Positions 1 through 64,000 of a DNA stretch of 64,000 nt are shown here, piece after piece. The stretch comes from Squalus acanthias (lineage: Eukaryota), in contig CM059426.1 in assembly GCA_030390025.1 (NCBI GenBank), forward strand, positions 176,328,001 through 176,392,000, read 5' to 3'. The stretch's first letter is position 1; each line of letters starts with the position of its first letter. The position numbers were made by a program, and so were the translations under genes. The notes below the pieces were generated by a model. It was not told the DNA's origin. It saw nothing but the letters and a program-made list of their open reading frames with translations, and ran no database searches.

Positions 1-491
1 AATTTCTGGGAAAACAAATCAATGTGAAAATGATCTGGGGCAGCCACCTTATCAAAGGGAGGGATGGTGGTGCAGTTGGTGCCAGTTTTTCAATGTTGGG
101 GCAGTGACAAGTTGTTGCGGCAGAGTAGAGGGAGCTTTACTCTGGATGTGCAATATCTGATCTGGGACTGCTAAAACCTGATACTGGGAGAGGAAAAGTG
201 GTGAAAAATTCCCCCGCAGTGACGTGGGTCAACCCCGCTGAGCACCAGTTCCTGTAACATCATGCATTTATCCATTGTCTTTCATAGCGCCATTCTGAGT
301 TTAAATTATTCAGCATGTAGGCATTTGTAAGATCCCATTTTACAGAGAATGATAATGATTGCAAAGTAGAAATGTCAATTAAAAATAGTTTCTGTATCTG
401 ATTAGTTCCCTTTCCCCTTGAGTCTGATTTCAAATATTCATTGCTGTTTTAGTATCCTTGATGCTCAGGTACCTGTCTTCCTTTGTTTCAG

Positions 492-548
492 GTACTTTGG
501 AGAAAGTGAAGCAAGGCTGAGACAGATCTTTGCAGAGGCCACTCAATG
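492..548 (+). CDS. AFG2A: AFG2A/SPATA5 internal coding exon (YFGESEARLRQIFAEATQ), D1 AAA domain
   Basis: tttcAG acceptor at 490-491, GTaatt donor at 549; 57 bp, phase 2/2; peptide resembles the recalled SPATA5 segment FYGETEAKLRQIFAEAT. Confidence 0.9.
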
Positions 549-890
549 GTAATTCAGTGAGCGAAATTCAAATGACTGTAATTAGCACAAAAGTTTAATA
601 GAACTATAGACATTTACAACACAGGAGTCCATTTGACCCATTGTGACTATGCTAGAGCTCTTTGCTAGAGCAATCCAAAACGAATCCCATTGCCCCACTC
701 TTTCCCCATAGCTGTATATCTTCTGCTTCAAATATTTATCCAATTTTCCCTTAAAAGATGGAATGATCTTTGTCTCAACAACTCTGTGGTAGAGCATTCC
801 ATGCTCCAACAACCCTCTAAGTAATAACATTTCTCCTAACTCTCTTGGGGATTATTTAAAATTGATGACTCCTCAACCAGAGGACACATA

Positions 891-1537
891 GGGGGAAAAA
901 TTTGGTTGCTTTGCGCCTCCCATTAGCGCTCCCTCGGGTAGCCGGTAGTGCACTGCGGCGCTGTGCCTTCGGCGATGATGTCATCACCGTGCGCAGCACG
1001 CCGCTCGCGCCTAGGCCACAAACTTGGCCCCTGACCTACCACCGGACGCTATGTCCGACAGGGTCAGGGTGGTGTTGGGCTGGCACTAATTAAAGGGCAG
1101 GTGCCGGTGGTCATCTTTGTTTTGGGCCGCCTGCCAGCGCCTGCCCCCTCTGGCCTCCTCCTGCGGGGTGCCGGCCGCGATCCATCAGCCCGCACTCCTC
1201 TTGAGTGCCGGGCTCTTTTGCCGGCACCCCGCTCCCTGGTGGTCCGGCAGGGCCCCGGTGCGCGCTGCGGTAAGCCCCGCCCCTTTAATCAGGGGAGGGA
1301 GGCCTGCAGTACCGCGGCGCTACGTGCCGGCATGCATGGCGCTGCTGCGCGTAGCGCCGCGATATTCAATGGGAGCGCCCCAAGAGGAAGGGGGAGCGCT
1401 TCCAGTAACACCCTGCCTCCTGTTTGGGGCGCTACCATTGAATTTCGGGTGTGGGGGTGCTAACATTTTCGAGGCGCTAAAAGTAGCGCCCCGGCGAAGT
1501 TATCGCCCCAAAGGGGAAGCAAGCCAATGTTCCCCCC
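891..1537. mobile_element. Harbinger-type MITE, GC-rich, 647 bp
   Basis: Imperfect TIRs GGGGGAAAAATTTGGTTGCTT / rc GGGGGGAACATTGGCTTGCTT; 3-bp TSD ATA (888-890, 1538-1540); interrupts CR1. Confidence 0.8.
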
Positions 1538-2279
1538 ATAGTCTTTGCCTATTCACTCTATAAAAATCCTTCAGAATTTTAAAAACCTCTATTATATCTC
1601 ATTTTAGCCTTTACTGCTCCGGTGGCAATAGTCCCAGTATCACAAATCTCTGCTCGTTGCTATAGGTTTCTATCCCTCTCATCATCCTGGTGAATCTAGG
1701 TTTACACTCTATGGCTTTAATGGAATGCCCAAAACTGCACACAGTACTCTAACAGTGGCAAAACAAATGTTTTGTACAAATGTATTATATTTTCTCTGGT
1801 ACTCTATGCCCCTACTTAAAAACCCAAAATGCTGTTGGTGTTTTTTAATGGCTTTTTTTTAACTTGCACTTTCAGGAAGTGAGGTATTTGAACCTCCTGA
1901 GTTTCACTGGTCATCCACATCCGTTAGCATCTTTTCTTTGAGTATATAACTCCTATTTGCTATTTTTCCTCCAAAAAGTATCACCTCAAACTTATTCACA
2001 TTGAATAGCATTTTCCTCCACTGTGTCCATTCTGCCTGTCTTCCTGAGTCTTTTACAGTCCTCCTCAATGTTTGCCAAATGCCCTACTTTTGTGTCATCA
2101 ACAAACTTCAAGATTGTGCTCCCTATACCAAAGTCGAAATTATTTATATATACCAAGAACAGAAGTGGACCCACCACTGACCTACGGTGTATACCACTGC
2201 CAATCCTTCTCCAATTCTAATAACACCTATTTACCTTAATTCTTTATTTCCAGTCCGCTAACTTTTTATCCATGCTGCT

Positions 2280-3496
2280 CTCTTCTCTCTTAGGCAGTCC
2301 CTCGGAACCGAGGATGACTTGCTTCCACACTAGAAATGAGTTCTCAGGTGGCTGGTGAGTCCAATGCGGGACCTACAGTCTCTGTCACAGGTGGGGCAGA
2401 CGGTTGTTGAAGGGGCGGGTGGGTGCGGTGCTTGGATTGACGTGCGCTCTTTCCGCTGTTTGCGCTTGGCTTCCGCTTGCTCCCAGCGAAGAGACTCGAA
2501 GTGTTCGGCGGCTTCCCGGATGCTTCTCCTCCACTTTGTGCCGTCTTGTGCCAGGGATTCCCAGGTGTCAGTGGGGATGTTGCATTTTTTCAAGGAGGCT
2601 TTGAGGGTGTCCTTGAAGCGTTTCCTCTGCCCACCTGGGGCTCTCTGGCCGTGTCGGAGCTCCGAGTAGAGCGCTTGTTTTGGGAGTCTCGTATCAGGCA
2701 TGCAGACGATGTGGCCCGTCCATCGGAGCTGATCGAGCGTGGTCAAAGCTTCGATGCTGGGGATGTTGGCCTGAGCGAGAACACTGACGTTGGTGCGCCT
2801 ATCCTGCCAATGAATTTGCAGGATCTTGCGGAGGCTGCGTTGATGGTACCTCTCCAGTGCTTTGAGATGCCTGCTGTACATGGTCCATGTCTCTCAGGCA
2901 TACAGGAGGGCGGGTATCACTACTGCTCTGTAGACCATGAGCTTAGTGCCGGGTTTGAGGTCCTGGTCTTCAAACACTCTCTTCTTCAGGTGACCGAAGG
3001 CTGTACTGGCACACTGAAGGCGGTGTTGGACTTCGTCATCGACGTCTGCCCTTGTTGACAGTAGGCTCCCGAGGTATGGAAAGTGGTCCATGTTGTCCAA
3101 GGCCTCGTCGTGGATTTTGATAATCGGGGGGCAGTACTGTGTGGCGGGGGCAGGTTGGTAGAGGACCTTTGTCTTACGGAAGTTTAGTGTGAGGCCCATG
3201 CTCTCATACGCTTCTTTGAAGGTGTTGACGATGGTTTGGCGTTCGATCTCCGAGTGTGCGCAGACGCAAGCGTCGTCTGCATACTGTAATTCGACGACAG
3301 AGGAAGGGACGACCTTGGATCTGGACTGGAGGCGACGGAGGTTGAATAGTTTCCCGTTTGTTCTGTAGATTAGCTCCACTCCAGCGGGGAGCTTACTGAG
3401 GGTGAGATGAAGCATTGCAGCAAGGAAGATCGAGAAGAGCGTTGGTGCGATGACACAGCCTTGCTTGATCCTGGTCCGTACTTGAATTGGGTTCGA
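2280..3496 (-). mobile_element. 5'-truncated RTE-clade LINE (RT C-terminal half + C2H2 finger)
   Basis: ORFs 2894-3499 and 2330-2881 are in one frame separated by a single TGA; IKQGCVIAPTLF, LQYADD, CPTCDRDCRSRIGLTSHLRTH; TSD CATGCTGCT at 2271-2279 and 3497-3505; short AG-rich tail. Confidence 0.92.
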
Positions 3497-6400
3497 CATG
3501 CTGCTACATTTTCCCTCGTACCCTAAGCTGAAATTTTTCTAACAATCTTCTTGTGAGACACCTTATCAAAAACCTGAAAATCCATATGGACTGCATCTAC
3601 TTTATTCCCCTTATCTATGTAATTAATCACCTCTGCAAAAAACTCTTCAGATTTGTCAAATGCAACTTGCTTTTACCAAATCCATGTTGGCTTGATTAAC
3701 CTATGCATTTCTACTTACTTTAATTGTATCTTGAATTATGAATTTTAAGAATTTTCAAAAAGAACTGGCACTATCTATAGTTAACTGATTTATCCCTTGA
3801 ACAAAGGTGTTACACATCTCCCCTCATTTCTTTCAACAGCCTAAACTACATGTGACCAGGGCCTGGTGATTTATGAAACTAGAGTTCTGCTCATTTTCTT
3901 CAAAATAAATCATTTTCTAGTTACCTCTAACAATTGTTTCATATCCTCCTCTGTTACACTTACATTCTCACTTTCACCATCATTTTTGAAAACCAATGCA
4001 AAATATTTATTTAATATCTCTGCCATACTTTCATAAGAACATAAGAATTAGGAGCAGGAGTAGGCTATACGGCCCCTCGAGCCTGCTCCGCCATTCAATA
4101 AGATCATGGCTGATCTTCGATCTCAACTCCACTTTCCCGCCCTATCCCCATATCCCTTAATTCCTCTGGCATCCAAAATTCTATCTATCTCAGCCTTGAA
4201 TATACTCAACAACTGAGCATCCACAGCCCTTTGGGGCAGAGAATTCCAAAGATTCACAACCCTCTGAGTGAAGAAATTCTTCCTCATCTCAGACTTAAAA
4301 GGCCGGCCCCTTATCCTGAGACTATGCCCCCTAGTTCTAGCCTCTCCAGCCAGGGGAAACAATCTCTCAGCATCTACCCTGTCAATCCCCTCAGAATCTT
4401 ATATGTTTCAATGAGATCACCTCTCATTCTTCTAAACTCCAGAGAGTATGGGCCCATTCTACACAATCTCTCATCATAGGACAACCCTCTCATCCCAGGA
4501 ATCAATCGAGTGAACCTTCGTTGCACCGCCTCTAAGGCAAGTATATCATAAGAACATAAGTACATAAGAAATAGGAGCAGGATTAGGCCACTTGGCCCCT
4601 CAAGCCTGCTCTGCCATTCAATAAGATCATGGCTGATCTTGGGCTCAAAGCCACTTCCCCGCCCGCTCCCCATAACCCTTCACTCCCTTATCTTGCAAAA
4701 ATCTGTATATCTCCACCTTAAATGTATTTAATGACCCAGCCTCCACAGCTCTCTGGGGCAGAGAATTCCACAGATTTACGACCCTCTGAGAGAAGAAATT
4801 CCTCCTCATCTCAGTTCTAAAAGGGTGACCCTTTATTCTAAAACTGTGCCCCCGAGTTCTAGATTTCCCCACGAGGGGAAACATCCTCTCTGCATCTACC
4901 TTGTCGAGCCCCCTCAGTATCTTATATGTTTCAATAAGATCACCTCTCATTCTTCTAAATTCCAATGAGTATAGGCCCAGCCTGCTCAACCTTTCCTCAT
5001 AAGTCAACCCCCTCATCTCTGGAATTAACCTAATGAATCGTCTCTGAACTGCCTCCAATGCAAGTATATCCTTCCTTAAATAAGGAGACCAAAACTGTAC
5101 GCAGTACTCAAGGTGTGGTCTCACCAATACCCTGTAGAGTTGTAGCAGGACTTCCCTGTTTTTATACTCCAACTCCTTTGAAATAAAGGCCAACATTCCA
5201 TTTGCATTTTTGATTACTTGCTGTACCTGCATGCTAACTTTGTGTTTCATGCACAAGGACCCCCAGTTCACTTTGAACTGTAGCATTTTGTAATCTCTCT
5301 CCATTTAAATAATAATTTGCTTTTTTATTTTTCCTGCCAAAGTGTAAAACCTCGCACTTTCCCACATTATACTTCATCTGCCAAATGTTTGCCCACTCAC
5401 TTAGCCTGTCTATATCCCTTTGCAGATTCTTTGAGTCCTCTGCACAACTTGCTTTCCCTCCCATCTTTGTATCGCCCGCAAACTTGGCTACATTACACTC
5501 GGTCACTTCATCCAAGTTATTAATGTAGATTGTAAATAGTTGTGGCACCCCACTAGTTACCGTTTGCCAACCGGAAAATGACCCATTTATCCCGACTCTC
5601 TGCTTTCTGTTAGTTAGCCAATTCTCTATCCATGCTAATATATTGCCCCCAATTCCGTGAGCTCTTATCTTATGCAGTAACCTTTTATGTGGCACCTTAT
5701 CGAATGCCTTCTGGAAATCCAAATACACCACATCTACTGGTTCACCTTTGTCCACCCTGCTCGTTACATCCTCAAAGAACTCCAGCAAATTTGTTAAACA
5801 TGATTTCCCTTTCATAAAACCATGCTGACTCTGCCTGACTGCATTATGATTTTCCAAATGCCTTGCTACTGCTTCCTTAATGAAGGACTCCAGCATTTTC
5901 CCAATGACAGATGTTAGGCTAACTGGTCTATAGTTTCCTGCTTTCTGTCTCCCTCCTTTCTTAAATAGGGGTGTTACATTTGCGGTTTTCCAATCCGCTG
6001 GGACCTCTCCAGAGTCCAGGGAATTTTGGTATATTGCAACCAATGCATCCACTATCTCTGCATCCACTATCTCTGCAGCCACTTCTTTTAAGACCCTGGG
6101 CTGCAGGCCATCTGGTCCAGGGGACTTGTCGCCTTTTAGTCCCATTATTTTATCAAGTACTATTTCCCTAGTGATAGTGATTGTCTTTAGTTCCCCCCTC
6201 CCTGTGGCCCCTTGATTATCCATTATTGGGATGTTGTTAGTGTCTTCTACAGTGAAGACCGATACAAAATATTTGTTCAGAGTCTCTGCCATTATTAATT
6301 CCCCAGTCTCATCCTCTCAGGGACCAATGTTTACTTTAGCTACCCTCTTCCTTTTTATATACCTGTAGAAGCTCTTACTATCTGTTTTAATGTTTCTTGC

Positions 6401-7536
6401 CAGTTTTCTCTCATAATAATTAATCTTTTTTTTAGTCATCCTTTGCAGGTTTTAAAAATTTCCCAATCCTCTGGTCTCCCACCAATCTTGGCAACATTGT
6501 ATACCTTCGTTTTCAATTTGATACCATCCTTTACTTCCTTAGTTAGCCACGGATGGTGCTCCCTTCTCTTAAAATCTTTCTTTCTCACTTGAATATATTT
6601 TTGTTGAGAGTTATGAAATATCTCCTTAAATGTCCGCCACTGCATTTCAACTGTCTTACCCTTTAATTTATGTTTCCAGTCCACTTTAGCCAGTTCTGCC
6701 CTCATGCCATTGTAATTGCCTTTGTTTAAGATCAGGACACTGGTTTGAGATATAACTTTCTCACCCTCCAACTGAATTTGAAATTCAACCATGCTATGAT
6801 CACTCTTTCCTAGAGGATCATTTATTAATTTTGTCTCATTACACAGTACCAGATTCAAGATAGCCTGCTCCCTGGTTGGTTCCATTGCATACTGTTCTAG
6901 GAAACCATCTTGGATGCACTCTATGAACTCCTCCTCAAGACTACCATGGCCAATTTGATTACAGGCCTCCATTATTTGTTGATTTATACTCTGTCCAACA
7001 GTATTGCTACTGTTCGGGGGCCTGTAGACTACACCCACCAGAGACTTTTTCCATTTATTATTTTTTATCTCCACCCAAACCGATTCTACATCTTGATCTT
7101 CTGATCCAATATCACTTCTCACCACTGCACTGATCCCATCCTTTACCAACAAAGCCACCCCACCTCCCTTTCCTTTCTGTCTATCCTTCCGAATTGTCAG
7201 ATACCCTGGAATATTCAGTTCCCAGCCCTGATCACCTTGCAACCACGTCTCTGTAATGGCAATCAGATCATACCCATTTGTATCTATTTGTGCCGTCAAC
7301 TCATCTATCTTGTTATGAATGCTGCGTGCATTCAGATATAGAGCTTTTAACTTTGTATTTTTACCATTTCTCCTTGTTTTGGCCCCATTTTCTGTTGCAC
7401 TCTTATTTTTAAACATTCTGTCCCTTCCTGTCACACTCTGGTTATTATTTCCCCAATCTCTATCCTGCTCTATTGTTTTCTCATTTCTCATTGACTTTTT
7501 AAATTCCCGCTCACCTGGATCCTCCCCCCCCACTGT

Positions 7537-8499
7537 TTAGTTTAAAGCCCTCTCTACAGCCCTAGTTATTCGATTTGCCAGGACTCTAGCCCCAGCATGG
7601 TTCAAGTGAAGCCCGTCCAAATGGAACAGCTCCCTCTTATCCCAGTACTGGTGCCAGTGCCCCACAAATCGAAACCCATTTCTCCCACACCAGTCTTTGA
7701 GCCACTCGTTCATTTCTCTGATCTTATTTACCCTATGCAAATTCGCTCGTGGCTCAGGTAGTAATCCAGAGATTATTACCTTTGTTGGTCTGCTTTTTAA
7801 TTTAGCCCCTAGCTGCTCATACTCTCTCAGCAGAACCTCTTTCTTTGTCCTACCTATGTCATTGGTGCCTACGTGGACCATGACAACTGGATCCTCCCCC
7901 TCCCACTCCAAGTTCCTCTTCAGCCCAGAGGAGATGTCCTTAACCCTGGCACCAGGCAGGCAACACAGCCTTCGGGACTCACGCTCTCGGCTGCAGAGAA
8001 CAGTATCTATCCCCCTAACTATACTGTCCCCTATCACTACAACATTTCTTTTTACTCCCCCCACTTGAATGGCTCCCTGTACCACGGTGCTGTGGTCAGA
8101 TTGCTCATCCTCCCTGCAGTCCCTGCCCTCGTCCACACAGGGAGCAAGAATCTCATACGTGTTTGACAAGGCCAAGGTCAAGGGCTGAGGCTCCTCCATC
8201 ACTACCTCCTGCATCCCAATACCTGCCTCACTTGTAGTCACACCCTCCTGTCCCTGACCATGGGCCAAATTGGAAGTAATTACTCTGGTGGATGTGACTG
8301 CCTTCTGGAACTTAGCGTCTAGGTAATGCTCCCCCTCCCTAATGTGTCGCAGTGTCCGAAGCTCGGACTCCAACTCATCAACTCTGAGCCGAAGTTCCTC
8401 GAGCAGCCAACATTTGCTGCAGATGTGGTCGCCTTGGACCTCAATGGTGTCCACCAGCTCCCACATGCAACAACAATATTGCCTGGTCTCCCATCTCAA
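7537..8499 (-). CDS. CR1 ORF1 protein: Cys zinc-finger/leucine zipper + SGNH esterase domain
   Basis: CCCM...HICSKC followed by heptad Leu; VIGDSIVR, CLPGA, HVGTND, DGLHLN esterase blocks; true start uncertain. Confidence 0.85.
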   Translation of the reverse strand: MRWETRQYCCCMWELVDTIEVQGDHICSKCWLLEELRLRVDELESELRTLRHIREGEHYLDAKFQKAVTSTRVITSNLAHGQGQEGVTTSEAGIGMQEVVMEEPQPLTLALSNTYEILAPCVDEGRDCREDEQSDHSTVVQGAIQVGGVKRNVVVIGDSIVRGIDTVLCSRERESRRLCCLPGARVKDISSGLKRNLEWEGEDPVVMVHVGTNDIGRTKKEVLLREYEQLGAKLKSRPTKVIISGLLPEPRANLHRVNKIREMNEWLKDWCGRNGFRFVGHWHQYWDKRELFHLDGLHLNHAGARVLANRITRAVERALN

Positions 8500-8689
8500 T
8501 TAATTAATTAATTCGTTTTAAAATTTGGAACACGTATATCTTTTAATCTACACCAAGGCACTTAAATTTAGACTCCCAAGTTTGGAAAAAAAGCGAGAAA
8601 TATAGAAATACTCACCAACCAATCACTTACCTGCTTTCTGGTGACATCACACTTCGATTACTTTTTACTTCTTTACACTCCCTGGTCTG

Positions 8690-9951
8690 TTGTGCCCGCT
8701 CTCCCGGGCTCCCGCTCTCCTGGGCTCCCGCTCTCCTGGGCTGCCGCTCACCGTTAGTAGCTCCGAACTCTCGCTCTCTCCTGGGCTCCCGCTCACCTTT
8801 AGAGCGCCGAACTCTCATGCTCTCCTGGGCTCCCGCTCACCTTTAGTAACTCTGAACTCTAGCGCTCTCCTGGGCTCCCGCTCACTTTTAGTGACTCCGA
8901 ACTCTCCCGCTCTCCTGGGCTCCCGCTCACCTTTAGTAGCTCCGAACTCTCCCGCTCTCCTGGGCTCCCGCTCACCTTTAGTAGCTCCGAACTCTCGCTC
9001 TCTCCTGACCTCCCGCTCACCTTTAGTAGTTCCGAACTCTCGCTCTCTCCTGGGCTCCCGCTCACCTTTAGTAGTTCCGAACTCTCGCTCTCTCCTGGGC
9101 TCCCGCTCACCTTTAGTAGTTCCGAACTCTCGCTCTCTCCCGGGCTCCCGCTCACCTTTAGTAGTTCCGAACTCTCGCTCTCTCCCGGGCTCCCGCTCAC
9201 CTTTAGTAGTTCCGAACTCTCGCTCTCTCCCGGGCTCCCGCTCACCTTTAGTAGTTCCGAACTCTCGCTCTCTCCTGACCTCCCGCTCACCTTTAGTAGT
9301 TCCGAACTCTCGCTCTCTCCTGACCTCCCGCTCACCTTTAGTAACTCTGAACTCTCGCGCTCTCCCGGGCTCCCGCTCACCTTTAGTAGCTCCGAACTCT
9401 CGCTCTCTCCTGACCTCCCGCTCACCTTTAGTAACTCTGAACTCTCGCTCTCTCCTGGGCTCCCGCTCACCTTTAGTAGCTCCGAACTCTCGCGCTCTCC
9501 CGGGCTCCCGCTCACCTTTAGTAGTTCCGAACTCTCGCGCTCTCCTGGGCTCCCACTCACCTTTAGTAGCTCCGAACTCGGGCTCTCTCCTGGGCTCTCG
9601 CTCACCTTTAGTAGCTCCGAACTCTTGCGCTCTCCTGGGCTCCCGCTCACCTTTAGTAGTTCCGAACTCTTGCGCGCTCTCCTGGGCTCCTGCTCTCCGT
9701 TAGTAGCTCCGAACTCTCGCGCTCTCCTGGGCTCCCGCTCACCGTTCGTAGCTCCGAACTCTCGCTCTCTCCTGGGCTCCCGCTCACCATTAGTAGCTCT
9801 GAACTCTCGCGCTCTCCCGGGCTCCCGCTTACCTTTAGTAGCTCTGAACTCTCGCGCTCTCCCGGACTCCCGCTCACCTATAGTAGCTCCGAACTCTCGT
9901 GCTCTCCCGGGCTCCCGCTCACCTTTAGTAGCTCCGAACTCTCCCGCTCTC
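8690..9951. repeat. 45-bp tandem array (~26-27 units) forming the 5' end of the CR1
   Basis: Unit CTCCCGCTCACCTTTAGTAGTTCCGAACTCTCGCTCTCTCCTGGG; 15-aa periodicity in the ORF track. Confidence 0.95.
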
Positions 9952-12904
9952 CTTCCTTAAATAAGGAGACCAAAACTTTGCACAGTACTCCAGGTGTGGT
10001 CTCACCAAAGCCCTGTACAAATGTCGCAAGACTTCCTTACTCTTGTACTCCAACTCTTTAGCAATAAAGGCTAACATGCCATTTGCCTTCCTAATTGCTT
10101 GCTGTACCTGTATACTAACTCTCTGTGTTTCCTGTATGAGGACACCCAAATCTCTCTGAACACAAACATTTAATAGTTTCTCACCATTTAAAAAATATTC
10201 TGTTTTTCTATTTTCCTACCAAAGTGAATAACCTTACATTTCCCCACATTATATTCCATCTGTCACCTTACTGCCCACTCACTTAATCTATCTATATCCC
10301 TTTGCAGGCTCTTTGCATCCTCCGCACATCTTACTTTTCCACCTAGCTTTGTATCGTCAGCAAACTTGGATACGTTGCACTCGGTCTCTTCATCTAAGTC
10401 ATTAATATAGATTGTAAATAGCTGAGGCCCAAGCACTGATCGCTGCGGCACCCCACTAGTTACAGCCTGCCAATCTGAAAATGACCCGTTTATCCCGACT
10501 CTCTGTTTTCTGCCAGTTAACCAATCCTTTATCCATGCTAATACCTAACCCCCAACCCCATGTGCCCTTATCTTGCTTAACAACCTTTTATGTGGCACCT
10601 TATCGAATACCTTTTGGAAATCCAAATATACTGCATCCACTGGTTCCCCTTTATCTACCCTGCTAGTTACATCCTTAAAAAAACTCTAAATTTGCCAAAC
10701 ACGATTTATCGTGCATAAAACCATGTTGACTCTGTCTAATCATATTATGATTTTTCTAAGTACCCTGTTACCACTTCCTTAATAATGGATTCCAGCATTT
10801 TCCGACGACTGATGTCAGGCTAACTGGCCTGTAGTACCCAGATTTTTTTCTCTCCCCCCTTTCTTGAATAGCGGGGTTACATTTGCTACCTTCCAATCTG
10901 CTGGGACATTTCCTGAATCTAGGGAATTTTGGAAGATCACAACCAATGCATCCACTATCTCTGCAGCCACCTCTTTTAGAACCCGAGGATGTAGGCCATC
11001 AGGTCCAGGGGATTTGTTGGCTTTTTGTTCCATTAGTTTCTCTAGTACTTTTCTCTACTGATATTAATTACTTTAATTCCCTCGCTCTCATTAGACCCTT
11101 GGTTCCCCAGTATTTTTGGTATTTTTGTGTCTTCTACTGTGAAGACAGATACAAAATAATTGTTTAAAGCCTCTGCCATTTCCTTATTCCCCAATATAAT
11201 TTCTCCTGTCTCAGCCTCTAAGGGATCAATGCTTACTTTTGCGACTCTCTTCCTTTTTACATACTTTTACGTCCTCCCTCCTTCACCCGAGTGGTCCTAA
11301 CCTCTCTAAGTATTCTCTTACTTTTTATATGATTATAAAAGCCCTTGCTATTTCCTTTTTATATTTGCCTTTTTCATATCCCCTGTTATTCCTAATCTTT
11401 TTTTACCTCCATACCACATTTTCTATATTCCTCATGATTTTGTTTTTTTTGAATTATTAGCCCTAATTTTATCATAATGCTCCCCTTTAAATTTCATCTT
11501 AGTTTTAATCTTTCTATTTATCCATGGAACTCTGTTCATTGATGCACCCTCTTATCTTCTCGGAATATATTTATTTTGTCCTTTATTCATCTTGTATATG
11601 AAGATGTCCCACTGCTGATCTGTCGACCTGCTTGATAACTTTTCTGCCCAGTTCATTTGGGCCAGGTTCCTTCTTGTCTTGCTGAGCTTTGCTTTTTATT
11701 TTCAGTCCCTCACCTTTATTCTTGACTCTTTGCATTGAACTCAACCATGTTGTAATTATTTCCCAATTGTTCTCCTTTTGCCCCACTTCATTTCCCAGAA
11801 CTAAATCGAGCAATTCTTCATTCCTTGGAGTCGAAACATACTGATCCAGGAAGCAGTTCAGGATGCATTTTACAAAGTGTTCTCCACTTTGACCATGTGT
11901 GTGACCGTTACTCCAGTCTTTCTTGGGATAGATAAACTCGCCCTATATAATTACCCTGTTGTTCCTCCCTATCTCTGACCTGTCTGCAAATCTTCTCCTC
12001 TATCTACATTATTTGGTGACCTCAATGCACACCAAGAATTGTAGTATTTCTCTTCCTATTAATTCTGTCCAGATGGATTGTGTCTTACCACAACCCTCTG
12101 GAACATCCTTGTGTTTTTAGGGCTGTGATCGGATTATTTACTAATATTGCTATCGAACCTCTTTATAAATAATCAGAGTTGCTGCATAAAATGCTAACTG
12201 TTGCAATTAGAGATGCATACAATGGTATTGGTGCTGGCCCGTGCTCCTCAGTTTTTGTCTTTCTGTGCAGTCAAGCTTGTTCTTGAAGGCCAGCTGTGAT
12301 TCGACAGTTTCTCTGCAAAACTTGTCAGCACTGACTTAGTGAGAGGGGAATCGAAATTCAGCCAGCTCATTCATCATTCACAGTAGGAATTTTCTACATA
12401 CTGATTGAGATTTGGTCTGGTCTGGTAGTATTTTTAATTCTCTGAATATTAGCAAGGCTTTGGTTTGTGGTGGGGGTTGGGGGAGAGTGGAAGAGACACC
12501 AAGTCTGGCCTGATCATTTTCCGAGATTGGTACACACTGCTCCTCGTGCTGGGGAGCAGGCACCCTGAAGAGGCATTTCCCCTCACCTCGCATCACTCTA
12601 GAGTGTTTACGCCACATTTGAACTCAAATGAACATTCACAGAGCTCCCTTGAGGTGACTTTGAAACTAAAATTTAGAAAGTAATTGGCAATGCAAGAGAT
12701 GATTACCTATCAGTGATGGAACTTGCTCAGAATTACATTTCCTTTTTAAGAGAATGTCTCCATTTGCACTTGATGACATTTAGGGGCTGGGCGGGGGGGG
12801 GCGCGATGCAGGAGAGAATGGAGAAAGTATTTCACTTTCTTCCTAAACAAGAGTGTTTTAATTTTGCAGCAATGAGTTATAATCTTCTATAATGCATACC
12901 GCCG

Positions 12905-13025
12905 TATTCCCTTTGTAGTGCACTGGAGTGTCAGCCTCGATTGTGGACTTGAGTCTTAGAGTGGGCCTTGAACCCACAACCTCTGACTAAGAGGCAAGAG
13001 TGCGACCAACTGAGGCAAGCTGATA
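12905..13025 (-). mobile_element. tRNA-derived SINE 5' fragment (same family as 41943-42375)
   Basis: Reverse complement contains A-box-like TTGCCTCAGTTGG and B-box GGTTCAAGGCC; similar to the head of the 41943 copy. Confidence 0.65.
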
Positions 13026-13259
13026 ATTATTAGCCTGAAAAATTTGCTTTCTGTGTAACTCTTTCAGTTTGATTCTGAAAAACTCAAAAATATTTCCAAA
13101 TTAATATTCGTGAAAGAACTGTGTAATCCCATAGGTTATGGATTGTATAATAATGTGTTGGGAAGCAAGGAGATCATTCTGTATATTTGAAAGATGTGAT
13201 TCCATCAGATTAGATAAGCCATTCATAACAGGTTTGTAAATATTATCCTTAAAATGTGA

Positions 13260-13424
<165 letters not shown>

Positions 13425-14659
13425 TAGTGACAGAATTAAGAATAGTAAGATAATCACTGATGTTTTGCAGAGAATAATCGTAGTGACCTTGTAAAGTGCA
13501 AGAGATTGTGTTGCAGTTTCAACCATCTGCTGGTATTTTTTTTCCTACTTTTTGCCTCATTCTTTCCATTCATGAGCATTGTTGTGTGAGATTGTACTTC
13601 CCAGTGTTGAATTTGGCCTATCTTTTATTGCAGTCAATTTTGTCATTAGCATTCATATTTTCTACACCAAGTTTTACTCTGCAAGTACGTCTCTTTAGTT
13701 GCTGTGGCTGAATTATGTATCTTTTTCTAAGAAGATATATTGTCCTTCATTGTTCCTATTCCCTTTCCCGTCTTCCTTGTGGGCTCCCTGAGCCAAGTAC
13801 CTTCTGTGGTAGAGTAGGCAGGAGTTGACCTCAAACTTCTAGGGCAGAAGCTTGGAGGTTTGTGAGAACAGCCTGGTGGCGACTCTCCCTTCTTTCCCCT
13901 CTGCAATCCACATTCGAAAGTTACCAGCTTCTGCTTGGTTCCTCCACATAATGATGTGACCGAGATCGAGTACTCCGAGCATTGGGGAATTAAGCTTGAG
14001 CATTTGTGCTTCAGTGCATTGTACTGCCAATGAACACCCATGGCTCTAGGTTCACAGGAAGATGTCTTTTTTGTTAATGTGACTATTGTGCAATAGCTTT
14101 TATTAAAAGGAATGGAAAGAAATATATTACCAGGATTTTCATTAACTGGTGTATATCTGATACTGTGAAACACTGTAAATTGTTGGTGGTGGTGAAGGGA
14201 ATGGTGAAAAAGTTATCATCTGTCACCTATTATAATATATCCAGGTTCCATGTTACTTATTACTTTTTTATCCTTGTTGGTCAATATTCGGTAGCCTCCT
14301 GTTGAGTAGATCCGTGATCTTGAGGCATGTGTTACACAAGGTAATGAATCTTGCTTTAAGTCATTCCTCGGTGTCCCATTGACTTTCAGAATCCTCTCTG
14401 CTTTGTTTTTCTAGTTCATGGCACCACAGAACTCCTTGACTGAATTGCATCTTTGTAAATCATTGCAAGCTGTTCTTCTGTATACAATATATTGTAGAGT
14501 CGAAATTGTTGTGATGAAAGATCTGGATAGTATTTAGTACTGAAACTGTCCCTCTTTCAAACATTACCATTATTTCCATCCTATTTCCTGCCAGTCTTCT
14601 CTCCTCCACTCTTGAGGTGCAATTCAGTAGATGCCAGTTATTTTTGATACCTCACTCAA

Positions 14660-15810
14660 GTCATAGAGTCATAACGGCACAGAAGGAGGCCATTTGGCCC
14701 ATCGAGTCCATGCCGGCTCTCTGTAGAGCAATCCAGTCAGTCCCATTCCCCCGCTCTATCCCCGTAGCCCTGCAAGTTTATTTCCCTCAAGTGCCTATCC
14801 AGTCTCCCCTTGAAAACATTGAGTGTCTCCGTTTCCACCACTTACATCGGCAGCGAGTTCCAGGTCCTCAACACTCGCTGTGTTAAAAAAGTTTTTCCTC
14901 ACATCCCCCCTGTATCTCTTGCCCAAAACCTTAAATCTGTGTTCCCTAGTCCTTGTACCATCAACTAGTGGGAACAGCCTTTTCCCGTCTAGCCTATCCA
15001 AACCCGTCATAATTTTGTACACCTCCATCAAATCACCCCTCAACCTCTTTTGCTCAAATGAAAACAAATCCAGCTTCTCCAACCTGTCCTTGTAGCTAAG
15101 ATCCCCCATCCCCAGAACCATTCTGGTAAATCTCCTCTGCACCCTCTCAAGGGCCTTCACATCTTTCCTAAAGTGTGGTGACCAGAACTGGACGCAGTAC
15201 TCCAGTTGTGGCCTAACCAGCGCTTTATAAAGGTTCAGCATAACTTCTCTACTTTTGTACTCAATACCTCTATTTATCAAACCCAAGATCCCATATGCTT
15301 TGCTAACCACTCTCTCAATATGTCCTGCCACCTTCAGGGACCTATGCACATTAACTCCCAGGTCCCTCTGTCCCTGCACACTCTTTAAAACTGTGCCATT
15401 AAGTGTATATTGCCTCTCCCTGTTCCTTCTGCCAAAATGCATCACCTCACACTTCTCTGTATTAAATTCCATCTGCCACTTGTCTGCCTATTCTGCTAGC
15501 CTTTCAAAGTCCTGCTGCTGTCGATTGGTATCATCCTCACTGTTTACCACACCCCCAAGTTTGGTGTCATTGGCAAATTTAGAAATTCTACTCTGTATTC
15601 CAATATCCAGGTCATTTATATATATCAAAAAAAATAGTGGCCCCAGCACTGACCCTTGGGGAACACCTTCATCCAGTCTGAAAAACAGTCATTTACTACA
15701 ACTCACTGTTTTCTATCCTTAAGCCAATTCCTTATCCAAGCTGTCACTGACCCATCTATTCCATGAGCCTCAATTTTGTTAACCAGCCTTCTATGTGGTA
15801 CTTTGTCAAA
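14660..15810 (-). mobile_element. CR1 LINE 3' fragment
   Basis: ORF 14795-15472 (FNTEKCEVMHFG, LVRPQLEYCVQFWSP, RRLRGDL-like). Confidence 0.9.
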
Positions 15811-16065
15811 CAAAGGGCACAAAGGATTGGGAGAGACGGAAAGCACTAAAATAAGAATAGTAATGTATTAGGTGGGGTCAGATTAAGAGAGAACACAGGA
15901 TGGTCTAAGATAGGTTTACAGTGTATGTATGTGAACGCACAAAGCATAGTAAACAAGGTTGGTGAGCTACAGGCACAGATAGCCACATGGGAATATGATG
16001 TGGCAATAACTGAGACCTGGCTCAAAAAAGGGCAGGATTGGGTACTAAATATTTCTGGATATAAG

Positions 16066-16655
16066 GGCCGGAATTGTGCTGGCGCTCGGAGGAGGTCCAC
16101 TGTCAACTGTCAACCCACCTCCATGTCAGTAACGTTTCGTGATCTATTGAGATCATTGAAAGGTTTGTGCTACTGCAGCCTGGTCCTCCTGGCGACATCC
16201 CTGCTTGTGTCCTCCTGTGCAATGTGCAACCAGGCTGCGTTGATCTCCTGGGGAGGTCTCTTCTGCCCATTGGAAGGGAAGAGAACCTCCCTGCGTTCTG
16301 TGACTTCCTCCATAAGCATATGGAGGGAGTCATGGGAGAGCCTGGGTGCAGCCGTGCACCTTTGTGCAGTGCTTGTCAGTGTTTGCAGCACCTCAGTGCT
16401 GTAGAACACTGATAGCACAACTGTCAAAATGAATGTGGACATGATCCCTTTAAGGAAACTGGCTGCTGATGCGTCATCAAATGACGTCATCAGACCCGCT
16501 TCCCTTTAATTGGCTGGGAACCTCGCAGGGCGGGCTTAACAAGCCCAATCAACAGTAAATTCTTCTCACAGAGTGGGATGGAGCCGGGAGCGGGGTCCCA
16601 ACCTGCCACCTACCTCAGCTGCATTGAGCCCACCTCAGTAGGCGAAATCGTGGCC
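16066..16655 (-). mobile_element. Harbinger deletion derivative carrying a degraded Myb/SANT first exon
   Basis: Termini GGCCGGAATT / rc GGCCACGATT, TSD AAG (16063-65, 16656-58) within a CR1; peptide APRLSHDSLHMLMEEVTERREVLFPSNGQKRPP..AAWLHIAQE resembles 59868-60107. Confidence 0.8.
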
Positions 16656-16928
16656 AAGGGATTCAGGAAAGATAGTCAAGGACAGAAATCTATATTGGTA
16701 GAGTTAAGAAATAATAGAGGTGCCATTACACTATTAGGTGTATTCTATAGGCCACCAACTAGTGGGAAAAATATGGAGGAGCAGATTTGCAGAGAAATTA
16801 CAGAGAGATGCAAGAACTATAGAGTAGTGTTAATGGGGGACTTCAACTATCCTAATATAGACTAGGATAGTAATAGTGTAAAGGGCAGAGAGGAGGAAGA
16901 ATTTCTGAAGTGTGTTCAGGAGAACTTT

Positions 16929-19900
16929 AAGAACATAAGAAATAGGAGCAGGAGTAGGCCATTCGGCCCTTCGAGCCTGCTCCGCCATTCAGTGCGATCA
17001 TGGCTGATCTTCTGCCTCAACTCCATTCACCGGCCCTATCGCCATATCCCTTGATGCCCTTACTAGTCAGAAATCGATCGACTTCTGTTTGAATATACCC
17101 AATGATTGAGCCTCCACAGTCCTCTGGGGTAGAGAATTCCAAAGATTCACCACCCTCTGTGTGAAGAAATTTCTTCTCATCTCAGTCCTGAATGGCCTAC
17201 CCTTTATCTTGAGGCTGTGGCCCCTGGTTCTAGAATCCCCAGCCAAGGGAAACATTCTCCCAGCATCCATCCTATCAAGTCCTGTAATAATTTTGAATGC
17301 TTCATTCTTCTGAATTCAAGAGAATACAGGCCTAGTTTACTCACTCTCTTCTCATACGACATTCCCGCCATCCCAGGAATCGTGAACCTTCGTTGCACTC
17401 CCTCTATGGCAAGTATATCCTTCCTTAGGTAAGGAGACCAAAATTGTACACAGTACTCCAGGTGTGGTCTCACCAAGGCCCTATATAATTGGAGTAAGAC
17501 TTCTTTACTCCTCTACTCAAATCCTCTTGTAATGAAGGCCAGCATACCATTTGCCTTCCTAATGGCTTGCTGCACTTGCACATTCACGTTGTGACTCATG
17601 TACAAGGACACCCAGGTCCCTTTGAGCATCTGCATTCTCCAATCTTTCACCGTTTAGGAAATACTCTGCCTTTCTGTTTTTTCTACCAAAGTGTATAACT
17701 TCACATTTATCCACATTATATTCCATCTGCCATGTTCTCGCCCACTCACCTGAGCCTGTCGAGATCCCCTTGAAACCTCTTCACATCCTCTTTGCAACTG
17801 ACACTGCCACCTAGCTTTGTATCATCAGCAAATTTGGAAATGTTACATTTAGTCCCCTCATCCAAATCATTGATATAGATTGTGAATAGCTGGGGCCCAA
17901 GCACCGATCTTTGCGGTACCCCACTAGTCACAGCCTGCCATCCTGAAAAAGGCCTGTTTATCCCTACTCTTTGTTTTCTGTCTGTTAACCAGTTCTCAAT
18001 CCATGCTAGTATATTACCCCCAATTCCATGTGCCCTAATTTTGTTCACCAACGTCTTGTGTGGGACCTTATCGAAGGCGTTCTGAAAATCCAGATACACC
18101 ACATCTACCGGTTCCCCTTTGTCTACTCCACTAGTTACATCCTCAAAGAACTCCCAATAGGTTTGTCAAACAGGATTTCCCTTTCATAAATCCACGTTGA
18201 CTCTGCCCAATCTTGCTATTAGTTTCTAAGTGCCCAGTTATTGCATCCTTTATAATAGATTCCAGCATTTTCTCAACTACTGATGTGAGGCTAACAGGTC
18301 TGTAGTTCCCCGTTTTCTCTCTCCCTCCTTTCTTAAATAGCGGGGTTACATTTGCTATCCTCCAATTTGTAGGAACTGTTCCAGAATCTATAGAATTTTG
18401 GAAGATGACAACCAGTGCGTCCACTATTCCAATGGCCAGCTCTTTCAAAACCCTAGGATGTAGGTCATCCGGTCCTTGGGATTTATCGACTTTTAGTCCC
18501 ATTAATTTTGCTAGTACTGTTTCTTTACTAATAATTTCTTTAAGTTCCTCATTCTCGTCACACACTTGGTTTTCTCGTATTTCTGGGAGGTTTTTTGTGT
18601 CTTCCTCCGTGAAGACAGAAACAAGGTATTTAATTTCTCTATCATTTCCTCATTCCCCATTATAAATTCTCCCGTCTCTGACTGTAAAGGACCTACATTT
18701 ACCTTCGCCAGTCTTTTCCTTTTCACATACCTATAGAAGCTTTTACAATCTGTTTTTATATTTTTCACTAGTTTGTGCTCATATTCCATTTTCCCTTTCT
18801 TTATCAATTTCTTGGTCCCCTTTGCTGATTTCTAAAAAGATCCCAATCCTCAGGCTGACCGCTTTTTCTGGCAACTTTATAAACTTCCTCCTTTGACTTA
18901 ATACTAGCTTTAATTTCTTTTGTTAGCCATGGTTGGATCACTTTTCCTTTTGGGTTTTTATGCCCTAGAGGAATATGTTTCTTGCAAATTCTGCATTATT
19001 TCCTTGAATATTAGCCATTGTATGTCCACCTTCATACCTTTTTAGTATAGTCTCCCAGTCTACCATGGCCAACTTGTCCCTCAAACCCTTGTAGTTTCCT
19101 CTGTTTAGATTGAAGACCTTAGTATCAGATTGGACTACATCACTCTCAAACTTAATGTAAAATTCAATCATATTATGGTCACTTGTCCCTAAAGGCCCCT
19201 TTACCACAAGATTATTGATTAGCCCTTTCTCATTACACAGTACCAGATCCAGAATAGCCTGTTCCCTGGTTGGTTCCTCCAGATACTGATCCAGGAAACC
19301 ATCTCGCATGCATTCCAAGAATTCGTCCTCCACACCATTAGTGGTAATTTGATTTACCCAGTCAATATGTAGATTAAAGTCCCTCATGATTACCGTATTG
19401 CCCTTGTTACATGCACTTCTAATCTGTTGATTGACACTGTGCCCTACATTACCATTACTGTTTGGTGGCCTGTACACAACTCCCACCAATGTTTTCCGCC
19501 CTTTGCTGTTTCTTGGCTCCACCCAAACTGATTCCAGTTTTACATCACGATCTGCCAAGCCAAGATCTTTTATCTCCACCGTACCGATCTCATCCCTTAT
19601 TAACAGCGCTACGCCACCTCCTTTTCCTTTTTGTCTGTCCTTCCTAAATGTTGAGTACCCTGGAACATTCAGTTCCCAGCTTTGGTTACCCTGCAACCAT
19701 GTCTCTGTAATGGCAATTACATCATACCCATTTACTTCTATTAGTGCCATTAATTTATCCACCTTGTTGCGAATGCTACGTGCAGTTAGATAAAGTGCCT
19801 TCAACTTTGCCTGTTTAATATTTTTCTGCACTTTGACCCTCTTTACTGTTGGCCTTTGTTTCTGCTCCCTATTAGTTTTGCTGACTACTTTTCTAACTTG

Positions 19901-19936
19901 CACTTCCAGCTTTGTTTCTCTCCGTTCTGGGCCCAC
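16929..19936 (-). mobile_element. CR1 LINE with nearly complete but disrupted ORF2
   Basis: APE ORF 18965-19936, RT pieces 18143-18565, 17746-18102, 17204-17476; AAGAACATAAGAA tail. Confidence 0.92.
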
Positions 19937-21407
19937 ACTTCGGTTCCTTTAAAGAGGAAATAGTTCAGGTACAGTCGAGGTACATTCCCACTAGGGGGAA
20001 AGGTAGGGCAACTAAAATCTGAGCTCCCTGGATGACGAAAGAGATAGAGAGTAAGAAGCAGAAAATGAGCGTGTATGACAGATGTCAGGTCGAGAATACA
20101 TCTGAGAATCAGGCTAAATATAGAAAGTTCAGAGGAGAAGTGAAAAAGAAAATAAGAGGGGCAAAGAGAGGGTATGAGAATAGAATGGCAGCTAACATAA
20201 AAGGTAATCCAAAAGTCTTCTATAGGCATATAAATAGTAAACGGGTAGTAAGAGGAGGGATGGGGCCAATAAGGAGACCTACGCATAGAGGCAGAGGGTA
20301 TAGCTGAGGTAGTAAATGAGTACTTTGCATCTGTCTTCACCAAGGAAGAAGATGCTGCCCTAGACATAGTGAAGGATGAGGTAGAGGAGATACTGGATGG
20401 GATAAAAATTGATAGAGGAGGTATTAGAAAGGCTGTCTGTACTTAAAGTAGATAAGTCACCAGGACCAGATGGGATACATCCTAGGACGCTGAAGGAAGA
20501 AATCGCAGAGGTACTGGCCATAATCTTCCAATCCTCCTTAGAAACGGGGGTGGTGCCAGAGGACTGGAGAATTGCAAATGTTACACCCTTGTTCAAAAAA
20601 GGGTGTAAAGATAAACCCAGCAACTACAGGCCAGTCAGTTTAACCTCGGTAGTGGGGAAGTTTTTAGAAACAATAATCAGGGACAAAATTAACAGTCACT
20701 TGGACAAGTGTGGATTAATTAAGGAAAGCCAGCACGGATTTGTTGAAGGCAAATCGTGTTTAACCAACTTGATCGAGTTTTTTGATGAGGTAACAGAGAG
20801 GGTTGATGAGGGCAATGTGGTTGATGTGGTGTACATGGATTTCCAAAAGGCGTTCGACAAGGTGCCACTTAATAGGCTTGCCAGCAAAGTTGAAGCCCAT
20901 GGAATAAAAGGAACAGTGGCAGCATGGATACGAAATTGGCTAAGTGACAGGAAACAGAGTAGTGATGAACGGTTGTTTTTCAGACTGGAGGAAGGTATAC
21001 AGTGGTGTGCCCCAGGGGTCGGTTCTAAGACCCCCGCTTTTCTTGATATACGTTAATGACTTGGATGTGGGTGTACAGGGTGCAATTTCAAAATTTGCAG
21101 ATGACACAAAACTTGGATGTATAGTGAACAGTGAGGAGGATAGTGATAGACTTCAAGTGGACATAGACAGACTGGTGGAATGGACGGACACGTGGCAGAT
21201 GAAATTTAACACAGAAAAGTATGAAGTGATACGTTTTGATAGAAAGAATGAAGAGAGGAATATAAACTAAAGGGTACAATCTTAAAGGGGGTGCATGAAC
21301 AGAGAGACCTGGGGGTATATGTGCACAAATCGTGGAAGGTGGCAGGGCAGGTTGAGAAAGTGGTTAAAAAAGCATATGGGATCCTGGGCTTCATGAATAG
21401 AGGCATA

Positions 21408-21869
21408 GGGCTGGATTTTACCTTAGATCCGGAGGTCGAGGCGGGACTGCTGGTTTTCGGGTTCCAATCCCGCCCCCAGCGACGTCTGACGAACAAACGT
21501 TATTTTCCCTTGACTGGCCTTGTTAAGCCCGCCCTGCCGGCTTGACGGCCAATTAAGGGAAAGCCGGTGTCAGATGACGTCAGTGCATGACGATTCATCT
21601 GACGGTTTTGTTAGTGACAGGCACCATAATTTTTTGACAGATGATTTGACAGTGTTTGACAGCATTGAGCTGTTAACAGGCAGTTAATTGGCTCTAATCC
21701 CCTTCCCGCCACTAGGAGACAGGTCCCTGCACAAATCGGTGACCCGCCTCCCGGGAAGATCGTTTGGAGGTGGGTTGGGCGTGGGTTCGGGACCCGCTCC
21801 CATTTTTTACCATTTTGCCACCGGTCCTGCCTCCAAACCTGCCCCTTGAGCACCGGCAAAATCCCCCCC
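21408..21869. mobile_element. Harbinger-type MITE, 462 bp
   Basis: TIR GGGCTGGATTTTACC / rc GGGGGGGATTTTGCC; TSD ATA; removing it restores the CR1 peptide NRGIEYKS. Confidence 0.88.
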
Positions 21870-23689
21870 ATAGAGTACAAAAGCATGGAAATTATGATGA
21901 ACCTGTTTAAAACACTGGTTCGGCCTCAACTGGAGTATTGTGTCCAATTTTGGGCACCGCACTTTAGGAAGGATGTGAAGGCCTTCGAGATGGTGCAGAA
22001 AAGATTTACGAGAATGATTCCAGGGATGAGGGGCTTCAGTTATGTGGATAGACTGGAGAAGCTGGGGTTGTTCTCCTTAGAGCAGAGAAGATTGAGAGGA
22101 GATTTGATAGAGGTGTTCAAAATCATGAGGGGTCTGGACAGAACAGATAGTGAGAAACTGTTCCCATTGGTGGAAGGGTCGTGAACCAGAGGACACAGAT
22201 TTAAGGTGATTGGCAAAAGAACCAAAGGCGACATGAGGAAAATCTTTTTTACTCAACGAGTGATTAGGATCTGGAATGCAATGCCTGAAAGGGTGGTGGA
22301 GGCAGACTCAATCGTGTCTTTCAAAAGGGAGTTGGATAAGTACCTGAAGAATTTTTTTTTGCAGGGCTACGGGGAAAGGGCGGGGGAGTGGGACTAGCTG
22401 AAGTGCTCTTTGAGAGAGCTGACACGGGCCGAATGGCCGCCTTCCATGCTATAACCATTCTATGATGTAGATTAGAGCGATCATACAGTGATGACTTGTG
22501 TATTGTTGGAAAATATAGACGTTGTTTCAGTGGAGAGATGCATGGATTCAGTTATGTCTGCAAAATTGAAAATGTATTTTTGCCATTGGGAGCTTGCTGT
22601 TTTAGTGGGGTGATGCAGCTAATTTGGTGCTGCAGGATTTAAAGGCTTGCAGCAGCAACTTAAAGGAAAGGTTTATTTTTACCAGCCAAATTACAAATAT
22701 ATTTAATTTAAAATGCAAACAATGGCCACAGAAGTGCTACAGCACATCAAGCCCTCAGTTTTCACGAAACCTCCGTTAAAGTTTGGCTGGACCAAGTGTG
22801 GCAGAGAAGCGTGGCACTGTGGCACCCCAGGGCAACAACTGCACAGACAAGCAGCAGAGAGTGCTTGGAGGCGAAGGTCTTGCATGCAAATGCAGAGTGC
22901 TGTTGCTGCACAAAGAGGAGCTGGTGGGACTAGTCACCATTACCTTGCACTAATTAGCTATCCGAAGTATGCATGGGACCTAAAGTGTACTTTTCTGACT
23001 TTGCGCTTCTAATGGGAGGCTTACCCGCCGGAACCTGAGCATGCGCTGCACATGAATTTCTGACTCTAAAGTGCTGTTCTTTTTACATTACTCATTGGTA
23101 CTAAAGCAAACACTGAGGTAGAATGTTCATTCTGCTGTATGCTGTATTTCAAGGATTATCATAATGACAACATTACAATTTATTATTCTTTCTCTAAATA
23201 AGCACCAGGAAACTGCGCCAGGGCAGAGTGGCCATCATCTGTTCAGTAACTCACAGCATTCAATATCACTCACTCCTATCCTTGCAAACACCCCGCTCCC
23301 AAGATGCTGCCACTGACGCACAGTGCCCATTTACTACTCTGACTCCTGTCATAGGGGAGCACCTAGAAGAAACAATAGGTTACGGTTCAGAGCACTGAAG
23401 CCCAATTGTGTTCAGAGTGTGTTCTTGCTACAGTATTGGATAGTATATTAGCAGGTGAAAAGAATGGGAATCTTTAGCAGTTCAGTTAGTGCTTAAGGCA
23501 AATTAGGTGAAGGTGTATTTTGTCATGGCCTAGGGAAGGAGGACAGTTGATGTAGTGGATGGGGTAGTCAGGAGCAGTTCTAATCAGTTGTACAATTCTA
23601 GCAGTTGACAAAAGGGTTTTTGCAGTAGGAACTTCTGTCTCCTCCTGCTCATCTTGGTTACCTCCTTGTTGCATATAGTTGTCATCCTA

Positions 23690-24560
23690 CTCCTCCTCCT
23701 CCAGATGCTCCATAGTTATGTGTCGTTGGATTATGAAGTTGCAGATTATTGCAACAGATCACTGTGATCCTGGAGACTTTCGCTGAGTTACATGTAGCTA
23801 ATGCTTTGCTATTTCAAGGTATCTGAACCCTGCTTCAAGATTCTGTAACGTATTCTACGATGGCTGCCTGCATCTCGCTGCATCTGTGCTCGGTAGCTGT
23901 TCGAGTTCTTAAGAGTCAGGGCTCGAGGGGTCTCCGAGGAAGCATTCTTGCACTGTTTCTTGTGAATCAAATAATGAGGCCACACTAGAATGCCTTAAAA
24001 TAAAGACTGTTCTGACTGCCTGGGAAGCAGGCATTGACCTGCATTATCCCACGGTGATGAGGTGAATGTTGTGGTTCATTAATGTGAAGCTATTGTGCAC
24101 AACAGCCGTTATGGACACACGGGGGCCATCAATGATGCTCTGCACTTTGGGGAGTCCTACTATTTGGAAAAATGTTGTGCCCTCTCGTGCTGTTGACAGT
24201 TGTCCATGGGAAATACGATGCCGGAGCAAACAACTGTATTGGTCACCTGCTTGATTCATCTTTGTACTGAGGATCGATTGACTGTTGCTGATGTCCCCTG
24301 TAGCCTGTCAGAACTAGCCTGGGTGTAAAAGTTAAGTGCTGTGGTGACCTTGACAGCTGTTGGCAGTATTGTGCCTGTGGGAGAGTTTGGCTGGAGGCTG
24401 TGTCCTAGAGTAGGCTCAACTCTGCCACAGCCTCTCTCACCAATCACAGTCTACGGGGACATAGTTCCTCAGAAAACTCCAGGTTACGTGTGCCTCTGGG
24501 TATGCATTGGGTTCGCAGCCTCAGGTAATGGTGGGTGTGGGCTGACTTCCTCAGGTGCAC
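23690..24560 (-). pseudogene. Degraded PIF/Harbinger (HARBI1-like) DDE transposase
   Basis: Fragments LPTAVKVTTALNFY (HTH region), GLPKVQSIIDG (first catalytic D motif, cf. GFP.V.G.IDGTH), and a LKQ.FR.L-like stretch near 23810-23850; many stops and frameshifts. Confidence 0.7.
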
Positions 24561-24988
24561 TCTCACCTGTCTGGCATCCCTCCTGTATTCCTCTTCCTCC
24601 TCTAAATAACATAAATGTTATACGCGTTCTCACATTTAAATTGCAGCAGTTGAAAATGGCAGTGCTAAAACTCCTGACACAAATACTATGAAAATAAAGT
24701 AGGGCCAAAAAATACTGCTCTACAGTCTTCAGACAATCCAAGTGATAAAGGTCAGCTCCCTGTTAAATGTCAATTTCCTGTGTAGCAACCTTCAGTAATA
24801 AAGCATGAGAAATGAGCGTGTGAATCATGAGAAATTGCATCTGTTTTTATTTGCATTTCATTATAATATTTTCATTAAGTTCTCATCTGTTTTTGGTGAG
24901 AACGGCCTTTTCCCCTCCTTTCCCCCCAGGTTCCACTGACTGGAAGATGTTGGGCGGCACGTTCTGGGGTGGAGGTCCCGTCAACATG

Positions 24989-25681
24989 GGCCTGTATTTT
25001 CCGATCGCAGGCCTCCCGCGGGTAGAGGACTGCAATCTGGAAAAATCTGCGCCCTTACCTGAGGGCTCCCGGGACGCACACGCTTCCGCTCCTGGGCCTC
25101 TCCAAACTTGAAGTGCGCAGCGCCCACGTATCCCAGGGGCGCAGGCAGTTCGCCAATCAGAGAAGGGAATCTCCCTTCATATATTTGACAGGAAGACCTG
25201 TCAAATATATGAATGGAGATCACCCCAAAAACATTGTAAAACTTTAAATAAATTTAAAAAAAAAAATCACATTTTTAAAATGACTTGAAATTACAATAAA
25301 TTAAGTATTTTAAACAAAAATTTAATGTTTTGAAAAAAATATTAGGTTTTTTACGGGGCTAAAAATAAACTTACGTTTTTTTAAAAAGTATTTTTAAATG
25401 ATAAATCAGTGAAAAATAATTTTTTTAAACTTTTTTCAACTCTTATCCTGTGCAAGAATTGTAAGGGTTTTCTGCGGGCAGAGGGTCTCCAAAAAGCGGA
25501 ACTATCCGCCCGCAGAGGCCCTTTTCCAGGGCAGCCGGAGGATCTGTCAAGACCATTCTTGACGGATCGGAAATGCCGGTTTTCAGCGCATTCACTGTGC
25601 ATGCCTGAAACTGGCATTTCCGATGTCCCTACGGGTGGGTACACAGCGCGTACTCACCCGTAGGGATCGGAATATCTGGCC
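24989..25681. mobile_element. Harbinger-type MITE rich in internal hairpins
   Basis: TIR GGCCTGTATTTTCCGATC / rc GGCCAGATATTCCGATC; TSD ATG; AT-rich core. Confidence 0.8.
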
Positions 25682-26074
25682 ATGATCTTTGCTTGGACTT
25701 TGGTGACGTAAGCTATTGGGAAATCGTCCAATATATTTGGTTGGTTAAGTCTGGGATCTCCGCTCATGACTGTATGGTACCAAGGAAAGAAAGACCATGT
25801 TTTAAACATATCTGGCTTTTCCGTGAAAATCATTTATAGTACTTTAATTTAGTAGATATATAATAAAGTGAGGAAAATGTGCAACATTTTATTATATTCT
25901 GAGATCTTGTATAAACCAAAGAGTATCATCATGATCATTTTCTCATTCTAGAGTTGCCTTCTTTAAATTTAGAAAATATTTTATTTTGGAAGACTTTGCA
26001 TAATCCTTTTACTCTCTTATTACTCATTTTGTTATCTTAGTGTCTTTTTCACTGCGTAATATCTTAGAGATGAT

Positions 26075-26831
26075 GGCCCAGATTTTGCTGTAATAATAAC
26101 GGTGAGTCTATCGCCGCTCATCGTTATTATGAAGTAAATCGGACAGCAACTTCTGGCGTCCGCACATGCGCAGTTAAATGCAGAAATCCAGAAGTTGCTG
26201 TCAGAGATACCCTGCTCCTCCACAGGGTGCGCTGTTGCAGTCCTCACCGATAGACATGGCATTGAAATGACTGCAACAGCGTGAACTTGCTGTACTTGCC
26301 CACTAGTTCCGCACTAAAGACGGTTGGAAAAGTTCAGGTTGGTGCATTCAGGAGTAAGTGAGTTTTTAATGGCGTGATAAGTGATAATTACTGCTGAACA
26401 ACCTCTCTGCCCTGAAAAATTAATTTTACAAGTATGGCGTCTCATTCCCTCAGACGAAAATTAGTCTGGGAGATTTTATTAAAAATTTTTAAAAATTTAA
26501 ACTTTTTCTGTCTCTTTTATCTCTCTCCCTTAATTCTATCTGCATTTCCCAATCTTTATTTCACTTTCTATACATCATTTAAATCTAATTTATACTTCTT
26601 GCTTTATACTTCCTGGTTTAGACTCTGCGTGCCTCAGTGAGGATTGTTCAATCTGATTGGTTGAAGAGCCTCGCTGTTTCTTGGCCTGCTCACAGACGCC
26701 ACAAATGCCCTGTAGAGGGCGCCGCGCTGGAACAGACGCCCGATGATGGGAAGTCTGCCCTCAAAGTCTGTTAAATCTTTGTGGGCAACGTCGAGCGGCG
26801 TTCTTTCACCGCTGACTGCAAAATGCAGGCC
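26075..26831 (-). mobile_element. Harbinger-type MITE, diverged relative of 50300 and 55651 in opposite orientation
   Basis: TIR GGCCCAGATTTTGC / rc GGCCTGCATTTTGC; TSD GAT; internal blocks match the reverse complement of 50570-50810. Confidence 0.8.
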
Positions 26832-27536
26832 GATATCACTCAAAAAGGAACATTGAACATAGGAGGGTCACCTGTAAAATATGCAGAATATGTGTGGTTG
26901 GGACATATTACAGAGATGTGTACAGTCCGTAGTCCCAAGCTGGGATGGGACTGGCACTGGTCAGGTGAGCATGTGGTGGGGGGCGGAGCGGGGTGGTGTG
27001 TGTGTGCACGCAAATATGTATGAGAGAGAGTGACACACTCCCTTCTCACACATGTAAATCAAAATCTTATGAAGGTATATGTGTGATCCACCGCAATCCC
27101 TCTCCCAGCTGTGTCTTTAATAATGAAGTGTGAATTCTTTATTGAAATATGGGTGTTCAGATTATGATGTAATGTGTGTTGTGAAAGTTTTCCTCACTAA
27201 TGGTTTAATTTAACTATTTCCATTTTCCTCATTGTGGATGCAAATTATAAAATTGGTGTGGAATAATTTATTTTGAAAACAATTAGAATAATTGATTTCT
27301 AGACTATTAGAATATGACAGATTCACAGTTTGAGGCGGTTGCATCAATACTCATAAATAAAATATATATTTTATATATATATATATAATATGCATTCTAA
27401 TATATAATATAGTAATGGGTGTTTATCACACAGAGGCAACTAAACCACTGGCTATATACGTTGTGACTTTCTGTAACACTGAACCACTGGTGGTTAGCTT
27501 CTAAAGTTTGAATTTTGAGGAACTTGCTCTTTTAAA

Positions 27537-30500
27537 TCTCGAGGGCTGGGGCGGAGGGGTCTCGGGCGGAGGGGTCTCAAGGACTCGGGCGGAAGGGTCT
27601 CGGGGACTGGGGCGGAGGGGTCTCGAGGGCTGGGGCGGAGGGGTCTCGAGGGCTCGGGCGGAGGGGTCTCGAGGACTCGGGCGGAGGGGTCTCGAGGACT
27701 CGGGCGGAGGGGTCTCGAGGACTCGGGCGGAGGGGTCTCGGGGACTCGGGCGGAGGGGTCTCGGGGACTCGGACGGAGGGGTCTCGGGGACTCGGGCGGA
27801 GGGGTCTCAAGGACTCGGGCGGAGGGGTCTCGAGGACTCGGGCGGAGGGGTCTCGAGGGCTGGGGCGGAGGGGTCTCGAGGGCTGGGGCGGAGGGGTCTC
27901 GAGGACTCGGGCGGAGGGGTCTCGAGGGCTGGGGCGGAGGGGTCTCGAGGGCGGAGGGGTCTCGAGGGCGGAGGGGTCTCGAGGGCGGAGGGGTCTCGAG
28001 GGCGGAGGCGGAGGGGTCTCGACTCGAGCAGAGGGGTCTCGGGGACTCGGGCGGAGGGGTCTCGGTCGGAGGGGGTCTCGATGACTCGGGCGGAGGGGTC
28101 TCGGGTGGAGGGGTCTCGAGGGCTGGGGCGGAGGGGTCTCGAGGGCTGGGGCGGAGGGGTCTCGAGGACTGGGGCGGAGGGGTCTCTCGGGCGGAGGGGT
28201 CTCGAGGACGGGGCGGAGGGGTCTCTCGGGCGAAGGGGTCTCGAGGGCTCGGGCGGAGGGGTCTCGAGGGCTCGGGCGGAGGGGTCTCAAGGACTCGGGC
28301 GGAGGGGTCTCGGGGACTCGGGCGGAGGGGTCTCGAGGGCTGGGGCGGAGGGGTCTCGGGGACTGGGGCGGAGGGGTCTCGGGGACTGGGGCGGAGGGGT
28401 CTCGGGGACTGGGGCGGAGGGGTCTCGAGGACTCGGGCGGAGGGGTCTCGGGGACTCGGGCGGAGGGGTCTCGAGGGCTGGGGCGGAGGGGTCTCGGGGA
28501 CTGGGGCGGAGGGGTCTCGGGGACTGGGGCGGAGGGGTCTCGAGGGCTGGGGCGGAGGGGTCTCGAGGACTCGGGCGGAGGGGTCTCGAGGACTCGGGCG
28601 GAGGGGTCTCGAGGACTCGGGCGGAGGGGTCTCGAGGACTCGGGCGGAGGGGTCTCGAGGACTCGGGCGGAGGGGTCTCGAGGACTCGGGCGGAGGGGTC
28701 TCGAGGACTCGGGCGGAGGGGTCTCGAGGGCTGGGGCGGAGGGGTCTCGAGGGCTGGGGCGGAGGGGTCTCGAGGGCTGGGGCGGAGGGGTCTCGAGGAC
28801 TCGGGCGGAGGGGTCTCGAGGGCTCGGGCGGAGGGGTCTCGAGGGCGAGGTCTCGAGGGCGGAGGGGTCTCGAGGGCTGGGGCGGAGGGGTCTCTCGGGC
28901 GGAGGGGTCTCGAGGACGGGGCGGAGGGGGTCTCGAGGACTCGGGCGGAGGGGTCTCGGGCGGAGGGGGTCTCGATGACTTGGGTGGAGGGGTCTCGAGG
29001 GCTGGGGCGGAGGGGTCTCTCAGGCGGAGGGGTCTCGGGGACTGGGGCCGAGGGGTCTCGAGGGCTGGGGCGGAGGGGTCTCGACTCGGGCGGAGGGGTC
29101 TCGAGGACTCGGGCGGAGGGGTCTCGGGGACTCGGGCGGAGGGGTCTCGAGGGCTGGGGCGGAGGGGTCTGGAGGGCTGGGGCGGAGGGGTCTCGAGGAC
29201 TGGGGCGGAGGGGTCTCGAGGGCTGGGGCGGAGGGGTCTCTCGGGCGGAGGGGTCTCGAGGACGGGGCGGAGGGGGTCTCGAGGACTCGGGCGGAGGGGT
29301 CTCTCGGGCGGAGGGGTCTCGAGGGCTGGGGCGGAGGGTCTCGAGGGCGGAGGGGTCTCGAGGACGGGGCGGAGGGGGTCTCGAGGACTCGGGCGGAGGG
29401 GTCTCTCGGGCGGAGGGGTCTCGAGGACGGGGCGGAGGGGGTCTCGAGGACTCGGGCGGAGGGGTCTCTCGGGCGGAGGGGTCTCGAAGGCTGGGGCGGA
29501 GGGGTCTCGAGGACTGGGGCGGAGGGGTCTCTCGGGCGGAGGGGTCTCGAGGACGGGGCGGAGGGGTCTCGAGGACTCGGGCGGAGGGGTCTCGGGCGGA
29601 GGGGGTCTCGATGACTCGGGCGGAGGGGTCTCGAGGGCTCGGGCGAAGGGGTCTCGAGGGCTCGGGCGGAGGGGTCTCGAGGGCTCGGGCGGAGGGGTCT
29701 CTCAGGCGGAGGGGTCTCGGGGACTGGGGCGGAGGGGTCTCGGGGACTGGGGCGGAGGGGTCTCGAGGGCTGGGGCGGAGGGGTCTCCAGGACTCGGGCG
29801 GAGGGGTCTCGGGGACTCGGGCGGAGGGGTCTCGAGGGCTGGGGCGGAGGGGTCTCGGGGACTGGGGCGGAGGGGTCTCGAGGGACTCGGGCGGAGGGGT
29901 CTCGGGGACTCGGGCGGAGGGGTCTCGAGGGACTCGGGCGGAGGGGTCTCGGGGACTCGGGCGGAGGGGTCTCGAGGGCTGGGGCGGAGGGGTCTCGGGG
30001 ACTCGGGCGGAGGGGTCTCGGGGACTCGGGCGGAGGGGTCTCGGGGACTCGGGCGGAGGGGTCTCGAGGGCTGGGGCGGAGGGGTCTCGAGGGCTGGGGC
30101 GAAGGGGTCTCTCGGGCGGAGGGGTCTCGAGGACGGGGCGGAGGGGGTCTCGAGGACTCGGGCGGAGGGGTCTCGGGCGGAGGGGGTCTCGATGACTCGG
30201 GTGGAGGGGTCTCGAGGGCTGGGGCGGAGGGGTCTCGAGGACTCGGGCGGAGGGGTCTCGAGGACTCGGGCGGAGGGGTCTCGAGGGCTGGGGCGGAGGG
30301 GTCTCGAGGGCTCGGGCGGAGGGGTCTCGAGGACTCGGGCGGAGGGGTCTCGAGGACTCGGGCGGAGGGGTCTCGAGGGCTCGGGCGGAGGGGGTCTCGA
30401 GGGACTCGGGCGGAGGGGTCTCGGGGACTCGGGCGGAGGGGTCTCGGGGACTCGGGCGGAGGGGTCTCGAGGGCGGAGGGGTCTCGAGGACTGGGGCGAA

Positions 30501-33033
30501 GGGGTCTCTCGGGCGGAGGGGTCTCGAGGACGGGGCGGAGGGGGTCTCGAGGACTCGGGCGGAGGGGTCTCGGGCGGAGGGGGTCTCGATGACTTGGGTG
30601 GAGGGGTCTCGAGGGCTGGGGCGGAGGGGTCTCTCAGGCGGAGGGGTCTCGGGGACTGGGGCCGAGGGGTCTCGAGGGCTGGGGCGGAGGGGTCTCGACT
30701 CGGGCGGAGGGGTCTCGAGGACTCGGGCGGAGGGGTCTCGGGGACTCGGGCGGAGGGGTCTCGAGGGCTGGGGCGGAGGGGTCTGGAGGGCTGGGGCGGA
30801 GGGGTCTCGAGGACTGGGGCGGAGGGGTCTCGAGGGCTGGGGCGGAGGGGTCTCTCGGGCGGAGGGGTCTCGAGGACGGGGCGGAGGGGGTCTCGAGGAC
30901 TCGGGTGGAGGGGTCTCGAGGACTGGGGCGGAGGGGTCTCTCGGGCGGAGGGGTCTCGAGGACGGGGCGGAGGGGGTCTCGAGGACTCGGGCGGAGGGGT
31001 CTCTCGGGCGGAGGGTCTCGAAGGCTGGGGCGGAGGGGTCTCGAGGACTGGGGCGGAGGGGTCTCTCGGGCGGAGGGGTCTCGAGGACGGGGCGGAGGGG
31101 TCTCGAGGACTGGGGCGGAGGGGTCTCGAGGACTGGGGCGGAGGGGTCTCTCGGGCGGAGGGGTCTCGAGGGCTGGGGCGGAGGGGTCTCTCGGGCGGAG
31201 GGGTCTCGAGGGCTTGGGGGGAGGCGTCTCTCGGGCGGAGGGGGTCTCGGACTCGGGCGGAGGGGTCTCGGGCAGAGGGGGTCTCGATGACTCAGGTGGA
31301 GGGGTCTCGAGGGCTGGGGCGGAGGGTCTCGAGGGCGGAGGGGTCTCGAGGACGGGGCGGAGGGGGTCTCGAGGACTCGGGCGGAGGGGTCTCGGGCGGA
31401 GGGGGTCTCGAGGACTCGGGCGGAGGGGTCTCGGGCGGAGGGGGTCTCGATGACTCGGGCGGAGGGGTCTCGGGTGGAGGGGTCTCGAGGGCCGAGGGGT
31501 CTCGAGGGCTGGGGCCGAGGGGTCTCTCGGGCTGGGGCGGAGGGGTCTCTTGGGCTGGGGCGGAGGGGTCTCTCGGGCGGAGGGGTCTCGAGGGCGGAGG
31601 GGTCTCGAGGGCGGAGGGGTCTCGAGGGCGGAGGGGTCTCGAGGACTCTGGCGGAGGGGTCTCGAGGGCGGAGGGGTCTCCGGGACTCGGGCGGAGGGGT
31701 CTCGGGCGGAGGGGGTCTCGATGACTCGGGCGGAGGGGTCTCGGGTGGAGCTGTCTCGGGGACTCGGGCGGAGGGGTCTCGAGGGCTGGGGCGGAGGGGT
31801 CTCGATGGCTGGGGCGGAGGGGTCTCTCGGGCGGAGGGGTCTCGAGGACGGGGCGGAGGGGGTCTCGAGGACTCGGGCGGAGGGGTCTCGGGCGGAGGGG
31901 GTCTCGATGACTCGGGTGGAGGGGTCTCGGGTGGAGGGGTCTCGAGGACTGGGGCGGAGGGGTCTCTCGGGCGGAGGGGTCTCGAGGACGGGGCGGAGGG
32001 GTCTCGAGGACTGGGGCGGAGGGGTCTCGAGGGCGGAGGGGTCTCGAGGGCTGGGGCGGAGGGGTCTCTCGGGCGGAGGGGTCTCGAGGGCTGGGGCGGA
32101 GGGGTCTCTCGGGCGGAGGGGTCTCGAGGACGGGGTGGAGGGGGTCTCGAGGACTCGGGCGGAGGGGTCTCGGGCGGAGGGGGTCTCGATGACTCGGGTG
32201 GAGGGGTCTCGGGTGGAGGGGTCTCGAGGACTGGGGCGGAGGGGTCTCTCGGGCGGAGGGGTCTCTCGGGCGGAGGGGTCTCGAGGACGGGGCGGAGGAG
32301 TCTCGAGGACTGGGGCGGAGGGGTCTCGAGGGCTGGGGCGGAGGGGTCTCTCGGGCGGAGGGGTCTCGAGGGCTGGGGCGGAGGGGTCTCTCGGGCGGAG
32401 GGGTCTCGAGGACGGGGCGGAGGGGGTCTCGAGGACTCGGGCGGAGGGGGTCTCGAGGACTCGGGCGGAGGGGTCTCGGGCGGAGGGGGTCTCGATGACT
32501 CGGGCGGAGGGGTCTCGGGCGGAGGGGTCTCGAGGGCTGGGGCCGAGGGGTCGCGAGAGCTGGGGCGGAGGGGTCTCGAGGGCTGGGGCGGAGGGGTCTC
32601 GAGGGCTGGGGCGGAGGGGTCTCGAGGGCTGGGGCGGAGGGGTCTCGAGGGCTGGGGCGGAGGGGTCTCTCGGGCGGAGGGGTCTCTCGGGCGGAGGGGT
32701 CTCTCGGGCGGAGGGACTCTCGGGCGGAGGGGTCTCGAGGGCGGAGGGGTCTCGAGGACTCTGGCGGAGGGGTCTCGAGGGCGGAGGGGTCTCGAGGGCG
32801 GAGGGGTCTCGAGGACTCTGGCGGAGGGGTCTCGGGCGGAGGGGTCTCGAGGGCGGAGGGGTCTCGAGGGCTGGGGCGGAGGGGTCTCGACTCGGGCGGA
32901 GGGGTCTCGGGGACTCGGGCGGAGGGGTCTCGAGGACTCGGGCGGAGGGGTCTCGGGGACTCGGGCGGAGGGGTCTCGGGGACTCGGGCGGAGGGGACTC
33001 GGGGACTCGGGCGGAGGGGTCTCGAGGGCTGGG
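27537..33033. repeat. 5.5-kb G-rich, CpG-rich minisatellite; main unit 23 bp GGGCGGAGGGGTCTCGAGGACTC / ...GAGGGCTG with 15-18 bp variants
   Basis: Directly visible tandem repetition. Confidence 0.97.
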
Positions 33034-33088
33034 ATGTAGTGAAATACATATATAGATAAAATGTGATTTTTTTTTTCATTCTTTTTAG

Positions 33089-33344
33089 GAGGGGAGTCAA
33101 GGACAGCTCCTGGTCCTTGGTGCCACAAATCGTCCTCATGCCATCGATCCAGCGCTTCGGAGGCCTGGACGATTTGATAAAGAAATAGAGATTGGTATCC
33201 CTAATGCTGGAGACCGTGCAGATATCTTGAGGAAGTTTCTGAAGAATATTCCCACCTTGTTGACTGAGGCGGAGCTGGTACAGCTCGCAGATGGGGCTCA
33301 TGGTTATGTTGGAGCAGACCTGGCAGCAGTCTGCAAGGAAGCAG
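33089..33344 (+). CDS. AFG2A: AFG2A/SPATA5 exon with sensor-1 and arginine finger ([38 protein letters not shown]...[16 protein letters not shown])
   Basis: tttttAG acceptor, GTAACT donor; 256 bp, phase 0/1; [15 protein letters not shown] second region of homology. Confidence 0.95.
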
Positions 33345-33577
33345 GTAACTACATAGTGCTCTGCCGGTCTGGTTTCTTTTGTTGCACCATCTTGTGGTGA
33401 AAATGAGGTAGTACCGCCAAAATAATAAGTGAGCTACACTTTATTGGCGCTGTTTGAGGATTTAACCTGCTTAAGTAAAACAGAGCGAGCTGCATTCACT
33501 TTATCAAGTATATAAAAATAAATGCTGAGCATTGAAATGTTATTCATTGTATGTCACGATGCAAGTATGTCACGATG

Positions 33578-33932
33578 CATTGACAGGGTAGATGCTGAGA
33601 GGTTGTTTCCCCTGGCTGGAGTGTCTAGAACTAGGGGGCATAGTCTCAGGATAAGGGGTAGGCCATTTAAGACTGAGATGAGGAGGAATTTCTTCACTCA
33701 GAGGGTTGTGAATCTTTGGAATTCTCTGCCCCCGAGGGCTGTGAATGCTGAGTCTTTGAGTATATTCAAGGCTGAGATCGATAGATTTGTGGACTCTTGG
33801 GGAATCAAGGGATATGGAGATCAGGCGGGAAAGTGGAGTTGAGGTGGATGATCAGCCATGATCTTATTGAATGGCGGAGCAGGCTCGAGTGGCCGTATGG
33901 CCTACTCCTGCTCTTAATTCTTATGTTCTTAT
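33578..33932 (+). mobile_element. CR1 3' fragment
   Basis: RTRGHSLRIRG...FFTQRVVNLWNSLP; TTCTTATG tail. Confidence 0.9.
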
Positions 33933-33999
33933 AGGCAGTGAGAGCTCTTGTGTAATGTCCAACATGTTAGGCAACAGAGTGGTAGGACATTGGTTTTTT

Positions 34000-35268
34000 A
34001 AAGAAACATAGAAGATAGGAGCAGGAGTAGGCCATTCGGCCCCTCGAGCCTGTTCCGCCATTCAATGCGATCATGGCTGATCATCCAAATTGAGTACCCT
34101 GTCCCTGCTTTCTCCCCATATCCCTTGATCCCCTTAGCCTTAAGAAATATATCTAACTCCTTCTTGAATATATTTAATGAATTGGCCTCCACTGCCTTCT
34201 GTGGTAGAGAATTCCACAGGTTCACCACTCTCTGGGTGAAGAAATTCCTCCTCATCTCAGTCCTAAATGGCTTACCCCTATCCTTAGACTGTGACCCCTG
34301 GTTCTGGACTCCCCCACCATCGGGAACATCCTTCCTGCATCTAGTCTGTCTAGTCCTGTTAGAATTTTATAAGTTTCAATGAGATCCCCTCTTATTCTTC
34401 TAAACTCTAGTGAATATAAGCCTAATCGACCCAATCTCTCTTCATACGTCATTCCTGCCATCCCAGGTATCAGTCTGGTGAATCTTCGCTGCACTCCCTC
34501 CATGGCAAGAACATCCTTCCTCAGATAAGGCGACCAAAACTGCACACAATACTCAAGGTGTGGTCTCACCAAGGCCCTGTACAACTGCAGCAAGACATCC
34601 TTGCTCCTGTACTCGAATCCTCTCGCTATGAAGGCCAACATACCATTTGCCTTCTTAACCGCCTGCTGCACCTGCATGCTTACCTTCAGCGACTGGTGCA
34701 CAAGGACACCCAGGTCCCGTTGCACTTCCCCTTTTCCCAATCTATTGCCGTTCAGATAATAATCTGCCTTCCTGTTTTTGCCACCAAAGTGGATAACCTT
34801 GCATTTATCCACATTATACTGCATCTGCCATGCATCTGCCCAATCACCCAACCTGTCCAAATCATACTGGAGTTTCTCTGCATCCTCCTCACAGCACACA
34901 CGCCCACCCAGCTTTGTGTCATCTGCAAACTTGGAGATATTACATCTAGTTCCCTCGTCTAGATCATTAATATATAATGTGAATAACTGGGGTCCTAGCA
35001 CTGATCCCTGCGGTACCCCACTAGTCACTGCCTGCCACTCGGAAAAAGACCCGTTTATTCCAACTCTTTGCTTCCTGTCTGCCAACCAGTTTTCTATCCA
35101 CGCAGTACCTTACCCCCAATCCCATGTGTTTTAACTTTTCACGCTAATCTCTTATGTGGGACCTTATCGAAAGCCTTCTGAAAGTCCAAATACACCAAAT
35201 CCACTGGTTCTCCCTTATCTATTCTACCAGTTACATCCTCAAAAAATTCCAGTAGACTAGTCAAGCAT
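34000..35268 (-). mobile_element. CR1 3' fragment (RT C-terminus)
   Basis: ORF 34252-35085 [23 protein letters not shown]. Confidence 0.92.
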
Positions 35269-36654
35269 TTTCATGCATTTCTGCAAATCAAGAGCTCCTG
35301 ATGTTAACTGCACTGATTCATGACAGCTGCAAACTTCCCCACAGAGAATGAGGGAGGGAAATCACAGGAATAATCACACCTGATTTGTTCTTGTGCCACT
35401 TTGAATGTCTAGCTATATGTACCAAGTGTCGACCTCCATCCATGTAACTTGAAGAAACGTCACTCTGTGTTCAGCTAGTTGAAAACTAACCAGTTATTCT
35501 CGCAGGTAGATGTGAATTACACCTGTACATTATTTACAAAGTTGGTGTTATAATTGTGAAAGACAGAAGAAAGTGGAGTTTATTACCTGTGGGAGAAATT
35601 AATAGTCCAACTGTCCGCTGCTTAAAATCATAGTTCAGAAAGAAGTGAATTTGACAACAAAATAATTTGTTAAAAAAAATTCTCAGTGGCAGTTCCCTGA
35701 GGTTAGAGCTGAGGAAAAGCCATTTACACTGTTGGTCTGTGTGAATGAGCAAAATAATTTTAAGATGAAACTTTAAAGTTCAGTTTCCTCAGGTATCACA
35801 TCAGTGGAGTACGGAGAGTTGAAATTACTTTGTTCCCTGCGGTATCCTTGTGGCTGACACAGATAAGCAGTTTAAATGGCTTTTCCTTAACTTTAACCTC
35901 AGGGTCGTGTCTCTGATGTAACCGGTGTTCATTTCCATTTCACCACACATTGAATCTTCCCAGTGAATATATAAGAATGCAAATTACGGCAGTTTAGGAT
36001 TATGGACTTGCGTTAAAATTCTTCCCTCATTTTGTTTTAAAAATCCTCGACTGACTGCTGCATTTTAATATTTCTAGAAGTATTGATTATGTGGATAGTA
36101 ATTATATTTCTGCAGTTACTAATTGGCAGAAAATGTAATTTGTAGAATAAACTGGGGGATTGCTTTTAAGAAAACCTGTATTTTAATTTTTAGTAAGGAC
36201 ATCAATATCGTGTACTCAATATTCCACTTACAAAAAAAAAAGTAAGAGGACCTGGTTTACTAAACACAGTCAAAATAACAATTTTTAGTGAAAATACCCA
36301 TTTCTCCCCTTCCTCAATTTTCACATCCTCCTCTCCCGAAGATAGTGGCTTTTCCTAGGATACGGTTCTGTGATCGCCAACCACCATCCAGCGCCTTGCC
36401 CAGTAGCTATCTTTCACGTGAGCCTAGACAGTGAGTGTTGGCAGGCTATTTCACCATGGGATACTGCATGGCTGAGTCTGATGCTCCTCTCACCGATGCC
36501 CATGCACGCATGCACTTTCCAGCAAAAGTCACTGGACACCGACCAGCAGCAGCAACTCTGGTTTGCTATTTTTTTTTCTTCCCCTGCCTAGCCCGTGGGT
36601 GTGGACGGTAATTATTGCTACCACTGTCCCAGATGAGATCAGCTAACGCGGCAA

Positions 36655-36958
36655 ACATAGGAACAGGAGTAGACCATTTAGGCCATTCAGTGAGATCATG
36701 GCTGGTCTGTGACCTAACTCCATATACCTGCCTTTGCCCCATTTCCCTTAACACCTTTGGTTAACCAAAAACTATCAATCTCAGATTTAAAATTAACAAT
36801 TGATCTAGCATCAACCTCGGTTTGGCAGAAGAGAGTTCCAGACTTCTACCACTCTGTGTGTGCTGAAGTGTTTCCTAACTTCACTCCTGAAAGGCCTGGT
36901 TCTAATTTTTAGGCTAGATCTTATAATCCTCGACTCCCCAACCAGCGGAAATAGTTTG
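36655..36958 (-). mobile_element. CR1 3' fragment
   Basis: CATAGGAACAGGAGTAG tail and 3' UTR similar to the other CR1 copies. Confidence 0.75.
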
Positions 36959-38444
36959 TTGCTTTGAAGGGCACAGTTCCATATTAAACAGTATATTTGC
37001 CCAATGATTCATCAGGAGATGCTCTGCAGTACAATTTCTGTTTAGTGTGTCATGCTCAGGATATTCCTGTATGCTGTTCACCCTCCCCACCATGTTTTGG
37101 GAGAATCCTGCCAAAGAGCAGACTTGCAGTATAATTACATTCATAAAAGTTTTTTGAAAAATCTTCTCTGGAAAAAATGGTTGCGACAGAGCTTATACTC
37201 TGCATCCTTCCACTGGCATAATGATAACCAGTGTGACCATTATTAGTAGATTTGCTGACTGGCACTAGCACCGATCGCATACAGGTGCTCAACATGCTAG
37301 TACTAAATTCTGCTGCATCTTTAATGTTTGCAATGTTTTAGCGAGTAACATAGTACAGTACAGGCACATTCAGTGTTGCCAATTGGTAAATCTACCCCAT
37401 CTCTCAGGCATGATTTACAGTGGATTGTCTCAAGATTGTACAAGCACAAGCCTTTTTAAAAAAAAAGTTTAAATTATATTTATACTAACCACAAGTCAGC
37501 ATTTTGACTGTATTAGCATTATAGGAAATGCTGTCAGCACAGTTTGGCAACTGGTGACCTAAACATTTTCACACGTTCACAACTTTATTGCTCCTGCGTT
37601 ATGTGATTGGGCAGTAGGTTGTGAAAGTGTGGTAACAAGCTGTTTGTTACCATGTTTGTGCTGTAAATGTGAATATGCCAGACACCCTGTTTGCTCAGCA
37701 CTGCTGTACACAAGGATAATGGAGTGGTGTCAAATGAGCTATCTGTGGCTTCTGACACCAGCACTGTTGACGAAAACCAAACTTATCTACAGTGATATGA
37801 CCTTTTAACTGGTCTATAATTAAAAGAAGATGACACTAGTTTTTTGACAGTGGTTGATGTGTAAAACCATCACATTGCAGGCAGTGTATTTTGGAGATGG
37901 AAAGACCTACTGTCAACATCAGTAAACGTTCAGACCTATTCTCCCATTTCACATATTGTCAGCAAAAGCTCTTCATTATTTAGAACCAAGAATGCTTTTA
38001 GTTATTTTTTTCTTTCTGCATAATTTGTTGATTCACAGACTAATTCGGTAGTTATGATGGTAGGCTGTGCGCTTAGCCATGATCTTTTATCCCTCATCTG
38101 GTGCATTGTTAGGAGCACAATAAGGTCTGTGATGAGATAGACTGGACTATCTATTCTTCCCACCCATAACAGGGGATGCCTCAATTAGTGGGCATGCTGA
38201 GAGCTGAACAATCTTGCCTCCTCCCACCCTCCCAATAGGAAGATGATAATCAGGATTTTTGGTCACTAGCACGTGACTCCTTATTTTTCTTCATTTAAAA
38301 TGCATTTTTTCCATCCCAAAAACGTTCCCATTCAAGTAATGTAAAAACAAATTATTTTCTGGTGATTAAGAATTTGCCCCAGAGTTGTGAGGTGAGTACT
38401 AAAGAGAGTCAAAAGGAACTCATTAGAAAGAGAAATTTTATGGA

Positions 38445-38790
38445 GACGGGGTGGTGCATTAGGTTAGCCACTGGCCTTTCACCTCTCCAACCTAGATTTA
38501 AACCCAGCCCAGACTGATGGGATGAAAGTCTCCTTTGTTTGCTGTCTTGTGTAAAATGCATTTGGACAGTCTTATTTCTGTTCCTAGTGGGTATGTGCAC
38601 ATAGCACCAAACTGCTGCTAATTTATCACTAATTGGCAATCTCACTGAGGTCACATGATGACTGATGTGGGAATTGGAAAAAATCACACTGGTGCCGTAG
38701 GCGATGCAGGGCTGGGGCATAGGTACATTTTTGGAATAGACTATGTCTGATGGGGCTATACTTGATCTGGGAGTGCTTAATACTGACAAA
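38445..38790 (+). mobile_element. Ancient tRNA-headed interspersed repeat (other copies ~100-260, ~48230-48495, and reversed at ~49905-50090 and ~51370-51780)
   Basis: Shared blocks CACTGGCCTTTCAC, GATGAAAGTCTCC, GTTCCTAGT, CACTAATTGGCAAT, AGAGGGAGCTTTACTCT. Confidence 0.55.
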
Positions 38791-39349
38791 TTAAGAGAGT
38801 TGTGATCTAAATTTTCAAAATCATGAAGATATTTGATGGGACTAATGCAGAGAGGTTGTCTAGAGAATCTAGAAAATCTAATTTTTTCATAATGACAACT
38901 GTTATATTGTGGGGTAGACTGCCATCTACTGGAATGATCATTACATGGTTAAGGCACTCAAGAGAATTGGACCAAATCTCCATTTAAGCTGTAGATTACG
39001 GGTTAGTAGAGCCACTGAGGAATAGATTTCACTGTTTATTTTCAGCTGGACAAGCTAAATGGCCTTTTCCGCATATCTATCTTCATGTGTTTATCGTAAT
39101 AACACTGTCATGTTAATGGCACTGATGTGCTGCAATTTTTGAAGACAGTTTTGAAGCTTTCTTGAGTCCCAGCATTGTAATTGGACAGTATAGCAACAGA
39201 TTTAAGGTACAGTGAAACCCTGTTGGATGTAAATGGATCAGGGTAGTCTATGTATATAAGAAGGCTTGTATATAACCGAAATGAGTATAAAAGTATTAAC
39301 AGAAACAGAGTCCTTTCATGACCGTGTGCTTAAATGAAAATTGCAAGAA

Positions 39350-39670
39350 TAAACTGAAATGCAAAAAAGACTGGAAATACACAGCAGGTCGCTCAGCATC
39401 TGTAAAAAGAGAAAAGCCAGTTTTGATGGAGGGGTTCTACTTGAAATGATAACCTATGCTGGTTGACATGCTACGCAGTTCGAGCATTTTCTGACGAAGG
39501 GTCATCAACCTGAAACGTTAACTCGGTTTCTCTCTCCACAGATGCTGCCTGACCTGCTGAGTGTTTCCAGCATTTTCTGTTTTTATTTCAGATTTCCAGC
39601 ATCCGCAGTATTTTGCTATTGTTCTAGCATTTTCTGGTTTGATTTCAGATTTACGGTATTTGTTTGTATT
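39350..39670 (+). mobile_element. Penelope-like terminal-repeat remnant with hammerhead-ribozyme-like core
   Basis: CTGACGA-AGGGT-CATCA-ACCT-GAAAC-GTT-AACTCG at 39491-39526, flanked by inverted arms 39370-39415 / 39527-39575. Confidence 0.55.
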
Positions 39671-40289
39671 TTTAACCATCAAGTTTGGAGACTGAACCTT
39701 GCCTGAATTGTCTGGAATTTTAACTTGGAAAGATCTGCTGGAATGCTTGTTATCATAATCAGAAAACATATGGAATCAAATTGATGCCTCAGCATATTAT
39801 GGACAAACCTTGTGGGCTGACAAATTAGGCGTAAGCTTTGCAGAGGATTTCCTGAATTTGGAGCGAGCGACTGTGAAGATGGATCGAGTGCTGTGCATGT
39901 TAACACTTGAACTATAGCTTTATTTCTATGACAGTATTCTAAACTGAAAGATTGCAATAATAATGCATTTTTATTAAGGGTACTGCACATTCAAAAGGTT
40001 ATTCCGTCATCTCAGTTTCTTCAATTTATTAGACAGTATTGAACATCAGTTAGCAGTAGAAAATCTAGATCTTTGTGTCTGCAGCTTCATGTTCCAGTTT
40101 TCTGATTGGCAGAGTTTAGGCTTATGTCTTGAGTTTCTGATTGATTCAGTGGTTGTTGTTACTGTTGAAACAATCAGATAACAGGAGGAAAATTTAAGTT
40201 CCCTTTAACCACCAAAACAGTGATCCAGCTTCAATGTTCACAGCCAACCCAGGAACACAAAATCAAAGTGATAATGGAAAGTTGACCGT

Positions 40290-40890
40290 TATCTCAAGTG
40301 GGTTGGAATACAAAGGTGAGGAAATTATGCTTCAGTTGTACAGAGCCTTGGTCAGACCACATCTGGAGTACTGCGTTTAGCACCTGCACCTCAGGAAAGA
40401 TACATTGGTCTTGGAGTATAGATTTACCACAATTATACCAGGGCTTAAAAGGGTTAAATTTTGAGAACAGGTTGCTTAAAGTTGGCTTGTATTCCCTTGA
40501 GTTTCGAAGCTAGAGGGGTGATCTAATTGAGGTGCTTAAAATGATAAAGGAATTCGATAGGTTAAATACAGAGAAACTATTTCCTGAGTTTGGGGTATCC
40601 AGAACAAGAGGGCATAATTCTAAAATTGGAGCTAGGCCATTTAGGAGTGAAATCAGGAAGCTCTTTTTTGCACAAAGGGTAGTAGAAAGCTAGAAGTCTC
40701 CCTCCCAAAAGGCTGTAGATGCTGCATCAATTGAAATTTTCAAGACTAAGATCAAGCAAATTTTTGTTGGGTAAGGGTATCGAGGGATATGGAGAAAAGG
40801 TGGGTAAATGGAGTTGAGGTAAAGATCAGCCATGATCTAATTGAATTGAACAGGCTTGAGGAGCTAATGGCCTACTCCTGTTCCTACATT
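40290..40890 (+). mobile_element. Degraded CR1 3' fragment
   Basis: LVRPHLEYC-like and GLYSLEFR coding remnants; CCTACTCCTGTTCCTA tail. Confidence 0.85.
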
Positions 40891-41597
40891 ATTTAGCTTG
40901 TCCGCTGACTTGCCATCTTTTGCTTCTGTCTCTCTACTTTTCCAAACATATTTATCATCAGCCTTAGCTGTACCCTAGCATTGTCTGTGGGTCTCCACAA
41001 TGTTGTCCTGGAGTTGGGTGTTAGGAACCCAGGCATGGAGTACAATCACAATCCTATTGATTTTTTTCCTCCCCCTGCTGTGTGGGAAGTACCTTAGCCC
41101 TTGTTTGTTATCTCCCCATGATCGCATAGCATCTGGCCATTTGTAGGATCTCTCGGTTGCATAAGAGTATAAAAAAAGAGAGAAATGCAGCGTTTTAGAA
41201 ACAATAGCAAAGAATCTAGTTAATAACATGACTGAAGGTCCAAATTTGTAGATATAGGCCATCAAATATTATGCAGAATGTTGTAACTGCAGCCCTATTG
41301 GAACCACGGCGATGCCATCGACAAAATGTAATCGGTCAGGGTTGAATAATGTAGATGGTTAATTAATATCCTGTAGCTTTGGCATGATTACTTTTAGCGG
41401 TAAGGAACACATTTCAGAGTTTAATATTCCTGGAGGTTTTCTCTAACCATTCACTTCTCTCGGGTGACTAGAATCTATAAGACTCTGAATGGTGTGTTGG
41501 AAGGAGTGGACCATATCTGCTTTTCTGGTTAGTATTTTATGCGGTTCTGACTATTGTGTAGTTCATTCTTTTTAACTCTCTTGGGAATACTGATGGG

Positions 41598-41939
41598 AAC
41601 GGTAGCACAGTGGTAATGTTACTGGACCAGTAATCCAGAGGCCTGGACTAATAATCAGGAGACAAGAGTTCAAATCCCACCACGGCAGCTGAGGAATTTA
41701 AATTCAATTAAATAAATCTGGAATAAAAAGCTAGTATCAGTAATGGTGACCATGAAACTATCGGATTGTCGTTGAAAAGCCCATCTGGTTCACTAATGTC
41801 CTTACCCAGTCTGGCCTATATTTGACTCCAGACCCACAGCAACGTGGTTGACTCTTAACTGCTCTCTGAAATGGCCCAGCAAGCCACTCTCAAGGGCAAT
41901 TTGGGATGGGCAATAAATGCTGGGTTTGCCAGAGGCGAC
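41598..41939 (+). mobile_element. LF-SINE-like tRNA-derived SINE
   Basis: A box TAGCACAGTGG, B box GAGTTCAAATCC; body CCAGACCCACAGCAA.GTGGTTGACTCTTAACTG..CTCTGAAATGG and tail GGGATGGGCAATAAATGC resemble the recalled LF-SINE consensus. Confidence 0.7.
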
Positions 41940-41942
41940 AAA

Positions 41943-42375
41943 CAGCTGTGGCTCATTTGGTAGCACTCTCGCCTGTGAGTCAGAAGATTGTGGGTTCAAG
42001 TTCCACTCCAGAGACTTCAGCACAAAAATCTAGACTGAAACTCCAATGAGGGAGTGCTGCACTGTCAGAGGTGCCATCTTCCGGATGAGACATTAAGCCG
42101 AGACTCCGTCTGTGCTCCCAGCTGGACGTAAAAGATCCCATTATTTTGAAGAAGAGCAGGGGATTTATCTCCGGTTTCCTGGACAATATTTATCACTCAA
42201 TCAGCATCACTTTAAAAAACAAAACAGATTATCTGGTCAATATCAATTGCTGTTTGTGGGAGCTTGCTGTTTTGGCTGCCACATTTCCTACATTACAACA
42301 GTGACTTCACTTCAAAAGTACTTCATTGGCTGTAAAGCGCTTTGGGACTTCCTGAGGTCATGAAATGCAAGTCTT
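41943..42375 (+). mobile_element. DeuSINE-like (SacSINE1-like) tRNA-derived SINE
   Basis: A box TGGCTCATTTGG, B box GGTTCAAGTTCC; GAGGGAGTGCTGCACTGTCAGAGGTGCC.TCTT.CGGATGAGAC block as recalled for the Deu domain; tail TGTAAAGCGCTTTGGGAC. Confidence 0.7.
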
Positions 42376-45024
42376 TTTTTCTTTTAAGTAGGTTTTGATT
42401 TCGCTGTACTTTGACAATACAACGAGGAACTTTGCAAAAAGGGAAAGCATGGGACAAGGAAAGAACATTTCATTCATTAAGTCTTGTCCATCCACAAATC
42501 ATGTACAACCTACCCTATCATGGACTGTACCCCACCCATTTAATCTCCCATGGGAAAGTTTTGGATAGAACTCACTGATTCACAAAAGTGAACTTCAGGA
42601 TGTACATCCATTCCCAAATTTCTACTATTCAACACAGGATTGCATCCCTCCACCTATCCCCTCCACCCCGCCCGTCTTGCAACCGAGCTGCAGGAACCAT
42701 TGTGTCCTGTGAAATATTTTACCATTTCAGTCTATAGATTGTAACATGATCCATACCATGCTCTCTCTGCCCACCTATTATGCAAGAGACTCACTTGTGA
42801 CTCATTCCACTGCTATTTTTGACCCCTACCACTATAAACTGCAGTTAAGTGACAGGTCACATGCTCAGTGTGGATCTGTGTTAGTGTTATGGGATCACTG
42901 TTCCGTTTACTGCTGGATTGAGTGTGTGGTGCCACTTCAAGCTAAATCATAGCTACGGAACAGGATAGAGGGGCTGAATGACCTATTCCAGTTCCTATAT
43001 TTGTTCCTGTGTATTTATTGGGAATCTTGTGTCAGTAATTGAGGTTATGTTGTAGTAGAACTCGGGAACAATGGCTTCTTAAAGTGGGGCTTTATGATAA
43101 CTAATGTAAACTAATGTAAATAGACTTTGGAAACTTCATAGCTAGAATAATCGCTGGTGAGGGTTGAATTAAAAAACGATATGCAGGTTGTATGTTAGTT
43201 TTTAGGCTAGTGTGTCCAACAAGGGGTCGTGTACACATCTGTAATTCAAACCCTGTGCATCTTTATTTTGCAAAATGTACTTTTTCTTTGAAATGCCTGG
43301 AAAGTCACCACGGTCAATTCAGCATGAATTTGACTAAATAGGTTAGGAAGACATTGTTTTTTTTTTAAAACAGTGATTATATTCCTCGATTAATTGCTAA
43401 ACATTACAGTCAAATTATTTGCAGGTTCTAACATAAACACATTCAGCTTGCAGGAATATTAATCTCCAGAAATGATGGGTATGGGACTCGAGCATCTTTT
43501 TGTGGCAAATATAAAGTTCAGCAGATGAAGAAGTGCCTTGTGCAATTTCCAAAACTCAGTGCATGCCAGGAAACAATTTCCCTTACCAAAATTGATTTTT
43601 GTACTATTGGTGACAAGCTGCTTGTGTTTCCAATCGAACACAAATGGGCTTATTTTAATTAATGTTGCTGGAAAATAAAGTGCTTGATTCTGTAATCAGA
43701 TTGATTTTCCTTGCCCAAGCCTGCACCAGATGTTTCCTTGCATTAATTCAGAAGAAGTCCCCCGCTTATCCGGCAGTGGTTTCGGAAGAGCATTGATGTG
43801 TAGCCCGAGGGAGAAAACAGGACTGGGCCTGGAACAGTTTGACCTTGTGCTGGACTGGAGAATTAACTCTTTTTTTGGAGGCTCAGTCAGACCTTGAAAA
43901 AATAAACAGGATAGGAACACGTCTGATGGCAAATAGCTTCCTCTGCTTTGTGTACGTTAACCCTTCCACATCCAGGGTGGGAGTCTGTCTGAGAAAATGA
44001 CAAAACTGGGGACTGCAGAGGTCATGTTCCCATTTATAATATTTAACATGAGGGAATTCTGCTGTTCACAAATGTTCTATGCAGCAGGGCACTGAGTGGA
44101 GAGCTGTGAGCTGTGTAGGGAATTCAGTACTCAAAGGGTTAAGCATCACTGCTAGCTGCAGTATTCGCTGGGGAGTATTTGGAAAGACTAGCAGAGATAA
44201 TGACAAGAGGAAACAGGAAGATACTTTCTTCAATTTCCACTTTGTGGTTTTTTTGCATTTTATTTTAAATGTTTTTCTTTTTTTTCCACTGAACTGATGA
44301 CTGCCTCAAATAATCACAGACAGATCTCCCTGTATGAGATGGGGTTTGTTTGTGCAAATTTTGACCTTTTGTCCCTGCTGTGGATCAGAGGACAGCATTT
44401 TACATTGACTAACAGATCACAGGATTACAGTTTTCTTTTTCTCTTGTCATTTTCGCCCCTTCTCTTTCTCCTCACCAGACACTGTTGAATATTTGCTGAG
44501 GTATTGCCATTTCTACATGTGCTGATTGTCCTTTGGTGCCTTGCCAACATGGCAATTATTCATGTATGAGCCTCGACAATGTGTTGGAAAGCTATTTAAC
44601 TAAAGGGTTATCACATCCATGTATGACTCTGCCCTTCCCTGATATCCACACTTGTATAGTGATCAGAAATAGAAGCCCTGGCTGATATTTCTCCCCTCCC
44701 GAATCTGCAATGTTGTAGCCGATTGTAGTGTTCCTAAAGTTTGTTACAAAATGATGCATTTTTGTCTAGCATTTAACAACGTTAGCTTTAATTCAGTCAC
44801 AGCACGTAAGTGGGTAAAAACCAACTTCATAACCAGAAATCATATCCCAGCTTAACTTGATACAATAGTTTTTACTTTTAGATTTTACTTGGTTTGTCTA
44901 TGCCTGGTGCCCAAGGAACGGGTCATGGTTGTTCAATTTAAATGTAAATATGTATGGAATTTGTTCAAATACGTGTTTGGCAGCTTTTTTATTACCAAGC
45001 AATTATTGAACTCAGGACACACTC

Positions 45025-46582
45025 CATTGTGTCGTGTCGTGTCGCACTATCACCGTGCTAAGTGGGATAGATTAAAAACAGATCTAGCAGCTCAAAACTA
45101 GGCATCCAGGAGGTGCTGTGGGCCATCAGCAGCAGCAGAATTGTATACCACCGCAATCTGTAACCTCATGGCCCATCATATCCCTAGTTCCGCCATCACC
45201 ATCAAACCAGATGACCCATCTGATTCAACGATGAGTGTAGTGGAGCATGTCGGGAACAGCACCAGGCTTACTTGAAAATGAGGTGCCAACCTGGTGAAGC
45301 TACAACACAGGACTACATGCATACTAAACAACAGAAGCAGCATGCTATAGACCGATCTAAGTGATTCTGACAACTAACGGATCAGGTCAAAGCTTTGCAC
45401 TACTGCCACATCCTGTCGTGAATGGTGGTGGACAATTAAGCAACTAACTGGAGGAGGAGGCCCCATGAACATCCCCATCCTCAATGATGGTGGAACCCAG
45501 CACGTGAGTGCAAAAACCAAGGGTGAAGCGTTCACAACCATCTTCAGCCAGAAGTGCTGAGTGGATGATCCATCTTGGCCTCCTCCTGAAGTATCCTCTG
45601 TCACAGATACCAGTCTTCAGCCAATTTGATTCACTCCACATGACATCAAGAAACGGCTGAGTGCACTGGACACATCATAGGCTATGGGCCCCGACAATAT
45701 TCCAGCTGTAGTGCTGAAGACCTATGCTCCAGAATTTGCAATTCGCAATTCCTCACATAATGAAGCAGTCCGTGCCCGCATGCAGCAAGACCTGGACAAC
45801 ATCCAGCCTAGGGCTGATAACTGGCAAGTAACATTCAGTCCACACAAGTGCCAGGAAATGACCATCTCCAGCAAGAGAGAGCATAACCACCATGTTCAAT
45901 GACATTACTATCACCCACCATCAATATCCTGGGGCTCACCATTGACCAGAAACTGAACTGGTCCAGGCACCTAAACGTCGTGGCTACTAGAGCAGGTCAG
46001 AGGTTGGGTATTCTGCGGTGAGTGGCTCACCTGACTCCCCAAAGCCGCTTTGCCACTTACAAGGCACAAGTCAGGAGAATGATGGAATACTCCACACTTG
46101 CCTGGATGAGTGCAGCTCTAACAACACTCGAAGCTCGATACTATCCAGGATAAAGCAGTCCACTTGATTGGCACCCATTCACTGGCTTAGACGTCCACTC
46201 CCTCCACCATCGGTGTACTGTGGCTACAGTGTGTATTATCTACAGGATGCACTGCAGCAACTCATTAAGGCTTCTTCAGCAGCACCTCCCAAACCCGCGA
46301 CCTCCACCACTTGGAATGACTAGGGCAGCAGGTGAATGGGAACACCAAGTCCCACACCATCCTGACTTGGACATATATCGCCGTTTCTTCATTGTCGCTG
46401 GGTCAAAAACCTAGAACTCTCTACCTGACAGTATTGCGGGAGTACCTTTTCACCATACGAACTGTAGTGGCTCAAGAAGAAGACTCACCACCACCTTCTC
46501 GAGGGCAACTAGGGATGGGCAATAAATGCCGGCCTTGCGACTGATACGCACATCCTGAGAATGAAATTTAAAAAAAAAAAAA
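45025..46582 (+). mobile_element. Degraded CR1/L2-group LINE of a different family, internally deleted
   Basis: GPDNIPAVVLK, QQDLDNI..ADNWQVTFSPHKCQ, YKAQVR..MEY remnants; 3' tail ending in an A run. Confidence 0.75.
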
Positions 46583-49500
46583 TTTGATCTGTGTCGTCCT
46601 GTTTACATTTTTTTTTAAGGTATTTATCAACTTGTCTTATTCAAATTAGAGACAGAAGGGAAAAAGGTAACCAATTTATAAGAATATTTTGTATATCATA
46701 GTTTATTGCAACAGTCACACCCACCCTCCTCCATCTGTCCTCTTTCCTTTTTCTCTCTCTCATTCTCTGATACTGCAGCTACTGGTCACTCATTCAGCAG
46801 AACAAAAATATTTTTTTCCTTTCATTATTTCCTCTCTTATTTTACTTTTACATGACCCTGATGTGTGCTGAGTTACATGACAACATGTTTAAACTACACA
46901 GCAGTTGCAGTGAGCATAATTATGCTACCTTTTCTGACTTGGCTGAGTGGGCCAGAAACATGACATGACTGATGTCTTTCCAGGGAGTTTTTTTTTCTGT
47001 GCAAGTTGTCTTGTGTGCTGCATCATGGTACCTGAAGAGTGATGAAGTGCCATATCATCATATCTCTCTGGCCTTTGAAAGTCCAGGCTCTTGGATAATA
47101 TCCACCTCTGATGTAGGTTGGACTTACAAGGAGTCACCCTAGTAGGTAGCCATCATATATGCCTAAATTACCAGAACCTTGTCACAATCAGTCTTCACTG
47201 TGACGTATAATACTTCTGATATGGTCAGCCATGAGGCTTCTGGAAGAAGGGCTAGTGTTGATTTAGTTAATTATTGAGTGCCCAATATTTACAGAGCTTG
47301 CTATGGATTAGGTATCAACATGGTTGACTAATATTCCTGTGATAGTCTTTTGAGATGTTACTGTCCTGTTGAATAGGTTTTACTCTGCCTTTTCTTAGTT
47401 TGGCTGTCTGGTTCTAGAATAGAGTTAGTATCTTAAGCCTGTCATAATAAGGTTGATAACATGCAGCAACTATGTTCATAATGTCCTTGTAACCATCTAG
47501 AGCTGTCACTGTGCTACATAGATTAAAGAATGCATGCCTGTTGTGTCCTTACTGTAGCCATTTCTTCATTTCAAGTCAGTTTGATATTGGCAAGCCCTTT
47601 GCTTCTATCCTTATCTTGGTATCTTCATGCAAGTTTCAAGATATGTTAACATCTTTGCCAGTGACTGGAAAGAATCAATACCCACCACATTCAGCCACCC
47701 GCACAATATTATTGGCTGTTAGGTTCATGAAACAAAGTTTGTTGCAGACTTTATGGTTCTGTGGAGACTGTACATCTGTTCAGTGCTGGAGTGACCAGCT
47801 CTGAATCTTGCCTGCCTTTCAGACAGGTTGGTTTAGAACATTAGAAAAAAATAGAACTCAGTTGCTCAGTGGGCAAATACATTACATTAGCCATAGTAAA
47901 CTGCGAAGGTCCCATGTAAATTCTCAGTCTTTGTTGAGTTAGCAGATCTCAGCTGGGGCGATGGTGAAAACGCCACAATAGTTTCCAATTCCTATCAGGT
48001 AGACTCTGTTGCAAGTGTGTGAATGTTGGGTGAGGACTGTAATAGTTGATTAGCCAGTCAGCACTCGCTGTCTAGAGTTACTCTTGACTAGCAGTTGGTT
48101 AAGGTGTTGGAAGCCCTTGGAACTATAGCTGTAGCATGAGTCAATACACAGGAGGTGAGAGGGAAAAATGGATGAAAAATATTGCAGAGTAAACTCCATA
48201 TAAAGTCAGATTGGGATATTGTTTTTTTTTCTGTTCACTTGTCTCTAATGGGGAATGGGTCCACAGCACAAACCTTCTAATCTGGCACTAATTGGCAATC
48301 TTATTCATAGTATGGCTGATGAGGAAAATGGAAAAATATCCCACTAGTGCAGTAGGGGATGCTCTTCATGCACTTGGGCAGCATAGAGGGATCTTTATTC
48401 TGCATCTAACTGTGCTGTGGTTGATTTAAGAGGGCTTGATGTGACACTGGAAGGTTCTTTGTTCCCATTATTAGCATCCCTCATGTTGATAATCACACAG
48501 TTTGTTTTCTTATAAATACGTTTGAGGTGGACTGCTTAGTTCCAAGATTTGCAGTTTTAAGGCTTGTTGGTCTGTGACTCTACAAGGTCCGCTATTGGAA
48601 ATATGAAAAAAATGCTTTTACCATTTCTGATATTTCAGTTGAATGGAAAAGGAAAAATGTTGATGTCACTGTGTAAGCATGAGAATAACAGTACTGCAGT
48701 TGCGTGGGGCAGCCATACAAATACAGCGACTGAAACTGAACCACACACCTTTTCAGTTTCAATATTTTTAGTTTCTGTTGAGGGAAAAACAGAGAGCAAA
48801 GAGTGAACTTTGATGACTCTATTTATATACCTACCTAATATTTAAAATTGAATGTAATGGTGTGATGAGCCTAATTCAACCCTGTAGTCTGTTTACTCGC
48901 AAAAATGTAAATAGATGTGAAAAATACGTAATTTCTTTCTCGATCAATAATGTTGTTTGAAAGTCTCATCATAAATATTATTGTAATAGTTGTCCCAATG
49001 TCTCAGTTGGTGAAAATAGTGTGTAACTGAGCCATACAGAACAGACGGTGCTAGGTGAGGTTCCTGGCTTGTATTGTTGTTGAATTAGCTTATCTCAACC
49101 TGGGCAGTGCTACAATTGACCTCCCACCCTTAGCTTCAGGGTGGGGGAAAATCAGCTAGGCTTTCCACTCCTGATTTGTTATCCACTGACCCCTGCTGAA
49201 AGTACACGTGTGTGGATCTTGGCTCAGGGCAAGATCAGGCTTGGCTAATAGTTGCCGGAGGGCAGCCTGTACCATCTAACCATACCCCAGCATAAGTCAG
49301 CACCTTCAGGGGCAGCGGGAGACAAATTGGCGGAGGAAGGAAATATTAGTGTGGGAAATTCTTTTTAAAAAAGAAATAACTTTGAGGATTACGACTTATA
49401 ACTTTAAATAGAAAAAAGATGAAATGTTATTACATTACGTCCATGATTTATTTAGTTAAGTTCTTATCAATATCTTCGTTCATTAATTATCTGTTTTATG

Positions 49501-50299
49501 GAGGGACAAAACCCAACAATCAGGATGTAAATAATAAAGAAATAAAATAAAATTTGGCAACAATTCAGCGGTATTATGTCAGATAACTGCTGCATGAACA
49601 GTTTTGCAGAGAAATATCGATGGACAGGAGTAAGATAATGTGGAAGTATGACTGGTGAGTATAGGGTGATCTGTCAGATACTCAGTAGCATTGGGAGCAA
49701 ATCTCTTTAAGAGCATTTGCATGTGAAGTAGGAGAAACATTAAAAAAAACAAAGCCATATTTTCCTGTTAATTTTACAGTAAAAATGTTCTTAAAAGCAG
49801 TGCCTATTCTTCACAAAAATTAGTAAATGGAAGAAAATATAACCCCAAAATTTTAAAATACGTTGTGCTTCTTCAAAGATAATGTATTTGGGGTGACCTT
49901 TTGCACTTATCAAGTGAGGGATGTCAGTACTGATGGATTGGAACACTTCAACCTTAGGTTGGCATCGAGCACTCCCATGTCAGTTATAGCGTGATTAGAT
50001 AGAGAGTAAAGCTCCCTCTCTGTCCCAACCTTGAAGAATACCTCTTGCTGCAGTATTGAAACCATTTTGTTTGCCCACACTAGCTAGCCTTGTAGCATTT
50101 ACTAGATCATTGATTAATGCTGAATTAGGAGCAGTTTTATAATGTGGGCCCATATCTGCGCGAAACTGGCTAGAGTTGGCCCTAGCTCTACAAATAGGAG
50201 TCTTACAGCCGAGAGATAATTTCCAAGGCCGAGTGAAGAAAGGATAACCTGTTCACCCAATGTGCCAACCTGTACTTTGTTCTAACTTTTTAAAACCAT

Positions 50300-51071
50300 G
50301 GTCCAGAATTTCCTGGAGCAGGGCATCTCATGACGTGCCCGGTTAGTTAGACTTTTTCCTGCACCCTTCTACTCAAAAATGTTTTGCCCTGTAAGTTGCT
50401 GGAAGTGCGAGCTGATAACGGTGCGGCGAGGGCAACAGGGCATCTGGGTCCTTACTCAGTGTTGGGACCAACACTGTAACTCCTTAACCAATGAGATTTA
50501 AGGATTGCGAAATAAACAAAGGACTCAGAAGGAGGGTGAATTAGAGTGGGTGAATTCAATGTCAAATCAGGTACAGAAGGAGAAATAAAGAGAGGGAAAG
50601 AAAGATTGGATTAAGAAAGAAAAAAAGACATAAAGCAAAAGTAAGACATTTTTGTTAAGATTTAAAATTTGACATTTTTAAAATCTCTAACAACAATCAC
50701 TAGCTGAAGGATTGAGACTCCACAGTTTAAATTGTTCACTTTCTGGGCCAGAGAAGTTGATTGGCAGTCATTAACAATTATCACGTCATTAAAAGGATAC
50801 TTGCGCTATTAATTACTAGACTTAACTTTCTGTGGCGAGTTTAATTGGCAATTAATGTGCATAAGCAGCAACTTCACGAAACTCATGGGGAGGTTCAGGG
50901 GAGCTGCCGTTTTCACAAGGTTAACAGCGGAGCGGCCAAATCGTCCAACAACTCATGGCGATTCGTAATTCATGGGGTACATCTTCCTCGCCACAACTTG
51001 CTGGCCGATTTGGACATTAATCATGGCATGTGTCGTTCTCCTGTTGTTATTTTTTCAGCAAATTCCAGCCC
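50300..51071 (+). mobile_element. Harbinger-type MITE (~770 bp)
   Basis: Termini GGTCCAGAATTTCCTG / rc GGGCTGGAATTTGCTG; possible TSD CAT; end-to-end similarity with 55651-56401. Confidence 0.8.
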
Positions 51072-52222
51072 ATATATTCTACAGAAACCATTAACTGATG
51101 TGGGAAAATATGCAAATATGCAAATAAATTACACTTTCAGTAATAGAAAATAATGTCTAAAGATACAGTATAAGTCTTTGTCTTGGAAGAGGGGAAGAAA
51201 TGAAGAAAAACAAAAAGGACAAAGACATTTTTAGGACACCACACATCAGCCACAGCTGAAAGTGTAGCCCTTTGCTCATGTAGCTCTAGCACTGGATACG
51301 AAGAGATGCATATGAGTGGCCTATGGGTGAAATTCCCTCAGAGTTTTATTTCCTTTAAAAAAAATAATGTACTTATCAAGGTGAGGGATATTAGTGCTGG
51401 GAAATGGAACTCTTCCCATTTCAGGCTCCAAGCATGCTCAAGTCAGTTATAGTCAGATACAAAGCAAAGCTCCCTTTTCTCTTCCCCAGCAATATGCGAG
51501 GTCCAACCTCAAAAGATCACTCCCTACTGCATCAGTGTGGCATGTTTTCCATTTCCTGCACAAAATATGCTTAGACCTGTCTGAGTTACATTGCCATTTA
51601 GTGACAGATTTGTGCTGTAGGTCCATGCAGACTAGGAACTGGATTGAGACGGTCCAAACTCATTGCACATCAGATTCTTACAGCCAGACAAAGGAGACTT
51701 TCATCTCGTCTGTCTGGTTGGATTTGAGCCAAAGTCACAGAAGTGAAAGGCCAGTGTCTAACCCACTGTGCTACCCAGCTGTCCTTTACTTCCTTTCTGA
51801 AGGGAAGTGCCAACTCTCCACTCAACTCCACTGCTTGGTGTCACAGTGAAGACTGATAACTTCTGTTTGAATCACAGGTACACACCTGTGACCTACCACT
51901 CCATTCTGTTCTTTTTAAAGTAATGCTATTGATGAACACATTATTTGAATAAACTCTTGCTAATTTGCATTGAGTTGGTGTGTTATGCAGTAATTACTTA
52001 AGTGTTTGCATTGAACATAATTGTACTTTTTAATACTTTGAAGTAGATGTTGGTGATATGCAAATTATATTGTGCATTTTAAAAATTATTTTGCAAAGTT
52101 TGAAGAAATATTGTAGCAGATGAATTAAAATTAATTTAAGACTAATTTCTAAAGAGAAATGTAATGTTCAGCAAATCCCAGACAAAACGCGTGACCCACA
52201 AAAATGCTCTTCTTTCTGACAG

Positions 52223-52377
52223 GTCTGCATGCTTTGCGTCGGGCACTTGGAGAATGTAACAACCCTTCAGACGAAAAGGTGGCCGGGTCAGTGAAGATAA
52301 CTTTTAATGACTTCCTGCAAGCGATGAATGATGTCAGGCCTAGTGCCATGAGGGAGGTGACTATTGATGTGCCAAAA
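52223..52377 (+). CDS. AFG2A: AFG2A/SPATA5 exon, end of D1 and D1-D2 linker ([11 protein letters not shown]...[28 protein letters not shown])
   Basis: cAG acceptor, GTAAGT donor; 155 bp, phase 1/0; RPSAMRE motif typical of the CDC48/AFG2 linker. Confidence 0.95.
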
Positions 52378-53203
52378 GTAAGTTATTACTGCAACAGAGA
52401 AATAATGTCTGGATATGTTTACATGTTGCAGAGTGTAACTTTCAGCTTCCAGGCTTGCTTGCCAAGGAAGAAACAAATGGCTTAGTTTTGGGAGGAAACT
52501 CCTATGTTATTGTAGGAAGAGCATGTAAATTTTTAAATATCAGTACCTCCAGAATAGGAAGGAGGAAACGAATGTTAGTCTTGTGATTTCCAGAAAATGC
52601 TGTCTTGAGTAACTCTTATGTTGAAAGTAAGATGTTTTACAATTTTAATCTATTTTTAATAAAATAATACTTGCCTTGTTTTCCATTTTTAGTTTGCCCC
52701 AAGTAGACACTTTATAGTGTTTTGCTTAAATGAACAAAACATTTAGGGAATTTCAATTTCATTTTTTTTTACTGTGTTTGCTCAATATTGGCTCTTGTTC
52801 TGGTGTGCCTGGAATTTGGTTTGGTGGACCGTCTAGTAGATATGCTGCAGAGAATTGAACCTTGAACTGGCTGATGCATGTCCAAGTAAGGTCATTTGAT
52901 AGAGGATAATGGTTTAAGTACACCTTTTCGAATACCAGTTCAGCTTGTAGCTCACAATTCTTTTTTTTTAAATGGAAGCCACGTTGACATTGTGATTTAT
53001 TGACTATTAGAATTTATAGTGAAGGTATTTTAATTTCCAAGTACATCTTGTATACTAAAACCTCCCTTGGATCAACAGAGGAGCGTGATGGGGGAGGAGC
53101 AGGGGGAAGAGTGGGGGAGTGTGGTAGGGGAGAGGAGGAGACTGGAAAGTAGGGGGAAAGGAGGACAGGAAGAGTGGGGGAGAGTGATGGAGGGAGAGTG
53201 GTA

Positions 53204-53745
53204 CATAGGAACAGGAGTAGGCCATTCAGACCCTCGAGGCTGTTCTGGCACTTAATTAGATCATGGCTGATCACCTCAACTCTATTTTACCTGCCTTTGT
53301 TCCTTATCTCTTGATACCCTTACCTAACAAATCTATCGATCTCAGTCTGAAAAATTTAAATTGGCCCAGCATCCACAGCCTTTTGGGGAATGAGTTCCCA
53401 ATTTCCATTAGCCTTTGTGTAGAAAAAGTGCTCCCTTATTTCACTCTTCAGTGGCCCAGCTTTCATTTTAAGATTATGCCCTCTTGTTCTGTATTTCCCC
53501 CACCATATAAAATAGTTTTGAATCTACCCTATTAAATCCCTTTATCATTTTAAATATCTTGATTAGATCTCAACCATTTAAACTCAAGGGAATAAAAGCC
53601 ACGTTTATGCCACCTGTCATCCTAATTTAACCCTTTAAGCCCTGGTATCATTCTAGTGAATCTGCACTGTAGCCCTGCTAAGGCCAGTATGTCTTTCCTA
53701 AGATGCACAAACCTGAATCCAGTATTCCAGATGGGGTCTGTTTCA
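53204..53745 (-). mobile_element. Degraded CR1 3' fragment
   Basis: CATAGGAACAGGAGTAGGCCATT tail and CR1 C-terminal remnants. Confidence 0.75.
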
Positions 53746-54400
53746 ACCTGGTTGGGGAGAGTGATAGAATTGCTGGTGAGGGTGCAGAGTTTGTGACTTC
53801 AGTCTTCCCAATGTTTAACTGGAGGAATTGCAGCTCAACCACACTGGATGTCAGACAGCACAGTGACGGCTGAGGGGTCGAGACAGCTGATGGAGAGGCA
53901 GAACTGGGTGTCATCATTGTACGTGTGGAAGCTGACCCTATGTCATGTCATGACAAGAGGGCCAAGGATAGATCCTTGGGGGACTCCAGAGGTAATGGTG
54001 CAGGGACCAGGAGAGAAGCCATTGTTGGAGATGCTCTGGCTGTGATTGGATAGGTTAAGAATGGAACCATGCGAGGGTAGTCCCACTCAGCTGGACAACA
54101 GAGGAGCGGCATTGGAGAAAGATGGTGTGGTCGACTGTGTCAAAGGCTGTTGGGAAGGATGAGCAAGTATAATATATCACAGTCACAGTGGATGTCATTT
54201 GTGACTTTGAGGGCTGGTTCATTGCTGTGGCAAGGGGTGGAAACCTGATTGGTGAGAATCAAACAGGGACTGGTGGGAAAGATGGGAGGTGAAAACACGT
54301 TCAAGTACTTTGGAGAGGGGACGGAGGTTGGAGATGGGGTGGAAGTTTGCAACTGCAGAGGTATTGAGGGTAGTTTTTTTGAGGAAGGGATAATGACGGT
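53746..54400 (-). mobile_element. L2-like LINE RT fragment
   Basis: Reverse strand gives SGVPQGSILGPL, FH.Y.DDTQ and FLQLNIGKTE motifs typical of L2. Confidence 0.7.
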
Positions 54401-55650
54401 GGAACTTACACTTAATATACAGGCAGAAGATCAGGCCTCAGGTTGTGCCTGTGCAACTTTATAGGTTTTAAGGCACAAAAAAAGGACGATAAAGTGTAAA
54501 CCAAGAATTGAAGTTCCAAGCAAAGTTTATAGCTTGAGCCAAAGGCCTCTGTTATTTATATTCTCATCTGGGTCAAAAATTAAGATGTCCCTGTAGTCAA
54601 TCTGCAAACATTTTTTGAGGGATTTCAATTGTTGGTTTAGTGGCACTTGCTGGCACTGGGGGATAAAATTAGTAAATTGATTAGTTAGTTTTGTGGTGGT
54701 TGCTCATGCTGATGGATAACTTTTCTTACCTGTCCAGCGAATGGAACTACATTTTGATTCACATTTAGGCAGTGGGATATTTGAGCCAATCAGCACAGTT
54801 AATAGGCAGTGGTTATTTGAACTAATCATAATTTTTTGCCCTATGGACATGTGACGACCTTATAGTCTGATTCGGTACGAAGTGTGCTGGATGCAAGAGT
54901 TTTATTGATATATCACTTTGAACCAAATTTCAATATTGATTTTGGTGGTGAAAATGGAAGAAACTAACTTGTCTCTTGATGAATGAAAGAAATTAATGTG
55001 GGTTGTTGGTGTTCAAAATGTTAAATATGTTATTCAAACTGAGTTTTACATTTCTATTATTCTTTAGTAAATTATATAGAAGCTAATAGTTATCTTGTAT
55101 GTGACTCATAGTCCGTGTACACAGGTGACAGAGTTACGTATATTCAATGCTGCCAGTAGGATAGTAGAGAGATGGCATTGAATTAAACACAGGATAATAG
55201 ATGGGTGACTGACTTTTAAATATAGGGGAATAGATGGCTGGCATTGAGTTATATGCTGGGGGGTAAATGGGTGGCACTGTGTTATATGTAGAATAATAGG
55301 TGGCATTGAATTACATCAGGGTCTCGGTTCTATATCTTTCTAGCTGCTACTCCTCTCTGAGCATCTGCATGATGTCTTGCACAGAGGAGTGCAAGGCACT
55401 ACATTACTTGACCAAGTATAAACCTGTGCCAAAGTTGGTCCTGCAGCAGCTCAACTGCAATGGAATCCCAACTCTGTTTTCAAATAGCAGTAACAATGGG
55501 AAATTGCTCTTTTAACAAAGGGGAAGTGATTGCATATGTTGTATAAACAGGATCTGAATGATTGCCAGTTTGAAACTCTTTTTATTCCACAGATGTGACT
55601 AATCTGTACAGCTCACTGTCTATTGCAGAATAAAATTCATATAAAATATT

Positions 55651-56401
55651 GGCACAGTTTTGCTGGAGTGGGGCATCTCAGTGTGCCCTGTTAGACTTGT
55701 TCTTGCATGTTTAGGTTTTAAAACATTTTGCCCACAAAGTTGCTGGAAGTGCGAGCTGATAATGGCGCACCGAGGGCAACAGGGCATCTAGGACCTTGGT
55801 GAACAATGGGACAAACAGTGTATCTCCTTAACCAATGAGATTAAAGGATTGAGAAATAAACAGAAGGACTGAGAAGGAGGATGAATTAAAGTGGATGAAT
55901 TCAATGTCAAATCAGGTACAGAAAGAGAAATAAAGAGAGGGAAAGAAAGATTAGATTAAGAGAGAGAGAGAGAGAGTAAAAAAGAGACAAATGTATGAAA
56001 ATAAAAAATTTAAATTTGACATTTTTTAAATCTCCCTTCAATTCACAACCTGAAGGAATGAGACTCCACACTTTTAATTGTTCACTTTCTGGGCCAGGGA
56101 GGTTGATTGGTAGTTTAATTAACAATTATCCCATCGTTAAGGGTACTTATGATGTTAATTAGTAGACTTAACTTTCTGTGGCGAATTTAATCAGAAATGA
56201 ATGTGCAAGTGCAGCAACTTCATGAAAATCACGGGGAGGTTAAGGGCGAGATGGCATTTTCGCGAACATAATAGTGGAGTGGCCAAATCGGCCAGTAACC
56301 TGTGGCGATTTGTAATTCACAGGCACCTCTTCCTCACTACAAGTTGCTGGCCGATATGCGCCGTTCACACGCCATTATTCTTTTCAGCAAATTCTAGGCT
56401 C
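55651..56401 (+). mobile_element. Harbinger-type MITE, second copy of the 50300 family
   Basis: Shared blocks e.g. AAGTTGCTGGAAGTGCGAGCTGATAA, GAATTCAATGTCAAATCAGGTACAGAA; termini GGCACAGTTTTGCTG / CAGCAAATTCTAGGC. Confidence 0.8.
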
Positions 56402-57674
56402 ATATCATTATTACTTACTGAATGTATCTCAAGATGATGTTGCATGTTTGCACAGACCAGAAGCGTGACTTGATTCTTAATGGTAATTTGCAAAACTATT
56501 TCAGTGACCTGTGACCAGTTGTAATCAATAAAGTGGATACTGATACTGTGCTTCTTGCAGCACACAGGAAAAGATTTCACTGATCTTTTTAGGTGCATAC
56601 TGGCATGGACCTCCAGAGCAATCAAAGCAACAGAACCTTTATTTCAGGATGTTGAAATATATTTTAACTATGATTTGTGTACACAAAGTACCTTACTGTA
56701 CTTGTGCTCCTGTGGTGTTTTAGGGTGGCACTGAGGTATCAAGAGCCAGATCTTTAGGCCATAGTTATGGTTCCCAAGGAGCCATTCAGTCTCTTTGTTG
56801 AAAGAGCATTGGCAAGATTGACTGAGTCACAATAAAGGAGCTGTGAGAGGAGCCAAAGAAGTTGGCAGTCACTTGCATGCTTTCATGCTTCATGTTGAAG
56901 GAATACTATCCTTTGTGATCAAGTATTATGCCTTCATGCTTGCCCAACACTCCAAGGACCCGGAGGAATCCAGTGACGGGCTAAAAACTGGTTATATCCA
57001 CTTCTCAGTAGGAGTCCATGCATCATTTCATCAAAATTGTACATTGTGTACTGTGCAGTGCCAGATGTTGGTGACGGCAACTCTAAAGATTTTTCAGCTT
57101 GTGGTTTTTCTCAACAGCTTCCTCTCTATTCTTCTCCGTATTCCTGTTCCTCTGCTGTTGTAACTGAAAGGGCTTGATTTTGCCAGGCACGAGGAGGCGG
57201 GTTTGGAGGCATGTGAGGTGGTAAAATCGCAAAAAATGGCGAGTGGCTCCGATCCCGCCTCCGAGCAATTTTCCCAGAATTGGGGTTTCAGACCCCGTTT
57301 CCAGGCGGGATAGGCCCTTAAGGCCCTTAACCACCACTTAACTGCCTCTATAATCCAATTTTGAGAGGCCTTTCTAATTTTTAGACATTTCCCTCATCCG
57401 ACACGCCTCCTCTGGAACACGCCAGTTAATCCTGGCGGCCTCACAAGTGGATTGCTTACTAACAGCTGCAGCTCCACCATTAAAAAGGAGTTTTCAGCAA
57501 TCATCATTTGCAGGTGGCAAAACTTTGTTGGCTCAGGTCTGGGGGAACTTTTAGCAGGCCTACTCATTGTTGTGGAAGTTTGGAGCCTGAGACCCATCTC
57601 CCATGTGACCTCCTGGGAAACCCCTCTCCCCACCTTGACTGAGCGCTTCCTCAACTGAGGTATATAGCAGAAGC

Positions 57675-57900
57675 ATGGGAACCATTTATTTCCTTTCCTC
57701 CTGGACATCAGATTTGGACGAAGACCAGCCGCGGCAGCAGCAGAACCCTGAACAACAGCACCACCAACAGCAGGAGCAACAACAGGAGCGCCAAGCTGCT
57801 GCTCACCCACCTGAAGCTGCACAGGCCAGAAGGCGCCAGCGCGCGACCACATTGCTGCCCGGGATGCAAGGGACGCACTCATGTTGGCCAGATTTACTTA
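57675..57900 (+). pseudogene. Possible N-terminal stub of the Harbinger transposase ORF (acidic, Gln-rich, then RRRQR)
   Basis: Lies convergent to the Myb gene near the left TIR, where the transposase normally sits; no DDE motifs follow. Confidence 0.35.
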
Positions 57901-58152
57901 GCCTGCACAATCAAACACTTTTGTCTCGCACCTTCTTACCAGAGCATCGACAATGGACAAGAACCTGCGGACTCCTATCACTCTGACCACCATACTGACA
58001 ATTGCAAGTCGCCCTAAGCCCTCAATGTGAAAGTCCCATTTGCGAAATGACACAGGCCACAACTTCAACAGTTTGCCATTAAATCTGTTTATGATACCAT
58101 GACAAGGATGGCTGGTCCAAATACAATACACCACAGCACCCTACCCTTGTGA

Positions 58153-60107
58153 CTACTTGTGCTTTATCTTCCTCTTACGCATGCTCTTACATGGTGCTTC
58201 CCCTGTGGCTTCAGCAGATGTGGAGGCCCCTTGCTCACTTTCTTGCTGCTCCTGTCTCGACGCCTTTGGCGGGCATCCTCTGGGGTTGTGAACCTGTGAG
58301 GGCTCGGCAACAATCTGCTTCTCCTGTGGCTGTGCAGGGTCTGAGACGCCCATCTCAGTTGGGTGAGGACTCTGGTGGGGCTCTGACCGAGGGCTTTGCA
58401 GTGGCATGGTTGTGTGAGCGCTTGGAGAGGAGCCCCCACTTCCTTGTTGTCTGCCACCAACATCCCTCTCATGGGTCAGCCCCACTTCAGAGCTAGCAAG
58501 TGGCTTGACAGCACCTTGCTGCACTGCAGGGGGGCCATGAGGACCCGTTTCTGCACTGGAAGTCCTACTCCGGAGGACTTCCATGAAGGTCTGGTTTCTC
58601 TGCTCAATAGCTGACCATCGCTCCTCAAGAGATGTCATTCTATTCTGAACAATGACCACGTTTTCAAGACCCTGGCGACTAAGCTCCTCCATGGCCGTAG
58701 CCAGCCTCTCCTCTACGGTAGCCAGCTTTACCACGGAGGTAGCCATCCTTTCCACGGAGGTTGCCATCCTTTCAGCGGTGATGCGTTCATGTGCCAATGC
58801 CTCCACAAAGGCTCTGCTCATGTTTGCGATGGACTCCTCCATGCGCTCCACACTCGCAGCGACCCTGGAGACAAAACCTGCCAGAGATTCCTGCACCTGT
58901 TCCTGGAGTTCCAGCACCGCTCTCCTTCTGGATGGACCCGGAGGCACAGGGTCGACATGCAGCTGAGCCGAGCTGGCAGAGTCCTGCGCCCTCCGACAAG
59001 GACTCTCCACTGCTGTCCCTGTCTCCACCATCTGCTGATGCTCACTTGTGAGCTGTGATACACCAGGTGCCAACACTACTCTATCTCGTGAAGGTCCCAC
59101 TGAGGTGTGAGTGTCTGCGCTGGTGCTGGGTGCGCTGAATTCTGCTGACGCTGCGCCCTCAGAGGATGCAGCTTCCTCTGAGGAGTCTGGAGGCTCAGGC
59201 TGTTCCTCCTGGACAGTGGGGACGGGGGCTATCGATGGTCCTGTGGGGAAGTAAAGGAAAGAGTTAGAGATGTGAGGTCAAGGTTACATGAACATTGAAT
59301 AGTGCAGATGATCATAATTCAATCTGTTAGAGCATCAAAATCATTATCAGTAACTCATGCAATGTCAATGAGAGAGATGCCAAACTATTCTGTTACCAGC
59401 TTGCTGTGATGCGCCCATCTGTTCGTCCCCCACTTGGGAATTGTCCTCGATTTCCAGGGCCGCCTCCTCCCAGGCGGTGAGCTGGGCTACTGAGGGTGGC
59501 CCTCCTCCTGTCATGGCTCTTTCCCTCTTATTGTGGGCTCTCTTTTCCTGCAATGAGGGACACAAGTGGAGTCTGAGTGAGAATGAACGAGTGAGTGTAG
59601 ATAATCCATAGCATAGATGCTTAGAAGGAGACAAAGGGCCCTCCCTGTGTGTTGTAAGTAGTTGTTGTTGTTGCATCACAGTGATAGGGAGTGAGGGCTA
59701 CATGGTTGAATAGTTAAGTGAATGTGACCATAGAGAGAGAGGGAATGGGTAAGGGTGCAGGGATGTCAGTGTCAAGTGGGATGTGGAGGAAGAGGTTGGC
59801 AAAGCAGAGTGCTGGTGAGGAGAGGCGATGGGGATCAGATTGAGGGTGATGGGGAAGTCATACTCACTTTTCCTGCGCGGAGAAGGTCATGAAACCTCTT
59901 CCTGCATTGCAGCCAGGTTCTGCGACTCGTCAATATGGAGTTGACCTCCTGGGCCACTTGCAGCCACACAGCTTTAGTCTGCTGGGGTGGCTTTTTTCTC
60001 CCTGAGGAAGGGAAGAGCACTTCCTTATTGGATCTTGCTCCCTCCACCAGAGCTTGGAGGGAGGGCTCATCGAAGCGTGGAGCACACTTTGGCCTACTGG
60101 TGGACAT
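58153..60107 (-). CDS. Three-exon Harbinger Myb/SANT-like DNA-binding protein, ~492 aa: join(60107-59868, 59547-59397, 59240-58153)
   Basis: ATG at 60107; APRFDEPSLQALVE...W..VA..VN....RTWLQCRKRFHDL trihelix Myb motif; GTGAGT/CAG phase 0 and GTAACA/CAG phase 1 introns; TGGGPP motif; no stops in the joined frame; basic C-terminus. Confidence 0.85.
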
Positions 60108-60825
60108 AGTCAATCAATGAAGTGCTTACTACAATGGCCATAAAGTTTGCAGTCTCCAGAAGAAGCAAGGCTGCTTGCAGGCCTTAAATCCAGTAGCATT
60201 GATGACGTCATCGGAGGCGACTTTCTGTATGAAAAGACTCATTGGGCCTGGGGTTCCCACACGCTGGAAATCAATTGCCCAATTAGGGGAAAATCGCACT
60301 TTTTCCCCACTTCACTTCGGAGTCGGGGTCCTGACACGAATGCCACCTGACACGCCCCAGCCCGCCCACACTGGCAAAATCGAGCCCATAGTATCACTAA
60401 TGCATGTGAGCACTGCACTGATGAAAAGATTCTGAACTCCGAAATGTGAGAGGGGATTGAGTATTTAATTGGAGAGTGGTATTTAAAACGACTTCAATTA
60501 TGACATAATTGCCTTGATTAGTATTTGAATCAATATAGAGTATTTCATGAAAGCTGTGGGAAATTTATTGGCTGTAATTACTGTAAGTGAGGAAATAGTG
60601 TGACAAAGATACCACAGTGAGCATGAAGTACAGTAATTACCCCAGTCAGGATAATCCAGCAGAATGTCTGCAGGTTTGATAATGTAAAAGGAGGAGAAGG
60701 GTGTCATTGTTGTTTCTTTGGAGAAGAATGGTGGTTTAAGGGCAGTATGGGGTTTTGGAACCTGAGTTCCATGCGCTGCCTGCCACTCTTCCCCAATGAA
60801 GCCTCATCCTGTGGTAAAGTTCTTC

Positions 60826-62810
60826 GGGGGAATTTTAACCCCGAGAGTAGGTGGGTTGGAAGCAGGTGGGGGGGTGGTTAAAACTTTTTGTGTTTTAGAG
60901 CAGGAGCACAACCTGGCTCCAACATGCCCACTTCTGGGTTTAACAGAGGCCCATTAGGATGCCGGCAAGAAACCTACTTGCCGAAGTCAGGATTTAATTG
61001 TTGGATGCGGGCGGGTACTTATTGGGGCTATTAATGTCTTTAGGAGATGCTAATGAAGCATTTTTAAATTGCTTTTAACTTGGCTCCAAATTTAACATGA
61101 GCAGCTTAGGTTTCCCGGGGCTCAGGAAACTGACCAGAGAAACGGAGGTGATTTTGAACATCAGTTCAAGTGGGTATTTAAACTTGTCATTGTCCCAACT
61201 GAATAAAAGCTCACTTATTGCAGCTGCTGTCTCCGTTCCCTCTGGCAAATGTTTGGCAGAGAGTGCTTGTGTGGATATAGCTTTTTTTCCAACTGTGGAG
61301 GATTTCAAAGAAACGAGAGCAAGATGTGAGGCACCTTGGATGTGTTTGACAACACATCAGAAGAGGAAGACCATCACCATCCACGGCAGTGCTGATGTGC
61401 TGTGGTGGGGTCAGCACCTGCAAAGGAGGGAGGTGCACAGGAGAGGGGCCGAGGTCAAATTTCTCGGATTTGGCTCTCTGGCTAGATTCCCAGGGTGCCA
61501 TCGACTGCACACACGTGGCTTCCTACTGCGTCTACGTGGTGCATCCTGTGTGGCTTCAGCAGAGGTAGAGGCAGGCTGCTCAGATCCCTGCTCTGACTGC
61601 TGAGATGCTCTTGGCCTTCGCCCTCTGGGTTTTGGAGTCTGTGAGGGCCCTGCCAAAGACTGCTGCACCTGCACCTGTGCAGGGGGCAGACTCGGCCATC
61701 GGGAGAGGAGGCAGCATGTCAGGTACTGGCGGTGGGGAGAGGGGCAACGAGTAAGAGGTGGGAGTGCTTTGAGTGGAGTTCCCACTTCCATGTCTCCTTT
61801 CACCATCCCTCTCCTGGGCCAGCGCCACATCATCCTACCATTCTGCTGCAAACCAGCTTGGTGGAGATCAGTGGCGCATCATAAGGCCATGGATACAATA
61901 TCTATCCTGTTTAAGGCAGCAGACATCTCCTGCATGGACGTGGTCATGACCTGCATGGACTCATTTGAGAGCCATGCTTGAAGCTCCACGGAGGCGGCCA
62001 CTCTCTCCATTGCAGACATTCTCTCAATTCCCTGCACCACAATCCATTAGCGATTGAGTTGGACTCCTCCACCTTGAGAGTGTGTGTGGCTCTTTTGTCA
62101 GTACCTGACTAAGTTTCTGATGCACCTCTAGCATTCTCCTTCTTAATATTAGCCCCTAGAGTTCAGCATCTGTGTCCAGCTGAGCAGAGCTTGGAGAGGA
62201 TTGTGCCCCACGACACGGACCCTCCACAGCTGTCCCTGCCATCAGGGTCTGCTCGTGCTCACTTGTGAGGTGTGAATCACCAGTTGGACCCACCGAAGTG
62301 TGAGTATCTGCGCTGGTGCATGGATGTAGGTGCATCCTCAGAAGGAATGAGGTCTTCTGAGGGATTATCCTCATGGATATCCTGCAACACTAGCTGTATG
62401 CGAGAAGGCTCTGGAAGACAAAAGAAAGGGATATGATATTAGTTGTGGTAAAGTCACAATCTTGACAATTACCATACTCTGTCTTCTCATCGTTCAGTCA
62501 TCGATGAAATAAAGTCGGCTTATGTGTGTCAGAGATATTTGTAATTCTGTCACCTGCTATCTGGGAGCTCCCTGTCTCTCCATCTCCGACTGAGAGGGAC
62601 ACAGATGTGCCACTTATCTCCAGGGACTCCTCCTCTGTATTAGTGAGCTGGACTATTTGTGATGGCCCACCTTCCTCTCCCTTGTGTTTTGCACACTCTT
62701 ATAAGGGGTGAAAAAACAGAACTGTGAGTGAAGGTGAGGTATTTACCCGATGGATGCAGTGCATTCGTGAGGGCGACTATGAAACAGATGCATCGTATTG
62801 CATAAGGATT
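60826..62810 (-). mobile_element. Second, degraded Myb-bearing Harbinger element (exon 2 and 3 remnants), cut by an LTR-like insertion
   Basis: Left end GGGGGAATTTTAACCCC; peptides ADTHTSVGP...LTSEHEQ..MAGTAVEGPCRGAQ and PRGRRPRASQQSEQGSEQPASTSAEAT match the 58153-59240 protein; stops and frameshifts. Confidence 0.75.
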
Positions 62811-64000
62811 TGTAGGTGGTTTGCCTTGGTGGTTCGAATCACCTCTCCTACTTAGTTCTCGACGACAGGAATTACGGTGAACAGGATTGGGACACAGACA
62901 AGCTTTTCGGACTCAACCGTACGGTGTTTAATAAGGTTAACATACACACCCGCCTCCAGTACGTAAAATGCCTGGTGGCGTAAAACAAACAGTACAACAA
63001 TACAACTTGGCCCGTCGAACAGGCCCCTGTCTCGTATTAAGACGCCTAAAATCACACTGTGTTGCTATACAGAGTATAACATGGACTTGTCCCACAAACC
63101 CCGGAACATACACTAGATAATACACACAGAACCTCCCCACTAAACCCCTCTGGATTGGTTGAGACACACAACACCCCCTCACACAGTACCGGTGGTCTTA
63201 AGGATGCGTGGGCTTGGACAATGCTCACCCCGATTGTCCGTTTTCTTGCTCGCTGCTCCCTTGTGTGGAACGTGTCTCCTGGTTCCGTATCGCCGATGCA
63301 GTATCCAAGTCCCAGTTTCGAGGTTCGTTCCTGCAGTCGAAGAGCAAGGCGAGGCTCTTGTCACTCGTGGTAGTTTCTTCTCTCCATCTCGGACGGAGTG
63401 CTCGGTTCTTGGTAGCAAGCGAGAGAGAGAGAGAGAGAGAAATGGCCAAAGCTGCCTTCTCTGTATACCCTAAAAGTTAATTCAAGTCTGTGTATTGCAG
63501 TGATGTCTTTTAAATCACCCTTCTTTGTCTGATTCCCTCCTTTTCGAGTCTGGGCCTTCCCCCAACTCTTGTATTCCAATACACACCCAGTAATCCAAAC
63601 CACAGGACATGTACAGGGCTGGGGGATGGAAGACAATTCCTTATCTTTATCTCCCCCTCCCTGTGGTACATATTTGATGTGATTTAGTCTTACTGCTGAT
63701 GTGTTTTGCCCAAGGTTAAAGTGTTTTTCATTGAGGCCAGGAAGTCCATTGTTCCAGCGAAACTGGCATCGTTGTCTTATCCATTGAAGATCCATCGAAA
63801 CCCATTAAAACACGAAGTCTCATTGTCCAAAGTTAAATCATCTATTCACCGTTAAATCACCCATCGAGACGCTCATTGTCCAAAGTAAATGTCTTTTCCA
63901 TAGTTAAATTGAAACTCACAGGTGTGTCTGTGCTTCTAGGTCCAACTGCACCACGCTCCTCTCACTGGGCCAAACAGGCTGCTGGTCCTTGGGGCCTGCG
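62811..64000 (-). mobile_element. Probable LTR of a retrovirus/LTR retrotransposon (runs off the window)
   Basis: Abrupt start TGTAGG (ACA-3' end on minus strand), minus-strand ATTAAA at 62927-62932, (CT)n tract near a TATA-like site at ~63465, short U3-like direct repeats CTCATTGTCCAAAGT at 63819 and 63872, CpG retained. Confidence 0.45.

Follow-up and report, generated by a model that had tools for sequence, protein, structure and literature searches.

Does a transposon that has lost its transposase and kept a complete Myb/SANT gene depend on that gene, or does it only carry the gene along? This question is raised by an element in the window, the 64,000-nucleotide stretch of Squalus acanthias DNA that was analyzed. 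The element is 3,218 bp long, lies at 57170..60387 and is bounded by 17-bp terminal inverted repeats (TIRs). The earlier note had described near-perfect 17-bp TIRs bounding about 3.2 kb, and the two ends are indeed complementary at 16 of 17 positions. The ends and target site are as follows.

57167..57169, no strand: left target duplication, 3 bp, AAA, one mismatch to the right copy
57170..57186, plus strand: left TIR, complementary to the right TIR at 16/17; also the TIR of the parent described below
Just inside the left TIR (57170..57186), plus strand: GAGGAGGCGGG-type subterminal motif, which sister families B and D also have
60371..60387, minus strand: right TIR, 16/17 complementary to the left TIR
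60388..60390, no strand: right target duplication, 3 bp, ATA, one mismatch to the left copy

The left-TIR 17-mer had 3,374 exact matches in the source genome, and the control had 0. A perfect 3-bp duplication of the target site (TSD), mostly WWW, was detected in 48 of 81 extracted elements; that of the window copy has one mismatch. These perfect TSDs lie within an extended target preference, GA(C/G)(A/T)C-WWW-G(A/T)(C/G)TC.

Between these ends, the following gene was read.

59868..60107, minus strand: Myb exon 1, 240 nt, Myb/SANT-like trihelix domain (PF13873)
59548..59867, minus strand: Myb intron 1 (GT..AG), splice sites read in the sequence
59397..59547, minus strand: Myb exon 2, 151 nt, TGGGP linker, private 9-nt in-frame deletion
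59241..59396, minus strand: Myb intron 2 (GT..AG), splice sites read in the sequence
58153..59240, minus strand: Myb exon 3, 1088 nt, with linker, heptad region, basic tail and stop
58690..58773, minus strand: 21-nt heptad repeat (ERMATSV ERMATSV VKLATVE ERLATAM), within Myb exon 3

Joining of the 240-, 151- and 1088-nt exons, with GT..AG at all four junctions, gave a 492-aa protein with a terminal stop only. This splicing confirmed the proposed stop-free, three-exon ORF of about 492 aa with canonical splice sites on the minus strand, and the TGGGP linker, ERMATSV heptads and KSMRKRKIKHK tail were all present in the spliced translation. The N-terminal Myb/SANT assignment also held in a search with Pfam profiles: exon 1 matched PF13873 (Myb_DNA-bind_5; E 3e-9, 37 bits, cut-off 21.7), and PF13837 scored under its cut-off. 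The number of heptad repeats differs between copies in 21-nt steps. The 9-nt deletion in exon 2, which removes 3 codons, was absent from 22 of 22 other aligned copies.

The remainder of the coding sequence belongs to a transposase.

57675..57841, plus strand: codons 1-55 (+2 nt) of the parental DDE transposase (414 aa), by alignment with 7 full-length copies
57675-57986, plus strand: 103-aa stub ORF, starting with these 55 codons, then frameshifted
57841..57842, no strand: junction of the deletion, which took about 1.0 kb from the transposase core, out of frame, with short imperfect CAGC-type homology
57842..57901, plus strand: last 19 codons of the transposase and its stop, out of frame with the stub

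The DDE core is absent from the element, where the parent transposase aligns by residues 1-17 only, and the 103-aa stub had no match in Pfam. In all 150 scored matches the stub had short open frames, most of 115 aa and at maximum 206. The earlier note was right that there is no DDE transposase, only a short convergent stub; the stub is the ruined transposase of the parent. This parent, found by TIR-anchored sampling of the genome, is a 4.25-kb two-gene Harbinger family with the same TIRs in the same genome, and it matches the element on either side of the junction. One parent copy (L108) has an open, natural 414-aa protein with PF13359 (E 1e-34), and the transposase was open in 11 of 41 full-length copies. 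The top PF13359 matches of the genome were also considered as the parent; those examined (20 of the 150 listed) were other Harbinger families.

From its TIRs, its 3-bp TSD and target preference, its Myb/SANT gene and its DDE-bearing parent, the window element is a non-autonomous PIF/Harbinger derivative. It is not an autonomous Harbinger, as about 1.0 kb of the DDE transposase gene is gone, nor a short, non-coding Tourist-like MITE, as it has 3,218 bp and a 492-codon gene. A domesticated Myb gene would be single-copy and without ends, whereas this gene is multicopy and TIR-bounded. MITE-like 0.7-kb elements of the same family occur separately.

The deletion junction had 2,011 exact matches in the genome. 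The parental junction had 1,077 matches, and 31 of 49 inspected were of the window element's family, here called family A. Among 40 TIR-anchored loci, 25 deletion junctions and 10 parental junctions were found, and 1 locus was unclear. The Myb-only subfamily is 2-5 times commoner than the 4.25-kb parent, and the junction was identical in 41 of 43 Myb-only copies. The window element belongs to a group of over 2,000 copies that have one transposase deletion in common and have kept the Myb gene. The expectation of an amplified family with a common internal deletion was borne out by these counts, and the contrary one, a single copy from one recent deletion, was contradicted. Derivatives with Myb partly or wholly deleted were also amplified (three of 2.7 kb and four of 0.7 kb among the sampled loci). 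Sampling was not random at first: the initial 24 Myb-only and 16 full-length copies were taken as best matches. The counts exclude one duplicate locus, a copy with wrong boundaries and three nearly identical repeats from a single contig. They also exclude the heptad codons 295-315 and, of 100 copies, the 9 in which the Myb region is interrupted.

We consider that the 3.2-kb element is a deletion derivative of the 4.25-kb family, likely moved to a few thousand sites by the parental transposase acting in trans, and that its Myb gene is likely a passenger (probability about 0.64). Since the DDE core is deleted, a Myb-only element must borrow transposase in trans. A single deletion of about 1.0 kb, as read at the junction, removed the DDE core but left the two ends and the convergent Myb gene in place; the deletion and the mosaics described below likely arose by template switching while excision breaks were being repaired. 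Transposase and Myb protein from full-length copies would bind the common ends and mobilise the derivative, and its shorter length may help it to outnumber the parent. The inserted copies occupy the target motif of the parent and are flanked by 3-bp duplications. The Myb frames of the source copies were open, so these copies could have fed Myb protein into a common pool; a need for doing so is not evident here.

Known systems offer parallels. In the rice system, each of the two proteins works in trans, and the shorter an element is, the more often it moves (PMC2836001, PMC9921582). The mPing/Tourist-like MITEs moved by Ping/Pong are deletion derivatives that outnumber their parent and are moved in trans, as the window element probably was; however, mPing is 430 bp long and non-coding, whereas the window element has 3.2 kb and a whole spliced gene (PMC2836001, PMC9921582). 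The parent resembles autonomous vertebrate Harbingers such as zebrafish Harbinger3_DR in its DDE_Tnp_4 and Myb-like genes, short TIRs, 3-bp TSDs and extended target preference (PMC2836001, PMC9179366, PMC9392472), from which the window element differs by being without the DDE core. In teleosts, Harbingers with a single ORF are absent according to PMC9179366.

The dN/dS of the Myb ORF among copies, proposed as a check, gave two answers. Private variants were neutral: in 59 Myb-only copies, 483 were non-synonymous (N), 141 synonymous (S) and 31 stops (omega ~1.15). These private mutations (omega ~1.1) show that each copy decayed neutrally since insertion. Disabling events (stops and frameshifts) averaged 1.91 per copy, which gives P(0)=0.149, and none was observed in 10 of 53 copies. 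Start and splice sites were also intact in 8 of 53 Myb-only versus 5 of 38 full-length copies. In contrast, shared exon 1 variants were constrained: those in at least 5 Myb-only copies were 11N:27S (omega ~0.13, p=6e-8), and those of them absent or present once in 41 full-length copies were 4N:9S (p=7e-4). The same test with 74 copies gave 5N:7S (p=0.002). Outside exon 1, Myb-only-confined variants (17N:12S) did not differ significantly from private ones (316N:105S, p=0.08). The stub was unconstrained in the same Myb-only copies (7N:1S, one stop being common to 13 copies). No stops were found among 51 Myb-only-confined variants at 5 or more copies, where only about 2 were expected, and no frameshift was common to 4 or more Myb-only copies.

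Exon 1 constraint on variants confined to Myb-only copies, beside an unconstrained stub, is consistent with a half-autonomous helper. Myb-only copies would gain from their own Myb protein, which would bind the ends and bring transposase to the nucleus in a split two-part system, with the partner transposase coming from full-length or Myb-deleted elements. We regard this reading as unlikely, although it is the best of the alternatives. Exon 1 types differ at 14-39% of fourfold sites, against 6-8% in exons 2-3; therefore, recombination probably brought in the constrained exon 1 differences as older blocks. Since diverged lineages have apparently exchanged this exon, the shared constraint is not proof of selection on the Myb-only form. 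Moreover, at a 4-copy threshold the novel exon 1 variants become 9N:8S, a start loss in 4 copies among them. Haplotype blocks are common to Myb-only and full-length copies in a mosaic pattern. Against a passenger role, one diverged exon 1 type was present in 0 of 41 full-length copies, and in the best 20 of its 39 matches the deletion junction was found in 18 and contiguous transposase in 0. In the whole-element tree the Myb-only copies did not form one clade; because of the mosaics, the tree was set aside for ancestry.

The sister families B and D, which share the subterminal motif with family A, bear on the same reading. Family B gave rise, independently, to another Myb-only subfamily, and Myb-deleted, transposase-keeping subfamilies were amplified independently in families B and D. 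That a single genome has two Myb-only (A, B) and two Myb-deleted (B, D) subfamilies, all independent and with the subterminal motif in common, argues for a helper role, as does a complete two-gene element in 0 of 20 family B left ends. Cross-complementation of Ping/Pong subunits at 62% and 77% identity (PMC2836001) and the precedent in the nematode Caenorhabditis inopinata (PMC13668399) point the same way. However, full-length parents were found for A, B (5 of 30 loci) and D, constraint in the Myb-only copies of family B was not significant (omega ~0.61, p=0.39, n=27), and the inspected parental-junction loci of family A had no Myb deletion in common. As for transposase-only elements with the same TIR, no amplified partner was sampled, and Myb-deleted subfamilies were found in B and D only. 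The first apparent examples with the "same TIR" proved to be family D, with a different TIR; 18 of 40 loci were set aside as family D, four of them full-length D. Thus, of the half-autonomous family suggested by the earlier note, the amplification and the need to borrow transposase in trans stand, whereas the parent makes its own Myb protein and Myb-less derivatives were amplified too. It is rather unlikely that the clade has split repeatedly into complementary halves (Myb-only twice, Myb-deleted twice) that out-replicate the two-gene parents by sharing subunits in trans, with a selected, exchanged DNA-binding exon in the Myb-only lineages.

The precedent is Harbinger-1M_cIno of C. inopinata, one of the MADF-only Harbingers described in 2026 (Sato et al. 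2026, PMC13668399). Like the window family, it has a DNA-binding gene only (MADF versus Myb/SANT), has kept its ends and outnumbers transposase copies, and its movement in trans was inferred. In that species 19 copies are MADF-only, a single intact locus is DDE-only, intact two-gene copies are absent, and activity was seen in the laboratory (PMC13668399). The window family, in contrast, is in a vertebrate, with a single junction behind more than 2,000 copies, full-length parents in the hundreds, a mosaic DNA-binding exon, transposase-keeping derivatives in sister families and no sign of present activity. In a split system, transposase would come only from Myb-less elements; here, full-length parents are common. 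No vertebrate Myb-only Harbinger family was found in the literature searched, although an entry in a repeat library such as Repbase is possible, and the accessible text of PMC5741667 does not describe a Myb-only class.

Surplus Myb protein from transposase-less copies might instead occupy ends or titrate transposase and restrain the family, which we consider improbable. Among the small P elements of Drosophila are sources of repressors, the 207-aa KP protein being one, and the KP element, like the window element, is a DNA transposon with an internal deletion that can still make a DNA-binding product (PMC7776569). The Myb product retains its DNA-binding domain and heptad repeat, and its source outnumbers the parent. 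However, KP is a truncated, repressing transposase (PMC7776569), whereas the Myb protein is a separate subunit, normal and required in the parent. The neutral decay of inserted copies is at odds with host selection for a repressor, and Myb-only and full-length copies are equally old (median rare-allele load 1.41% vs 1.35%).

The host gene AFG2A is on the plus strand, with exons near 13.3, 33.1-33.3 and 52.3 kb and the next exon about 6 kb beyond the window.

33092..33283, plus strand: AFG2A exon, host context; the element is in a later intron

This exon mapping confirmed that the element is antisense within AFG2A, in the intron past the exon near 52.3 kb. Among sequencing runs taken to be RNA, a contig from another organism joins exons 1 and 2 with exact loss of intron 1, the shorter side being 28 letters; of the 33 joints, the 15 listed did not include intron 2. 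In the same runs the introns are covered too, and the contigs are not assignable to the window copy or to Myb-only copies. The suggested domestication intermediate or antisense AFG2A regulator has an open three-exon frame, its antisense position and the precedent of Harbinger Myb genes that became host genes, such as NAIF1 and the MSANTD genes (PMC9392472), in its favor, but it is very improbable. Thousands of copies exist, of which this one still has both its TIRs; its private changes are 9N:4S (small numbers; three non-synonymous ones in the Myb domain), it has a private 3-codon deletion, and the rate of open frames matches chance (10/53 vs 0.149). NAIF1 and MSANTD are likewise Myb-like and of Harbinger origin; however, they are host genes (PMC9392472), whereas the window gene is multicopy, TIR-bounded and neutrally decaying. 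The window copy is likely an old insertion whose frame is open through chance rather than host use.

The single locus is of little importance. For annotation it is a warning, as about 1 copy in 7 mimics an intact Myb/SANT gene by chance. The family provides a large pool of raw material for domestications like NAIF1 and the MSANTD genes. It also extends a configuration known first from one nematode in 2026, where it has 19 copies, to a vertebrate in which the copies number thousands and are as old as the parent, with reciprocal deletions in sister families. Thus, it becomes a countable question whether a two-subunit transposon gains by splitting its genes or whether gene-keeping derivatives hitch-hike.

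All features claimed in the earlier note for the Harbinger element of the window were recovered from the sequence. The features discussed here are as follows.

57170 to 60387: window element, a Harbinger of family A, with TIRs complementary at 16 of 17 positions
60107 to 59868, minus strand: Myb exon 1, the DNA-binding exon
59547 to 59397, minus strand: Myb exon 2
59240 to 58153, minus strand: Myb exon 3
58690 to 58773: heptad repeat
57841/57842: deletion junction
60815 to 62835: older adjoining Harbinger, ~80% to relatives, transposase core missing
56540 to 57001, 23879 to 24426 and 16140 to 16361, all minus strand, and 21790 to 21863: degraded Harbinger fragments located in AFG2A introns (two from transposases, one Myb exon and one TIR-like end)
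about 8780 to 9800 and 28000 to 32000: intronic stretches (respectively a 45-bp-unit tandem array and a strongly skewed stretch of ~75% G+C)

The Myb gene has GT..AG borders and encodes 492 aa with zero internal stops, and a profile check identified exon 1 as PF13873. The host gene was confirmed as AFG2A (plus strand): residues 489-551 of the solved protein correspond to one window exon, a further exon lies at about 52.3 kb, and the following one is ~6 kb past the window end. Since AFG2A exons lie on both sides, the window element is intronic and antisense. In the older adjoining Harbinger, the core loss looks like a private deletion, because most inspected relatives retain the transposase.

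The parent was searched for in the S. acanthias genome (3.7 Gb) at 40 loci, taken in the order of the TIR match list. Among these loci, 4.2-kb elements match the window element on either side of the junction, up to 57841 and resuming at 57842, and hold ~1.0 kb in between; one such copy carries an open 414-aa DDE_Tnp_4 transposase. The short ORF from 57675 (the stub) is composed of transposase codons 1-55 joined out of frame to the last 19 codons. The earlier note had proposed counting copies with the same internal deletion: one junction was identical in 41 of 43 Myb-only copies, the other two being one with an extra small deletion and one unresolved. Genome-wide, exact junction matches numbered 2,011 for the deletion vs 1,077 for the parental sequence. 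When 49 parental matches were inspected, 31 belonged to family A and 18 to a sister family; in the TIR-anchored loci, the exact patterns fit 14/25 deletion junctions and 9/10 parental junctions. Combined, these values suggest by extrapolation roughly 3,600 Myb-only vs 750 parental copies; the direct count in the TIR-anchored sample was 25:10. Junction-bridging contigs were also detected in sequencing runs of five organisms (coded B, C, D, E and F), one of which may be the window's species. Judged from these contigs, the deletion is likely to be older than the split of these organisms, the window's possible own species aside.

The family is amplified: at least 24 other copies were found at ≥92% cover and 90-94% identity (40 scored of 13,225 candidates), and the 17-base TIR has 3,374 exact matches. 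A perfect 3-bp duplication was present in 48 of 81 extracted elements, within a 13-bp palindromic target, GA(C/G)(A/T)C-WWW-G(A/T)(C/G)TC. Thus, the copies spread by transposition. Four near-identical Myb-only copies on one contig (L027-L030, G000:C1626) share identical flanks and a 0.5-kb insertion, and were duplicated with their surroundings. The distance from the commonest letter per column is 2.6-6.3% (23 copies), and not one of the 41 full-length copies examined keeps both genes open; neither the copy divergence nor these copies give any indication of current activity. PF13359 gave 63,886 first-look candidates genome-wide. Other Harbinger families possess many open 385-392-aa transposase frames, some scoring identically; therefore, younger Harbinger families exist in the genome.

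According to three reports, movement requires both Harbinger proteins, the Myb-like one binding the element ends and bringing the transposase into the nucleus; related elements can cross-complement each other's subunits, and smaller elements are mobilised more often (PMC2836001, PMC9392472, PMC9921582). The simplest account, to which we assign a probability of about 0.64, is a deletion derivative moved by its parent's proteins: the parental transposase and Myb would carry it in trans, and its own Myb gene would travel along as a passenger. By analogy with P and Ac element work, template switching in gap repair probably produced both the deletion and the mosaics described below.

The evidence on whether the Myb gene was useful to the Myb-only lineage is mixed. 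Private variants in 59 Myb-only copies (483N, 141S and 31 stops) give an omega of ~1.15, which is neutral, omega here being variant counts outside CpG columns and not a tree-based model. A selected helper role is suggested by exon 1, where variants common to at least 5 copies are 11N:27S (p=6e-8); restriction to those occurring at most once among the 41 full-length copies leaves 4N:9S (p=7e-4), whereas the stub in the same copies shows 7N:1S and a stop common to 13 copies. Furthermore, one exon-1 type occurs in 9 Myb-only and 0/41 full-length copies, and the deletion junction was found in 18 of 20 inspected best matches to it (17 classed by script plus L349, whose transposase match falls outside its left end); the other two lack the left arm. 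However, the elements have a mosaic structure, and many of their haplotype blocks also occur in full-length copies. Fourfold-site differences are 14-39% between exon-1 types vs 6-8% in exons 2-3, and because of this excess the constrained exon-1 variation is probably older sequence, brought in as blocks from elsewhere in the family tree of these elements. The silent-site divergence of the DNA-binding exon suggests a block swap between lineages. Moreover, the exons 2-3 signal is non-significant (p=0.08), novel exon-1 variants are only 9N:8S at a 4-copy threshold, and derivatives without part or all of Myb were amplified as well. We consider the helper role unlikely. The heptad repeat occurs in six length classes with 21-nt steps among Myb-only and full-length copies alike.

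A KP-like damper is very unlikely. Local domestication, which the earlier note had raised, is extremely improbable, since the window copy shows 9N:4S among its private changes, a 9-nt deletion unique to it and a mutated TSD, and its openness is at chance level (mean 1.91 stops or frameshifts per Myb-only copy; Poisson expectation of zero 14.9%, observed 10/53). The window copy is ordinary among Myb-only copies.

A subterminal motif is common to family A and its sister families B and D. Family D (TIR GGGGGCGATTTTCCCA) gave, among 40 inspected loci, 4 full-length elements, 7 that retain the transposase but are Myb-deleted, and 7 with deletions in both genes; the Myb-deletion junction was aligned and identical in 4 of the 7 Myb-deleted ones. 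Its amplified 2.4-kb form (transposase kept, most of Myb lost) and 1.4-kb form (both genes deleted) each outnumber the full-length form in the sample (L181, L195, L207, L211, L216, L217, L220, G000:C1; L187, L193, L202, L205, L206, L208, L209). Family B (TIR GGGCTCGATTTTAAT; 756 exact left ends) includes an independent 3.2-kb Myb-only subfamily, whose junction is unlike that of the window's family, and a 2.4-2.65-kb form keeping the transposase and Myb exon 1 only (25/30 loci, the remaining 5 full-length). In the latter form, shared transposase variants are 10N:12S (p=0.013, n=19), and the transposase looks constrained at this level; constraint was not significant in the family B Myb-only copies (p=0.39, n=27). 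The two forms (L261-L280, L299-L348) have left arms 87-90% alike yet right ends only ~50% alike, which suggests that one of the two subfamilies is a hybrid of two families.

No amplified Myb-deleted partner that keeps the transposase was sampled for the window's family. The closest case is Harbinger-1M_cIno of C. inopinata, an expanded family keeping only the MADF gene; its authors describe such gene separation as unreported before (PMC13668399). A teleost survey detected no single-ORF Harbinger (PMC9179366), and no vertebrate Myb-only Harbinger was found among the articles searched. We regard the reading of the clade as a split system as quite unlikely. The wider Harbinger clade shows repeated splitting of its genes.
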